A stretch of 64,000 nucleotides of DNA, taken from positions 12,378-76,377 of the forward strand of contig CAXXVO010000020.1 of the NCBI GenBank assembly GCA_963422645.2. Reading direction: 5' to 3'. Position numbers and translations under genes: made by a program. Each line of letters begins with the position of its first letter. Position 1 is the first letter of the stretch. Source of the stretch: Alphaproteobacteria bacterium. GTDB taxonomy: Bacteria; Pseudomonadota; Alphaproteobacteria; UBA828. Below are positions 1 to 64,000 of the stretch, piece after piece. The notes beneath the pieces are model-generated. The model was not told where the DNA came from. It searched no databases and saw nothing but the letters and a program-made list of their open reading frames with translations.

Positions 1-2
1 TG

Positions 3-1139
3 CCGACCGGCCTGCGCGACCTGCTGCCGCCCGAGGCGGGCGCCGAGGCCGCGCTCGCCGAAGCGCTGCTCGCCTGCTTCGCCGCGCAAGGCTACGAGAG
101 GGTCAAGCCACCGCTCGTCGAATTCGAAGACAGCATGCTGAGCGGCGCCGGCGCCGGGCTCGCCGACCAGACCTTCCGCCTGATGGACCCGGCCTCGCAC
201 CGCATGATGGCCGTGCGCAGCGACCTCACGCCGCAGATCGCGCGCATCGCGGCCTCGCGGCTCTCGCGAAGCCCCCGGCCGCTTCGCCTGAGCTATGCCG
301 GCGAGATCCTGCGCGTGCGGGGCGGCGAGCTGCGGCCTGAGCGGCAGTTTCGCCAGGTGGGCTTCGAGCTCATCGGCATTGGCGCCGGCGCCGCTTGCGA
401 TGCTGAGGTCATCCTGCTGGCGGCCAACGCGCTGCGCGGACTGGGACTCGAAGGCGGCCTCTCCGTCGATCTCAACGCGCCGACCCTGGTGGCGTCGCTC
501 ATCGCCGAAGCCGGTCTCGACGCCGAGCGCGCCGGTCGTCTCCGCGATGCCCTCGACCGCAAGGACGCGGTGGCGGTCGGGGGGATCGGCGACGGTGTGG
601 CCGCGCAGCTGGTCCAACTGTTGCGGGCCACCGGTGCGGCCGAGACGGCAATCGAGTCGCTGGCGCAGCTCACGCTGCCCGGCGAGGCGACGACCGCGCT
701 CGCTCACCTGCTGGAGGTGGCAACGCTGCTGCGCGAGGCAGCGCCGGAACTTGCGCTCACCATCGATCCCATCGAATGGCGTGGCTTCGAATACCACACC
801 GGCACCAGCTTCAGCCTGTTCGCGGGCGGCGTGCGCACCGAGCTCGGCCGCGGCGGCCGCTATTCGGTGGGCGACGCCGGTGCGAAAGGGGAGGAGGCCG
901 CCGGCTGCACGATCTATGTCGACACGGTGCTCCGCGCCGCGCCCGCGCCGCCGGCGCCACGCCGTGTCTACCTGCCGCACGGCACGCCGCGAGCCGATGG
1001 CGCCGGACTGCGCGACGACGGCTGGGTCACGATCGCTGGCCTCGCGCCCGATGGAGACCCCGCAGCCGAGGCCGCGCGGCTCGGTTGCAGCCACCTGTGG
1101 CAGGGCGGCACCGCCAGCGCCATCGGCGGAGAGGAGTAG
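3..1139 (+). CDS. hisZ: ATP phosphoribosyltransferase regulatory subunit (5' end outside window)
   Basis: HisRS-like motifs [39 protein letters not shown]; directly upstream of purA as is usual. Confidence 0.9.
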
Positions 1140-1141
1140 TC

Positions 1142-2434
<1,293 letters not shown>

Positions 2435-2643
2435 GCTGCACGACCAAGGGGTCACGTGAACAGATGGAAGTCCCGCACGGGCCATCGTTAGGACTCTGAG
2501 CGCGACAAGCTACAAGTCAAAATTTGTGCGGGATTCGCCGGGAATAAGCGGGATGGGTGAGATTCCAAGTCGCTTCATGACGAGGCCCCGCACCGCGTCA
2601 CGTTGCCGAAGCGCGTGCGCCAGGATCGCTCAGGAACCGGCGG

Positions 2644-3579
2644 TTAGCTGTGCAACGTCCGGGTGGTCTCCCGCAGGATGTCCGCGAAGGTCTGGCTGAC
2701 CAGCGTCAGCTGCACGCCGCGGCGCGTCACCAACTCCATCTTCGTATTGAGGCGGTAGGTCTCGGGCAGGATGCTGTGCATGCGCCCGCTCTCCACCCAC
2801 CTTGCCGCGTAGGTGACGGGCAGATAGCCGATGTGCCAGCCCGACAGGATTAGGAACGCCACGCCTTCGATCTGGCGTGCCGCCGCGCTCGACTGCAGGT
2901 CACCGGTGAGCGGTGCGACCTGCCGCTCGGATAGATAGGCGCGGTGAGCAAGATCGGCCGTGTGCACGTCGTCGCGGTCGAGCTGGTGAGGAGCCCGGTC
3001 GAAAAGTGGGTGACCAGCACCGCAGTAGAGTTCGACCGGGTCGTCATAGAGTGCTTCGTAGATCAGGCCCGGACGGTGCTGGTGGAACACGCCGATTCCC
3101 AGATTGACCCTGTTCTCGAGGACGGCGCGCTCGATCTCGTCGGGCGCCAGAGTGTGGAAGTGAATGTGGACTTGCCGGGCCCTGCCCCTGAAGGCCCGGA
3201 GCACGTCCGCCAAAGGATAGCAACGCTCGGTGGCCCAATTGTCGATCGCGGCGATCGATAGCTCGCCAACCAGTTCGCCGCGCAGCGCGCCCACGGTAGT
3301 ACGAAAGCTCTCCAGTGCGGTCGCGAGGTGCTGGCAGGCCTCGTAGACGATCCGGCCCTTGTCTGTCAGGCGGAAGCCGGCCCGCCCCCGTTGGCAAAGG
3401 CGCATGCCGAGGCGCTTCTCCAGATCGGTGATCTGGCGGCTGATGGTCGACTGGCCGACGTTCAAAGCAACCTGCGCTGCAGCGAACCCGCCGCACTCCA
3501 CGACCGTCATGAAGACCGCGAGCATGTGGAGATCGGCCTTGTGGAGACGCGGGGTCGTGGTGGTGCCTGAGGGCATCAT
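2644..3579 (-). CDS. LysR-family transcriptional regulator
   Basis: N-terminal HTH (FAAAQVALNVGQSTISRQITDLEKRLG), 311 aa; divergent from a solute-binding gene. Confidence 0.92.
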   Translation of the reverse strand: MMPSGTTTTPRLHKADLHMLAVFMTVVECGGFAAAQVALNVGQSTISRQITDLEKRLGMRLCQRGRAGFRLTDKGRIVYEACQHLATALESFRTTVGALRGELVGELSIAAIDNWATERCYPLADVLRAFRGRARQVHIHFHTLAPDEIERAVLENRVNLGIGVFHQHRPGLIYEALYDDPVELYCGAGHPLFDRAPHQLDRDDVHTADLAHRAYLSERQVAPLTGDLQSSAAARQIEGVAFLILSGWHIGYLPVTYAARWVESGRMHSILPETYRLNTKMELVTRRGVQLTLVSQTFADILRETTRTLHS

Positions 3580-3833
3580 GTTTGCCTATATCTGCATATT
3601 AACATTCTATGAATGATGTTTTTTCTATCTGAAAGCAACCCTACCATACAAGCAATAACGAAGGGATCGCGGCGGAGGCGACACCATGCCTCAAGGCAAC
3701 GCGGGTCGAGGCGGCGAGCGACGATGTGCCCGAACGCGATCGGCGTGAGGTTCGGGGCGCGCTGGTAGAGAGCCGCGGGGCGCGCCGTGGCGGCGGACGG
3801 TGGCTCTAACCTGATGAACCGAAGGAGAAGACG

Positions 3834-4006
3834 ATGAAGACAATCAAGTGGCGCCGTAGCTTGTATGCGGCCCTGCTTCTCATCGGCATTTCGCCCGTCA
3901 TCGGCACGACTTCAGCTCAGACTGCCGATGTCGTCGTCGGCGTTCCCAACTGGCCGTCAGCAGTGGCCACGGCGAACATCCTCAAAGTGGTGCTGGAGGA
4001 CAACCT
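3834..4006 (+). pseudogene. glycine betaine/ProX-type ABC substrate-binding protein, 5' fragment
   Basis: signal peptide, then VVVGVPNWPSAVATANILKVVLEDNL; AGGAG RBS; cut by an ISX end at 4007. Confidence 0.7.
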
Positions 4007-4094
4007 CAGACTTCCTGACCTCTGCTGATTTTAGGTGACACGAGCCGCGCGGATTCCGAGGCCCCGTCGATGTCGTAGACTATGCGCAGACGGG
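4007..4094 (-). repeat. ISX right-end fragment (88 bp), inverted
   Basis: reverse complement of the last 88 bp of the ISX copies, including TIR CAGACTTCCTGACCTC. Confidence 0.93.
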
Positions 4095-4296
4095 TGTCAA
4101 TCGGCTTTCAATACTGACCCCCGATCGGCGTGCAAAATTGACCCCCCTGAGTGGCACGGCGGAGGTTGTCCCGGTAGCCAATAGGGGGGACCCGCGCGGC
4201 TTCGTGTGGCGCCCTGCGCTACGCGGAGCGAAGCCGCGTGGGGGGTCCCTGTTGGCCCACCGGGGCAACCGGGCCGCAAGGGAGGCCGGCGGCGGG

Positions 4297-5025
4297 TCAG
4301 GAGCGGTTCTTGAAGCGCCAGCTCTCGTTGCCGGTCTCGATGATCTCGCAATGATGGGTGAGGCGATCGAGCAGCGCTGTGGTCATCTTGGGGTCGCCGA
4401 AGACGGATGGCCATTCGCCGAAGGCGAGGTTTGTGGTGATGACGATCGAGGTGCGCTCGTAGAGCCGGCTCATCAGATGGAAGAGCAGCTGCCCACCGGC
4501 CTGGGCGAAGGGCAGGTAGCCGAGCTCGTCGAGGATGACGAAGTCGCGGCGGACGAGCTGGTCTGCAGTGCGGCCCTGGCGTCCGGCGCGAAGCTCGGCC
4601 TCGAGGAGGTTGACCAGGTCGACGACGTTGTAGCACCGGCCGCGCGCGCCCTTGCGGATGCAGGACCGCGCGATGGCGACGGCGAGATGGGTCTTGCCGG
4701 TACCGGTGCCGCCGACCAGCACGATGTTGCGTTTGCCCTCGAGGAAGCCGCCGCCGGCGAGCTCCTGGATCAGGGGCTCGTTGACCGGCGAGGCGGCGAA
4801 GTCGAAGTCGGCCAGCTCCTTGACCGTCGGCAGCTTGGCGGAGGCCATCTGGTACTTGATCGAGCGGGCCCTCTTGTCGGCGATCTCGACCTGCAGCAGC
4901 GTACCGATGATCTGTTGCACCGGATGGCGGCGCTTGAGCCCGTCGGCAAGGATGTCGTCGTAAGCGGCGCGCATACCTGCGAGCTTCAGCTGGGTCATCA
5001 TCTCCAGCACATCATGACGCTCCAT
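4297..5025 (-). CDS. istB: IS21 helper ATPase
   Basis: GGTGTGKT Walker A, ILDELGY Walker [10 protein letters not shown]. Confidence 0.96.
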
Positions 5026-6526
5026 GACCGGCCTCCCTCAGGCTGTCGTAGCGCTGACAGTCGGCTACCGGCTTGTGGCGAAGCTGCAGGCCCTCGGGCG
5101 TCGGGATGATTGCCGGCGGTGCCGGCTGGCGCTGCCGGGCGAGGATGTTGAGCACCACGTCGGCGCTGCAGGCACCGCAGTCGAGCGTCTCGGCACAGGC
5201 CGCCTCAACCGCCTCCAGTCCGTCCTCCAGCACCGCCGCGAGCACCTTGACGAACTGCCGGTCGCCGTCGTCGTGGCCCGCGAGCCGGGTTCGCAGGCGG
5301 CCGAGCGCGTTGGGCAACTGCCAGTCCTTGAAGGGCGCGCCATTGCGTAGCGCGCCGGGCTTCCGCGTCAGGATCGGCACGTAATGCCACGGATCGTAGA
5401 CGAACCGGCCGCGCCCGAAGCTGCGGGGGTGCTCGGCAACGGTCTCGCCGTCCTGGCGGATGACGATCCGATCGGCATAGGCCCGCACGTCCACCGGCCG
5501 GCCGACGGCGCGGGCCGCGACGCTGTACTGGTTGTTGTCGAAGCGCACCAGACAGGTCTTCGAGACCGACACCTCGCTGGCATGGAAGCCGTCGAAGGGG
5601 CCGCGATACGCCATCAGGAAGGGCTGCTCCTCCTCGAACACCTGCCACACCGTCTTGCCCGGGATTGTCGGATGCGGATGCTTCTTGGCGTCCTCGATGC
5701 ACCGATCCATCAGCCACTCGTTGATCTCGGCGTAGGAGCGGCCCCGCGGGATGGGCACGAACAGGCGGCCGCGAAGGTCACCCACCTGCTTCTCGACCTG
5801 CCCCTTCTCCCAGCCAGCCCCTGGCGTGCACGCCACAGGCTCCACCAGATGGTGCGAGCACAGCTCCTGGAAGCGGCGGTTGTAGTCCCGCTTCTTGCCC
5901 ACGAAGATCGTGCTCACCGCCGTCTTCATGTTGTCGTAGATGCCCCGCCGGCAGACCCCGCCGAAGAAGCGGAAGGCACGCTCGTGCGCCTCGAAGACCA
6001 TCTCCTGGCTCTCGCGGGGAAAGATCTGGACCAGATACATCCGGCTGTGGCACAGCCGCATGTGCGCCGCCTTCACCCTGGTCGTCGCGCCCGACAGACG
6101 CGCGTACTCGTGGCTCCAGTCGAACTGGTAGGCCTCGCCGGGATCGAAGATCAGCGGCACATAGGCCTGCGCCGGCGACAACAGCCGCCACCGGCGCCGC
6201 CAGGCCCTGGCATAGCGGCGAACCGCGTCATAGCCGCCCTTGTAGCCCAGCGACACAAGGTCTTCATGAATCCGCAGAAGAGACAGCCGATCCTTGCGTG
6301 CCTTCTTCTCGTTGGCCTTCAGCTGGCGCTCAAGCTCCTCCACCCACAGCCCAAGCTTCGGCATCGGCTGGATCTTGCGCTCGTAGCTGTGCGAGGTCGC
6401 ATCGCCCCGCACCACCTTGCGTATCGTGTTCTTGGAAACCCTCAAATCCCGGGCGAGCTTCTTGATCGGAACGCCCTTCACCAGATGATCCCGACGGATC
6501 TTCGCGATCGTTTCCACAACCAGCAT
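5012..6526 (-). CDS. istA: IS21 DDE transposase
   Basis: N-terminal [26 protein letters not shown]; overlaps istB. Confidence 0.95.
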
Positions 6527-6645
6527 CTCCCCCACCACCCCGTCCGTCCAAACGACGAGGTGTGTTCATGGACACAAATCCAAGGGGGTCAATTTTGGAC
6601 GCCGATCACCCCCAATAGGGGGTCACTTTTCCACGCTTAACAACA

Positions 6646-6733
6646 CCCGTCTGCGCATAGTCTACGACATCGACGGGGCCTCGGAATCCGCGCGGCTCGT
6701 GTCACCTAAAATCAGCAGAGGTCAGGAAGTCTG
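6646..6733 (+). repeat. ISX right-end fragment (88 bp)
   Basis: matches the last 88 bp of ISX; exact inverted partner of 4007-4094. Confidence 0.93.
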
Positions 6734-7223
6734 AGAATTGGCCTATGTCGGGGTAAATGTCGTCGCTGAGTACCGACTTGGCACGGTGGGCCAGGAATGC
6801 GCTGGGCGCGGGAATGCACATCTTCGGGTTGTGGCGGACATGCGCCTTCAGGAACCTGAAATGCTCGACCATCGGATGTTCGGCGCCATAGGCGAGGCGG
6901 GCGGTCGGCCTGTGCGCCATCGCCGGATGCTTGGTGCCCTTGAAGCGCTGCACGCCGGGCGTTTCGAAGGTTTCCACGTTCTCGAAGGACCGGAAGAAAT
7001 CCCGGCTCCAGAACTTTCGACGGAATTCGCCGTCGGTGATCGATTTCAGTCCGATTGATTCCTGTTTGTCGATGACGCGCAGGATCTCGCGGTCCTCGAT
7101 CTCCTTGAGTTGCTCGGCGGAAAGTTCGCCGCTTTCAAACTTGGCGCGCGCCGAATTGACGGCTTCCGGGCGCAGCAGGCTACCCACATGATCGGCTCGG
7201 CACGGCGGCACCCTGCGTGTCAT
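6734..7223 (-). pseudogene. cobalamin-independent methionine synthase-like protein, 5' fragment
   Basis: RADHVGSLLRP and ITDGEFRR motifs; truncated by an ISX end. Confidence 0.82.
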
Positions 7224-7479
7224 GGATGTAACCTCCTCGAACGGGCATTCAGGACGAACTAAAGGAAAATTGGAATTCGCGCCCAGGCTCCATCGCCGCT
7301 AACGCCAGTACACCGCATTACCCCCGATAACCGTTATCGCCGTCAAGAAGGGCCATCAATGGCCTGTCCGATTTGGTGGAGGCTTAACAACGGCTGCGAT
7401 CATGAAGCTCCCGCCGCGCCGTCGGTAGGATGGACCGGGAGCGAAAAGTGGAAAATCGCTCCGAAAAATGTGGCAAACT

Positions 7480-9994
7480 CAGACTTCCTGACCTCGTGAT
7501 GCTGGCTGTTCTGGGCAGCGTGCCGGGAACTCCTTGAATTCTGATACATTTCGGTTGTTTCAGGCGGTTTTTCGCTGGGTGTCGCGCCCGAGGTCTGATA
7601 TTATAATTTGATACCAATTGCACGGTCTCAACCATGCCCAGTACCCTCCCAATGTGCCCTCCAGAGGCGGTCTCGATCGGCAACAGCTGCTTCGCCGTCC
7701 TGATCTCGGACGACACCTTCACCTACTTTTCCAACCTCATTCCCTTTGACAGCCACGCCGCCGATGACCGCACGGCCATGCTCTTGCGGATCGGCCGCCT
7801 CGCGGCGATCAGCGCGGTCTCGCCGCAGGAACTGGCTGACGCTTTCGCTGTCTCGCGCGCGACGGTGCAGCGCGCACGACGGCGCTACCTGGCCGAGGGC
7901 GAAGCGGGGTTCATGAAGCCCCGGCGCGGTCGCGGGCCGTCGGTGTTCACTCCGGAGTTGGCGGAGAAGGCGACGGCGTTGCTGGCATCGGGCCTGAGCG
8001 GCTCTGCGGCGGCCCGGGTTCTCGGCGTGTCAGCGCCATCGGTCAACAAGTGGCGCCGTCAGGGACTGATCGGCAACACGGAGGCGGATGGGGAGCCCGG
8101 ACGCTCAGCGCTGGCTGCGCCGCCTGACGCGGGTGCGGCTCCTGAAGGCCGTGTCGATGAAGAGAGTACCGGTGCCCCGGGGCCGGAGACGGCGCCGGGG
8201 CTGGAAGCGCAGCCGCAAACGGATCGCAGCGCGCGCGATCGGCGGGACCGGCAGGCGCCGATGGGGCGTGCGACTTGCGATGTTCCGGCTCGGGTTCTGG
8301 CCAGTTGTGGACAGGCGGGGCCGGTCGAACCGCAGTTCGCCGCCGCCGCCCGCGGTGTCCGCTTCGGCGGCGTGCTCGCCGCCCTGCCGGCCCTGCTGAA
8401 GGAAGGTCTTCTCTCCGAGACCGGTCTCCTGCCATTGCTGCCGAAGGGCTATTACGGCTTGCCTACGATCCTGCTCTTCCTGGCCTTCATGACCTTGGCG
8501 CGGGTGCGCAACCCCGAGAGCCTGCGCTACCAGGCGCCGGGCGAATGGGGCGCCATTCTCGGCCTCGATCGCTGCCCCGAGGTCAAGACGCTGCGCCGCA
8601 AGATCGCTCTCATCGCCGACGACGAGGCCGGCGTGCGGGCGTGGCAGCTCGCCCTTGCCAGGCGCTGGCAGGCGCCGACGAGCCGGAGCTCTGGGCGACG
8701 CTGGCCATCGACGGGCACGTCAAGGTCTACTCCGGCCGCAAGGGGCGCTTGCCCAAGCACTTCGTCTCGCGCGAGAAGCTGTGCCTGCCGGCGAGCGCCA
8801 GCTACTGGATCAACGCTCTGGGCGGCAAGCCGCTGCTCTGTCTGCACAAGCCGCTGGACCCGAAGATGGTCGCGGCCATCGAAGCCGACGTGGTGCCGGC
8901 GCTGCAGGAGCTTGGGATCGTTGGCGCCGGGGCGCCGGACCTGACCGCCGAGCATCCCGGCCAGCCGGCGCTCACCCTGGTCTTCGACCGCGAGGGCTGG
9001 AGCCCGGATCTGTTCCGCCGGCTGGCGAGGCGCGGCGTCGCCTGCCTGACCTGGCACAAGAACTTCAGGGGCGAGGACTGGCCGGCCGAGGACTTCGGCG
9101 CGATGACCGTTCCCATTCACGGACCGGCGGCGGACGGCAGCGCCACCATGCGGCTGGCTGAGAAGCCGGTGACGTTGCCGAACGGCTTCAGGGTGCGCCA
9201 GATCCGCCGCCTGCTCGACAACGGCCGTCAGGTGCCGCTGATCACCACCGATCCGCACAAGCCGATGGCTGAGGTTGCGGGCGCCATGTTCTCGCGCTGG
9301 TCGCAGGAGAACTTCTTCAAGTACATGCGTGACGAGTTCAATCTCGACGCCCTGCCGACCCACGAGCTCGAGCCTCTCGATCCCGCCGCCATGGTCGTCA
9401 ACCCGCTGCGGCGGGCCTATGACAAGGCAATCCATCGCCTCGACCGCCAGCTTGGCCGCCTGCGCAACCGCATCGCCGACACGGCCCGGAAGAAGCAGCC
9501 GACGGCGGAACTCAGGAGGGAAGTCAGGGACCTCCAGGATGTCCGCGACATCGTCAGGGCCAGCCGCAGGGAGACGCCCAAGCACTGCCGGGCCGGCGCG
9601 ACCTCGACGAAGCCGAGCAGCTCGATGCCTTGCCCGCGCGCGAGCGCCTCCTCCTCGACGTCATCCGGATGATCGCCTACCGCGCCGAAACCCGCATGAT
9701 GCTTCCCGTCATGCAGGCGCAGGGCCACAAGCCCCATCCCCGGAAACTGCTTCAAGCGCTGCTCACCGCCGATGCCGACATCCTGCCGGATCCTGGCAAT
9801 GGCCTCCTGCGGGTCCACATTCTTGGCCTCGCAAACGACGCCTGCGACCGTTGGATCGATGCGGTTCTGAGCGACCTGAACGCCACCGAAACGGTCTTCC
9901 CCGGCACCCGTCTGCGCATAGTCTATGACATCGACGGGGCCTCGGAATCCGCGCGGCTCGTGTCACCTAAAATCAGCAGAGGTCAGGAAGTCTG
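7480..9994 (+). mobile_element. ISX copy 1 (unassigned DDE IS)
   Basis: 16-bp TIR CAGACTTCCTGACCTC; transposase from 7634 with frameshifts near 8673 and 9598. Confidence 0.92.
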
Positions 9995-10294
9995 AGTCTA
10001 CGTGGTACGGAGCGGTCCCGGATCGTATGGGGCCGTTTCCGGCCGTTCGATTTTGGCGCACATTTTGCGGCTGCTCCGAGTGGCCGACTAGCCCACTCCC
10101 CACATCTTGCTGGCCGGCGGTCGCGCACGTCACCCCAAACGCCCAAGCCAACATTTGGCCACCGCTTCGGCGCAAGTGGATGATTGGATGTGGAAAATTT
10201 CAATTGTCCACTCTGCCACGCGAGGTGGCAAGAGTGCCATGACCGCGCGCTGGGTGCGCCGGGTACCACCTGCGGGCACCACATTGGATATTTC

Positions 10295-10732
10295 GTAACT
10301 GCCCAGGTACCCCCTCTCTCTTATGGAACAAGCCAGTTCCTTTTGCGTCAACGCCCCCACGCCGCGGGGGTGCCTACTCTCTTGAGCGCGAGAGGATGAT
10401 GAACGCCGCGTCGCGAACAAGATGAGAGGACAGCGATACTCAGGATGAGCCGGAGAAGTTCAGGAGCGCAGTATAGGGATCAGCTGCATCGGTTCCGGGT
10501 GCGCCAGGATTTGCAGGATGTTCCAGCCTTGCTTTCGAGCGGTGACGATGACGCTGCGCATTCCGGCGAAGTTGCAGGCGCCTTGCAGGGAGCGGAAGCC
10601 GCCTGAGATCTTCTCATGCACTTTGTTCATACGGATGTCACGCTCCGCCTCGTTATTCGTGAACGGCGTGCGCAGGTCGGTGAGGAAGCGCAGGCAGCCC
10701 TCCTTATGCTTTTGAAGGCGGCGCGCGAGGTT
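10295..10732 (-). mobile_element. IS66-A 3' remnant
   Basis: reverse complement of about 44337-44774, including IR GTAACTGCCCAGGT; cut by ISX copy 2. Confidence 0.9.
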
Positions 10733-13245
10733 CAGACTTCCTGACCTCGTGATGCTGGCTGTTCTGGGCAGCGTGCCGGGAACTCCTTGAATTCTGATAC
10801 ATTTCGGTTGTTTCAGGCGGTTTTTCGCTGGGTGTCGCGCCCGAGGTCTGATATTATAATTTGATACCAATTGCACGGTCTCAACCATGCCCAGTACCCT
10901 CCCAATGTGCCCTCCAGAGGCGGTCTCGATCGGCAACAGCTGCTTCGCCGTCCTGATCTCGGACGACACCTTCACCTACTTTTCCAACCTCATTCCCTTT
11001 GACAGCCACGCCGCCGATGACCGCACGGCCATGCTCTTGCGGATCGGCCGCCTCGCGGCGATCAGCGCGGTCTCGCCGCAGGAACTGGCTGACGCTTTCG
11101 CTGTCTCGCGCGCGACGGTGCAGCGCGCACGACGGCGCTACCTGGCCGAGGGCGAAGCGGGGTTCATGAAGCCCCGGCGCGGTCGCGGGCCGTCGGTGTT
11201 CACTCCGGAGTTGGCGGAGAAGGCGACGGCGTTGCTGGCATCGGGCCTGAGCGGCTCTGCGGCGGCCCGGGTTCTCGGCGTGTCAGCGCCATCGGTCAAC
11301 AAGTGGCGCCGTCAGGGACTGATCGGCAACACGGAGGCGGATGGGGAGCCCGGACGCTCAGCGCTGGCTGCGCCGCCTGACGCGGGTGCGGCTCCTGAAG
11401 GCCGTGTCGATGAAGAGAGTACCGGTGCCCCGGGGCCGGAGACGGCGCCGGGGCTGGAAGCGCAGCCGCAAACGGATCGCAGCGCGCGCGATCGGCGGGA
11501 CCGGCAGGCGCCGATGGGGCGTGCGACTTGCGATGTTCCGGCTCGGGTTCTGGCCAGTTGTGGACAGGCGGGGCCGGTCGAACCGCAGTTCGCCGCCGCC
11601 GCCCGCGGTGTCCGCTTCGGCGGCGTGCTCGCCGCCCTGCCGGCCCTGCTGAAGGAAGGTCTTCTCTCCGAGACCGGTCTCCTGCCATTGCTGCCGAAGG
11701 GCTATTACGGCTTGCCTACGATCCTGCTCTTCCTGGCCTTCATGACCTTGGCGCGGGTGCGCAACCCCGAGAGCCTGCGCTACCAGGCGCCGGGCGAATG
11801 GGGCGCCATTCTCGGCCTCGATCGCTGCCCCGAGGTCAAGACGCTGCGCCGCAAGATCGCTCTCATCGCCGACGACGAGGCCGGCGTGCGGGCGTGGCAG
11901 CTCGCCCTTGCCAGGCGCTGGCAGGCGCCGACGAGCCGGAGCTCTGGGCGACGCTGGCCATCGACGGGCACGTCAAGGTCTACTCCGGCCGCAAGGGGCG
12001 CTTGCCCAAGCACTTCGTCTCGCGCGAGAAGCTGTGCCTGCCGGCACGCGCCAGCTACTGGATCAACGCTCTGGGCGGCAAGCCGCTGCTCTGTCTGCAC
12101 AAGCCGCTGGACCCGAAGATGGTCGCGGCCATCGAAGCCGACGTGGTGCCGGCGCTGCAGGAGCTTGGGATCGTTGGCGCCGGGGCGCCGGACCTGACCG
12201 CCGAGCATCCCGGCCAGCCGGCGCTCACCCTGGTCTTCGACCGCGAGGGCTGGAGCCCGGATCTGTTCCGCCGGCTGGCGAGGCGCGGCGTCGCCTGCCT
12301 GACCTGGCACAAGAACTTCAGGGGCGAGGACTGGCCGGCCGAGGACTTCGGCGCGATGACCGTTCCCATTCACGGACCGGCGGCGGACGGCAGCGCCACC
12401 ATGCGGCTGGCTGAGAAGCCGGTGACGTTGCCGAACGGCTTCAGGGTGCGCCAGATCCGCCGCCTGCTCGACAACGGCCGTCAGGTGCCGCTGATCACCA
12501 CCGATCCGCACAAGCCGATGGCTGAGGTTGCGGGCGCCATGTTCTCGCGCTGGTCGCAGGAGAACTTCTTCAAGTACATGCGTGACGAGTTCAATCTCGA
12601 CGCCCTGCCGACCCACGAGCTCGAGCCTCTCGATCCCGCCGCCATGGTCGTCAACCCGCTGCGGCGGGCCTATGACAAGGCAATCCATCGCCTCGACCGC
12701 CAGCTTGGCCGCCTGCGCAACCGCATCGCCGACACGGCCCGGAAGAAGCAGCCGACGGCGGAACTCAGGAGGGAAGTCAGGGACCTCCAGGATGTCCGCG
12801 ACATCGTCAGGGCCAGCCGCAGGGAGACGCCCAAGCACTGCCGGGCCGGCGACCTCGACGAAGCCGAGCAGCTCGATGCCTTGCCCGCGCGCGAGCGCCT
12901 CCTCCTCGACGTCATCCGGATGATCGCCTACCGCGCCGAAACCCGCATGATGATTCCCGTCATGCAGGCGCAGGGCCACAAGCCCCATCCCCGGAAACTG
13001 CTTCAAGCGCTGCTCACCGCCGATGCCGACATCCTGCCGGATCCTGGCAATGGCCTCCTGCGGGTCCACATTCTTGGCCTCGCAAACGACGCCTGCGACC
13101 GTTGGATCGATGCGGTTCTGAGCGACCTGAACGCCACCGAAACGGTCTTCCCCGGCACCCGTCTGCGCATAGTCTACGACATCGACGGGGCCTCGGAATC
13201 CGCGCGGCTCGTGTCACCTAAAATCAGCAGAGGTCAGGAAGTCTG
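10733..13245 (+). mobile_element. ISX copy 2
   Basis: same TIRs; transposase 10887-13246 with one frameshift near 11926. Confidence 0.93.
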
Positions 13246-13295
13246 AAACTAGGGCAATAGTGCTTGCAAATAATCGGCTAAGTCGTTGAAAGGAA

Positions 13296-13371
<76 letters not shown>

Positions 13372-13466
13372 CCAAATTCCCTGGCGCGCCGCGCGGCGGG
13401 TGATTCCTGGGCATTCCGCCGCCCACGACGCATGTGGCGCAACAATTAGCGACGACCTGCCGTGGG

Positions 13467-13784
13467 TCAAGGCTCGGGTTGTGCCGGCGCCGCCTTGTCG
13501 ATGCCGACCACCAGGGCGGCATCGTCGTCGGAATCGATATCGGCGATCACCTCATCGCTGGCGTCGTCGGTCTCGTCCACCGCTGCTTTGATGCCGGTGC
13601 CCACGCTGGCTGGCGGCGGCGACGGTTCCGGCTGCGCCGGCGGCCGACGGCGATTCGGCCGAGGCGTCTCGACTTCGATCTCGGTGCCGCACTTGGGGCA
13701 TGCGATTGGTTTGCGATGCAAGTCGTAGAACTTCACGCCGCAACCCATGCAGGTACGCTTGGCGCCCCATTCCCGCTTTGCCAC
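13467..13784 (-). CDS. FYDLN-acid (TIGR02300-type) zinc-ribbon protein
   Basis: WGAKRTCMGCGVKFYDL...CPKCG plus acidic tail; typically sits between aroA and tRNA-Ala in alphaproteobacteria. Confidence 0.88.
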   Translation of the reverse strand: MAKREWGAKRTCMGCGVKFYDLHRKPIACPKCGTEIEVETPRPNRRRPPAQPEPSPPPASVGTGIKAAVDETDDASDEVIADIDSDDDAALVVGIDKAAPAQPEP

Positions 13785-13972
13785 GCCCGTGCCTCCCTTT
13801 CTTGATTTAATTGTGGCCGTCGCCAATGCCAGTTTGGCGCGCCCCTGTCAAAATCAATTTTTGTTATGGATTCGGCGCCGCTTGACGCCGCCCGGCGCTG
13901 TGCTAGAGACGGGGCTTGTCCCAGCCCATGTCCAGGCTTCGCGCGCGCCGCGAGCACTGCGCCGGAGAGCAC

Positions 13973-15301
13973 GTGCCGAACCCCCTGATCTCGTCGGCTG
14001 CCGGCCCTCTGAAGGGAACTTGCGCCCTGCCCGGCGACAAGTCCATTTCCCACCGTGCGCTCATGCTCGGCGCGCTCGCGGTCGGCGAGACGCGGGTAAG
14101 CGGTCTTCTTGAGGGGGAGGACGTCGCGGCGACCGCGGCAGCGCTCCGTGCCCTCGGGGCAACCATCGAGCGGGCCGATGACGGAAGCTGGCAGGTGTCG
14201 GGCGTCGGTGTCGGCGGGCTGGCCGAGCCAAGCGAAGTGCTCGACCTCGGCAACTCCGGAACTGCGGTGCGCCTGCTTGCAGGGATCTGCGCAAGCCACG
14301 GGTTCACCACCTTCATGACCGGCGACGCCTCGCTCCGGCGGCGACCGATGAGCCGGATCATCGAACCGCTTGAGCGAGTGGGCGCCCGCTTCGAGGCTCG
14401 CAGCGGCGGGCGCCTGCCGCTCGCGGTGATCGGCGCCGACCAGCCGCTGCCGATCGAGTATCGGCTGCCGGTGCCGTCGGCGCAGGTGAAGTCGGCGGTG
14501 CTGCTCGCCGGCCTCAACGCACCGGGGGAGACCCGTGTGATCGAGCCCGCGCCGAGCCGCGATCACAGCGAGCGCATGCTGCGCCGCTTCGGCGCACGCG
14601 TCGGCGTCGAAACCGATCGCGACGGCGGCAGCGTCATTTACGTCTCCGGCTACCCGGAGCTCGAGCCCTGCACGCTGACGGTGCCGGGGGACCCGAGCGC
14701 TGCGGCCTTCCCCCTCGCTGCCGCACTGATCGTGCCGGGCTCCGACCTCGCGATCCGCAACGTGGGCGTCAATCCCGGCAGGATCGGCCTGCTGGAGACC
14801 CTGCGGGACATGGGTGCGGCGATCGAGATGGGCTCCGCGCGCGAGGAGGGCGGCGAGCCGGTGGCCGATATCGCCGTGCGCGCCGGCCCCTTGCGGGCGG
14901 TCGAGGTGCCGGCAGAGCGGGCGCCGCGCATGATTGACGAGTATCCCATCCTGAGCGTCATCGCCGCCTGCGCAGACGGCACCACGCGCCTGAAGGGCCT
15001 CACCGAGCTTCGCGTCAAGGAGAGCGACAGGCTGGGCGCGACTGCTGCGGGCCTGCGCGCGGCGGGAGTGAGCGTGACGGAGCGGGACGACGGGCTCGAC
15101 ATCGAGGGTTGTGGCGGCCCGCCGCCCGGCGGCGGCCTGGTCGCGACCCATCTCGATCATCGCATCGCCATGGCCTTCCTCATTCTCGGGATGGCAAGCG
15201 AAAAACCCATGACGGTCGACGACGGGTCGATGATCGGCACGAGCTATCCGGGCTTCGTCGCCGACATGAACCGTCTGGGAGCCTCGATTGCCGCAGAGTG
15301 A
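13973..15301 (+). CDS. aroA: EPSP synthase
   Basis: PGDKSISHR, GNSGT, SAQVKS, RVKESDR, DHRIAM. Confidence 0.97.
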   Translation: MPNPLISSAAGPLKGTCALPGDKSISHRALMLGALAVGETRVSGLLEGEDVAATAAALRALGATIERADDGSWQVSGVGVGGLAEPSEVLDLGNSGTAVRLLAGICASHGFTTFMTGDASLRRRPMSRIIEPLERVGARFEARSGGRLPLAVIGADQPLPIEYRLPVPSAQVKSAVLLAGLNAPGETRVIEPAPSRDHSERMLRRFGARVGVETDRDGGSVIYVSGYPELEPCTLTVPGDPSAAAFPLAAALIVPGSDLAIRNVGVNPGRIGLLETLRDMGAAIEMGSAREEGGEPVADIAVRAGPLRAVEVPAERAPRMIDEYPILSVIAACADGTTRLKGLTELRVKESDRLGATAAGLRAAGVSVTERDDGLDIEGCGGPPPGGGLVATHLDHRIAMAFLILGMASEKPMTVDDGSMIGTSYPGFVADMNRLGASIAAE

Positions 15302-15941
15302 GCCGGCGCCGCTGATCATCGCGGTCGACGGGCCGGCGGCGGCGGGGAAGGGAACCCTCGGCCGCCGCCTCGCGGCGCACTACGGGCTGCGCCACCTCGA
15401 TACCGGCGTGCTTTATCGCGCGACGGCACTCCGCCTGTTGCGGTCCGGCGGGGATCCGGCGCGGGAAGGGGAGGCGGCGGACGCGGCGCGCACCGTCACC
15501 GAAGCCGACCTCGACGATCCGGCGTTGCGTGGCGAGGAAGTGGGGCAGACGGCTTCGGTGGTGGCGGCCCACGGAGCCGTGCGCGGGGCTCTGCTCGACT
15601 ATCAGCGGAGCTTCGCCGCCGGGCCGCCGGGCGCCGTGCTGGACGGGCGGGATATCGGCACCGTGGTCTGCCCGGACGCGCGGGTGAAGATTTATCTGGA
15701 GGCGAGCGCCGAAGTGCGGGCCAGACGCCGCCTTTGTGAGTTGCGGTCAAGGGGCGTCGAAGGTATAGAATCTCGTGTTTTGGATGAAATTATCGCTCGC
15801 GACGTCCGCGACAGCCGGCGTAGCGCCGCACCCTTGAAGCCGGCGGCAGACGCAAGTCGGATCGATACCACCGCTCTCGGACCCGATGAGGTGTTCGGGC
15901 AAGCGGTGGCGATCGTCGACTCGCGTCTTCGTTCCTCGTAG
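15288..15941 (+). CDS. cmk: cytidylate kinase
   Basis: IAVDGPAAAGKGT, DGRDIGTVV. Confidence 0.96.
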   Translation: MPQSEPAPLIIAVDGPAAAGKGTLGRRLAAHYGLRHLDTGVLYRATALRLLRSGGDPAREGEAADAARTVTEADLDDPALRGEEVGQTASVVAAHGAVRGALLDYQRSFAAGPPGAVLDGRDIGTVVCPDARVKIYLEASAEVRARRRLCELRSRGVEGIESRVLDEIIARDVRDSRRSAAPLKPAADASRIDTTALGPDEVFGQAVAIVDSRLRSS

Positions 15942-16050
15942 CGACGGGTATCGGAACCCCCGCCGAGGCGCCGCGCCCACCCAATCAATGCCGCGGCCTA
16001 TGCCGGGCAAGCCTTGCGCGAGAGCGCTTACCGATGATGCTGGAGATCAG

Positions 16051-17805
16051 ATGACGGCAGAGACAGCAGAAGCAACAGAGCAGGCCACTGCGGCGAAAGA
16101 GTCGTTCGCGGACATGCTCGACACCTTCCTCGACGACACGCCCCGCTTCGAGGGCGGCGTCGTCAAGGGCACCATTCTCGCAATCGAGAACGACGCCGCC
16201 CTGATCGATGTCGGGCTCAAGGTGGAAGGTCGCGTTCCGCTCAAGGAATTCGCCGCGCCCGGGCAGGCGGCCGAGGTGAAGGTGGGCGACGAGGTCGAGG
16301 TCTATATCGAGCGCTTCGAGACCGCGCGCGGCGAGGCCTCGCTCAGCCGCGAGCGGGCGCGCCGCGAGGAGGCCTGGGAGAAGCTGGAGCAGGCCTACAA
16401 GGATGGCGAGCGGGTCACAGGCGTCATCTTCGGCCGGGTCAAGGGCGGCTTCACGGTCGATCTCGACGGAGCCGTGGCGTTTCTGCCGGGAAGCCAGGCG
16501 GATATCCGGCCGGTGCGCGACATCGCGCCCCTGGTGGGCACCGACCAGCCCTTCCAGATCCTCAAGATGGACCGCCGCCGGGGGAACATCGTCGTCTCCC
16601 GCCGCGCGGTGCTGGAGGACACCCGGGCCGAGCAGCGCAACGAGCTGATCGCCAACCTCCACGAGGGGCAAATTCTCGAAGGCGTGGTCAAGAACATCAC
16701 CGACTACGGCGCATTCGTCGATCTCGGTGGCGTGGACGGCCTGCTGCACGTGACCGACATCTCGTGGCGCCGGGTCAACCATCCGTCGGACGCCCTGCAG
16801 ATCGGCCAGACCGTCAACGTCCAGGTGATTCGCTTCAATCCCGAGACCCAGAGAATCTCTCTCGGCATGAAGCAGCTCGAAGCCGACCCTTGGGAAGGGG
16901 TCGAAGCGAAGTATCCGGTCAGGACGAAGTTCACCGGCCGGGTGACGAACATCACCGATTACGGCGCGTTCGTGGAGCTGGAGCCGGGTGTCGAGGGCCT
17001 GGTCCATGTCTCCGAAATGAGCTGGACCAAGAAGAACGTGCATCCGGGCAAGATCATTTCGACCAGCCAGGAGGTCGAGGTGATGGTGCTCGATGTCGAT
17101 CCCGAGAAGCGCCGCGTGAGCCTCGGCCTCAAGCAGTGCCTGGACAATCCCTGGATCGTCTTCGCCGAGTCCCAGCCGGAGGGCTCGGTCGTCGAGGGCG
17201 AGATCAAGAACATCACCGAGTTCGGTCTCTTCGTCGAGTTGACGGGCGAGATCTACGGCATGGCGCATCTCTCCGATCTGGACTGGCTGACGCCTGGCGA
17301 AGAGGCGCTCAAGCGCTTCAAGAAGGGCGACGAGATGAAGGCCAAGGTGCTGACCGTCGACGTCGAGAAGGAGCGGATCGGGCTCGGGCTCAAGCAGCTC
17401 GACGACGATCCCTACCAGGGCGCGGACGCCCGGCGCGGCAAGACGGTGACCTGCACGGTCACCGCGGTGCACGAGCACAGCGTCGAGGTCGAAATCTTCG
17501 GATCGCTGCGGGGCGAAATCAAGCGCTCCGATCTCGCCCGCGATCGCGACGAGCAGCGACCCTCGCGCTTTGCGCCTGGCGACAAGGTGGACGCCAAGCT
17601 GCTGCAGATCGACCGCAACAGCCGGCGGATCACGCTCTCCATCAAGGCTCTCGAAGTGCAGGAAGAGAAGAAGGCGGTGCAGGATTACGGCTCCACCGAC
17701 AGCGGCGCCAGCCTCGGCGACATCCTGGGTGCCGCGCTCGATCGCAAAACTCAGGAAGAGGCCGCGCGTGCCTCGGAAGCCGAGGAATCGGCCGACGAGA
17801 GTTGA
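16051..17805 (+). CDS. rpsA: 30S ribosomal protein S1
   Basis: repeated S1 domains (VKNITDYGAFVDLG); GGAG RBS. Confidence 0.97.
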   Translation: MTAETAEATEQATAAKESFADMLDTFLDDTPRFEGGVVKGTILAIENDAALIDVGLKVEGRVPLKEFAAPGQAAEVKVGDEVEVYIERFETARGEASLSRERARREEAWEKLEQAYKDGERVTGVIFGRVKGGFTVDLDGAVAFLPGSQADIRPVRDIAPLVGTDQPFQILKMDRRRGNIVVSRRAVLEDTRAEQRNELIANLHEGQILEGVVKNITDYGAFVDLGGVDGLLHVTDISWRRVNHPSDALQIGQTVNVQVIRFNPETQRISLGMKQLEADPWEGVEAKYPVRTKFTGRVTNITDYGAFVELEPGVEGLVHVSEMSWTKKNVHPGKIISTSQEVEVMVLDVDPEKRRVSLGLKQCLDNPWIVFAESQPEGSVVEGEIKNITEFGLFVELTGEIYGMAHLSDLDWLTPGEEALKRFKKGDEMKAKVLTVDVEKERIGLGLKQLDDDPYQGADARRGKTVTCTVTAVHEHSVEVEIFGSLRGEIKRSDLARDRDEQRPSRFAPGDKVDAKLLQIDRNSRRITLSIKALEVQEEKKAVQDYGSTDSGASLGDILGAALDRKTQEEAARASEAEESADES

Positions 17806-17849
17806 GGCGCGCGCCGTGACCTCCTTCTAGTCTATCGTCCGGGAGGGAG

Positions 17850-18761
17850 ATGGCGAGCCTGGATCCCGACAGGTTGCTGGACCGCCGCCGTCTCAAGCGG
17901 GGCGTCGCAATCTGGCGCGCCCTTGCCATCGTTGCGCTGGTTGCCGCGATTCTGGTCGGGGCGGCGCCCTTCGTCTTCGACGATGGCGAGCGCGTCGCCC
18001 GACTCTGGGTCAACGGGCTGATCGAGGATAGCCCCAGGCGCGACCGCCTCATCGCCGATCTTCGAGACGACGATGAGGTGAAGGCGGTAGTGCTGCGGCT
18101 CGACTCCGCCGGCGGCACGGCGGTCGGCGGCGAAGCGCTCTATCTCAGCCTGCGTTCCCTCGCCGAGGAGAAGCCGGTGGTCGCCGTTCTCGGCACCACG
18201 GCGACCTCTGCGGCATACATGGCGGCGCTCGCCGCAGATCACGTGCTGGCCCGCGAGGCGTCGATCACGGGCTCGATCGGAGTCCTGTTCCAGACCGCCG
18301 AGTTCTCCGCGCTCCTGGAGGAGATCGGGGTGCGTGCGGAGGCGATTCGCAGCGGGCCGCTGAAGGCGAAGCCCTCGGTCTACGAGCAGCTGGACGACCC
18401 GACTCGCCAAACCATGCGGAGCGTGGTGAGCGACACCTACGAGTTGTTCCTCCGCCTTTTGATGGAGCGCCGCTCGCTCGACCGCGAAAGGGCGCTGCCG
18501 CTCGCGGACGGACGCGTCTTCACCGGCCGGCAGGCGGTGCAGGCGGGTCTGGTCGATGCCATTGGCGGCGAAGAGGAAGCGCGTGCGTGGCTCGCGCAGG
18601 CTCACGGCGTGCCGGAGACCATTCCGGCTGCGGATGTGGTGACCGGTGAGGAAGGCGGCCTGCTGGGCACCATCGATGCGGCGCTCAAGCGGACCCTGCC
18701 GGTGCGAACGCTCGCCCTTGACGGCCTGATCGCCGTTTGGCACCCTGAGTTATCGGACTGA
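17850..18761 (+). CDS. sppA: signal peptide peptidase (S49)
   Basis: N-terminal TM, DSAGG, SAAY, GSIGV, DGRVFTGRQA. Confidence 0.9.
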   Translation: MASLDPDRLLDRRRLKRGVAIWRALAIVALVAAILVGAAPFVFDDGERVARLWVNGLIEDSPRRDRLIADLRDDDEVKAVVLRLDSAGGTAVGGEALYLSLRSLAEEKPVVAVLGTTATSAAYMAALAADHVLAREASITGSIGVLFQTAEFSALLEEIGVRAEAIRSGPLKAKPSVYEQLDDPTRQTMRSVVSDTYELFLRLLMERRSLDRERALPLADGRVFTGRQAVQAGLVDAIGGEEEARAWLAQAHGVPETIPAADVVTGEEGGLLGTIDAALKRTLPVRTLALDGLIAVWHPELSD

Positions 18762-18827
18762 AATGGCGGCGTTCTCGGCCCTTCAGCACACGGGTCGAGA
18801 GCACGCGTGCGGTGGGGTAATACGAGA

Positions 18828-19115
18828 ATGACCAAGTCCGAACTCATCCAGCTGCTGGCGGAGAAGCACGCCGACCAGCACCTCTATCACCGCGATTACC
18901 AACGCGTGGTGAACCGGATTTTCACGGAGATCAGCGATGCGCTGGCCCAGGGCGACCGGGTGGAGCTTCGCGGTTTCGGTGCGTTTTCGGTCCGCCGGCG
19001 GGGCGCGCGGGTCGGCCGCAATCCGCGTACCGGTGCGGCGGTGCGCGTGGACAAGAAATTCCTGCCCTTCTTCAAGACCGGCAAGGAGCTGCGCGAGCGG
19101 ATCAACGGCGAGTGA
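18828..19115 (+). CDS. ihfB: integration host factor subunit beta
   Basis: [34 protein letters not shown]. Confidence 0.95.
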
Positions 19116-19210
19116 GCATCGCGGCCTGAACCGCGCGCGGCGGTCAGGGAGCACGACCGCCGAAAGTCGCGCCCGAGGGCCCGCGCGACGCGGCGCAGAA
19201 GAGCAAGCTC

Positions 19211-19567
19211 ATGAGGATACTCGCCTGGGCGATCGCAGGGGCGGTGGCGGTGATCGTCATCGCCTTCGCCGTGGCGAACCGCGGCCCCGTGACGATCAGC
19301 GTGGCGCCGCTTCCCTACAAGCTCGATATTCCGATGTGGGCGCTGGCAGTGGGGGCGCTGGTGGTGGGGTTCCTGACCGGTGCCCTGGTCCGCTGGCTGC
19401 TCGACCATAAGGTGCGCCGCATGGCGCGCCGGGGCCGCAGGCGTGCACGCGTCCTGGAACAAGAGCTCGCCGGCGCGCGCAAGAAGCTGGACGAGGCGGT
19501 GCGCGCCCAACGGGCGGCGGTTCCGACGGCCGCGCGCGTCTCTCTCACGCCCAAGGATCTCGCCTAA
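19211..19567 (+). CDS. lapA: LapA-family membrane protein
   Basis: FAVANR plus two TM segments, directly after ihfB. Confidence 0.8.
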   Translation: MRILAWAIAGAVAVIVIAFAVANRGPVTISVAPLPYKLDIPMWALAVGALVVGFLTGALVRWLLDHKVRRMARRGRRRARVLEQELAGARKKLDEAVRAQRAAVPTAARVSLTPKDLA

Positions 19568-19617
19568 GCCTGATGTCTCGCCAGCGACATGGTGAGAAAT
19601 GCGGGGTAGGGTAGGCC

Positions 19618-20292
19618 ATGTCTGTTGAGGTCAAAACCTGCGGACTGAGCGACCGCCCCGCCGTCGATGCGGCGCTGGCCGGCGGCGCGCGCTTCCTGGG
19701 CTTCGTGTTCTTTCCGCCCTCGCCGCGCGACGTGGCGCCCGGCTGTGCCGCGGCCTCGAGTGCGGGCTTGCCGGAGGGCGTCGCCACCGTCGGCGTCGTC
19801 GTCGAGCCCGACGACGAGTTTCTCGACGCTATACTTTCTGAGATGCGACTCGACTATATCCAGCTCCACGGAAACGAGAGCCCGGCGCGGGCGGAGGCCG
19901 TTCGCGCGCGCACCGGGTGCAGAATCATCAAGGCGATCAGCGTGTCCCAAGCATCCGACATTGCCCGTGCCGACGACTATGGCGAGAGCGCTGACCTGAT
20001 CCTGTTCGACGCCAAGGCGACGGCCGACGACACCCGCCCCGGCGGCAACGCGCGGAGCTTCGACTGGCAATTGTTCGAGACCGCGCCGCCGCCATCGACC
20101 GGGTGGCTGCTCTCCGGCGGTCTGGATGCCGACAATGTCGGCGAGGCGATCAGGATCACGGGCGCCCGGGTGGTCGACGTGTCGTCCGGCATCGAGTCCG
20201 CGCCGGGGCGCAAGGACCCTGAGAAGATCAGCGCTTTCCTCGCCGCCGCGGCGGCGGCTGCGGCGCCGATACCGAATGAGGCACAGGCATGA
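19618..20292 (+). CDS. trpF: phosphoribosylanthranilate isomerase
   Basis: [26 protein letters not shown]. Confidence 0.96.
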
Positions 20293-21500
20293 GCGCACGC
20301 GGCGCCAATCGGCCCGGCCCCGACGCGGAGGGGCACTTCGGCATTTACGGCGGACGCTACGTCGCCGAGACGCTGATGCCGCTGATCCTCGATCTGGAGA
20401 AGGCCTACGAGGCGGCGAAGGACGATCCCGAGTACACCGCGGAGTTCGAGCGCCTGCTCAGCCACTACGTCGGCCGGCCCAGCCCGCTCTATCACGCCGA
20501 GCGCCTCAGCGAACACCTTGGCGGCGCGCGCATCTACTTCAAGCGGGACGAGCTCAACCACACCGGCGCGCACAAGATCAACAACTGCGTCGGCCAGATT
20601 CTGCTGGCGCGCCGCATGGGCAAGACCCGCATCATCGCCGAGACCGGGGCCGGCCAACACGGTGTCGCGACGGCGACGGTCTGCGCGCTCTTCGGCCTGC
20701 CCTGCACCGTCTACATGGGCGAGACCGATATCGAACGGCAGCAGCCCAACGTCTTTCGCATGAAGCTGCTGGGCGCCGAAGTGGTGCCCGTGGACTCAGG
20801 CTCGCGCACGCTGAAGGACGCCATGAACGAGGCGCTGCGCGATTGGGTGACCAACGTCGAGACGACCTTCTACCTGATCGGCACCGTCGCGGGCCCGCAT
20901 CCCTATCCCGCCATGGTGCGCGACTTCCAGTCGGTGATCGGACAGGAGACCCGCGAGCAGATCATGGCGGCGGAGGGCCGGCTGCCGGACACGCTGGTCG
21001 CCTGCGTCGGCGGCGGCTCCAACGCCATCGGCCTGTTCCACCCCTTCCTCGACGAAGAGGGCGTGCGCATGGTCGGCGTCGAGGCCGCCGGCCACGGGAT
21101 CGAGAGCGGCAAGCACGCCGCGTCTCTGTCCGCCGGCTCTCCGGGCGTGCTGCACGGCAACCGGACCTATCTGCTGCAGGACGAGCACGGCCAGATCATC
21201 GAGGCGCATTCGATCTCCGCCGGGCTCGACTATCCGGGCATCGGGCCGGAGCACGCGTGGTTGCGCGACTCGGGCCGCGTCAACTATGTGGCGATCACCG
21301 ATGAGCAGGCGCTCGATGCTTTTCACCTGTGCGCGCGGCTTGAGGGGATCATTCCCGCGCTGGAGCCCGCCCACGCGCTGGCCCATGTGGCGGAGCTGGC
21401 GCCGGGCCTGCCGAATGACCACATCCTCGTCATGAACATGTGCGGCCGGGGCGACAAGGATATCTTCACCGTCGCCGATACGATGGGTGCAGCGCTGTGA
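20289..21500 (+). CDS. trpB: tryptophan synthase beta
   Basis: [25 protein letters not shown]. Confidence 0.98.
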
Positions 21501-22336
21501 GCGGGCGGATCGAGCGGCGCTTCACCGCGCTCGCCGAGGAGGGCCGGGCCGGGCTCGTCACCTTCACGATGATGGGCGACCCGGACATCGAGACTTCCTA
21601 CACCATCCTGGAAGGGCTCGCCGAGGCCGGTGCCGATGTTATCGAGATCGGCTCGCCCTTCACCGATCCGATGGCCGATGGGCCGGTGATTCAGCGGGCG
21701 GGCCAGCGCGCGCTCCGCGCCGGCATCACGCTCGGCAAGTCGCTTGAGCTGGCGCGGCGCTTCCGGGCGCAGGACGACACGACGCCGCTGGTCCTGATGG
21801 GCTACTACAATCCGATCTACATCTATGGCGTGGAGCGCTTCCTGAACGATGCGCTGGAGGTCGGGCTCGACGGCATGATCGTGGTCGATCTGCCGCCAGA
21901 GGAGGATGCCGAGCTGTGCCGGCCGGCGCTCGACGCGGGGCTCTCCTTCGTGCGCCTGGTAGCGCCGACGACCGACGAGGCCCGTCTGCCGGCCGTCCTG
22001 ACCAACACCAGCGGCTTCGTCTATTACATCTCGATCACCGGGATCACCGGCGCGGCCGGCGCCACCACCGCCGCGACGCAAAAGGCGGTCGACCGGCTGA
22101 GGCGCCATACGGCGCTGCCCATTGCGGTTGGCTTCGGCATCAAGACGCCGGATCAGGCGGCGGAGGTCGCGCGGGTGGCGGACGCTGCGGTCGTGGGTTC
22201 CGCCCTAATCTCGGCGATCGAGGAGGCGTTGGACGCGGACGGCGGGGCGACGGCCGCCTGCCGCGATAACGCGCTCGCGCTGGTGCGCGCGCTCGGCGAG
22301 GGCGTGCGCGCGGCGCGGCAGGAGGCTGCATCGTGA
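21497..22336 (+). CDS. trpA: tryptophan synthase alpha
   Basis: [25 protein letters not shown]. Confidence 0.97.
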
Positions 22337-23268
22337 GCTGGCTCGACCGATTCTCGCGCCCCAAGGTGAGCGGCCTGTTCCGCAAGACCGACATCCCCCA
22401 GGACCTGTGGGAGAAGTGCGAGAAGTGCGAACAGATGATTTTTCACCGCGAGCTGGAGAGCAATCTCCGGGTCTGCCCGCGCTGCGACCATCACATGCGG
22501 CTCGGCGCCGAGCCGCGGCTCGCGCAGCTCTTCGACGAGGAGAAATATCAGAGTATCGAGCTGCCGGCGGTGGACGAGGATCCCCTCCGCTTCCGTGACC
22601 GCAAGCGCTATGCGGACCGCCTGCGCGAGGCGCGCAGCAAGACCGGCCATGACGACGCCATCGTGGTCGCTCACGGCCAGATCGGAGGCTCGCCGGCGGT
22701 CGTCGCCGCGTTCGATTTCGGCTTCCTCGGCGGCTCGATGGGCACCGCCGTCGGCGAAGGCCTGCTGGCCGCGGCCCGGCTCGCGGTGCTGCAGGAAGCG
22801 CCACTGATCGTGATCCCGTCCTCGGGCGGCGCACGGATGCAGGAGGGCGTGCTCTCGCTGATGCAGATGGCGCGCACCACCATCGCGGTCGACGAGCTGA
22901 AGGAAGCGGGCGTGCCCTATATCGTCCTTCTGACCAATCCGACGACCGGCGGCGTGACCGCCTCCTTCGCGATGCTCGGCGACATCGCCATCGCCGAGCC
23001 GGGAGCCGTGATCGGATTCGCGGGCCCGCGCGTGATCGAGGAGACGATCCGGGAGCGGCTGCCCGAGGGCTTTCAGCGCGCCGAATACCTGCGCGATCAC
23101 GGCATGGTCGACATGGTGGTGCATCGCCGCAAGCTGCGCGAGACCCTGTCGCTGCTGCTGTCGCTGCTGCGCGAGAAGAGGCCCGCGGCGGAGATCATCG
23201 CCCTGCACAGGAACGCGCCCGACACGGGCGGGGGCAGGGACCTGCCTGCATCGGCCAGCGCCGAGTAA
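22333..23268 (+). CDS. accD: acetyl-CoA carboxylase carboxyltransferase beta
   Basis: zinc finger, [24 protein letters not shown]. Confidence 0.97.
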
Positions 23269-23313
23269 GCGGCGCGCGGTCGCGTTCTCCGCGGCCTGCG
23301 CGTGCCGAGTAAA

Positions 23314-24624
23314 ATGAGCGTGGCGTCCAAGCCGGCAGCGCCGCGCGAAAGTGACGCGATCCTCGCCCGGCTGCTTGACCTCCATCCAAAGGCCATCGAT
23401 CTCTCGCTTGGGCGTATGACCCGGCTGCTCGATGCGCTCGGCAACCCGGAGCACGCCATGCCGCCGGTGATCCACGTCGCCGGCACCAACGGCAAGGGCA
23501 GCGTTGTCGCCTATCTCGAAGCGATGCTGCGCGCGGCGGGTTACCGGGTGAACAGCTACGTCTCGCCGCACCTGGTTCGCTTCGCCGAGCGGATCAGGCT
23601 GGACGGTGTGCCGATCGCCGAAGACTCGTTGCGCGGCAGCCTCGCCCATTGCGAGGCGGTCAACGAGGGGGCGCCGATCACCTACTTCGAGATCACCACG
23701 GCGGCGGCGTTCCACGCCTTCGAGCGCGATCCCTCCGATGTGCTGCTGCTGGAAGTCGGGCTCGGCGGCCGGCTCGACGCCACCAACGTGATCGCCCGCC
23801 CGGCGCTCACCGTCATCACCCCGGTCTCCATCGACCACACCCACTTTCTGGGCGAGACGCTCCCGCTGATTGCCGCCGAGAAGGCCGGAATTTTGAAACG
23901 GGGTGTGACTGGCGTGATCGGGCGACAGGAGGCGGATGCCGGCGCGGTCATCGAGGGTGTTGCCGAGCGAGTCGGCGCACCGCTCGCGCGGCTGGACCGG
24001 GAGTGGTCGTTCGAGCGCGCTGCGGAGCAACTGGTCGTCCGAGACGCCAGCGGCGGCGGGCGCTACCCGCTGCCGGGGCTCGCCGGCGGCCATCAGGTCG
24101 AGAACGCGGCGCTTGCCGCCGTCTGCGCGCGGCTGCTTCCCGGCATCGATGTCGGCGACGACGCCATCGCCCAAGGGCTGCGTCAGGCGCGCTGGCCGGG
24201 GCGGCTCCAGCGCATCCCCTGGGATGGCCTCGCCGAAGGCTGGGAGCTCTGGGTCGATGGCGGCCACAACGAGGCGGCTGCGATGGCGCTCGCGCGCGTC
24301 GCCGAGAGCTGGACCGACCGGCCCCTCGACCTCGTGGTCGGCATGCTGAACACGAGGCCGCCCGAGGATTATCTCAGGCCCTTAGCACCCTTCGTGCGGA
24401 GACTGGCGGCGGTGGCGATTCCCGATCAGCCCGCGAGCAGGGCGGCGGACGAGATCCACTCGGCCGCGCGCTCCTTCGATATTGCTTCGGAGACGGACAG
24501 CAGTGTCGGCGCGGCCGTCACGCGCCTCTCGTCGGGCGCGGCTAAGCCCAGCCGCATCCTGGTGTGCGGCTCGCTCTATCTCGCTGGCGACGTGCTGGCG
24601 ACAGCCGGCGTGCCGGCCGCTTGA
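23314..24624 (+). CDS. folC: folylpolyglutamate/dihydrofolate synthase
   Basis: HVAGTNGKGS, EVGLGGRLDATN, DGGHN, GSLYL. Confidence 0.96.
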   Translation: MSVASKPAAPRESDAILARLLDLHPKAIDLSLGRMTRLLDALGNPEHAMPPVIHVAGTNGKGSVVAYLEAMLRAAGYRVNSYVSPHLVRFAERIRLDGVPIAEDSLRGSLAHCEAVNEGAPITYFEITTAAAFHAFERDPSDVLLLEVGLGGRLDATNVIARPALTVITPVSIDHTHFLGETLPLIAAEKAGILKRGVTGVIGRQEADAGAVIEGVAERVGAPLARLDREWSFERAAEQLVVRDASGGGRYPLPGLAGGHQVENAALAAVCARLLPGIDVGDDAIAQGLRQARWPGRLQRIPWDGLAEGWELWVDGGHNEAAAMALARVAESWTDRPLDLVVGMLNTRPPEDYLRPLAPFVRRLAAVAIPDQPASRAADEIHSAARSFDIASETDSSVGAAVTRLSSGAAKPSRILVCGSLYLAGDVLATAGVPAA

Positions 24625-24634
24625 GCGGAGGAGG

Positions 24635-24955
24635 CTAGACCGCGCCGCGCAGCCACTCGGCGAGCTTGGCCTTGGGCAGCGCGCCGACCTTGGTGTCGGC
24701 GACCTCGCCGTTCTTGAAGAGGATCAGAGTCGGAATGCCTCGGATGCCGTACTTCGCCGGCGTCGAGGGGTTCGAGTCCACATCCAGCTTGGCGACCGAG
24801 AGCGAGTCGCTCATCTCGCCGGCGATCTCTTCGAGCGCAGGCGCGATCGCCTTGCACGGACCGCACCAGTCGGCCCAAAAGTCGACCAGCACCGGGCCCT
24901 CGGCGTTGAGGACCTTCTCTTCGAACTCGCCGTCTGTGACGTGGGTGACGCTCAT
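24635..24955 (-). CDS. trxA: thioredoxin
   Basis: WCGPCK, 106 aa. Confidence 0.97.
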
Positions 24956-25042
24956 GGATACTCCTCCGGGGCGGCAGCAGTCGGAATGTAGGGAGCGCTC
25001 GGGGGCCCGTCAACGGGGCCCATGGTCGTTACTCGAACGCGG

Positions 25043-25336
25043 TCATTGTTCTGCCAGGAGCGCGGTCGCGATGGTGCGCCATTCGCGGCGCAGCGCCAGC
25101 TCCGACGCCGGGCGGCCCGCGCGCCGGTACCAGTAGCCCGCGTTGCGAGGGTCGCCCTCGACCCGGTGGAGATAGGCGTGGACCCAGGCGCCGGCCGCCC
25201 CCTTGTCCGCCTGGGCGAGGCCGTGGGCTTCGTCCCACGCGCCCTTCGCCTCCTGCCAGAGCGCCTGGAGCGGCTTGCTCAGGCCGTCTGGCGGTGCGGC
25301 GCCCTCGAGCGATTCTTCGAATGTGGCCATGTCCAT
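25043..25336 (-). CDS. conserved hypothetical protein
   Basis: WDEAH...AWVHAYLHRVEGD..NAGYWYRRAG, a motif familiar from small bacterial hypothetical proteins. Confidence 0.75.
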   Translation of the reverse strand: MDMATFEESLEGAAPPDGLSKPLQALWQEAKGAWDEAHGLAQADKGAAGAWVHAYLHRVEGDPRNAGYWYRRAGRPASELALRREWRTIATALLAEQ

Positions 25337-25367
25337 GACGCGTCTCCCATGAGTCCTCACCCCGCTG

Positions 25368-27491
25368 TCACGCGGTGCCGTCCGCGCTCGGGGCGAGGGT
25401 GATCTCAAAATTACCGTAGGTATCGACCGTGAGCGTTTGTCCCGGGTGAACCACGACCGTGGTGACCTCGGTGTCGATGACGGCCGGCCCCTCGATCCGG
25501 TTGCCCGGCACGAGCCGTGCGCCTTCGAAGATCGGGGTCTCGGCCCGGCGGCCCCACGACGCCCAATAGACCGAGCGAGAGGGACGCTTGGCCTGCGGCG
25601 CGGGCTCGGGGTCAAGCAGGTCCGCCGTCGACAACAGGGGCTTGCGCGTGATGCCCGAGGCGCGGCAACGGAAGGTGACGATTTCCAGCTGCGCGCCCGG
25701 CAGCGCGGCGCCCCGGCCATAGAGCGCCTCGTAGCGCTGGCGAAACTCCTCGTGGAGCGCGTCGATCCGGTCGGCGGCGACGGTCTCGCCATCCAACTCG
25801 ACCTCGACCTCGTTGATTTGCCCCTTGTGCCGCATATCGAGGGTGAAGCGGTAGCGGCGATCCGCCGGGGCCACGTCGTCCGCCGCGAGATCGGCGGCGC
25901 CCCGCGTCTTGAGCTCAGCGAGCATCGCGTTGATTTCTGCCGCATCGAAGGGCGAGCGCATGATGTTGACGCGCTCGTGGACGTGCAGCAGGTCCGCCGC
26001 CGCCGCGCCGAAGGCGCACCAGACAGAGGCGGTCTCGCGCTGGGGGACGATGACCGTGGAGACCCCGAGTTCCTGCGCGAACACCCCCGCGTGAGCCGGC
26101 CCCGCGCCGCCGAAGGCGAAGAGCACGAAGTCGCGCGGATCGTGGCCCTTCTGAATCGTCACCTTGCGAATCAGGTCGGCCATCTGAAATTCGGCGATGC
26201 GGGCGATGCCGCTCGCGGTCTCGTCGAGGCCCAGGCCCAGGCGCTCGCCCATGGGCGCGAGTGCGTGCGCCGCGGCATCGCGGTCCAGCGTGATAGCGCC
26301 GCCCGCGAAGTTGTCGGGGTCGAGATAGCCGAGGACCAGGTCCGCGTCCGTGACCGTCGGTACCGTGCCGCCCCGGCCGTAGCAGACCGGGCCGGGATCG
26401 GCGCCGGCGCTCTCCGGTCCTACGCGAAGGGCGCCCGTGGCTTCGTCGAAGCGCGCCATGCTGCCGCCGCCCGCACCGATCACCTGGATGTCCACCTTGG
26501 AGAGGTAGTACTCGTACTGGTGGACCAGGCTGCGGTAGGAGAACGCCGGCTCGCCGCCGTGGATGATGCCGACGTCGAAGGATGTGCCGCCCATGTCGGT
26601 GGTGATGACGTTGTCGTAGCCCATGATGCCGCCGGCGTAGCGCGAGCCGGTGACGCCGGAGACGGGGCCCGAATCGAGGGTGAGCAGGGGCGCCGCCATC
26701 GCCTTGGCGACGGGGATCGTGCCGCCCGCGCACTGGGTGATCTGCAAGGGGTGGTGATAGCCGAGATCGGTGGTGCGCCGGTCCATGCGGGCGAGATAGC
26801 CGGTGACCAGCGGGCCGATGTAGGCATTGAGCGCGACGGCGGCGGTGCGCTCGTACTCGCCCCACTTGGGCACCAGCTCCGACGAGCATGTGGCGAAGAG
26901 GTCCGGCGCGATGCGCTCAACCATCGCTTTGACCCGCTCCTCGTGCTCGGGCGCGAGGAAGGACCAGAGGAAGCAGATCGCGATCGCCTCGACGCCGTCC
27001 GCGACCAGCCGGCGGATCGCCTGCTCAGCCTCCTCCTCGTTCAGCTCGACGACGACCTTGCCGAAGCAATCCACCCGCTCCGACACGCCTTCGACGAGAT
27101 ACTTGGGGACGATGGGGTCGGGCTTGCTGCTCTCAGGGATATGAACGACGAGGCGGATGTCGCGGCCGGTGAGCCCGCGCGAGCCCCGCATGATGTGGAT
27201 GACGTCGTTGTGGCCCTTGGTGGTGATGAGGCCGACCCTGGCGCCCCGCTTCTGAATGATCGCGTTGGTTCCGACCGTGGTGCCGTGGGCCAGCACCGCA
27301 AGCTCACGGCAGAGCGCATCCAGCGGCGTGCCGAGCTTGCCGGCGACGATGTCGATGGCGGCGATCAGCCCCTCGCCGAAATCGGAGGGTGTGGAAGGCG
27401 CCTTGCCGGTGGTGACGCGGCCGGCCTCGTCCACCACCACGCAGTCGGTGAAGGTGCCGCCGATGTCGATACCGCAGAGATAGGTGCTCAT
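25368..27491 (-). CDS. hydantoinase/oxoprolinase A subunit
   Basis: GIDIGGTFTD, HGTT, DMGGTSFD, GAGGGS, FGGAG. Confidence 0.93.
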   Translation of the reverse strand: MSTYLCGIDIGGTFTDCVVVDEAGRVTTGKAPSTPSDFGEGLIAAIDIVAGKLGTPLDALCRELAVLAHGTTVGTNAIIQKRGARVGLITTKGHNDVIHIMRGSRGLTGRDIRLVVHIPESSKPDPIVPKYLVEGVSERVDCFGKVVVELNEEEAEQAIRRLVADGVEAIAICFLWSFLAPEHEERVKAMVERIAPDLFATCSSELVPKWGEYERTAAVALNAYIGPLVTGYLARMDRRTTDLGYHHPLQITQCAGGTIPVAKAMAAPLLTLDSGPVSGVTGSRYAGGIMGYDNVITTDMGGTSFDVGIIHGGEPAFSYRSLVHQYEYYLSKVDIQVIGAGGGSMARFDEATGALRVGPESAGADPGPVCYGRGGTVPTVTDADLVLGYLDPDNFAGGAITLDRDAAAHALAPMGERLGLGLDETASGIARIAEFQMADLIRKVTIQKGHDPRDFVLFAFGGAGPAHAGVFAQELGVSTVIVPQRETASVWCAFGAAAADLLHVHERVNIMRSPFDAAEINAMLAELKTRGAADLAADDVAPADRRYRFTLDMRHKGQINEVEVELDGETVAADRIDALHEEFRQRYEALYGRGAALPGAQLEIVTFRCRASGITRKPLLSTADLLDPEPAPQAKRPSRSVYWASWGRRAETPIFEGARLVPGNRIEGPAVIDTEVTTVVVHPGQTLTVDTYGNFEITLAPSADGTA

Positions 27492-27531
27492 GGAAACTCT
27501 TGGGGACGTTCCTGGGCGCGGGGTGAAGGCG

Positions 27532-27729
27532 TCAGTCGAAGAGCGCGACGGCCTTGGTCCAGCCGCCCGGCAGCTGGTCCTCGGTGAGGCCCGGAAAGAG
27601 CTCGCACATGAGCGCCGCGTTCTCCTTGCCCGTCACGTAGCGAATCGAGGGCCGCATGAAATTCGGGTCCACGACCGTCTCGTTGTCGAGGGGTTGGGAG
27701 ATATCGACGATCTTGGACGGCAGCTTCAT
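27532..27729 (-). pseudogene. cyclase (kynurenine formamidase-like) 5' fragment
   Basis: KIVDISQPL...LFPGLTEDQLPGG resembles a cyclase N-terminus; stops at 65 aa before the HxGTHxD motif. Confidence 0.6.
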
Positions 27730-27830
27730 CAAGGATTTTCCTTGGGGCTGCCCCTTGTGCCCAAGGGGCGCGCCGGAGTCGAGGGAGAGATTCTTTATCG
27801 GATTGGGTGTGGGCGCGTTAGAATGGCGCC

Positions 27831-28049
27831 ATGGCCATCGTACGCACAATCCTCTGGTCGCTGGCAAAGCGTGCCGCCACGGACCCGCGCGTGCAGAAGA
27901 AGGCGGGGCAGGCCTTGCGCACTGTCGACAAGAGCATGGACAAGGCCGCCGACAAGGTCGCGGACGTCGCCGCCGCCAAGGACCCCGTGCGCGAGGCGGG
28001 CAAGATGCTCGGCGCCTTATTCTCCGGCGAGGAGCGGCCCAAGCGCTGA
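27831..28049 (+). CDS. small hypothetical protein (72 aa)
   Basis: genome-like codon usage, helical K/D/A-rich sequence, fills an intergenic gap. Confidence 0.55.
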   Translation: MAIVRTILWSLAKRAATDPRVQKKAGQALRTVDKSMDKAADKVADVAAAKDPVREAGKMLGALFSGEERPKR

Positions 28050-28072
28050 GGGCTCGCCGTTGCCGGTCCATC

Positions 28073-28159
<87 letters not shown>

Positions 28160-28168
28160 CAGGTCAGA

Positions 28169-28255
28169 TGGTGCGGCTGAGAGGACTCGAACCTCCACGG
28201 GGTCGCCCCCACAGCGCCCTCAACGCTGCGCGTCTACCAGTTCCGCCACAGCCGC
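28169..28255 (-). tRNA. tRNA-Leu(GAG)
   Basis: 87 nt, anticodon arm CAGCG-TTGAGGG-CGCTG, CCA end. Confidence 0.96.
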
Positions 28256-28336
28256 AAGACACCCAAGTTCGAAGAGCGGGCGGGGCGGAGAAAACAGGGT
28301 AAGGCGGCGTCTTGTCAAGCCACCATCGGTAGTGGG

Positions 28337-29350
28337 CTACGCGCGGCCGCGGCGTCCGGCGCCGGCCTCGGGCTTGAAGGGGCGGGCGAGCAGGCCGCCG
28401 ACCGCGTCCTTGATCGAGGCGCCCCGATGAAGCACCGCGTGCACGGCACCCGCGATAGGCATCTCCACCCCGAGGCCGCCGGCCATGGTCATGACCGCCG
28501 GCGCACTGGTCACACCCTCGGTTACGGCTTCGCGTGCGCCGAGCACCGTGCCCGGCTCCGCGCCGGCGCCCAGAGCGCGGCCGAAACTGAAGTTGCGCGA
28601 CTCGTCGCTGGTGCAGGTCAGCACGAGGTCGCCCAGGCCCGAGAGGCCGGCGAGGGTCTCTGCACGCGCGCCCCTGGCGGCAGCAAGCCGCGTGAGCTCG
28701 GCGAAGCCGCGCGCGATGACGGCGGCGCGGGCGTTGTCGCCCAGGCCGCGGCCGATGGTGATGCCGGCAGCGATCGCGATGACATTCTTCACCGCGCCGC
28801 CGATCTGCACGCCGATCAGATCGTCCGTCAGATAAGGGCGGAAGGCCGGGCCGCCGAGCGCGTCCACCACCGCCTGGCCCAGGCGCGCGTCCTCACAGGC
28901 GAGAGAGACGGCGGCAGGGAGGCCCTGGGCCACCTCGCGCGCGAAGGTGGGGCCGGAGAGCGCGGCGAGGGGCAGCCCCGGTGCTGCGCGGCGCAGGGCG
29001 TCGCTCAGCAGCGCGCCGGTCTGCCGCTCGATCCCCTTGGCACAGACCACGCAGGGCGGCATGCGGTCGGCAGCTTGGGTCAGCTCCTCCACGATGGCGG
29101 CGAGATTCTGGGCCGGCGTCACCAGGAGCAGGAGATCGGCGTCCGCGGCTTCGCTCAGATCGTCCGTCGCCCGAATCGCCGGGTCGAGGGGGACGCCCGG
29201 CAGGAAGCGCCGGTTCTCGTGATGGTCGTTGATGGCGGTGGGGACGTCGGGCTCGCGCGCCCAGAGCGTCACCGTGCGGCCTGCGCGCGCCGCCACCGTC
29301 GCGAGCGCCGTGCCCCACGCACCGCCGCCGATCACGCCGATGCGCTTCAT
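28337..29350 (-). CDS. gpsA: NAD(P)H glycerol-3-phosphate dehydrogenase
   Basis: GGGAWGTALA, SGPTFA, GAVKNVIAIA, GDLVLTC. Confidence 0.96.
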   Translation of the reverse strand: MKRIGVIGGGAWGTALATVAARAGRTVTLWAREPDVPTAINDHHENRRFLPGVPLDPAIRATDDLSEAADADLLLLVTPAQNLAAIVEELTQAADRMPPCVVCAKGIERQTGALLSDALRRAAPGLPLAALSGPTFAREVAQGLPAAVSLACEDARLGQAVVDALGGPAFRPYLTDDLIGVQIGGAVKNVIAIAAGITIGRGLGDNARAAVIARGFAELTRLAAARGARAETLAGLSGLGDLVLTCTSDESRNFSFGRALGAGAEPGTVLGAREAVTEGVTSAPAVMTMAGGLGVEMPIAGAVHAVLHRGASIKDAVGGLLARPFKPEAGAGRRGRA

Positions 29351-29455
29351 CGTCTCGCACTCGCCAGCGAGAGTTCGGGGCCCATGGGCTCACAATGTGG
29401 GAGCGCGCCACATCGGAAGCAAGGCGCCAAGTCGATCGAACCTGCGCTCACGCAG

Positions 29456-30310
29456 CTAGGGCAGCCGGTAGAAGGAAATCGCGTTGTCGCGGAAGAGATT
29501 TCTCATCTCGCTCTCGGAGCTGCCGCTTATCGTCCATTCGACGATATCGACCCAGTCTTCGTACGCATGCGTCAGCTCGGACACCGACCAATCGCTGCCG
29601 AACATGACGCGATCGATGCCGAAGGCGCCGATGGCGTGATCGAGGTAGGGCCGCAACTGCTCCCGCGTCCAGTTGTCGTGATCCGCCTCGGTTATGACAC
29701 CCGAAATCTTGCAGCAGACATTGGGGAAGGCTGCCATGGCGCGAAGATCCTTGCGCCAGGGGTCGAATTCTCCCGCTCGAATCGGCGGCTTGCCGATATG
29801 GTCGAGTACGAAGCGGACATCGGGGCAGCGTCGCACCAGCTCGACGGCGTTGGCGAGCTGACGGTGGTTCACGCAGATGTCGAAGCTCAGGTCGTACTTG
29901 GCCAGCAGCCTGACGCCTTCGATGAAGCCCGGCTGCAGGCAAAAGTCGATGTCGGGCTCGAACTCGATCAGCCGGCGAACCGCCTTCACATGCTCCATGT
30001 CCGCAAGCTGGGCCAATGCGCCCTCGATTTGCGCGCCCTCTTCCAACGACACCGAGGCGACGATGCCCCGCAATTGCGGCGTCGACTCGAAGAGAGACGA
30101 GACCCACTCCGCCTCGGCCATCTGATGCGGCTTGTCGATCCAGACCTCCACGAACACGATTCGCTCGACGGGTAGGGTGCCGATGGCGGCCTGGAAGTCG
30201 GCCGGCAAGTGGGGGCTGTTGAGCTTCGGGACGTCCTTCATCCATGCGTAGGGGAAACGTCGCGTGTCGTAGAGATGGACGTGGGCGTCGACGATTGGAA
30301 AACTCGCCAT
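29456..30310 (-). CDS. amidohydrolase_2 (L-fuconolactonase-like)
   Basis: DAHVH, LDHIGKP, KISG, MFGSDW. Confidence 0.88.
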   Translation of the reverse strand: MASFPIVDAHVHLYDTRRFPYAWMKDVPKLNSPHLPADFQAAIGTLPVERIVFVEVWIDKPHQMAEAEWVSSLFESTPQLRGIVASVSLEEGAQIEGALAQLADMEHVKAVRRLIEFEPDIDFCLQPGFIEGVRLLAKYDLSFDICVNHRQLANAVELVRRCPDVRFVLDHIGKPPIRAGEFDPWRKDLRAMAAFPNVCCKISGVITEADHDNWTREQLRPYLDHAIGAFGIDRVMFGSDWSVSELTHAYEDWVDIVEWTISGSSESEMRNLFRDNAISFYRLP

Positions 30311-30494
30311 CCTCCCCTCCCTGTCGTTGTCCGCCTGCCCGGAGTGCGTCAGGCAGGTTCTTGCTGTTGGTTGCGGGCGGTCTCTTTCATGCCCGCGGGC
30401 AATCCGCCGATACTATGTCGAAACGATGCTCGGCGCGTCATGCCGGTGGTTGCTTGAAAACCTGTCGGACGATGCCAGGGCAGGGGAGGGCTGC

Positions 30495-31313
30495 ATGATG
30501 CACATTGTTGCGGGAATTGGGCGTCTGCTTGCCGTTGCGCTCGGTGTCGTTGCGGCGGACTCCGCTTCATGGGCCGATACGCCCTTCGAGATGGTGGAGA
30601 TCCCGGGCGGCAGCTTCGAGATGGGCGATGCCGACGGCCGGCCGGACGAAGAGCCCCGGCCCGTCACTGTCGCGCCGTTTCGTCTCATGCAGTTCGAGGT
30701 GACGAACGCCCAGTTCGCCACCTTCGTCGCCGAGACCGGGCACGTGACCGATCCGGAGCGGCGCGGCTTCGGCTATGTCTGGCCGGGGCGCTGGGTCAAG
30801 GTGCCGGGCGCAGACTGGCGGCATCGCAGCGGGCCAGCGTCGAATCCCATCGGCCTCGACGACCATCCGGTGGTGCAGGTGAGCTGGCAGGACACCCGCG
30901 CCTTCTGCCGCCACCACGGGCTTCGTCTGCCGAGCGAGGAGGAGTGGGAGTTCGCCGCGCGCGGCAGGGACGGGCGCATCTTCCCCTGGGGCGAGGGGGC
31001 GCCGGACGAGGGCGGCGCCAGGCGCGCGAACTACGGCTCCACCGAGTGCTGCGCGGCGGACATGACCGACGGCTACCACGAGACCGCGCCCGTCGGCTCC
31101 TATCCCGCCGGGGTCTCGCCCTTCGGGCTTCACGACATGGCCGGCAATGTCTGGGAGTGGACGTCGAGCCCCGACGGCGACACCGGCAAGTACGTCATTC
31201 GGGGCGGCGGTTGGGGCAACAATCCCTTCTGTCTGCGGGTGAGCTACCGCCACAAGAACCCACCCGACATCGGTCTCGACATGGTGGGTTTTCGCTGCGC
31301 CGGCGATCTCTAG
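30495..31313 (+). CDS. exported FGE-sulfatase (SUMF1-like) domain protein
   Basis: signal peptide, FEMG, EVTNAQF, RLPSEEEWEFAARG, DMAGNVWEW, GFRC. Confidence 0.9.
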   Translation: MMHIVAGIGRLLAVALGVVAADSASWADTPFEMVEIPGGSFEMGDADGRPDEEPRPVTVAPFRLMQFEVTNAQFATFVAETGHVTDPERRGFGYVWPGRWVKVPGADWRHRSGPASNPIGLDDHPVVQVSWQDTRAFCRHHGLRLPSEEEWEFAARGRDGRIFPWGEGAPDEGGARRANYGSTECCAADMTDGYHETAPVGSYPAGVSPFGLHDMAGNVWEWTSSPDGDTGKYVIRGGGWGNNPFCLRVSYRHKNPPDIGLDMVGFRCAGDL

Positions 31314-31508
31314 GCCGAGAGCGTTTCCGTTTTGCACGAAAACGCTCTCGCAATTTATCGCTCACGGCAACCGGCAATTCTATGGTTCCGCGCGCCTGTC
31401 GGCGCGACCCGGCGCCTGCGCGGGCGCGCCGCTTTCGCGGCGGGCCGCGGTCGCGACCTATCACGCGTCCGTCAATGACGGACACGCTCTCAAGGATTCA
31501 TGAGGAGC

Positions 31509-32582
31509 TTAGGCCTTTCGCCCCAATCGCCCCGGCACGCCGGCGCCCTGCGCCAGCCCGGCATCTTCGTCGAGGGGCCAGCGCGCGCGCGGCGATGCGT
31601 CGAGCGGGTCGGTGAGGCCACGCGCGAGCCGCTCGATCCCGGCCCAGGCGATCATCGCCGCATTGTCGGTGCAGAGCCTGGGCGGCGGGATGTTGAGGGC
31701 GAGGCCGCGAGCCGCCGCCAACTCTTGGATGCGGCGCCGAATCTCGCTGTTGGCCGCGACGCCGCCTGCCACCACCAACGCCGTCGGCTCCACCTTCGAC
31801 TCGCGGAGCAGCGCGATCGCGTTCGCCGTGCGGTCGGCGAGCACGTCGGTGACCGCTGTCTGGAACGACGCCGCAAGGTCGGCGCGGCCGCGCGCCGATG
31901 GCGTGCCCATCGCCTGAACGGCGTGGAGCAGTGCCGTCTTGAGTCCCGAGAACGAGAAGTCGCACCCGGGCCGGCCGAACAGGGGCCGGGGCAGGGAGAC
32001 GCGAGCCGAGTCGCCGTCCCTGGCTGCGCGCTCGATCGCGGGACCGCCCGGATAGCCAAGCTCCAGCAGCATCGCCGCCTTGTCGAAGGCCTCGCCCACC
32101 GCGTCGTCGATGGTGGTGCCGAGGCGCCGGTAGCGGTCGACCTCCTCGACCAGAAGCAGTTGGCAGTGCCCGCCCGAGACCAGCAGCAGCAGATAGGGGA
32201 ACTCGAGGTCGGGCGCGATCAGCCGGGGGCTGAGCGCGTGCCCCTCCAGATGGTTGACCGCGAGCAAGGGCTTGTCGTGGACGGCGGCGATCGCCTTGCC
32301 GGTCATGAGCCCGATCATGACCGCGCCGATCAGGCCGGGTCCGGCGGTGGCGGCCACGCCGTCGAGCTCGGCGAAACCGACCTCGGCCTCCTCCATCGCG
32401 CGGGCGATGAGGCCGTCGAGATGCTCGACGTGGCTGCGCGCGGCGATCTCCGGCACGACACCGCCGTAGGGCGCGTGGTCGGCGCATTGGGAGAGCACGA
32501 TGTCGGACAGCACCCGGCGCTCGCCGGTGACGACCGCGGCTGCCGTCTCGTCGCAGCTCGTCTCGATGCCGAGGACGATCAT
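31509..32582 (-). CDS. tsaD: t6A tRNA threonylcarbamoyltransferase
   Basis: [30 protein letters not shown]. Confidence 0.97.
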
Positions 32583-32703
32583 GGGCGCGAGCCTTAGCCG
32601 ACGGAGGCCGGCGCCGCAACGATCCCGGCCCTGTGCGGCCTGAAAGCACTCGCATCGGCCGGGTCCGCTGTGTAGAAGAGGCGCGACGCTCCGATTCGGT
32701 GCC

Positions 32704-33648
32704 GTGGACGTGCGCCTGCCAATAGTCGTCGGGACGCGGGGCAGCCCGCTCGCAATCGCTCAGACCCGCCACGTCTGCGACCTGCTGGTTGCGGCTCATC
32801 CGGCGTTGGCCGAGGGCGGTGCGCTGGTCACCGAGACAATCACCACCTCGGGCGATCGCTTCACGGATCGCCCACTCGCCGAGATCGGCGGCAAGGGACT
32901 CTTCACCAAGGAGATCGAGGAGGCGCTCAAGGACGGGCGCATCGACCTCGCCGTGCACTCGATGAAGGACGTGCCGACCTGGCTGCCGGAGGGGCTGGAG
33001 ATCGCCGCGATCCCCGAGCGGGAGGACCCGCGCGACGTGCTGATCTCGCGCCATGGGACGCACCCTGCCGGCCTTGCCGACCTGCCGCAGGGTGCGCGGG
33101 TCGGGACAGGGTCGCTCCGCCGCCAGGCGCAGATTCTGGCGCGCCGCCCCGATATCGACATCGTCCCGATGCGGGGCAACGTCGGAACCCGGCTGCGCAA
33201 GGTGGCCGATGGCGCGGCCGACGCCACGCTGCTGGCCCTGGCCGGCCTCAAGCGGCTCGGCGAGGTGGTCGACGGGATGGCGGTGCTGGAGCCGGCGGAG
33301 ATGCTGCCGGCGGTGGGTCAGGGCGCGCTCGGCATCGAGTGCCGGACCGACGACGAGCGGACGCAGGAGCTGCTGCAGCCCATCGTCGATGCGGTGACGA
33401 CCGCCGCCCTCCAGTGCGAGCGGGCGCTGCTGGAGGTGCTCGACGGCTCCTGCCGCAGCCCGATTGCGGGTCTCGCCGTGGCGGATGACTCGGGCGGGCT
33501 CCGCCTCGATGCCCTGATCGCGCGGGCCGACGGCAGCGTCTGCCATCGACTCGAGCGGGCCGGGGCCATGGCGGACGCGCCCGCCCTCGGCCGCGACGCC
33601 GGCGCCGCGCTACGTGCGGCCGGCGGACCCGCTTGGTTCGAGGCATGA
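32704..33648 (+). CDS. hemC: hydroxymethylbilane synthase
   Basis: [31 protein letters not shown]. Confidence 0.97.
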
Positions 33649-34400
33649 GCGGCGGCCGCCTGCTCTTGACCCGCCCGCGCCAGGATTCTCTCGTGCTCGC
33701 GGATGAGCTGGCGCGTCATGGCGTCGAGTCGCTAATCGAGCCGATGATGACGATCCGCATCGACGACGATGCGCGACTCGACCTTTCGGGCGCCCAGGCG
33801 ATCCTGCTCACCAGCGCGAATGGCGCGCGGGCGCTCGCGGCGGCGTCGCCCGACGAGGAGGCGCGCCTGATCCCGGTCCTGGCCGTGGGCTGCGCCACCG
33901 CGCACGCCGCACGGGACGCGGGCTTCCCTGCGGTGACGGCGGCGGACGGCGACGTGGATGCGCTCGCGGCGCTCGCCACGGCCCGGCTCGATCCCGACTC
34001 CGGCCGCCTCGTGCACGTGGCCGGCCGGGTCAGCACGGGCGATCTCGCGGCCCGGCTGCGCGCCGCCGGCTTCGAGGCGGAGCGCGCGCCTCTCTACGAC
34101 GCGGTTGCCTCGCACGCCTTGTCGGCGCCCGCCCGCCGGGCGCTGGAAACGCGAAACCTCGCCGGCGTCGCGTTATTCTCTCCCCGCACCGCGCACCTCT
34201 TTGCTAAGCTCGTGCACGAGTCGGGGCTCGACTCGACGGCGCGGACACTCACCGCGTTCTGCCTGAGCCAAGCGGTGGCCGAGGCGGCAGCAACCCTTTC
34301 CTGGCAGCGTATCTGTGTGGCCGCCGCGCCGCGACAGGACTCGCTGGTCGCCAGTGTGACGAGCGCGCTCGCACCGGGCCATTGCGGCGACAGGCGGTAG
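33645..34400 (+). CDS. hemD: uroporphyrinogen-III synthase
   Basis: LLTRP, TSANG, AVG..TA, FSPRTA; follows hemC. Confidence 0.92.
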   Translation: MSGGRLLLTRPRQDSLVLADELARHGVESLIEPMMTIRIDDDARLDLSGAQAILLTSANGARALAAASPDEEARLIPVLAVGCATAHAARDAGFPAVTAADGDVDALAALATARLDPDSGRLVHVAGRVSTGDLAARLRAAGFEAERAPLYDAVASHALSAPARRALETRNLAGVALFSPRTAHLFAKLVHESGLDSTARTLTAFCLSQAVAEAAATLSWQRICVAAAPRQDSLVASVTSALAPGHCGDRR

Positions 34401-34459
34401 AGATGGGCAAGAGACGGCCCAGGCGCCGAAGGGAGCGCAGCAAGCGCAGCGAGAGGCGA

Positions 34460-35980
34460 ATGGCAGCGGGCAACGACGATGGCCAGAAGCCGCCGGAGGG
34501 AGGCCGTCAGACGGTGATCTGGCGGCTGCCGGCGGCGGGCCCATCGGAGAGCACGGACGCTCCCGAAGTGCCCGACACCCCCGACGCCGGGGCGGACCGC
34601 CCGAAGGGTCGCCGTGGCCCTCTGCTGGCGGCCATAGGCCTTGCTGCGGCTCTCGTTTGTGTCGGCCTCTACACCGCTTGGTCGGAGTTCGGATCCGACA
34701 TCTTCGGCACGGGAGGCGATCCGGATGTCGTCGCGGCTCCGTCGGCGGCGCCCGCTGTGCAGGCGAGCGGTGAGGGTCTGGCGGGCGGGGGCACGGCGGC
34801 TTCTCCTCCTGCCGACGCAGATGGCGCTCCGCTCGCCGTCGCAGAGCAGGAGGACGAGAACGCCGAAGCTGGTCCCGTGGAGGTGGCGGTCCCGGCCGCC
34901 GCCGCTCCGCAGGACGACGAGACCGATCCACCGGAGACCGCTGCAGTCGAGCCGGCAGTGCCGGCAGTGGATCCCCCGTCGCCATCGCCGTCGCTTGCCG
35001 CCGATGACCAGCCGGCGACTGCGACAGTTGCCTCGGCGCGCGCCGAGGAGCCGGCAGTGCCCGGTGGCGCCGCTGCTGCCGAAGCAGCCGGCGATGCGCT
35101 TCCCGACACCCTTCCTGCCGCCCCGTCGCCTGCCCAAGCCGATCTCGGGGCCGACACGCCGGGCGTCGAGACACTCGGCATGCTCAGTGCCCGATTGGAG
35201 GCCCTGGAGGCGCGGTCCGATGGCGCCATCGGCGCCGGCGCCGCGGTGATCGCCCTGGAGCAGCGGATCCGCGCGCTCGAGGACGATCCGACGCGCGAGC
35301 CCCTCGGTGAGGCGCTCGCCGCGTGGGGAGAACAGCGCGCGGCGCTGGAGGCGGCGCTCGCCCAGGTGAGCGCGCGGCTCGCCCGCTTCGAGGAAGTGGC
35401 GGCGCAGCAGGCCGCCGCCGACGGGCGCCTGGTGACGCTGGTGCTTGCGACCGGCGAGCTCTCCGCCGCTCTCGGCTCTTCCCGGCCCTTTGCGTCGGCG
35501 CTCGACTCGATTCGCGGGATTGCCCCTGAAGACGCGGAGATCGAAGGCGCTCTCGCGCGGCTCGCGCCCTTCGCCGCCACCGGCGTGCCGACGCTCGACG
35601 GGCTGAGCGCACGCTTCCCCCAGGCCGCCAATGCCATCGTCCGTGGCACAGCGGCGACCGAGGAGGAGGGGTGGATCGACGAGACCGTCACCAGGCTGAG
35701 CCAGCTGGTGACGATCCGGCGGACCGGCGGCGCCATCGACCCCGCAAGCCTCGACGGCCGCCTGGTCGAGGCCGAGGCGGCGCTCAAGGCCGGCGATCTG
35801 GAGCGGGCCATCGGCATCGTCGAGCCGCTGACGGGGGATGCCGCCAAGGCCGGGAGCGCGGGGCTCTGGCTGCGCGACGCCCGCGCGCGCCACGAGGCCG
35901 ACGCGGCGCTCGCCGGCCTCGTCGCCACGGTGCACGCGCGCATCGGCGCCCGTTGGGCAACGACCGGTGGGACCCCATGA
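34460..35980 (+). CDS. COG4223/mitofilin-like membrane protein
   Basis: TM segment, acidic Pro/Ala linker, coiled coil, GVPTL and W..DARAR motifs; between hemD and hemY. Confidence 0.82.
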   Translation: MAAGNDDGQKPPEGGRQTVIWRLPAAGPSESTDAPEVPDTPDAGADRPKGRRGPLLAAIGLAAALVCVGLYTAWSEFGSDIFGTGGDPDVVAAPSAAPAVQASGEGLAGGGTAASPPADADGAPLAVAEQEDENAEAGPVEVAVPAAAAPQDDETDPPETAAVEPAVPAVDPPSPSPSLAADDQPATATVASARAEEPAVPGGAAAAEAAGDALPDTLPAAPSPAQADLGADTPGVETLGMLSARLEALEARSDGAIGAGAAVIALEQRIRALEDDPTREPLGEALAAWGEQRAALEAALAQVSARLARFEEVAAQQAAADGRLVTLVLATGELSAALGSSRPFASALDSIRGIAPEDAEIEGALARLAPFAATGVPTLDGLSARFPQAANAIVRGTAATEEEGWIDETVTRLSQLVTIRRTGGAIDPASLDGRLVEAEAALKAGDLERAIGIVEPLTGDAAKAGSAGLWLRDARARHEADAALAGLVATVHARIGARWATTGGTP

Positions 35981-37359
35981 TCCGCATCATCGCCTTCGTC
36001 GTCGCGGTGATCGTCGTGGCGGCGGCCGCGACCTGGATTTCGGAGCCACCCGGCCGCGTCGAGATCGCCTGGGGCGACTACATGGTCGAGGGCTCGCCGG
36101 GGGTGCTCGCGGCTGCCATCGCCGTGGCCGCAGCGGTCGTTCTGGCGATCACGGCGGTCGTGCGCTTCGTCTGGATCGGCCCCCGCCGGGTCGCGCTGGC
36201 GCGGCGCCGCCGCCGCGAGCGGCTCGGCTATCGCGCGCTCACACAAGGGCTGGTTGCCGCGGCAGCGGGCGATCCCAAGCGGGCTCGGCGCTTCGCGCGG
36301 CGCGCGGATGCGCTGCTGGAGGAGCCGCCGCTGACGCTTCTGCTTTCGGCCCAGGCGGCGCAGCTAGAGGGCGACGACCACGCCGCGCGCGGCTATTTCG
36401 AGGCCATGCTCGATCAGCCCGCAACGGAATTCCTCGGCTTGCGCGGCCTGCTGGTCCAGGCCGAGCGCACCGGCGACACGGCCGGGGCGCTCGAGCTTGC
36501 CGAACGCGCCTTCGCGCTCAGGCCGGAGACGCCCTGGGTGCTGACGGCGCTGCTGGAGATGCAAACGCGCGCGGGGCGCTGGTCGGATGCGCTCGGCACG
36601 GTCAAGCAGGCCCGGCGCCACGGCGCAGTAAGCGAGGAGGTCGGACGCCGACGCCAGGCGGGACTGCTCTTCGAGCGCGCGCGGGCGCTGCGCGAGCAAG
36701 GCGAGGTCAGGGAGGCGCTCCGCATCGCCGACGAGGCGCGGACGGCGGATGCGAGCTTCCTTCCCGCCGCGGTGCTCGGCGCGGGCCTCGCCAAGGAAGC
36801 CGGCCGCGATACGGCGGCTCAGCGGGCGGTGACGGAGGCCTGGCGCCACTGTCCCCACCCGGCGCTCGGCCGGCTCTTCCTCGCGCTGAACGCGGACCGC
36901 TCCGCCGCGGAGCGGCTGAAGCGGGTCGAGACGCTGGTCGCCGACAACCGCGACCACGCGGAAAGCCTCATGCTGCTCGCGAATCAGGCGCTCGACGCGA
37001 AGCAGTGGGGGACCGCGCGCCGGCACCTGGAGCGCGCCGCTGCCGAGCGCCCCACGGCCGTCGTCTACCGCCTGCTCGCGCGCCTGGAGGAAGCGGAGAC
37101 AGGGGACGGGGCGGCGGTTCGCCGGCGCCTTCAGCAGGCGAGCGAGGCGCCGCCCGATCCGGCCTGGCTCTGTACCCGCTGCGCCAGCGCGAGCCCCGCG
37201 TGGTCGATCGTCTGCGATCGCTGCGGCGCCTTCGATTCGGTCGAGTGGCGCTCAGCCCCCCGTGCCGAGCCCGGCGCGTTGCCGCAGGAGCCCGCCGCCG
37301 CTACCGACGATGACGAAGAGCAGCCGGTGGAGGCCGCCGCCGGCACCGCCGCCGAGTGA
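35977..37359 (+). CDS. hemY: HemY-N/TPR protein
   Basis: two TM segments, LLLSAQAAQ, FLGLRGL, C-terminal CxxC..CxxC. Confidence 0.88.
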   Translation: MIRIIAFVVAVIVVAAAATWISEPPGRVEIAWGDYMVEGSPGVLAAAIAVAAAVVLAITAVVRFVWIGPRRVALARRRRRERLGYRALTQGLVAAAAGDPKRARRFARRADALLEEPPLTLLLSAQAAQLEGDDHAARGYFEAMLDQPATEFLGLRGLLVQAERTGDTAGALELAERAFALRPETPWVLTALLEMQTRAGRWSDALGTVKQARRHGAVSEEVGRRRQAGLLFERARALREQGEVREALRIADEARTADASFLPAAVLGAGLAKEAGRDTAAQRAVTEAWRHCPHPALGRLFLALNADRSAAERLKRVETLVADNRDHAESLMLLANQALDAKQWGTARRHLERAAAERPTAVVYRLLARLEEAETGDGAAVRRRLQQASEAPPDPAWLCTRCASASPAWSIVCDRCGAFDSVEWRSAPRAEPGALPQEPAAATDDDEEQPVEAAAGTAAE

Positions 37360-37444
37360 GCGTCGCCGCAGGAAGGCAGCGTCGTCCCGCGATTGGCGCC
37401 TTTACAATGCGGCGTGCCTTGACGATAGTCCGGCGCGGAACCGG

Positions 37445-37520
37445 GCCGCAGTAGCTCAGTCGGTAGAGCAATGCATTCGTAATGCATGGGTCGGGAGTTC
37501 GAATCTCTCCTGCGGCACCA
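37445..37520 (+). tRNA. tRNA-Thr(CGT)
   Basis: 76 nt, anticodon arm ATGCA-TTCGTAA-TGCAT, CCA end. Confidence 0.96.
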
Positions 37521-37658
37521 GTCCCCGGTTCCAAACCTTCCCGTAAAATATCAAATTGCCATACAAAACAGTCTCTTAATAGAAGACTCTGTGCTTGACC
37601 GTTCCGCTCAATTCCCTTAGGTTCCCTGACTAAACTATGGGAAACGCGTGGGGAAAGC

Positions 37659-38834
37659 ATGAATCGGCTGACGGTGACGCAGGCGCGCGCACTCAAGAAT
37701 CGGGGCATGTACCGGGCTGATCCGACCCTCTACCTGAACATCGCATCGGGCGGATCGAAGAGCTGGATACAAAGACTCACCATCAACGGTCGGCGCCACG
37801 ACATCGGGCTCGGCTCATTCGAGCTGGTGACGATGGCTGAAGCGCGGGACAAGGCATTTCAGAATCGTCGGATCGTGCAGGCCGGCGGCAACCCGCTCGT
37901 CGAGAAGCGTAAGGCCAGGGTGCCGAGCTTCCGCGAGGCGTCCAAGGCAACGTTCGAGGCCAACCGGCCTCGATGGCGCAACGCCAAGGTCGCGTCGAAC
38001 TGGATGCAGCAATTGGAGCGGCACGCATTCCCCATCATCGGCGACATGCCGGTGGACAAGATCGGCCGCGAGGATGTGCTGCGGGTGCTGACGCCGATTT
38101 GGACCAGCAAGCCGGAGGTCGGTCGCAAGGTGCGCCAGCGTGTCCGTGCGACCCTCCGTTGGGCTGAAGCTCATGGGCACGTCCAGACCAACGTCGCGGG
38201 CGATGCCATTGACGGCGCGCTGCCGCGCCAGCCCGCCGTCAAGGCTCATTTCCGGGCTCTGCCCTACCGGGAGATCGGCACCGCACTCGCAACCGTCGAA
38301 GCGTCCGGTGCATCCCTGGCAGCCAAGCTGGCACTGAAGTTCGTTGTGCTGACCGCCTGCCGCAGCGGCGAGGTTCGGCTTGCCGAGTGGAGCGAGATAG
38401 ACGCGGTGTCGGCGACGTGGACGATACCGGGATCGCGCATGAAGAACGGCACCGAACACCGTGTGCCGCTAAGCGATGCTGCGGTGGAGGTGCTGGAACA
38501 GGCGCGCCCATTGAGTGGTGGGCGGGCTCTCGTATTTCGCTCTCCGCGGTCTCCGAACCGCGCCTTGTCGGACATGTCACTCACCAAGGTTCTGCGAACA
38601 ACCGGCCTCGCCGAGAAGACTGTGGTGCATGGTCTCCGGTCGACGTTCAGAGATTGGTGCGCTGACACGGGCAAGCCACGTGAGCTCGCCGAGGCAGCGC
38701 TGGCGCACACCGTCGGCGGTGTTGAAGGAGCCTATTTCCGAAGCGACGTGTTTGAACGACGCCGCGTTCTCATGCAAGCGTGGGCGGACTTCGTAACCGG
38801 CGGCACCGGCACCGTGGTGAGGATGCATGCGTAG
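37659..38834 (+). CDS. P4-type tyrosine integrase
   Basis: arm-binding N-terminus (LYL..GGSKSW..R); catalytic R-K-HxxR-H-Y (ACRSGE, MKNG, HGLR, LAH, AYFR). Confidence 0.95.
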   Translation: MNRLTVTQARALKNRGMYRADPTLYLNIASGGSKSWIQRLTINGRRHDIGLGSFELVTMAEARDKAFQNRRIVQAGGNPLVEKRKARVPSFREASKATFEANRPRWRNAKVASNWMQQLERHAFPIIGDMPVDKIGREDVLRVLTPIWTSKPEVGRKVRQRVRATLRWAEAHGHVQTNVAGDAIDGALPRQPAVKAHFRALPYREIGTALATVEASGASLAAKLALKFVVLTACRSGEVRLAEWSEIDAVSATWTIPGSRMKNGTEHRVPLSDAAVEVLEQARPLSGGRALVFRSPRSPNRALSDMSLTKVLRTTGLAEKTVVHGLRSTFRDWCADTGKPRELAEAALAHTVGGVEGAYFRSDVFERRRVLMQAWADFVTGGTGTVVRMHA

Positions 38835-39354
38835 TTCAAATCGTGGGCTTCGGCTGCGCCCCGCTTTTCAGAAGTTGCCGGGGCCGTCGTACAACGTGTT
38901 GGACTGGCCCGGTGATAGCGAGGAACAGGCGCGTGCCATCCGAAGACTGGCGTTCATGGCGAGCGATGAGGCGCAGACCTTCCGGCTACGGGCATGGGCC
39001 TTCGACGCATTGGAAGACATTGCCCGCAAGGATATTCGCGGACAGGGCCTGGAAGACAGCGCCCGCGACGCAATTCGGGAGCTTGCCGTTGCCGTTCTTG
39101 CGGGCGAGGTCGTCCGACCCAAGCGCGGCAAAGGGCGTAGTCCGGATGAGAACCAGGAGCGCAATGACCGGATCGTCCGGTTGACCGCTTGGCTTGTCTT
39201 CAGGGAAGGCAAGCCCGAAGCCGACGCTATCGAGACGGTTCGAAAATCTGTTCCCCGCGCGGGAGGTGGAACACTCACCGCCGATCACATTGGGCGCATC
39301 ATCAAGAGGCATGGCCCAATCGAGAAATATCGGAATCAAATCCTCCCCATTTGA
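38827..39354 (+). CDS. hypothetical protein
   Basis: ORF overlaps the integrase stop and lies before alpA, as is common in satellites. Confidence 0.55.
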   Translation: MRSSNRGLRLRPAFQKLPGPSYNVLDWPGDSEEQARAIRRLAFMASDEAQTFRLRAWAFDALEDIARKDIRGQGLEDSARDAIRELAVAVLAGEVVRPKRGKGRSPDENQERNDRIVRLTAWLVFREGKPEADAIETVRKSVPRAGGGTLTADHIGRIIKRHGPIEKYRNQILPI

Positions 39355-39417
39355 TTCCATTCAACCCTAGCGGGCACTTGCGGCAATATCCGGGATGACC
39401 AAGACCCGGAGGACGCC

Positions 39418-39618
39418 ATGAATGACGACCGCCTACTCCGCCGCGAAGAGGTCGAGACCCGCTGCGGGATCGCCCGTTCGTCCATCTATAGATTGATGCG
39501 CTCCGGCCAGTTTCCCGAACCAGTCAGGGTCGGCCCGCGCGCCGTGCGCTGGCCTGCATCCGAGATCGAAGAATGGCTGCGCGCTCGCCCGCGTGCGACT
39601 GGTGAAGTCGCCCATTAG
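39418..39618 (+). CDS. alpA: AlpA-family regulator/excisionase
   Basis: LLRREEVETRCGIARSSIYRLM..GQFPEPV.VGPRAVRW; GGAGG RBS. Confidence 0.93.
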   Translation: MNDDRLLRREEVETRCGIARSSIYRLMRSGQFPEPVRVGPRAVRWPASEIEEWLRARPRATGEVAH

Positions 39619-39731
39619 ATTTGAACACTAGGTCGACCCGAAAGCACGGCAGTCCGTCTCGCCATGAGTGTTGATCGGCGCACAGGTTCGGTGCCGATCG
39701 GCGCGGTAGCTCATTGATTTGGCTGGATTAC

Positions 39732-39760
39732 GGGGGGTCAACAAAGCGTGCTTAACAACA
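39732..39760 (-). repeat. orphan IS21-type terminal repeat
   Basis: GGGGGTCA...GCTTAACAACA resembles the IS21 end at 6618-6645. Confidence 0.7.
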
Positions 39761-40465
39761 CGCCAGGGCGGCTTCGCGTTGATCGCCGGCGAGCCCGGCA
39801 CCGGAAAGAGCGTGGCGTTGCGCGTGCTCGCCGACCGCCTCGGCCGCTCGGACGGGCTCAGGGTCTGTGCCATCACCCACCCCTCTTCCAGGCTGTCCGA
39901 CTTCTACCGCGAGATCGGCGGGATGTTCGGCGTCGACCTGATGTACAACAACCGCTGGGCCAGCTTCAAAAACCTGCGCGAGCGATGGCTCACCCATGTC
40001 GACGACACCCGCATGCGGCCCGTGGTGCTCATCGACGAGGCCCAGGAGCTGCTGCCCTCGGTGATCTCCGAGATCCGCCTGCTGGCGTCCACCGACTTCG
40101 ACTCGCGCGCCATCCTCTCGGTCGTCTTCGCCGGCGACAGCCGCCTGATCGACAGGCTCCGCCAGCCCGACTTGCAGCCCATCGCCTCGCGCCTGCGCCA
40201 GCGCCTGGTCATGACCCAGGCAGACGCCGGCGACCTCGCGGCCCTGCTCGACCATCTGGTCGAGCAGGCCGGCAATCCGGGCCTCATGAGCGCAGAGCTC
40301 AAGGACACCCTGGTCACCCACGCCGGCGGCAACCCCAGGGCGCTTACCGTCATGGGCGACATGCTGCTCGCCGCCGGCGCCGAGAAGAACCGCGAGGTTC
40401 TCGACGAGAAGCTCTTCATGGAGATCCTGGGCGAGCCCGCCAAGCCGAAGAGGGCACGGCGGTGA
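39761..40465 (+). pseudogene. ExeA-type AAA ATPase, N-terminally truncated
   Basis: GEPGTGKS, LIDEAQ, SRLR, GGNPR; begins right at the IS21 end. Confidence 0.8.
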
Positions 40466-41460
40466 AGGGCTTCCCGACACGGGCGCCGATGCAGCTCGAG
40501 GATCGCCCCCGGGCGCAACAGTGGATGGTGGACACGCTGTGGGCCGAGCAGGCCGTGGGCATCGTCGGCGGCGAGCCCAAGTGCGGCAAATCCCTGCTCG
40601 CGCTCGATCTCGCCGTCGCCGTGGCCACCGGCGTCCCATGCCTGCGCCACTACCGCCCCAGCGCAAGCGGCACCGTGCTGCTCTTCGCCGCCGAGGACGC
40701 CGGCCACAGGGTGCGCAAGCGTCTGCAGGGGATCGCCCGCGCCGCCGCCACCCCCTTCGACGAACTCGACATCGCCGTCATCGACGTGCCCACCCTGCGT
40801 CTCGACCGGCCCGGCGACCGTCAACGCCTGCAGCAGACCGTGGAGCGCATCGAACCGCGCCTCCTGATCCTCGATCCCCTGGTCCGCCTGCACAGCGTCG
40901 ACGAGAACGCCGTCGCAGAGATCGCCCCCATCCTCGGCTTCCTGCGCGAACTGCAGCGCCGCTTCGAAACCGCCGTCCTCCTCGTCCACCACGCCCGCAA
41001 GAGCGGCGGCACCCGGCCGGGGCAGGCCCTGCGCGGGAGCAGCGAGCTGCACGCTTGGGGTGACTCAAATCTGTACCTGCGCCGGCGCGACAAGAAGATC
41101 GTCATGACGGTCGAGCAGCGCGACGCCCGGGGCCTCAACGACATCGAGCTGGAACTCGTCGACGGCGGACATGGGCCGGCCTTCCGTCTGCACCAGGACG
41201 CGGCAGATGAAGACAGGCACGAGCCCGCCACCGTCGAGCAGCGCGTCTTCAAGGCGATCGAGCAGGCCGAAAAGCCGCTCTCGAAAGCCCAGATCCGCTC
41301 ACGCGCCGCTGCCCGCAACGCCACCGTCGTTGCCGCCATCGAGAGCCTCACCAGGGAGGGGCGCATCGAACGGGCGCCCAGGGGTGGCTATCGCCTCGCA
41401 GCCGCCGAGGCGCACCGGGAGCCGCAATCCCCTGCCGCCATCAACGGAAGTGCGGGATGA
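40462..41460 (+). CDS. RepA/AAA_25-type helicase with C-terminal HTH
   Basis: GGEPKCGKS, AAED, ILDPL, VHHARK, RGSS; GTGA overlap with the upstream gene. Confidence 0.87.
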   Translation: MKGFPTRAPMQLEDRPRAQQWMVDTLWAEQAVGIVGGEPKCGKSLLALDLAVAVATGVPCLRHYRPSASGTVLLFAAEDAGHRVRKRLQGIARAAATPFDELDIAVIDVPTLRLDRPGDRQRLQQTVERIEPRLLILDPLVRLHSVDENAVAEIAPILGFLRELQRRFETAVLLVHHARKSGGTRPGQALRGSSELHAWGDSNLYLRRRDKKIVMTVEQRDARGLNDIELELVDGGHGPAFRLHQDAADEDRHEPATVEQRVFKAIEQAEKPLSKAQIRSRAAARNATVVAAIESLTREGRIERAPRGGYRLAAAEAHREPQSPAAINGSAG

Positions 41461-41521
41461 GGCGTTCCCGTTCCCGTTCCCGGAACTCTTAAGCGTTGAA
41501 GGGTACAGGAACGGGAACGCC
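41461..41521. repeat. 14-bp inverted repeat containing GTTCCC x3
   Basis: GGCGTTCCCGTTCC ... GGAACGGGAACGCC. Confidence 0.85.
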
Positions 41522-41562
41522 GTCAGCCTCCCTTCCAAGCAGACCTTCGCCGGGACCCGGCA

Positions 41563-42432
41563 ATGAGCGGCGGCGATCCCCTGGCCACCTGCCGCAACAT
41601 CCCCCTCGACCGGGTCGCCGCCGCCCTCGGCTACCGCAGAGACCCGACCGACCGGGCGCGCTTCAAGCGCGGGGGCTCGGTCATCAGCATCAACGGCGAG
41701 AAGTTCTTCGATCACCTGCGCGGCACGGGAGGGGGTGGCGCCATCGACCTCGTCATCCATGCGACGGGATGCCGCTTCCCGGAAGCCCTCCGCTTCCTCG
41801 GAAGCCATGAGGGGCGGAGGGAGATCACCACCATCCCAGCCGCCCCGCGACGCCTGCGGCTGCCAAGGCCCAGTCCCCGCGCCTGGCCCAGGGTCCGGGA
41901 CGCCCTCATCCGCCAACGCGCTATCGGCACCGACGTGCTCGAAGCCTGCCACGGCCGAGGCCTCCTCTACGCCGATGACAGGATCAACGCCGTCTTCATC
42001 TGCCGAAACGCCAGCGGGCACACGACCGGCGCCGAGATCCTCGGCACCGCGCCGCAGCCCGGAACAAAACGCTTCAGGGGCATGGCCCCGGGATCGCGCA
42101 AGGCGCGTGGCGGCTTCTGGCTCCACTGCGACCGAAACCAGCCCGCCCTCGTCATCCTCACCGAGAGCGCCGTCGACGCCATCTCTGCACGAAGCCTGCG
42201 CGTCGAGGGGACGCGCGAGAACGGCGCCGTCGTCGCCTCAACCGCCGGCATCGCCAGCTCGGTCCCGCCCTGGATCAAGGAGTGGAAGCCACGTCGCATC
42301 GTCTGTGCCTACGACGCAGACAGCGCCGGCGACACTGCCGCCGAGCATCTCGTGCTCAACGATCCAAGGGTGAAAAGGTTGCGCCCACGACACGCCAAGG
42401 ACTGGAACGAGATGCTCCTGCGGTCTCGATGA
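41563..42432 (+). CDS. primase-like TOPRIM protein
   Basis: GGGAIDLV, ESAVDAIS, AYDADSAG, KDWNE. Confidence 0.85.
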   Translation: MSGGDPLATCRNIPLDRVAAALGYRRDPTDRARFKRGGSVISINGEKFFDHLRGTGGGGAIDLVIHATGCRFPEALRFLGSHEGRREITTIPAAPRRLRLPRPSPRAWPRVRDALIRQRAIGTDVLEACHGRGLLYADDRINAVFICRNASGHTTGAEILGTAPQPGTKRFRGMAPGSRKARGGFWLHCDRNQPALVILTESAVDAISARSLRVEGTRENGAVVASTAGIASSVPPWIKEWKPRRIVCAYDADSAGDTAAEHLVLNDPRVKRLRPRHAKDWNEMLLRSR

Positions 42433-42524
42433 AAGCCAGGCCACTCACCGCTCTCGCAGATCAACCAAGCGCCGCATCACGAACATCAAATAATCCGAAA
42501 ACCGCACCATCAAATGCTGGGCGC

Positions 42525-43074
42525 ACGCTCACCTGCCGTGCGTTCGATCGGCATCGACCGCGATGCGCAGGCGCTCGAGGCCTTCGTCTGCGACTACCCG
42601 GTCGATCTGGTTCACGGCTGTGCCCATGACTTCCTGGCCTCGTTCCCGTTCCTGGGCCCGGAGCTGGTTTACAGCGATCCGCCCTATCTGCACGCGACCC
42701 GCCGCTCGGCGCAGCGCTACCGCTTCGAGTACGAGGAGGCCGGCCACGTCGCGCTTCTCGCGCTGCTCAAGGCTCTGCCCTGCCAGGTCATGATCTCGGG
42801 CCATCCGTCGGCGCTCTATGACGAGGTGCTGGCGGGATGGCGCCGGCTGGCGCTGCAGGTCACGACCCAGGGTCTGGTGCGAACCGAGGTCGTCTGGTTC
42901 AACTACGCCCCCGACCGGATGCATTGGGCCAGCCACGCAGGCCGGAACTTCACCGACCGCCAGCGCATCAAGCGCAAGGCAGCCAACTGGGGCCGGCGCT
43001 ACCAGGCCTTGCCGCCGGGCGAACGCCTCGCCGTGCTCGCCGCCATGATGGCCGTCGAGGCCGAAGACACGTGA
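42525..43074 (+). pseudogene. Dam/D12-type adenine methyltransferase, N-terminally truncated
   Basis: YSDPPY, MISGH, RTEVVWFNY; the SAM-binding motif I is absent. Confidence 0.78.
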
Positions 43075-44774
43075 CGGTGTCGCACTGGCACGAAGACCTC
43101 GCCGCCCGTAACGAGGCCTTCTGCTGCCTGAAGGAGCTTCTCGAGCCATCATCCCTCGCAACCACTGTCGTCGTTGCCGTCCGGGAATGGGGGCAGGGGC
43201 TGCTGCGATCAGCCACCGCGCTCGCCCGGGAAAATGCCGCACTCGAGCAGGAGAACGCGGCCCTGCGCGAGCGCATCGCCGAACTCGAGCGCAGCGCGGC
43301 CCTCAACAGCACCACAAGCAGCAAGCCCCCCGCCAGCGACGGGCTCAAGAAGAAAAGCGGAGCCCAGAGGCGCACCCAAAGCCAGCGCGGAAAGTCCGGC
43401 GGGCCCAGTGGCGGCCAGCCCGGCCACAAGGGAACCACCCTCGCGCGGAGCGACAGCCCGGACCGTGTCGTCGATCACCACCCCTCCACCTGTTCCGGCT
43501 GTGGCGTCGAGCTCTCGGACGCCGACCGGCAAGGCGCGCCCGCCTGTCGGCAGGTCTTCGACGTACCCGAGCCGCAGCCTCTCGAGGTCACCGAACACCG
43601 CGCCCATCGCTGCCTCTGCGGCGCATGCGGCACGCTGACACGAGCCGCCTTCCCGCCGGGCGTCACCGCCCCGGTCCAGTACGGCCCTCGCATCACCGCT
43701 TGGGTGAGTTACCTGCTGTACGCCCAGTTCGTGCCCGAGAAGCGTCTGGCCGAACTCATGAGCGACATCTTCGCGGTGTCCATCTCCACTGCCACGATCG
43801 CCGCCATGGGCCGGCGCACAGCGCAGCGCTTCGAGGGCTTCCTCGACCATGTCGCCGATCTGATCCGCACGCAGGCGCCGGTCAAGCACCTCGACGAGAC
43901 CGGCCTGCGTATCGCCGCCCGTACCCGCTGGCTCCATGTGCTGTGCACCCCGTTGCTCACCGTCCTGCGCATCGGCGAGGGACGCGGCGATGTCGAAAAG
44001 AACCTGAAAGGCATCCTCGTCCACGACGACTTCGCCCCCTACTTCACCATCAAGGGCGTCCGCCACGGCGCCTGCAACGCACATCACCTGCGCGAACTCC
44101 AGGCCCTGATCGACATCGAGAAGGAGGAGTGGGCGGCGAGCATGCACCGCCTGCTTCAGCGCGCGCGCAGGGCCGCCCGCTTCGCCCGTGAGAAAGACCG
44201 TCAAGTCCCCGCCTCCCTGGTGGCCCGCATCTCAAGGGCATGGGACCGTATCCTCGAAGAAGCCATCGCCTTCCATGAGGCCCAACCGCCGCTCCAGATC
44301 GCAAAGCGAGGGCGAAAGAAACGCCGCATCGGCCACAACCTCGCGCGCCGCCTTCAAAAGCATAAGGAGGGCTGCCTGCGCTTCCTCACCGACCTGCGCA
44401 CGCCGTTCACGAATAACGAGGCGGAGCGTGACATCCGTATGAACAAAGTGCATGAGAAGATCTCAGGCGGCTTCCGCTCCCTGCAAGGCGCCTGCAACTT
44501 CGCCGGAATGCGCAGCGTCATCGTCACCGCTCGAAAGCAAGGCTGGAACATCCTGCAAATCCTGGCGCACCCGGAACCGATGCAGCTGATCCCTATACTG
44601 CGCTCCTGAACTTCTCCGGCTCATCCTGAGTATCGCTGTCCTCTCATCTTGTTCGCGACGCGGCGTTCATCATCCTCTCGCGCTCAAGAGAGTAGGCACC
44701 CCCGCGGCGTGGGGGCGTTGACGCAAAAGGAACTGGCTTGTTCCATAAGAGAGAGGGGGTACCTGGGCAGTTAC
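43071..44774 (+). mobile_element. IS66-A single-ORF element (transposase to 44609; left IR not found)
   Basis: SSKPPASD, GGQPGH, zinc finger, LDETG, CNAHHLR, NNEAERDIR; right IR ACCTGGGCAGTTAC. Confidence 0.9.
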
Positions 44775-44805
44775 GAATTTTCACAGCAAGAACCTGGGCA
44801 GTTAC
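44775..44805 (+). repeat. 31-bp IS66-B right-end remnant
   Basis: identical to 46613-46643. Confidence 0.9.
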
Positions 44806-46643
44806 GTTTCTCGTTCGGAGTTGGTGGAAAGGGCTTGACGGGAATTTCGGGAAATGACTCAACAACGACATGAGCAATCCCGAGTCGCCGCGCGGCCCTT
44901 CGACGGGAGCAGCGCCCGAAACGCCCGCGCAGAAGATCGCCCGCCTGGAGGAGGAGAACGCCCGGCTTCGGGAGGAAAATGCCTGGCTTCGGCAGCAGAA
45001 CGCGCGGCTGGAAGAGCAAGTCGCGCGTCTCGTCGAGCGCATCGAGGAGTTGGAGCGCCGTCTCGGCCTCAACAGCGGCAACAGCGGCAAGCCGCCTTCG
45101 AGCGATGGGCTGAGGAAGCCGAATTCGAAGCGGCGAACCCGAAGCCTGCGCGGCAAATCGGGCCGCAAGCCCGGTGGCCAGCCCGGCCACAAGGGCAAGA
45201 CGCTGCGCCGCGCCGATCACCCGGGTCGGGTGAAGGATCACGTCCCGGCTTCCTGCAAGGGATGCGGTTCGCCGCTTTCGGACGCGGCCAGGGCGGGAAC
45301 GCCCGTCGCCCGCCAGGTGTTCGATCTGCCCGAGCCGAGCCCCCTGGAGGTGACCGAGCACCGGGCGCATGCCAAGTGCTGCGGGCATTGCGGGACGGTG
45401 ACCCGGGCGGCGTTCCCCGACGGGGTGTCGGCGCCGGTGCAGTACGGCCCGCGCATTGCCGGGGTGGCGGTCTACCTTCAGCACGCTCACTTCCTGCCGG
45501 AGGATCGGCTGTCGCAGGTGATGGCCGAGCTCTTCGGCGCGCCGGTGACGGCTGCGACGTTGGCGACGATGAGCGAGAGGGCGGCCGAGCGGCTGCGGGA
45601 CGCGGCCTTGCACATACAGGACCTGGCGGCGGGCACGGCGCGGGTGAAACACATGGACGAGACCGGCTTGCGGATCGGCGGTCAGACGCAGTGGCTTCAT
45701 GTGATCTGCACGCCGCTGCTGGCGGCGTACCGGGTCAGCGGCAAGCGCGGCGCCCTGCTCTCGGGTGTCTCCGGCATCGTCGTGCACGATCACTGGAAGC
45801 CGTACTTCGCGATGGAAGGGGTGGAGCACGGCCTGTGCAACGCCCATCACCTGCGGGAGTTGCAGGCGCTGGTGGACATCGAAGGGGAGGCTTGGGCCCG
45901 GCGGATGCAGCAGCTCCTGCGCCGAGCCAATCACGCCGCCCGCATCGCGCTGGACAAGGATATCGCCGTTCCGGCGAGGCTTGTGGCGCTGATCGAGCGC
46001 CGATACGACGAGATCATCGCCGATGCGCTGGCCTTTCACGAGAGCCAACCACCGTTCTCGCCGGGCAAGAGGAAGAAGCGCCGGAAGCGAAGGATCGGTC
46101 ACAATCCGGCCTTGAGGCTGCGCGACCACAAATGCGCGGTGCTCCGGTTCCTGATCGACCTCGAGGTCGGGTTCACGAACAACGAGGCCGAGCGCGACCT
46201 TCGGATGATGAAGCTGCGCCAGAAGATCTCCGGGGGCTTCCGGTCCGCGCAGGGGGCCGAGAACTTCGCCATCCTGCGCAGCGTCATCACCACCGCCAGA
46301 AAGCAGGGCTGGAATATCATCGAAGCCCTGACCAGCCCATCGGATCGGCTCATCGCCACCGTCAAGTGCGCGTAAGCTCACCTGGCACGGGTTCTCCAAC
46401 AGCGGAGCCATTCTCATAAACGATCATGGTCGACGCCGTGCTGGACCACCCCATAGAATGAAAATCGGTGCCCGTCGCGCGGGCGGACTTCGGGCCACAT
46501 CGGGGTAGCTTACCGGTCGCAGTCCGCAAGAGGGGCATCGTGAGCTGTGAAACCCGGCGACCCCAGAGGAGCACACGGGCGTCGCGTGGGTAGCGTTGTG
46601 CCGAATCCCAGAGAATTTTCACAGCAAGAACCTGGGCAGTTAC
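44806..46643 (+). mobile_element. IS66-B (transposase 44870-46375), left end lost
   Basis: 501-aa IS66 transposase; right IR ends at 46643; the full left end is visible in the copy ending at 52744. Confidence 0.92.
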
Positions 46644-46644
46644 G

Positions 46645-46999
46645 AAACAGTCATGGTCCCCGCGGTTCTGAGCCACCCCGTGGCATGAAACAGGAGCGGT
46701 TCGGCTGACGTTTTCCTTGCGCTTGCACCCATTTGCCGTGTCAGGATGGGTATTGGCGGAGGTGGGGACGTGTGAGCGTCGTTATATCGGTGACGTAGTT
46801 CCCGATGACAAAACTGCTTCCGGCGGCCGGCTCCGCACCCCGTATTGTACCCGGCCCGTGGCCGTGGACGCGCGGCAAATTGCACCGCACCCGCTCGTCG
46901 GATGCGTGTTCTTCCGACCGCTGTCCCCGCCTCCACCGTGGCGATGCCACGGCGTGATCGTACGCCGCCGTGGCGAGAGCGCAAATGAGGAGGAAGGCG
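46645..46999 (-). ncRNA. candidate bridge/seek RNA region in the IS110 left end
   Basis: 355-bp non-coding end containing antisense matches to the element ends; strand is inferred. Confidence 0.5.
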
Positions 47000-48250
47000 A
47001 TGAAGACGGAAGGCTTGCACGTCGTCCGGCCGCGCGCGGCGGGTCTGGACGTGCACAAGATGGAGATCACCGCGACGGTTCGCCTCTGTGAGGGCGAGGG
47101 TGAGCCGGTGGTGGAGACGCGCTGCTTCGGCACGCTGCCGAGCGGTCTGGAGGAGATGGTCGCGTGGCTGACCGGTCACGGCGTCGAGGCTGCGGTGATG
47201 GAAGGGACCGGGGTCTACTGGCAGGCGCCCTTCGCGGCCCTGGAGGCGGCCGGGCTCGAGGCGATCCTGGTGCATGCGCGTCAGGTGAAGCAGTTGAAGG
47301 GGCGCAAGACCGACGTGGCGGACAGCGTGTGGCTGGCCTGCGTGTGCCAGTTCGGGCTCTGCACGCCTTCCCACGTTCCGCCTGAGCCGTTCCGGGAGCT
47401 GCGCGCACTGAGCCGCCAGCGCCGCGTCCTGGTCAGGCAGCGCTCCGCCGTGCGCAACCGCGTGCAGAAGATCATCGACCGCGCCGGTGCGCGCATCGGC
47501 GGCATCCTCTCCGACGTCTTCGGCGTCAACGGCCGGAAGATCCTCGACGGCCTGGCGCAGGGGACGGCGCGCGAGGTCATCCTCGCCTCGCTCACCAGCC
47601 ACGTTGCGAACAAGCTGGAGGGGCTCGGCGAGGCGCTCACCCTGAGCCTGGGCGACAACGACCGCTTCATGCTCAACGACCTGCTGGAGGAGCATGACGC
47701 GCTTGAGGCGCGCATCGCGTCCTACACCAGGAAGATCGACGGGCAGATGACACCGTGGGAGGAGCAGCTCCGTCTGCTGACCACCATCCCCGGCATCGAC
47801 CGCACCGCCGCCTCGACCATCCTCATCGAGATCGGCCCCGACATCGGCGTGTTCGCCTCCAAGGAGCACTTCGCCGCCTGGGCCGGGCTCTGCCCCGGCA
47901 ACAACGAGAGCGGGGGCAAGCGCCGCAACGCACGCACCCGCATGGGCTCCAAGACCCTGCGCGCCTGCCTCGTCGAGTGTGCCCACGGCGCGGCCCGAAC
48001 CAAGGGGTGCCAGTTCGAGGCTCATCACCGCGCCCTCGCCGCCCGGCGCGGCTACAAGCGCGCCATCGTCGCCGGCGCTCACAAGATGCTGCGCATCATC
48101 TATGTGGTGCTCAAGACCGGCAGGCCCTACTACGACCGCACGGCCGACTACGACGCTCTGATGGTCAAGCGCAACGCTCCTCGGTGGATCCGCATGCTCC
48201 GCCGCTACGGCTACATCGAGCCCGTAGGCGCGGAACTCAAGGCCGCCTGA
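47000..48250 (+). CDS. IS110 DEDD recombinase
   Basis: GLDVHK, MEGTG, KTDVAD and C-terminal GLCPGNNESGGK serine loop; GAGGAGG RBS. Confidence 0.95.
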   Translation: MKTEGLHVVRPRAAGLDVHKMEITATVRLCEGEGEPVVETRCFGTLPSGLEEMVAWLTGHGVEAAVMEGTGVYWQAPFAALEAAGLEAILVHARQVKQLKGRKTDVADSVWLACVCQFGLCTPSHVPPEPFRELRALSRQRRVLVRQRSAVRNRVQKIIDRAGARIGGILSDVFGVNGRKILDGLAQGTAREVILASLTSHVANKLEGLGEALTLSLGDNDRFMLNDLLEEHDALEARIASYTRKIDGQMTPWEEQLRLLTTIPGIDRTAASTILIEIGPDIGVFASKEHFAAWAGLCPGNNESGGKRRNARTRMGSKTLRACLVECAHGAARTKGCQFEAHHRALAARRGYKRAIVAGAHKMLRIIYVVLKTGRPYYDRTADYDALMVKRNAPRWIRMLRRYGYIEPVGAELKAA

Positions 48251-48437
48251 GCGGCCCGCATCTCGTCAGCCGGCTACGCGGGACCGCTTCGGACCACATC
48301 GGGGAAGTCCACCGCTCGTCTCCGCCGCGCCGACCCTGGCGGTCTCAGCCAACGCCGTGACCTCGGGGTTGGAGCGTCACCGCGCGTCCCTCGCCAGAAT
48401 CTGTTTCACGGCAAATCCTCCCATTTGCGCATAGTTT

Positions 48438-50952
48438 CAGACTTCCTGACCTCGTGATGCTGGCTGTTCTGGGCAGCGTGCCGGGAACTCCTTGAATTCT
48501 GATACATTTCGGTTGTTTCAGGCGGTTTTTCGCTGGGTGTCGCGCCCGAGGTCTGATATTATAATTTGATACCAATTGCACGGGGTCTCAACCATGCCCA
48601 GTACCCTCCCAATGTGCCCTCCAGAGGCGGTCTCGATCGGCAACAGCTGCTTCGCCGTCCTGATCTCGGACGACACCTTCACCTACTTTTCCAACCTCAT
48701 TCCCTTTGACAGCCACGCCGCCGATGACCGCACGGCCATGCTCTTGCGGATCGGCCGCCTCGCGGCGATCAGCGCGGTCTCGCCGCAGGAACTGGCTGAC
48801 GCTTTCGCTGTCTCGCGCGCGACGGTGCAGCGCGCACGACGGCGCTACCTGGCCGAGGGCGAAGCGGGGTTCATGAAGCCCCGGCGCGGTCGCGGGCCGT
48901 CGGTGTTCACTCCGGAGTTGGCGGAGAAGGCGACGGCGTTGCTGGCATCGGGCCTGAGCGGCTCTGCGGCGGCCCGGGTTCTCGGCGTGTCAGCGCCATC
49001 GGTCAACAAGTGGCGCCGTCAGGGACTGATCGGCAACACGGAGGCGGATGGGGAGCCCGGACGCTCAGCGCTGGCTGCGCCGCCTGACGCGGGTGCGGCT
49101 CCTGAAGGCCGTGTCGATGAAGAGAGTACCGGTGCCCCGGGGCCGGAGACGGCGCCGGGGCTGGAAGCGCAGCCGCAAACGGATCGCAGCGCGCGCGATC
49201 GGCGGGACCGGCAGGCGCCGATGGGGCGTGCGACTTGCGATGTTCCGGCTCGGGTTCTGGCCAGTTGTGGACAGGCGGGGCCGGTCGAACCGCAGTTCGC
49301 CGCCGCCGCCCGCGGTGTCCGCTTCGGCGGCGTGCTCGCCGCCCTGCCGGCCCTGCTGAAGGAAGGTCTTCTCTCCGAGACCGGTCTCCTGCCATTGCTG
49401 CCGAAGGGCTATTACGGCTTGCCTACGATCCTGCTCTTCCTGGCCTTCATGACCTTGGCGCGGGTGCGCAACCCCGAGAGCCTGCGCTACCAGGCGCCGG
49501 GCGAATGGGGCGCCATTCTCGGCCTCGATCGCTGCCCCGAGGTCAAGACGCTGCGCCGCAAGATCGCTCTCATCGCCGACGACGAGGCCGGCGTGCGGGC
49601 GTGGCAGCTCGCCCTTGCCAGGCGCTGGCAGGCGCCGACGAGCCGGAGCTCTGGGCGACGCTGGCCATCGACGGGCACGTCAAGGTCTACTCCGGCCGCA
49701 AGGGGCGCTTGCCCAAGCACTTCGTCTCGCGCGAGAAGCTGTGCCTGCCGGCGAGCGCCAGCTACTGGATCAACGCTCTGGGCGGCAAGCCGCTGCTCTG
49801 TCTGCACAAGCCGCTGGACCCGAAGATGGTCGCGGCCATCGAAGCCGACGTGGTGCCGGCGCTGCAGGAGCTTGGGATCGTTGGCGCCGGGGCGCCGGAC
49901 CTGACCGCCGAGCATCCCGGCCAGCCGGCGCTCACCCTGGTCTTCGACCGCGAGGGCTGGAGCCCGGATCTGTTCCGCCGGCTGGCGAGGCGCGGCGTCG
50001 CCTGCCTGACCTGGCACAAGAACTTCAGGGGCGAGGACTGGCCGGCCGAGGACTTCGGCGCGATGACCGTTCCCATTCACGGACCGGCGGCGGACGGCAG
50101 CGCCACCATGCGGCTGGCTGAGAAGCCGGTGACGTTGCCGAACGGCTTCAGGGTGCGCCAGATCCGCCGCCTGCTCGACAACGGCCGTCAGGTGCCGCTG
50201 ATCACCACCGATCCGCACAAGCCGATGGCTGAGGTTGCGGGCGCCATGTTCTCGCGCTGGTCGCAGGAGAACTTCTTCAAGTACATGCGTGACGAGTTCA
50301 ATCTCGACGCCCTGCCGACCCACGAGCTCGAGCCTCTCGATCCCGCCGCCATGGTCGTCAACCCGCTGCGGCGGGCCTATGACAAGGCAATCCATCGCCT
50401 CGACCGCCAGCTTGGCCGCCTGCGCAACCGCATCGCCGACACGGCCCGGAAGAAGCAGCCGACGGCGGAACTCAGGAGGGAAGTCAGGGACCTCCAGGAT
50501 GTCCGCGACATCGTCAGGGCCAGCCGCAGGGAGACGCCCAAGCACTGCCGGGCCGGCGACCTCGACGAAGCCGAGCAGCTCGATGCCTTGCCCGCGCGCG
50601 AGCGCCTCCTCCTCGACGTCATCCGGATGATCGCCTACCGCGCCGAAACCCGCATGATGCTTCCCGTCATGCAGGCGCAGGGCCACAAGCCCCATCCCCG
50701 GAAACTGCTTCAAGCGCTGCTCACCGCCGATGCCGACATCCTGCCGGATCCTGGCAATGGCCTCCTGCGGGTCCACATTCTTGGCCTCGCAAACGACGCC
50801 TGCGACCGTTGGATCGATGCGGTTCTGAGCGACCTGAACGCCACCGAAACGGTCTTCCCCGGCACCCGTCTGCGCATAGTCTACGACATCGACGGGGCCT
50901 CGGAATCCGCGCGGCTCGTGTCACCTAAAATCAGCAGAGGTCAGGAAGTCTG
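48438..50952 (+). mobile_element. ISX copy 3
   Basis: TIRs flanked by AGTTT on both sides. Confidence 0.94.
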
Positions 50953-51032
50953 AGTTTGTCATGACTTCGTGGACGCCCAGTCAGCGTCATCGGAACAGTC
51001 AGCCGTCTCGTCGTAAACCCTAATCCTCTTGG

Positions 51033-53230
51033 CCGGGGTTCCCCATATGGAACCCTCCCAGCCCGTTGAGTGTGACTCGAAGCCGCTCGACGTGCAATTC
51101 GCCTTCGGATGACGGCCATCTTCGCGTCGATCCGGATGATTGAGGACCAATTGGCGGCGTTGGTGGCGCGGAATGGCATCTCTTGCCGGCGGCGATCCGG
51201 GCGCACCGATCCTGTCGGCGGCGAGGCGAAGGAAGGGGGTGCCGTTGCTCATGCTGGAGCAGGCTTGGGTCTGAGCCGGTCGATACGGCGCAGGATATCA
51301 GCGAACAGCTCACGAGGAATGACAACCTCGGCCATCTGGAACGTGACGTAGCGCCCGTGGCGCACGATCTTCGCTCCGATCTTGATGAGCTTCTCTCGCA
51401 GGCTGGTCAGTGACCACTCTTCCACGGCATCGGGCAGCGCGAGGGTGCGCATGAAGTTGCCGAGGTTGTAGGCGAGCGCGTGAAGCTGGAGGCGAAGGGC
51501 ATTGTGGTCGAACCTGCGGCACGGCCGGAACGGCGATATCCTTGTCCAGCGCGATGCGGGCGGCGCGATTGGCTCGGCGCAGGAGCTGCTGCATCCGCCG
51601 GGCCCAAGCCTCCCCTTCGATGTCCACCAGCGCCTGCAACTCCCGCAGGTGATGGGCGTTGCACAGGCCGTGCTCCACCCCTTCCATCGCGAAGTACGGC
51701 TTCCAGTGATCGTGCACGACGATGCCGGAGACACCCGAGAGCAGGGCGCCGCGCTTGCCGCTGACCCGGTACGCCGCCAGCAGCGGCGTGCAGATCACAT
51801 GAAGCCACTGCGTCTGACCGCCGATCCGCAAGCCGGTCTCGTCCATGTGTTTCACCCGCGCCGTGCCCGCCGCCAGGTCCTGTATGTGCAAGGCCGCGTC
51901 CCGCAAGCCGCTCGGCCGCCCTCTCGCTCATCGTCGCCAACGTCGCAGCCGTCACCGGCGCGCCGAAGAGCTCGGCCATCACCTGCGACAGCCGATCCTC
52001 CGGCAGGAAGTGAGCGTGCTGAAGGTAGACCGCCACCCCGGCAATGCGCGGGCCGTACTGCACCGGCGCCGACACCCCGTCGGGGAACGCCGCCCGGGTC
52101 ACCGTCCCGCAATGCCCGCAGCACTTGGCATGCGCCCGGTGCTCGGTCACCTCCAGGGGGCTCGGCTCGGGCAGATCGAACACCTGGCGGGCGACGGGCG
52201 TTCCCGCCCTGGCCGCGTCCGAAAGCGGCGAACCGCATCCCTTGCAGGAAGCCGGGACGTGATCCTTCACCCGATCCGGGTGATCGGCGCGGCGCAGCGT
52301 CTTGCCCTTGTGGCCGGGCTGGCCACCGGGCTTGCGGCCCGATTTGCCGCGCAGGCTTCGGGTTCGCCGCTTCGAATTCGGCTTCCTCAGCCCATCGCTC
52401 GAAGGCGGCTTGCCGCTGTTGCCGCTGTTGAGGCCGAGACGGCGCTCCAACTCCTCGATGCGCTCGACGAGACGCGCGACTTGCTCTTCCAGCCGCGCGT
52501 TCTGCTGCCGAAGCCAGGCATTTTCCTCCCGAAGCCGGGCGTTCTCCTCCTCCAGGCGGGCGATCTTCTGCGCGGGCGTTTCGGGCGCTGCTCCCGTCGA
52601 AGGGCCGCGCGGCGACTCGGGATTGCTCATGTCGTTGTTGAGTCATTTCCCGAAATTCCCGTCAAGCCCTTTCCACCAACTCCGAACGAGAAACGCCTCA
52701 ATCCACTGGCCCAAAATGACAAATCAGACGACCTGGGCAGTTACTCTCGTTATTCGCCAGTAGTTCGATCTCGAAGCGCCCCATCTGGCTGGTCGATGCT
52801 GCGTGCGCGCTCGACCGCCTTGCCGCCGACGATCCAGCGCATCGCGGGATCACGCCCGAGCCGGTCGGCGCCGTTGACATCCTCGTAGCCGGCGAGACGC
52901 CCACAGACGGACTGGCGAAGGAGACTGACGATGCCGTGCCAGTCCTTCCTGCCCGTGCGGCTATCCGCGAGCACGCCGCCCGCCAGTGCGGTCAGCCCGA
53001 GCGCGTCGTCCAGTTCGCGATCAGCGAGCAGCCCCGTGTCGGAGGTCACCCGCGATCCGTGGAACTCCAGTTTCAGGCGGCGGTCGAAAAGGGGCCGGAG
53101 TGGCCCATGATCCGATTCAGCCTCCGGGTTCCGCATCCGAGCCGCCCTCCGACACCCTCAAGCCGCTGAGTCTTATAGCAGAATCGTGCCGATCAGGCAT
53201 CAGGCTAAGCGCTCACTTGGGAAATGCGGG
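51033..53230 (-). mobile_element. IS1380-family element, internally deleted and interrupted by IS66-B
   Basis: N-terminal part about 52745-53136 (TSDTGLL, AGYED) and C-terminal part 51249-51523 (ALAYNLGN, LREKLIKIGAK); imperfect CC-starting IRs. Confidence 0.8.
51524..52744 (-). mobile_element. IS66-B copy 2, 3'-truncated
   Basis: reverse complement of IS66-B with left IR GTAACTGCCCAGGT; +1 frameshift near 51905. Confidence 0.92.
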
Positions 53231-53445
53231 TTTAGACCGTTTCCGGGAGCCCGGACCTGCCCGACTCCGGGGACGGGGCAGGAACCGGGGGCTTCCGCCG
53301 CGGCGGGCGCTTCGCCATACGCGATGCGTATGGATTTTGCCGCAAACGGCATTTTCATTTTGCACGTCGTGCCGCTAATCGCATCGGCCCTTGGCGCGGC
53401 GCCCGGACACGGACAGGAGGGGTCCGCCGCGCGGAAGGCAGAGTC

Positions 53446-53790
53446 ATGGCCGGAAGCGGGCGGCGGAGATTGGAGGACGGCGGCCGCGGAACGCAGCGCG
53501 GCGGCCGGCATGTCGTGGTCGTGGAATCCCCGGCCAAGGCGAGGACGATCGGGGCCTGGCTCGGCTCGCCATACCGGGTGATGGCGACCCGCGGTCATGT
53601 TCGCGACCTGCCGGCGAGGGCGGGCTCGGTCGATCCCGGGGACGGGTTTTCGATGGTCTACGAGACCGGCAAGGCCGCCGCCCGGACGCTGGGCGCCATT
53701 GCCAAGGCGCTGGCGCGCGCCGATATCCTGGTGCTCGCCACCGACCCCGACCAGGAGGGCGAGGCGATCGCCTGGCAGGTGCTGACTTGG
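53446..53790 (+). pseudogene. type IA topoisomerase TOPRIM fragment
   Basis: VVESPAKARTI, GHVRDLP, LATDPDQEGEAIAW. Confidence 0.85.
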
Positions 53791-54097
53791 TGGAAGCACC
53801 TGTCTCATCGACGAAGACGAGCCTTTCAGGATCGAGAGTGGGCTGGGCCTCGAACCAGGCGCGCCTGCGCCGCAGCACGTCAGCTCGTTGCTGCTCGCTG
53901 GCGTGCGCGGTTTTTTTGAAGGTGATGCCGCGGCGGTGGAAGAAGCACCACACGGCGCTTTGGGAGACCCGCACCCCGTGCGCGCTCTCCAGGTGAGCGG
54001 CGATCTCCGCCAGGGTCAATTCCGGGGTCTCGTCGACCAGCGCGAGGACCGCCTCGGCGCGCGCCTCGATCCGCTGCGAGCGCCTGTCGCCGCCTTG
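53786..54097 (-). pseudogene. IS630 transposase internal fragment
   Basis: [22 protein letters not shown]. Confidence 0.82.
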
Positions 54098-54490
54098 CTG
54101 CACGGTGCGACGAAGGACCGAGACGGCCAGGTCGCGGCGTTCCAGACCGGGGACCTGCCGCTCTTCCTGGTGAGCCTGAAGGCCGGCGGCACGGGCCTCA
54201 ACCTGACCGCGGCCGACACCGTCATTGTCTACGATCCCTGGTGGAACCCGGCGGTGGAGCGCCAGGCCATGGACCGGGCGCACCGGATCGGCCAGGACAA
54301 GCCGGTATTCGTGCATCGCCTGATCGCCGAGAATACCGTCGAGGCCGCCATCCAGCGGATGCAGGCGCGCAAGCAGGGCCTGGCCGACGCGCTGTTCGAA
54401 GGCACGGGCCGGGGGCCGCTGGGGCTGACGGGCGAGGATATCGACGCGCTGTTCGGGCCGGCGCAAACGGTCTCCCCCGCCGGCCCGTGA
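54098..54490 (+). pseudogene. SNF2 helicase C-terminal fragment
   Basis: [34 protein letters not shown]. Confidence 0.88.
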
Positions 54491-54529
54491 ACGCGGTAGA
54501 ACAGCACCGCGGGGATGAGGAGATCGGGA

Positions 54530-54916
54530 ATGGAACAGGCGACGGAGCACCGCTGGTACGAGGTTTGGAGGGAACAGTGCGAGGCGGCCGAAACGATCCG
54601 GCTCCAATACGGCGTCGGGTCGGCCTTCGACTATGCGGTCGGCGAGAAGCTGCTCAACTTCGCGGAGGCGGCGGAGGAACACCCCGAATTCGCGCGGGCA
54701 TTGCCGCAGTTCGTCTCGGAGCTCAGACGCATGTTCACGCCCGAGGAAATCGAGGAGCACCTGGCGCGGATCGAGCGTGAGCGTCTCCAGCGCGACATGG
54801 ACGCGATGGACGTCTATGACCCGGCGTTGGACGACCCTGCCGCCCCGGCCGCCGAGGCGCGCCGCTTCGAGTTCGTCAAGGAGCTGCTGACCGCTCCGGC
54901 GCTCGGCACGTCGTGA
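54530..54916 (+). CDS. hypothetical protein
   Basis: GAGGAG RBS, stop overlaps the recD2-like start (GTGA), protein-like sequence. Confidence 0.7.
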   Translation: MEQATEHRWYEVWREQCEAAETIRLQYGVGSAFDYAVGEKLLNFAEAAEEHPEFARALPQFVSELRRMFTPEEIEEHLARIERERLQRDMDAMDVYDPALDDPAAPAAEARRFEFVKELLTAPALGTS

Positions 54917-55483
54917 AACCCGGCGCCGGCCGGCGGCAGGAGGTCGCGGACCGGAAGGTCTTGGCGGGGCTGGTCGAGCGCGTCACCTTCCATAATCCGG
55001 AGAACGGCTTCTGCGTGCTGCGAACCAGAGCGCAGGGACATCGCGACCTGGTCACTGTGGTCGGCCACGCCGCCATGGTGGCGCCCGGGGAATGGATCAC
55101 CGCTTCCGGGGAGTGGGTCAACGACCGCACCCATGGCCAGCAGTTCAAGGCGCGCTTCATCCGCACAGCGGAGCCGTCGTCGGTCGAGGGCATCGAGAAG
55201 TATCTCGGCTCCGGCATGATCCGGGGCATTGGCCCGGTCTATGCCCGCAAGCTGGTCAGGGTCTTTGGCGAGAAGGTGTTCGACACGATCGAGGCGGAGC
55301 CCGAGCGGCTGCGCGAGGTGGCCGGCATCGGGAAGGTGCGGGCGAAGCGGATCACCGACGCCTGGGCCGAGCAGAAGGTCGTCCGCGAGATCATGGTGTT
55401 CCTGCACAGCCACGGCGTCGGCACGGCGCGGGCGGTGCGGATATTCAGGACGTACGGCGCCGATGCCGTGGAGGTGATGACGG
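54913..55483 (+). pseudogene. RecD2-like helicase N-terminal fragment
   Basis: GLVERVTFHNPENGFCVLR, HGQQF, YLGSGMIRGIG; no helicase core. Confidence 0.85.
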
Positions 55484-55626
55484 AGAGCCTCGACCCGCAC
55501 CAGTTCCAGAACCGCGACAAAGAGCTCGTAGCGCTCGCCCATCGGGCCGAGCTCGCTCTCGAGCCTCGGGAAGAGCTCCTGTTGAAAGGCGTACCAGTAA
55601 TCCGATAGCATCTCGCGCAGGGACAC
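55484..55626 (-). pseudogene. transposase N-terminal fragment (IS5/IS1182-like, tentative)
   Basis: LSDYW..FQ.ELFP.LE.ELGP...VLELVRVE; truncates the recD2-like gene. Confidence 0.5.
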
Positions 55627-55743
55627 GGCTCCACTCCTCCGTGGGCATCATGCGGTGTTTGCTGACAGCACATGATACTCACGAGGGTGGGCCGATCCCA
55701 CCGCAACAGCCTCAAATCAGGCAAACTGCCGCTCGCCTCGGCT

Positions 55744-57515
55744 ATTTGCCGTGAAACAGATTCTGGCGAGGGACGCGCGGTGACGCTCCAACCCCGAGGT
55801 CACGGCGTTGGCTGAGACCGCCAGGGTCGGCGCGGCGGAGACGAGCGGTGGACTTCCCCGATGTGGTCCGAAGCGGTCCCGCGTAGCCGGCTGACGAGAT
55901 GCGGGCCGCTCAGGCGGCCTTGAGTTCCGCGCCTACGGGCTCGATGTAGCCGTAGCGGCGGAGCATGCGGATCCACCGAGGAGCGTTGCGCTTGACCATC
56001 AGAGCGTCGTAGTCGGCCGTGCGGTCGTAGTAGGGCCTGCCGGTCTTGAGCACCACATAGATGATGCGCAGCATCTTGTGAGCGCCGGCGACGATGGCGC
56101 GCTTGTAGCCGCGCCGGGCGGCGAGGGCGCGGTGATGAGCCTCGAACTGGCACCCCTTGGTTCGGGCCGCGCCGTGGGCACACTCGACGAGGCAGGCGCG
56201 CAGGGTCTTGGAGCCCATGCGGGTGCGTGCGTTGCGGCGCTTGCCCCCGCTCTCGTTGTTGCCGGGGCAGAGCCCGGCCCAGGCGGCGAAGTGCTCCTTG
56301 GAGGCGAACACGCCGATGTCGGGGCCGATCTCGATGAGGATGGTCGAGGCGGCGGTGCGGTCGATGCCGGGGATGGTGGTCAGCAGACGGAGCTGCTCCT
56401 CCCACGGTGTCATCTGCCCGTCGATCTTCCTGGTGTAGGACGCGATGCGCGCCTCAAGCGCGTCATGCTCCTCCAGCAGGTCGTTGAGCATGAAGCGGTC
56501 GTTGTCGCCCAGGCTCAGGGTGAGCGCCTCGCCGAGCCCCTCCAGCTTGTTCGCAACGTGGCTGGTGAGCGAGGCGAGGATGACCTCGCGCGCCGTCCCC
56601 TGCGCCAGGCCGTCGAGGATCTTCCGGCCGTTGACGCCGAAGACGTCGGAGAGGATGCCGCCGATGCGCGCACCGGCGCGGTCGATGATCTTCTGCACGC
56701 GGTTGCGCACGGCGGAGCGCTGCCTGACCAGGACGCGGCGCTGGCGGCTCAGTGCGCGCAGCTCCCGGAACGGCTCAGGCGGAACGTGGGAAGGCGTGCA
56801 GAGCCCGAACTGGCACACGCAGGCCAGCCACACGCTGTCCGCCACGTCGGTCTTGCGCCCCTTCAACTGCTTCACCTGACGCGCATGCACCAGGATCGCC
56901 TCGAGCCCGGCCGCCTCCAGGGCCGCGAAGGGCGCCTGCCAGTAGACCCCGGTCCCTTCCATCACCGCAGCCTCGACGCCGTGACCGGTCAGCCACGCGA
57001 CCATCTCCTCCAGACCGCTCGGCAGCGTGCCGAAGCAGCGCGTCTCCACCACCGGCTCACCCTCGCCCTCACAGAGGCGAACCGTCGCGGTGATCTCCAT
57101 CTTGTGCACGTCCAGACCCGCCGCGCGCGGCCGGACGACGTGCAAGCCTTCCGTCTTCATCGCCTTCCTCCTCATTTGCGCTCTCGCCACGGCGGCGTAC
57201 GATCACGCCGTGGCATCGCCACGGTGGAGGCGGGGACAGCGGTCGGAAGAACACGCATCCGACGAGCGGGTGCGGTGCAATTTGCCGCGCGTCCACGGCC
57301 ACGGGCCGGGTACAATACGGGGTGCGGAGCCGGCCGCCGGAAGCAGTTTTGTCATCGGGAACTACGTCACCGATATAACGACGCTCACACGTCCCCACCT
57401 CCGCCAATACCCATCCTGACACGGCAAATGGGTGCAAGCGCAAGGAAAACGTCAGCCGAACCGCTCCTGTTTCATGCCACGGGGTGGCTCAGAACCGCGG
57501 GGACCATGACTGTTT
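55744..57515 (-). mobile_element. IS110-family element copy 2 (recombinase 55910-57160)
   Basis: reverse complement of copy 1 with the same protein. Confidence 0.93.
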
Positions 57516-57543
57516 TGCAAGAGGCTCGGATAACTGCCGGGCC

Positions 57544-57680
57544 ATGAGCGACACGGACCCGGCGACCGGCTGCAGGACGTGCTGAATGCCATTCCCGCAG
57601 AACGGGACGGCATGACCATCGCGGAGCTGGACGGCTATGTCGCCGCCCTGATCGTCTGCCCGGAGATGATCCTGTTCATG
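57544..57680 (+). pseudogene. YecA/UPF0149-like fragment
   Basis: GMTIAELDGYVAALIVCPEMI; frameshifted start and truncated. Confidence 0.55.
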
Positions 57681-57791
57681 CGATACGGAATGCTGGTCTG
57701 TTGTGTCGTGCCCATCGCCGGCTAGCGACCGCAGGAAGGTGGAGACCGATTCCGGTCTCGACATCGACGCGAGCCAATCAGGGAGGCACCC

Positions 57792-58817
57792 ATGCGCATC
57801 TACAACTACAAGAAGAGGACGGCGCGACGGGTCGCGGTAGAGGATGACAAGGAGCTGGTCGACCCGATCGATGCGCTGGGCGGTCAGCGCAAGCTCGCTG
57901 CGCGGGACCGCGACGCGCTCGCCGACACGATCTCTTTCATCGAATCCGGGGATCGGGGCTTGAACCTCGCGCGCAAGGCGATCCGCGAAAGCCGCGGCAG
58001 CGGCAAGGGCCGCCGCAGCCTGGTCCGGGCCACGCTCTTCGCGCCCCTTGAGCCCGCGGTTATCCTGTGTTCGGGAGAGAACTACTGGGATCATCGGGCC
58101 GAGAAGCCTGTGGTCGAGGGCAAGGAACCCGAGTTCTTCATCAAGCTCCAGCAATGCGCCAACGGCCCCTACGACGACATCGTCTACGAGCCGAAGATCA
58201 CCGGGAAGCTGGACTATGAAACCGAGCTTGCGATCGTCATCGGCAAGGGCGGGCGCCACATCGCCAAGAGGGATGCGATGAAGCACATATTCGGTTTCAC
58301 CGTCATGAACGACGTCACGGCCCGGGACCGGCAGGTCAAGATGCGGCCCGACGGCACCTCGCAATATGCACTCGGCCCGGGCAAGAACTTCGATACCTCG
58401 GCGCCGCTCGGCCCCTGCATCGTCACGACAGACGAGCTTGGCAACCCACAAAAGCTGGCGCTCCGCACCTGGGTCAACGACGAGCTGCGCCAGAACAATA
58501 CAACCGCGATGATGATCTGGAACGTGCGGGAGCTGGTCCACTTCTTTTCGAGCTTCGTCACCCTGAAACCGGGTTCGGTGATATCGACGGGCACGCCGGG
58601 CGGAACCGCGTGGGGAACCGATCCCGAGCTGGGCGGGCGCGGTGCCCAGACCGAACGCGAAGACATCGAGCTCGCCGGGGGCTATCTCAAGGTCGGCGAT
58701 GTGGTCACCTGCGAGATCGAAGGCATTGGCCGCCTGCGCGCCAGTGTCGTGCTATCCGGGCATTCGCGGAGGAAGACCTCGGCCAGGAGCAAGCCGGCGC
58801 GCGATCGAAGGGCCTAG
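57792..58817 (+). CDS. fumarylacetoacetate hydrolase family protein
   Basis: GENYWDH, LDYETELA, NDVTARD, GKNFDT, STGTPGG. Confidence 0.92.
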   Translation: MRIYNYKKRTARRVAVEDDKELVDPIDALGGQRKLAARDRDALADTISFIESGDRGLNLARKAIRESRGSGKGRRSLVRATLFAPLEPAVILCSGENYWDHRAEKPVVEGKEPEFFIKLQQCANGPYDDIVYEPKITGKLDYETELAIVIGKGGRHIAKRDAMKHIFGFTVMNDVTARDRQVKMRPDGTSQYALGPGKNFDTSAPLGPCIVTTDELGNPQKLALRTWVNDELRQNNTTAMMIWNVRELVHFFSSFVTLKPGSVISTGTPGGTAWGTDPELGGRGAQTEREDIELAGGYLKVGDVVTCEIEGIGRLRASVVLSGHSRRKTSARSKPARDRRA

Positions 58818-59863
58818 AGCATATCCGTCATTGAGGGAATCGTTAGGAATTCCCATTGGTTAGGGAATGTGATTCAAGCTGGCTACTGGTGAAGGAGGCC
58901 AGCATGGATGACACAGCCTTATTCGAGCGACCTTCGTGAGCGCGTGGTGCGGGCCCATTTGGCGGGCGAGCCGATCCGCCAGGTGGCGGCGCGCTTCGGT
59001 GTCAGCGTCTCCTCGGTGCCGAAGTGGGTCGCGCGCTACCGGGCGACGGGGAGTGTGGCGCCGGGCAGGATCGGCGGTCACCGCCCCTGGCTCCTGGAGC
59101 CGCATCGTGAGCTGGTTCACAGGCTGGTCGCCGAGACGCCGCATCTGTCGATCGACCGGCTCCGGGACCTGCTGGCCGCTGCGGGGATCGCGGTGAGCCG
59201 GGACACGATCTGGCGCTTCCTCAGGCGCGAGGGTCTGAGCTTCAAAATAAACTCTGTTCGCGACTGAGCAGGCGCGGTCCGCAGTCGCCCGCAAGCGGGC
59301 GCGCTGGCAGGCGCTCAAGCGCCACCTCGACCCGGACCGCCTGGTCTTCGTGGACGAGACCTGGATCAAGACCAACATGGCACCGCTCAGGGGCTGGGCA
59401 CAGCGAGGCCGGCGCCTGAAGGGATATGCGCCTCATGGCCACTGGCGCACCATGACCTTCCTCGCCGCCCTGCGCGCAGACGGGATCAGCGCCCCTTGCG
59501 TCTTCGACGGCCCCATCAACACCCGCTGCTTCCTGGCCTGGGTCGAGCAAGAGCTCGTCCCCACCCTCAAGCCCGGCGACATCGTCATCCTCGACAATCT
59601 CGCCAGCCACAAGGCCAAGACGGTCAGACAGGCGATCCGCAGCACCGGAGCCCGCCTCTGGTTCCTGCCGCCCTACTCACCCGACCTCAACCCCATCGAG
59701 CAGGCCTTCGCCAAGATCAAGCACTGGATGCGCAACGCGCAGAGGCGCGACTTCGAGGACACCTGGCGCCATCTCGGCCACCTCATCGCCACCATCGAGC
59801 CCGCAGAATGCAAGAACTACATCCGAAACGTCGGATATGGTTCCGTCTAAAACGGATATGCTA
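58815..59863 (+). mobile_element. IS630-family element (transposase 58908-59850, frameshifted)
   Basis: CTAG at both ends, IR AGCATATCCGT, VDETW / LDNL / PDLNPIE. Confidence 0.9.
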
Positions 59864-59974
59864 GGAGTTCGAGCGTGTCCGTCACGCTTCAGGACATGAC
59901 CCATGAGAGCCTACGATCTTGCCTCCCGTTGGGGCAGTCTAAGGCAGCGGAATTCAACTGACCGGAGGTGCTCA

Positions 59975-62900
59975 ATGTATCAACAGGGTGGAACCATCAA
60001 ACAAGCGTTAGACAAGATCGCCTCGAACGAATACGTGCTGCCGGCGATTCAGCGGGAATTCGTTTGGGGCCCGAACCAGATTTGCATGCTGTTCGACAGC
60101 CTGATGCAGGGCTACCCCTTCGGAGAGTTCCTTTTCTGGCGCATAGCGCCCGAACGCTCGGGGGATTACCGCTATTACGGGTTCGTGAAGGACTACCACC
60201 AACGGGACAATCCCCATTGCCCCGATCTCGGCCCGTTGCCGAACCGGCAAACCACAGCCGTTCTCGACGGTCAGCAACGGTTGACCGCGTTCAACATCGG
60301 ACTGCGCGGGTCTATGGCAGTCAAGCTCCCCTATAAGTGGTGGAGCAGCCCCGACGCGTTCCCGCGTCGAGTTCTGACATTGAACTTGCTGGCACCGAAC
60401 GAACGGGATGAGGAAGGCAACTGCTACTCGTTCGATTTCATTGAAGAAAGCGGAACAGGGCGCCAGGAAGAACGGCTGTGGTTCAAGGTGTCGGACATCC
60501 TCGCCATGGACTCCGGTCCGGCCATGCTTCGCTGGCTTCTAAACAAGGACCTAGGGGAGGAGGCGCTCGATCGCGCCTATGGTGTCCTCGATCGCCTCCA
60601 TCACGTCATCCACACGGAGCCGACGGTGGCGTATTACGAGGAGACGAATCAGGAAATCGAGCACGTGCTCGCCATTTTCATCCGCCGGAACAGCGGCGGC
60701 ACGACCCTGTCCTATTCCGACCTCCTGTTGAGCATTGCCACGTCTCAATGGACCACGTTGGACGCGCGCAAGGAAGTTCACCAGTTGGTCGACGATCTCA
60801 ACCGTATCGGCCCAGGTCTCGGCCTCACAAAGGACTTCGTATTGAAGGCCGGACTCATGCTGACCGACATTGCCAGCGTCGGGTTCCAGGTTCGCAACTT
60901 CACCCGGTCCAATATGGCCGTTCTCGAAGAAAACTGGCAAAGGATTCGCGATGCCCTAGTCGAAACGGCTCAGCTGGTCACGAACTACGGGTTCGACGCA
61001 CACGGCATTCGAGCGGCGAGCGCGTTGCTACCGATTGCCTACTACATCTATCGGATCGGCGCGCCGATGGACTTCGATACCCACAGCAGGTATGCGACCG
61101 ACCGTCAGTCGATTCGCGGTTGGCTGATCAGGTCCATACTCAGACTTCCTGACCTCGTGATGCTGGCTGTTCTGGGCAGCGTGCCGGGAACTCCTTGAAT
61201 TCTGATACATTTCGGTTGTTTCAGGCGGTTTTTCGCTGGGTGTCGCGCCCGAGGTCTGATATTATAATTTGATACCAATTGCACGGTCTCAACCATGCCC
61301 AGTACCCTCCCAATGTGCCCTCCAGAGGCGGTCTCGATCGGCAACAGCTGCTTCGCCGTCCTGATCTCGGACGACACCTTCACCTACTTTTCCAACCTCA
61401 TTCCCTTTGACAGCCACGCCGCCGATGACCGCACGGCCATGCTCTTGCGGATCGGCCGCCTCGCGGCGATCAGCGCGGTCTCGCCGCAGGAACTGGCTGA
61501 CGCTTTCGCTGTCTCGCGCGCGACGGTGCAGCGCGCACGACGGCGCTACCTGGCCGAGGGCGAAGCGGGGTTCATGAAGCCCCGGCGCGGTCGCGGGCCG
61601 TCGGTGTTCACTCCGGAGTTGGCGGAGAAGGCGACGGCGTTGCTGGCATCGGGCCTGAGCGGCTCTGCGGCGGCCCGGGTTCTCGGCGTGTCAGCGCCAT
61701 CGGTCAACAAGTGGCGCCGTCAGGGACTGATCGGCAACACGGAGGCGGATGGGGAGCCCGGACGCTCAGCGCTGGCTGCGCCGCCTGACGCGGGTGCGGC
61801 TCCTGAAGGCCGTGTCGATGAAGAGAGTACCGGTGCCCCGGGGCCGGAGACGGCGCCGGGGCTGGAAGCGCAGCCGCAAACGGATCGCAGCGCGCGCGAT
61901 CGGCGGGACCGGCAGGCGCCGATGGGGCGTGCGACTTGCGATGTTCCGGCTCGGGTTCTGGCCAGTTGTGGACAGGCGGGGCCGGTCGAACCGCAGTTCG
62001 CCGCCGCCGCCCGCGGTGTCCGCTTCGGCGGCGTGCTCGCCGCCCTGCCGGCCCTGCTGAAGGAAGGTCTTCTCTCCGAGACCGGTCTCCTGCCATTGCT
62101 GCCGAAGGGCTATTACGGCTTGCCTACGATCCTGCTCTTCCTGGCCTTCATGACCTTGGCGCGGGTGCGCAACCCCGAGAGCCTGCGCTACCAGGCGCCG
62201 GGCGAATGGGGCGCCATTCTCGGCCTCGATCGCTGCCCCGAGGTCAAGACGCTGCGCCGCAAGATCGCTCTCATCGCCGACGACGAGGCCGGCGTGCGGG
62301 CGTGGCAGCTCGCCCTTGCCAGGCGCTGGCAAGGCCGACGAGCCGGAGCTCTGGGCGACGCTGGCCATCGACGGGCACGTCAAGGTCTACTCCGGCCGCA
62401 AGGGGCGCTTGCCCAAGCACTTCGTCTCGCGCGAGAAGCTGTGCCTGCCGGCGAGCGCCAGCTACTGGATCAACGCTCTGGGCGGCAAGCCGCTGCTCTG
62501 TCTGCACAAGCCGCTGGACCCGAAGATGGTCGCGGCCATCGAAGCCGACGTGGTGCCGGCGCTGCAGGAGCTTGGGATCGTTGGCGCCGGGGCGCCGGAC
62601 CTGACCGCCGAGCATCCCGGCCAGCCGGCGCTCACCCTGGTCTTCGACCGCGAGGGCTGGAGCCCGGATCTGTTCCGCCGGCTGGCGAGGCGCGGCGTCG
62701 CCTGCCTGACCTGGCACAAGAACTTCAGGGGCGAGGACTGGCCGGCCGAGGACTTCGGCGCGATGACCGTTCCCATTCACGGACCGGCGGCGGACGGCAG
62801 CGCCACCATGCGGCTGGCTGAGAAGCCGGTGACGTTGCCGAACGGCTTCAGGGTGCGCCAGATCCGCCGCCTGCTCGACAACGGCCGTCAGGTGCCGCTG

Positions 62901-64000
62901 ATCACCACCGATCCGCACAAGCCGATGGCTGAGGTTGCGGGCGCCATGTTCTCGCGCTGGTCGCAGGAGAACTTCTTCAAGTACATGCGTGACGAGTTCA
63001 ATCTCGACGCCCTGCCGACCCACGAGCTCGAGCCTCTCGATCCCGCCGCCATGGTCGTCAACCCGCTGCGGCGGGCCTATGACAAGGCAATCCATCGCCT
63101 CGACCGCCAGCTTGGCCGCCTGCGCAACCGCATCGCCGACACGGCCCGGAAGAAGCAGCCGACGGCGGAACTCAGGAGGGAAGTCAGGGACCTCCAGGAT
63201 GTCCGCGACATCGTCAGGGCCAGCCGCAGGGAGACGCCCAAGCACTGCCGGGCCGGCGACCTCGACGAAGCCGAGCAGCTCGATGCCTTGCCCGCGCGCG
63301 AGCGCCTCCTCCTCGACGTCATCCGGATGATCGCCTACCGCGCCGAAACCCGCATGATGCTTCCCGTCATGCAGGCGCAGGGCCACAAGCCCCATCCCCG
63401 GAAACTGCTTCAAGCGCTGCTCACCGCCGATGCCGACATCCTGCCGGATCCTGGCAATGGCCTCCTGCGGGTCCACATTCTTGGCCTCGCAAACGACGCC
63501 TGCGACCGTTGGATCGATGCGGTTCTGAGCGACCTGAACGCCACCGAAACGGTCTTCCCCGGCACCCGTCTGCGCATAGTCTACGACATCGACGGGGCCT
63601 CGGAATCCGCGCGGCTCGTGTCACCTAAAATCAGCAGAGGTCAGGAAGTCTGATACTGAAGGCGTCCGGCATCTGGGGCAGCGGGCTGGACACACTTCTT
63701 ACCGCCCTCCGGGACGTGATCCGGGACAACGGTAACGAGGGATTTCCGGCAGCTGAAATGCGGCGGATCATGGCGCAGGGTGGCAAGAGCCTGGAGTTCT
63801 CACCCGAGGAAGTGGAAGACCTTGCGGACATGGGGCTGAGAGATCGGCGAGTCTTCGCTCTGCTAGCGCTGCTTTCGCCGTTCATCGACTTTCGGCGTCA
63901 TCAGTACCATATCGATCATGTATTTCCGAGAAGCCGCTTTACCCAAACGCGTTTGCGCGACGCCGGGATAGCCGAAGAAGAAACGGACGCACTCATCGAT
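59975..64000 (+). pseudogene. DUF262-DUF1524 (GmrSD-like) nuclease interrupted by ISX
   Basis: PAIQREFVW and LDGQQRLT before the IS; frame resumes after it and reaches HIDHVFP; runs off the window. Confidence 0.88.
61141..63652 (+). mobile_element. ISX copy 4
   Basis: TIRs flanked by ATACT on both sides. Confidence 0.95.

Follow-up and report, generated by a model that had tools for sequence, protein, structure and literature searches.

A predicted bridge RNA gene on the recombinase strand in the left end of a multicopy IS110-family element

Bridge RNAs are under development as programmable recombination tools, and the design space for such tools is set by natural diversity. The best point of comparison for the element described here is IS621, in which, according to the parts of the published accounts drawn on here, the left guides are identical to the top strand and the right guide is complementary to it (PMC11208160, PMC11208158). 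By the residue numbering of PMC11208158, in the portion used here, the catalytic serine within the ESG motif of IS621 is putatively S241. The relevant section of a study of seekRNAs states that the order of the two target matches is reversed between the IS1111-type and IS110-type molecules (PMC11187229).

The element lies in a 64,000-nucleotide stretch of an alphaproteobacterial contig (CAXXVO010000020.1), the whole of which is referred to as the window. It occupies 46645-48412 on the + strand and measures 1768 bp, counting the left copy of its AA core (46645-46); a second copy of the core (48413-14) stands directly before the right flank. This is the exact stretch common to 48 copies in the genome, which agree up to CACGGCAA and diverge beyond it, and the boundaries of homologues with 81-98% DNA identity fall at the same positions. 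The parse was set by two empty paralogous sites, which read LT..ACA / AA / RT (LT and RT denoting left and right flank) with no target duplication past the core; because of these two sites the element is taken as 46645-48412, 1768 bp with one AA core. A parse in which the core comprised the first two of four A's and LT ended in C was tried and rejected, since the empty sites put an A at the end of LT; for the same reason the predicted circle junction has three A's.

The target is (G)ACA|AA|R, with AA as the core dinucleotide. Over 33 sites, LT-1 is A in 32, LT-2 is C in all 33, LT-3 is A in 29 and LT-4 is G in 17; on the right, RT+1 is A or G in 32/33, RT+2 is C or T in 21/33 and RT+3 is G in 15/33. 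Both left core bases are A at every site and AA is found at the right junction in 32 of 33, the sole variant left junction being changed at LT-1 with the core unaffected. As the initial annotation of this DNA had proposed, the window holds two matching copies: the second, identical one lies at 55748-57515 on the - strand (inverted repeat I1), and 46640-48416 and 55744-57520 are inverted and 100% complementary across 1777 nt. The copies had been given a length of 1772 bp, of which the right end is 2 nt too long, A48415 and T48416 belonging to the flank. The non-coding ends measure 355 nt on the left (46645-46999, as originally described) and 162 nt on the right.

The recombinase gene (47000-48250, +) follows a ribosome-binding site (GAGGAGGAAGG, 46988-98, +) and encodes 416 aa which, by family models and aligned motifs, comprise a DEDD RuvC-like domain and a Tnp domain with the serine. 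The protein matches PF01548 (DEDD_Tnp_IS110; E 1.8e-23, residues 14-161) and PF02371 (E 4.5e-21), and scores 270.3 bits against NF033542, 'IS110 family RNA-guided transposase', for which the cut-off is 140. Its similarity to the IS621 protein is weak (E 6e-16); E68, D105 and D108 align with acidic residues of IS621, and E303-S304-G305 with its ESG. D17, which the alignment with IS621 does not reach, is the same residue in 11 of 11 homologues. With all three models passed and the motifs aligned, the earlier description of intact DEDD and serine motifs holds good. So does the assignment to the RNA-guided IS110 family with a guide RNA gene in the left non-coding end, which agrees both with the family model and with the covarying guides found there.

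The left end was compared across 25 related left ends, with protein identity of 97-42%. This alignment (A3) draws on 25 of the 42 distinct left-end sequences from 57 loci and omits near-identical copies, L086 (where the guide is interrupted by a nested copy), L046, truncations of the L054 type with ends missing, and the partial L090 and L096. Flank features were present for 22 (left) or 24 (right) of the 25 lineages, and the 5' part of the left end was aligned for 22 lineages (A4).

From this comparison, the core of a predicted bridge RNA gene most likely lies in the left end and shares its strand with the recombinase gene. The guide-bearing core (46757-46935, +), delimited by covariation in the 25 lineages, is enclosed by a closing helix, P1 (46757-66 with 46926-35). 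Within it, the target module (46774-46819) consists of helix P2 (46774-78 with 46815-19) around a loop strand, hairpin P3 (46788-93 with 46800-04) and a second loop strand. The donor module (46821-46923) consists of helix P4 (46821-30 with 46914-23) around a multiloop that contains an invariant hairpin P5 (46846-55 with 46861-70), the donor guide, hairpin SL2 (46887-46905) and strand Z (46906-13). Both modules were recognized by covariation: pair 28/79 of P2 is U-A in 14 lineages, G-C in 9 and A-U in 2; pair 49/62 of P3 is G-C in 14 and A-U in 11; and in P4, pair 86/194 is C-G in 10, G-C in 9, U-A in 3 and A-U in 1, and pair 83/197 is G-C in 9 and C-G in 8. A local hairpin, CCGG-CGG-CCGG, 3' of the left target guide was rejected in favor of the covarying long-range P4. 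Over the whole core, 94.2% of 1080 cells are paired, against 40-50% when the partners are slid, and changes on both sides occur in 14 of 44 pairs, values reached by none of 500 shuffles; the counts overstate independence, since the lineages are mutually related.

Upstream of the core, alignment A4 shows ACnnnCATGG, a covarying hairpin, CCACCCCG and CATGAAAC within 46647-46695 (+). The hairpin stem (46654-57 with 46672-75) includes one pair that is U-A in 15 lineages and U-G in 7, and another that is G-C in 19 and A-U in 3. This segment is probably the 5' stem-loop part of the RNA, whose span is probably about 46647-46935. Between the two lies a variable linker (46696-46755, +), 30-67 nt in length and not alignable beyond the near clade, which holds ATTTGCCGTG and an ACCCAT/ATGGGT stem. 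The predicted layout would be a conserved 5' stem-loop, then the linker, then two guide modules within one closing helix. An Rfam scan of 45500-49500 found no meaningful family even at E=1, returning two chance-level matches. A search of 400 genomes of the same class turned up relatives in only three, at 37-40% identity and lacking the conserved RNA core, and a plasmid collection held no relative above 60% identity.

Candidate guides occupy loop strands of both modules. The left target guide (A-UGACA-AA-AC, 46805-46814, +) is identical to left flank plus core on the top strand, and its bases follow each lineage's own flank, with identity in 21/22 lineages at LT-1 (6.9 expected), 17/22 at LT-2 (8.0) and 16/22 at LT-3 (5.7). 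The candidate right target guide, UCGUUAUAU (46779-46787, +), would act as a complement of the right junction, C80-G81-U82-U83 being able to pair with a core A and then with right-flank R, Y and G. A Watson-Crick complement of at least 5 nt to the own right junction occurs in 8/21 lineages, against a shuffled mean of 2.36 (P=0.0004), and a region-wise scan gave 12 for this region where 4.17 were expected. In this genome the right target guide fits only the site consensus, with wobble needed, and a Watson-Crick match of at least 4 nt to the right flank of the first window copy is absent.

The left donor guide (CG-CGGC-AA-AU-UG, 46871-46882, +) is identical to the right terminus plus core as read on the top strand, with CGGC-AA at 46873-78; the last 4-5 bases of the right terminus, CTGTTTCACGGC (48401-48412, +), correspond to the left donor (LD) that the guide would read. 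Its types across lineages are CGGC, CAGC and CAAC, and the base at LD-3 matches the own right-end base in 24/24 lineages (13.3 expected). For a right donor guide, a 5-mer scan against the left end found no region enriched for complements of the variable left-end bases, and the constant AAAC of that end offers no covariation signal. Strands J (46831-45) and Z were tried in this role, by eye and in the 5-mer scan, and lacked a complement-type signal. The scan did show 5-mers that equal the left end to be over-represented in Z (4 against 0.52) and on the 3' side of P4 (5 against 2.38), a signal that is weak because 28 categories were scanned and because L056 and L094 have both sequences by common descent. 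Guide-like enrichment was likewise absent from the right-end interior (all P > 0.1).

It might be supposed that the conserved left end is not a guide RNA at all, and that it represents a 5' UTR or protein-binding DNA, with the flank matches reflecting which sites the protein prefers. A target this short makes recognition of some 6 bp by the protein conceivable, and an inverted repeat in the element (see below) could bind protein. However, the flank bases vary by lineage and the loop strand follows them, while the proteins remain 60-97% identical; compensatory changes and G-U pairs, which an RNA would be expected to have, occur in the helices; and the curated NCBI model calls the family RNA-guided. 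On balance we consider this explanation extremely improbable.

The polarity of the guides bears directly on the question of strand. The segments at 46779-87, 46806-14 and 46873-80 show IS621 polarity only if read on the + strand. The same structure, threaded onto each strand, pairs in 94.2% of cells in sense and 84.5% in antisense, 124 cells being G-U; for P2 alone the figures are 96.7% and 71.5%, and U-G pairs are present in the 5' hairpin too. Single-sequence folding of the core gives -92.2 kcal/mol (z -4.03) for the antisense strand and -83.3 kcal/mol (z -1.28) for the sense strand; it does not identify the strand and, taken alone, points in the wrong direction. Consensus folding separates the two only slightly (-42.95 sense, -40.33 antisense), and a scan of a tandem junction and of the left end for sigma-70-type consensus promoters found 0 sites on either strand.

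The initial annotation had placed the guide RNA on the opposite strand, with CACGGCAAAT as left and CTGTTT as right donor guide; stated in full, an antisense bridge RNA would arise from 46645-46760, with CACGGCAAAU (complement of 46731-40) and CUGUUU (complement of 46688-93) in those roles. Both motifs exist, far above chance. TGAAACAG is present at 46686-46693 and its reverse complement at 48401-48408, with 4 window matches against 0.66 expected, and ATTTGCCGTG also has 4 window matches, all within the two copies, where 0.11 were expected. Read antisense, their order and polarity would suit a donor loop matched to the ends found in the window, first identical to the right terminus and then complementary to AAACAG, and the antisense strand of the neighboring core folds well alone (z -4.03). 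ATTTGCCGTG had been called the exact reverse complement of the right end; the match stands (46731-46740 with 48407-48416), but two of its ten bases are target bases. These two bases are by chance the same at both window copies.

The behavior of the motifs across lineages, however, argues against this reading. TGAAACAG forms part of GGCATGAAACAG (46682-46693, +), the internal left copy of a subterminal inverted repeat whose right copy, CTGTTTCACGGC (48401-48412, +), is the right terminus itself. In 22/22 lineages, 5-8 of 8 bases of the left copy are reverse-complementary to the right terminus, and the base before TTTCA covaries (G/C in 11, A/T in 7, C/G in 2, with TTACA/TGTAA in 2). The motif thus tracks the right end and not the left: in L047 it agrees with the right end at 8/8 bases and with the left end at 4/6, and a 6/6 identity to the left end is confined to the 3 lineages whose left end is AAACAG, the remainder matching at 3-5 of 6, largely in the constant AAA(C). 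On this lineage comparison TGAAACAG is an internal copy of the subterminal inverted repeat and not a donor loop.

ATTTGCCGTG is restricted to one clade, being present in 9 closely related lineages of the 22 with both ends defined and missing beyond these near relatives. Even there, variants such as GCTGTG, GTTGTG and GTCGTG face an unchanged right end, giving A-C mismatches if read antisense and G-U pairs if read in sense; in all, four lineage types alter the 10-mer while the right end is still CACGGC, which would leave the antisense RNA with A-C or C-C mismatches. The ACCCAT/ATGGGT stem (46727-32 with 46746-51), said to hold most of the motif in its loop, does pair at 6/6 positions in the window but is poorly kept in relatives, with 5/6 pairs in the nearest and 1-4/6 in the other seven. 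ATTTGCCGTG is a piece of the linker peculiar to one clade, with complementarity to the right terminus and the donor guide, and again not a donor loop. Moreover, 46645-46760 folds no better than shuffles on either strand (z +1.0, +0.7) and contains no target-binding part. The antisense reading is unsupported both because of how its motifs behave across lineages and because the covarying guides lie elsewhere, with sense polarity; we rate it very unlikely. The guide core most likely sits about 110 bases further inside the element than had been proposed, and the system is most likely a guide RNA system of known kind rather than an antisense oddity.

That said, the linker motif at 46731-40 could be a functional extra segment of the sense RNA, for example an 'anti-guide' to the donor guide, in which AUUUGCCGUG and CGCGGCAAAU would form 10 pairs, one of them G-U. 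It complements both of its potential partners, C-to-U variants in the near clade still pair with G, the linkers of L093 and L079/L082 contain comparable UUGCUG stretches that are complements of CAGC-AA, and in the window lineage a 1-nt deletion has made the match perfect. RT+1 is a purine at 32/33 sites and RT+2 is T at 14/33, which would fit AU-UU, yet the RT+2 preference is borderline once corrected for the 32 positions examined. Against such a role, complements of the own right flank are not enriched in the linker (8 lineages, 8.41 expected); the linker is missing or unrelated in most lineages beyond the clade (it is only 30 nt in L062); and in clade members D and E the segment has an 8-nt direct repeat, CCGTGGCA, in common with the 5' stem-loop, because of which the segment could be a degenerate duplication. 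Matches between linker and right flank picked out by eye (CCAGG in L036, GAAGCC in L047, GAAC in L032) were dropped when the unbiased scan gave 8 against 8.41. We therefore regard a function for this segment as unlikely.

Returning to the sense-strand bridge RNA, the genome offers a record of what the element does. There are 48 left and 48 right ends, i.e. 48 copies, at 37 loci (solo copies or arrays) that reduce to 33 distinct sites. Tandem junctions number 11, with a repeat period of 1768 or 1769 bp, and six of them read CACGGC-AA-ACAGTC, the predicted circle junction. These junctions would represent insertions beside resident copies: the type with three A's equals the predicted circle junction, and the type with four would fit if the element had entered the GGCA|AA|T of a resident copy's right junction. 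At locus L086 one copy is inserted exactly within the DNA that encodes another copy's left target guide, which is what one would expect of a stretch that resembles the target. Among the unusual features of the element is its very low target specificity; the low specificity and the 48 copies are attributed to the shortness of the guides. Taken together, we consider it highly probable that the left end carries a bridge RNA of canonical polarity on the recombinase strand and that the element is active or very recently was.

By analogy with IS621, the recombinase would bind this RNA, act through a circular intermediate and follow the same chemistry, with transcription in the recombinase direction. 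For the DEDD/serine enzyme, strand exchange would take place at the AA that target (..GACA|AA|R..) and joined ends (..CACGGC|AA|ACAGTC..) have in common. The analogy is inexact in that the target guides come in the opposite order. Such an element would be a naturally occurring system whose guides are very short and rich in wobble pairs, whose target spans some 6 bp, and whose left-end RNA has a permuted target module. Its 33 independent sites and 11 tandem junctions form an in vivo record of how the system behaves, including the kinds of junction that insertion beside a resident copy should produce. The locus also illustrates that short end-to-end complementarities in an IS110 element can be inverted-repeat features rather than guides, and that comparison of lineages distinguishes the two. 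For annotation, the predicted guide RNA gene is placed at 46757-46935 on the + strand.

Set beside IS621 as described in the parts of PMC11208160 and PMC11208158 consulted, the element shares a DEDD plus serine recombinase, a long left end with a guide RNA gene, here a predicted one, on the strand of the recombinase, left guides equal to the top strand of left target and left donor including the 2-nt core, a right target guide complementary to the top strand, the succession of 5' stem-loop, target module and donor module, and a target duplication limited to the common core. In the same accounts the IS621 core is CT, where here it is AA, and its RNA is 177 nt, against a predicted length of about 290 nt with a variable linker. 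Other differences from those descriptions are that both modules are here nested in one closing helix, that the donor guide sits in a multiloop and not a simple internal loop, that the guides are shorter (about 3-5 variable nt, for a target of only about 6 bp), and that the consensus scan recognized no junction promoter. The right target guide precedes the left within P2 (46779-87 before 46805-14), the reverse of the left-right order of IS621 and ISEc21; IS621 has its LTG at residues 50-58 and its RTG at 77-80. The half-match and copy-out models offer a further comparison, in the sections available (bioRxiv 10.64898/2026.08.31.748434; 10.1101/2025.10.25.684509): half-match would explain the three-A junctions, by recombination of a circle junction with a resident end, as well as the loosely matched sites, the arrays being genomic end-products only.

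With the seekRNAs of ISEc11 and ISEc21, as presented in the relevant parts of PMC11187229, the predicted RNA shares short matches to both target strands. From the statement in that source that the order is reversed between groups, we take right-before-left to be the IS1111-type order, and the 8-12 bp subterminal inverted repeat recalls the 7-17 bp repeats it gives for IS1111. Differences from IS1111, on the same partial account, are that the RNA gene lies upstream of the recombinase gene (the IS110-type position), that the right end has no guide-like signal, and that the inverted repeat has its left copy 37 bp into the element (+38 to +49) and not near the tip. Overall, the longer left end (355 against 162 nt) with its guides is a trait of the IS110 group, and the IS1111-group traits of repeats near both tips and an RNA downstream of the recombinase gene are absent. 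A more adventurous reading, which we hold to be quite unlikely, makes the element an architectural intermediate between the two groups and gives the window lineage a third guide-like strand (46731-40) that aided its burst. That strand would either cover the donor guide or base-pair along the entire right junction, and the 1-nt deletion that perfected its match would have contributed to the burst to 48 copies and the tandem arrays. The intermediate itself would combine a left-end bridge RNA with reversed target guides, a multiloop donor module and a long inverted repeat whose left copy is internal.

The window holds two identical copies of a 1.77-kb element in inverted orientation (46640-48416 and 55744-57520). 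The element's open reading frame at 47000-48250 encodes an IS110-family recombinase that matches PF01548 and PF02371 and scores 270 bits against NF033542, 'IS110 family RNA-guided transposase' (cut-off 140). It resembles the solved IS621 and ISCro4 proteins weakly yet specifically, and its E, D, D and ESG motifs align with theirs. The genome from which the window comes (23 contigs, 5.9 Mb, 67% G+C) has 48 practically identical copies; at 37 loci a copy stands alone or opens a tandem array, and 11 head-to-tail junctions are present. The element is real, belongs to the IS110 family, has expanded recently and carries a bridge RNA, with some variant architecture. One copy elsewhere in the genome (C16:23518-25259) has a 20-bp deletion at query element positions 305-326 (46944-46965 in the window), within the hairpin-rich stretch from the RNA core to the ribosome-binding site; this stretch is also missing from two homologous loci, L036 and L070.

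The sequence common to all 48 copies runs from AAACAGTCATGG to CACGGCAA. Beyond CACGGCAA the copies differ, so the final AT of the right end as initially drawn belongs to the flank, and that end was two bases too long. Two empty paralogous sites fix the parse. The first reads ..GAGCGACAAAACGCTAG.. and, when occupied, ..GAGCGACA-AA-ACAGTC on the left and CACGGC-AA-ACGCTAG on the right; the second reads ..ATGAACAAAGTGCATG.. and becomes ..ATGAACA-AA-ACAGTC and CACGGC-AA-GTGCATG. This makes AA the core; with one core copy counted, the element spans 46645-48412 (1768 bp), and the predicted circle junction is CACGGC-AA-ACAGTC.

The target is very short for the IS110 family. Setting aside four loci with duplicate flanks left 33 distinct sites, at which only a few positions are informative: counting outward from the core, A at LT-1 (32/33), C at LT-2 (33/33), A at LT-3 (29/33) and G at LT-4 (17/33) on the left, and A (24/33) or G (8/33) at RT+1 and T at RT+2 (14/33) on the right. 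Copy 1 of the window is unique among these sites in that its last left-flank base, 46644, is G and not A (TTACG|AA|ACAG), a mismatch to the left target guide. Relatives at 89% DNA identity (L038-L052, groups D and E) choose their sites much more narrowly than the window's element does, since their insertions fall in a single host sequence that is repeated and partly palindromic, ..GGTCCAGCTCATAT | AA | (A)CCGGACAGCAGTGGAC..; the number of A residues at their right junction varies from 2 to 3.

Elsewhere in the genome, 2 to 5 copies follow one another head to tail at C11:48110-56956, C16:27174-32482, C10:44757-50068, C8:169699-173239 and 727925-731468, and C5:476525-480068. Six of the 11 tandem junctions have three A residues and are identical to the predicted circle junction; the other five have four, as expected for insertion into GGCA|AA|T at the right junction of a resident copy. 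A relative, L082 (same genome as L086), also has a three-A junction, as the second of two tandem copies. In L051 and L042 (OZ219865/6), right-terminus fragments of 13 nt and about 138 nt, respectively, are duplicated after the complete right end, perhaps left over from tandem copies. Other insertion sequences abound throughout the genome, including in the window at 7474-7923, 10727-11176, 48434-48883, 61135-61584 and elsewhere; a repeat of more than 2 kb has four copies in the window. One family, of about 100 copies, has GAACCTGGGCAGTTAC as its end. At 46645 the IS110 copy directly adjoins one of these ends (left flank ..CTGGGCAGTTAC|G), and the copy at C6:66367-68141 lies within this roughly 100-copy repeat, at ..GGACAAGGATATCG.. 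The right junction of the latter, CACGGC-AT-ATCG, has T as its second core base and falls 3 nt short of precise exchange, which suggests that the event was imprecise or off target.

With one genome scanned per species, 57 homologous loci were recovered, their protein identities ranging from 97% to 42% and their sources being chiefly marine and uncultured Alphaproteobacteria, Pseudomonadales, Binatia and Vicinamibacterales MAGs; another 15 came from a metagenome scan. Several relatives carry multiple copies, which made the element ends readable there as well, and the left-end block can be aligned as far as 42% protein identity. For 25 representative lineages, RNAalifold gives a core in which helix P1 (46757-66 with 46926-35) closes around two modules. 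In all, 94.2% of 1080 cells are paired, a fraction that drops to 40-50% once the partners are shifted by 1-3 columns, and 14 of 44 pairs show two-sided changes; none of 500 shuffles reached the observed paired fraction or covariation score.

Three guides, read on the + strand, lie within this core. The left target guide (46805-14; A-UGACA-AA-AC) is inside the first module, in helix P2, and its five or six variable bases match, in every lineage, that lineage's own left flank (guide/flank: GATCT/ATCT, GATAT/ATAT, CACC/CACC, ACGC/ACGC, TTGAG/TGAG, CTCC/CTCC, GCT/GCT). A blind column-by-position scan placed at its top ranks the identity of guide and own flank at LT-1 (21/22; 6.9 expected), LT-3 (16/22; 5.7) and LT-2 (17/22; 8.0). 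The left donor guide (46871-82), inside the second module in helix P4, carries CGGC-AA; the lineages have CGGC, CAGC or CAAC here, and the third-last base before AA equals the lineage's own right-terminus base in 24/24 (13.3 expected). On the other side of the first module, the right target guide (46779-87) is the complement of core plus right flank in many lineages (guide/junction: CCGCAU/ATGCGG, GAAGGU/ACCTTC, UCCUUU/AAAGGA, UCUUUG/CAAAGA). With one site taken per lineage, Watson-Crick runs of at least 5 nt occur in 8 of 21, against a shuffled-pairing mean of 2.36 (P=0.0004); a region-wise scan gave this strand 12 against 4.17, and no other region in it had excess right-flank complementarity. 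These are the left target, left donor and right target guides of the scheme described for the IS621 bridge RNA in PMC11208160 and PMC11208158, in which the bottom strand is the pairing partner of left guides and the top strand that of right guides, with the core part of each. No right donor guide was identified in the left ends compared. In the 400 nt upstream of L086 (OZ251539.1), a related element has inserted precisely inside the DNA for the left target guide of another copy (..CCCGAAGAC|AAAC..), an insertion that guide DNA mimicking the target invites. The annotation recommended is a + strand guide RNA gene spanning roughly 46647-46935, its guides occupying 46779-87, 46805-14 and 46871-82.

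The initial annotation had proposed a bridge RNA antisense to the recombinase gene, with donor guides at 46731-40 and 46686-93. Judged from sequence, the RNA is very probably of the same sense as that gene, since only then is the polarity of all three guides canonical; read antisense, all three have the reverse polarity, which turning the element round does not correct. The same helices pair in 94.2% of cells in the sense and 84.5% in the antisense reading, a gap due to 124 G-U cells; in P2 it is 96.7% against 71.5%. The conserved hairpin by the left tip likewise contains U-G pairs. Against this, single-sequence folding prefers the antisense core (z -4.03 versus -1.28), and consensus energies are close (-42.95 sense versus -40.33 antisense); a scan of a tandem junction and the left end found no consensus promoter on either strand. 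On balance the antisense proposal is not supported.

The motifs behind that proposal do lie where it placed them, ATTTGCCGTG at 46731-40 and TGAAACAG at 46686-93, both reverse complements of right-end sequence. Each has four matches in the window (0.11 and 0.66 expected, respectively), all within the two copies. As a right donor guide, TGAAACAG should track the left end, but it follows the right: in L047, whose left end differs, it matches the right end at 8/8 positions and the left at 4/6. The longer GGCATGAAACAG (46682-93) repeats the right terminus CTGTTTCACGGC in inverted form, a relation kept in 22/22 lineages having both ends, where the base before TTTCA co-changes on both sides (G/C 11, A/T 7, C/G 2; TTACA/TGTAA 2). 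The motif is thus part of a subterminal inverted repeat, its left copy 37 bp inside the element; the repeat may act as DNA or as an RNA helix of a junction-spanning transcript, roles that covariation does not separate.

The linker holding ATTTGCCGTG varies from 30 to 67 nt and can be aligned only among the nine nearest lineages, which have (U/C)UGCCGUG, CUGCUGUG, CCGUUGUG, CUGUCGUG and CUGGCGUG despite a constant right end, CACGGC (one CACGGT). The hairpin initially drawn here pairs 6/6 in the window but is not conserved: the closest relative keeps 5/6 pairs, and the seven others keep 1-4. ATTTGCCGTG is complementary to the right junction and also to the RNA's own donor guide, its perfect match having arisen by a 1-nt deletion in the window's lineage; C-to-U changes in the motif pair with G on the sense strand only. 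The right end also contains GCCGTGA (48361-48367), which repeats the terminal TCACGGC (48406-48412) in inverted form at a distance of about 38 nt.

The right target guide precedes the left in this RNA, the reverse of the order in IS621. The order of target matches is said in PMC11187229 to differ between IS1111-type and IS110-type RNAs. Despite the reversed order, the RNA gene here precedes the recombinase gene, and the interior of the right end gave no guide-like signal. The donor guide sits in a multiloop, an arrangement noted for many IS1111 elements in section 12 of PMC11208160.
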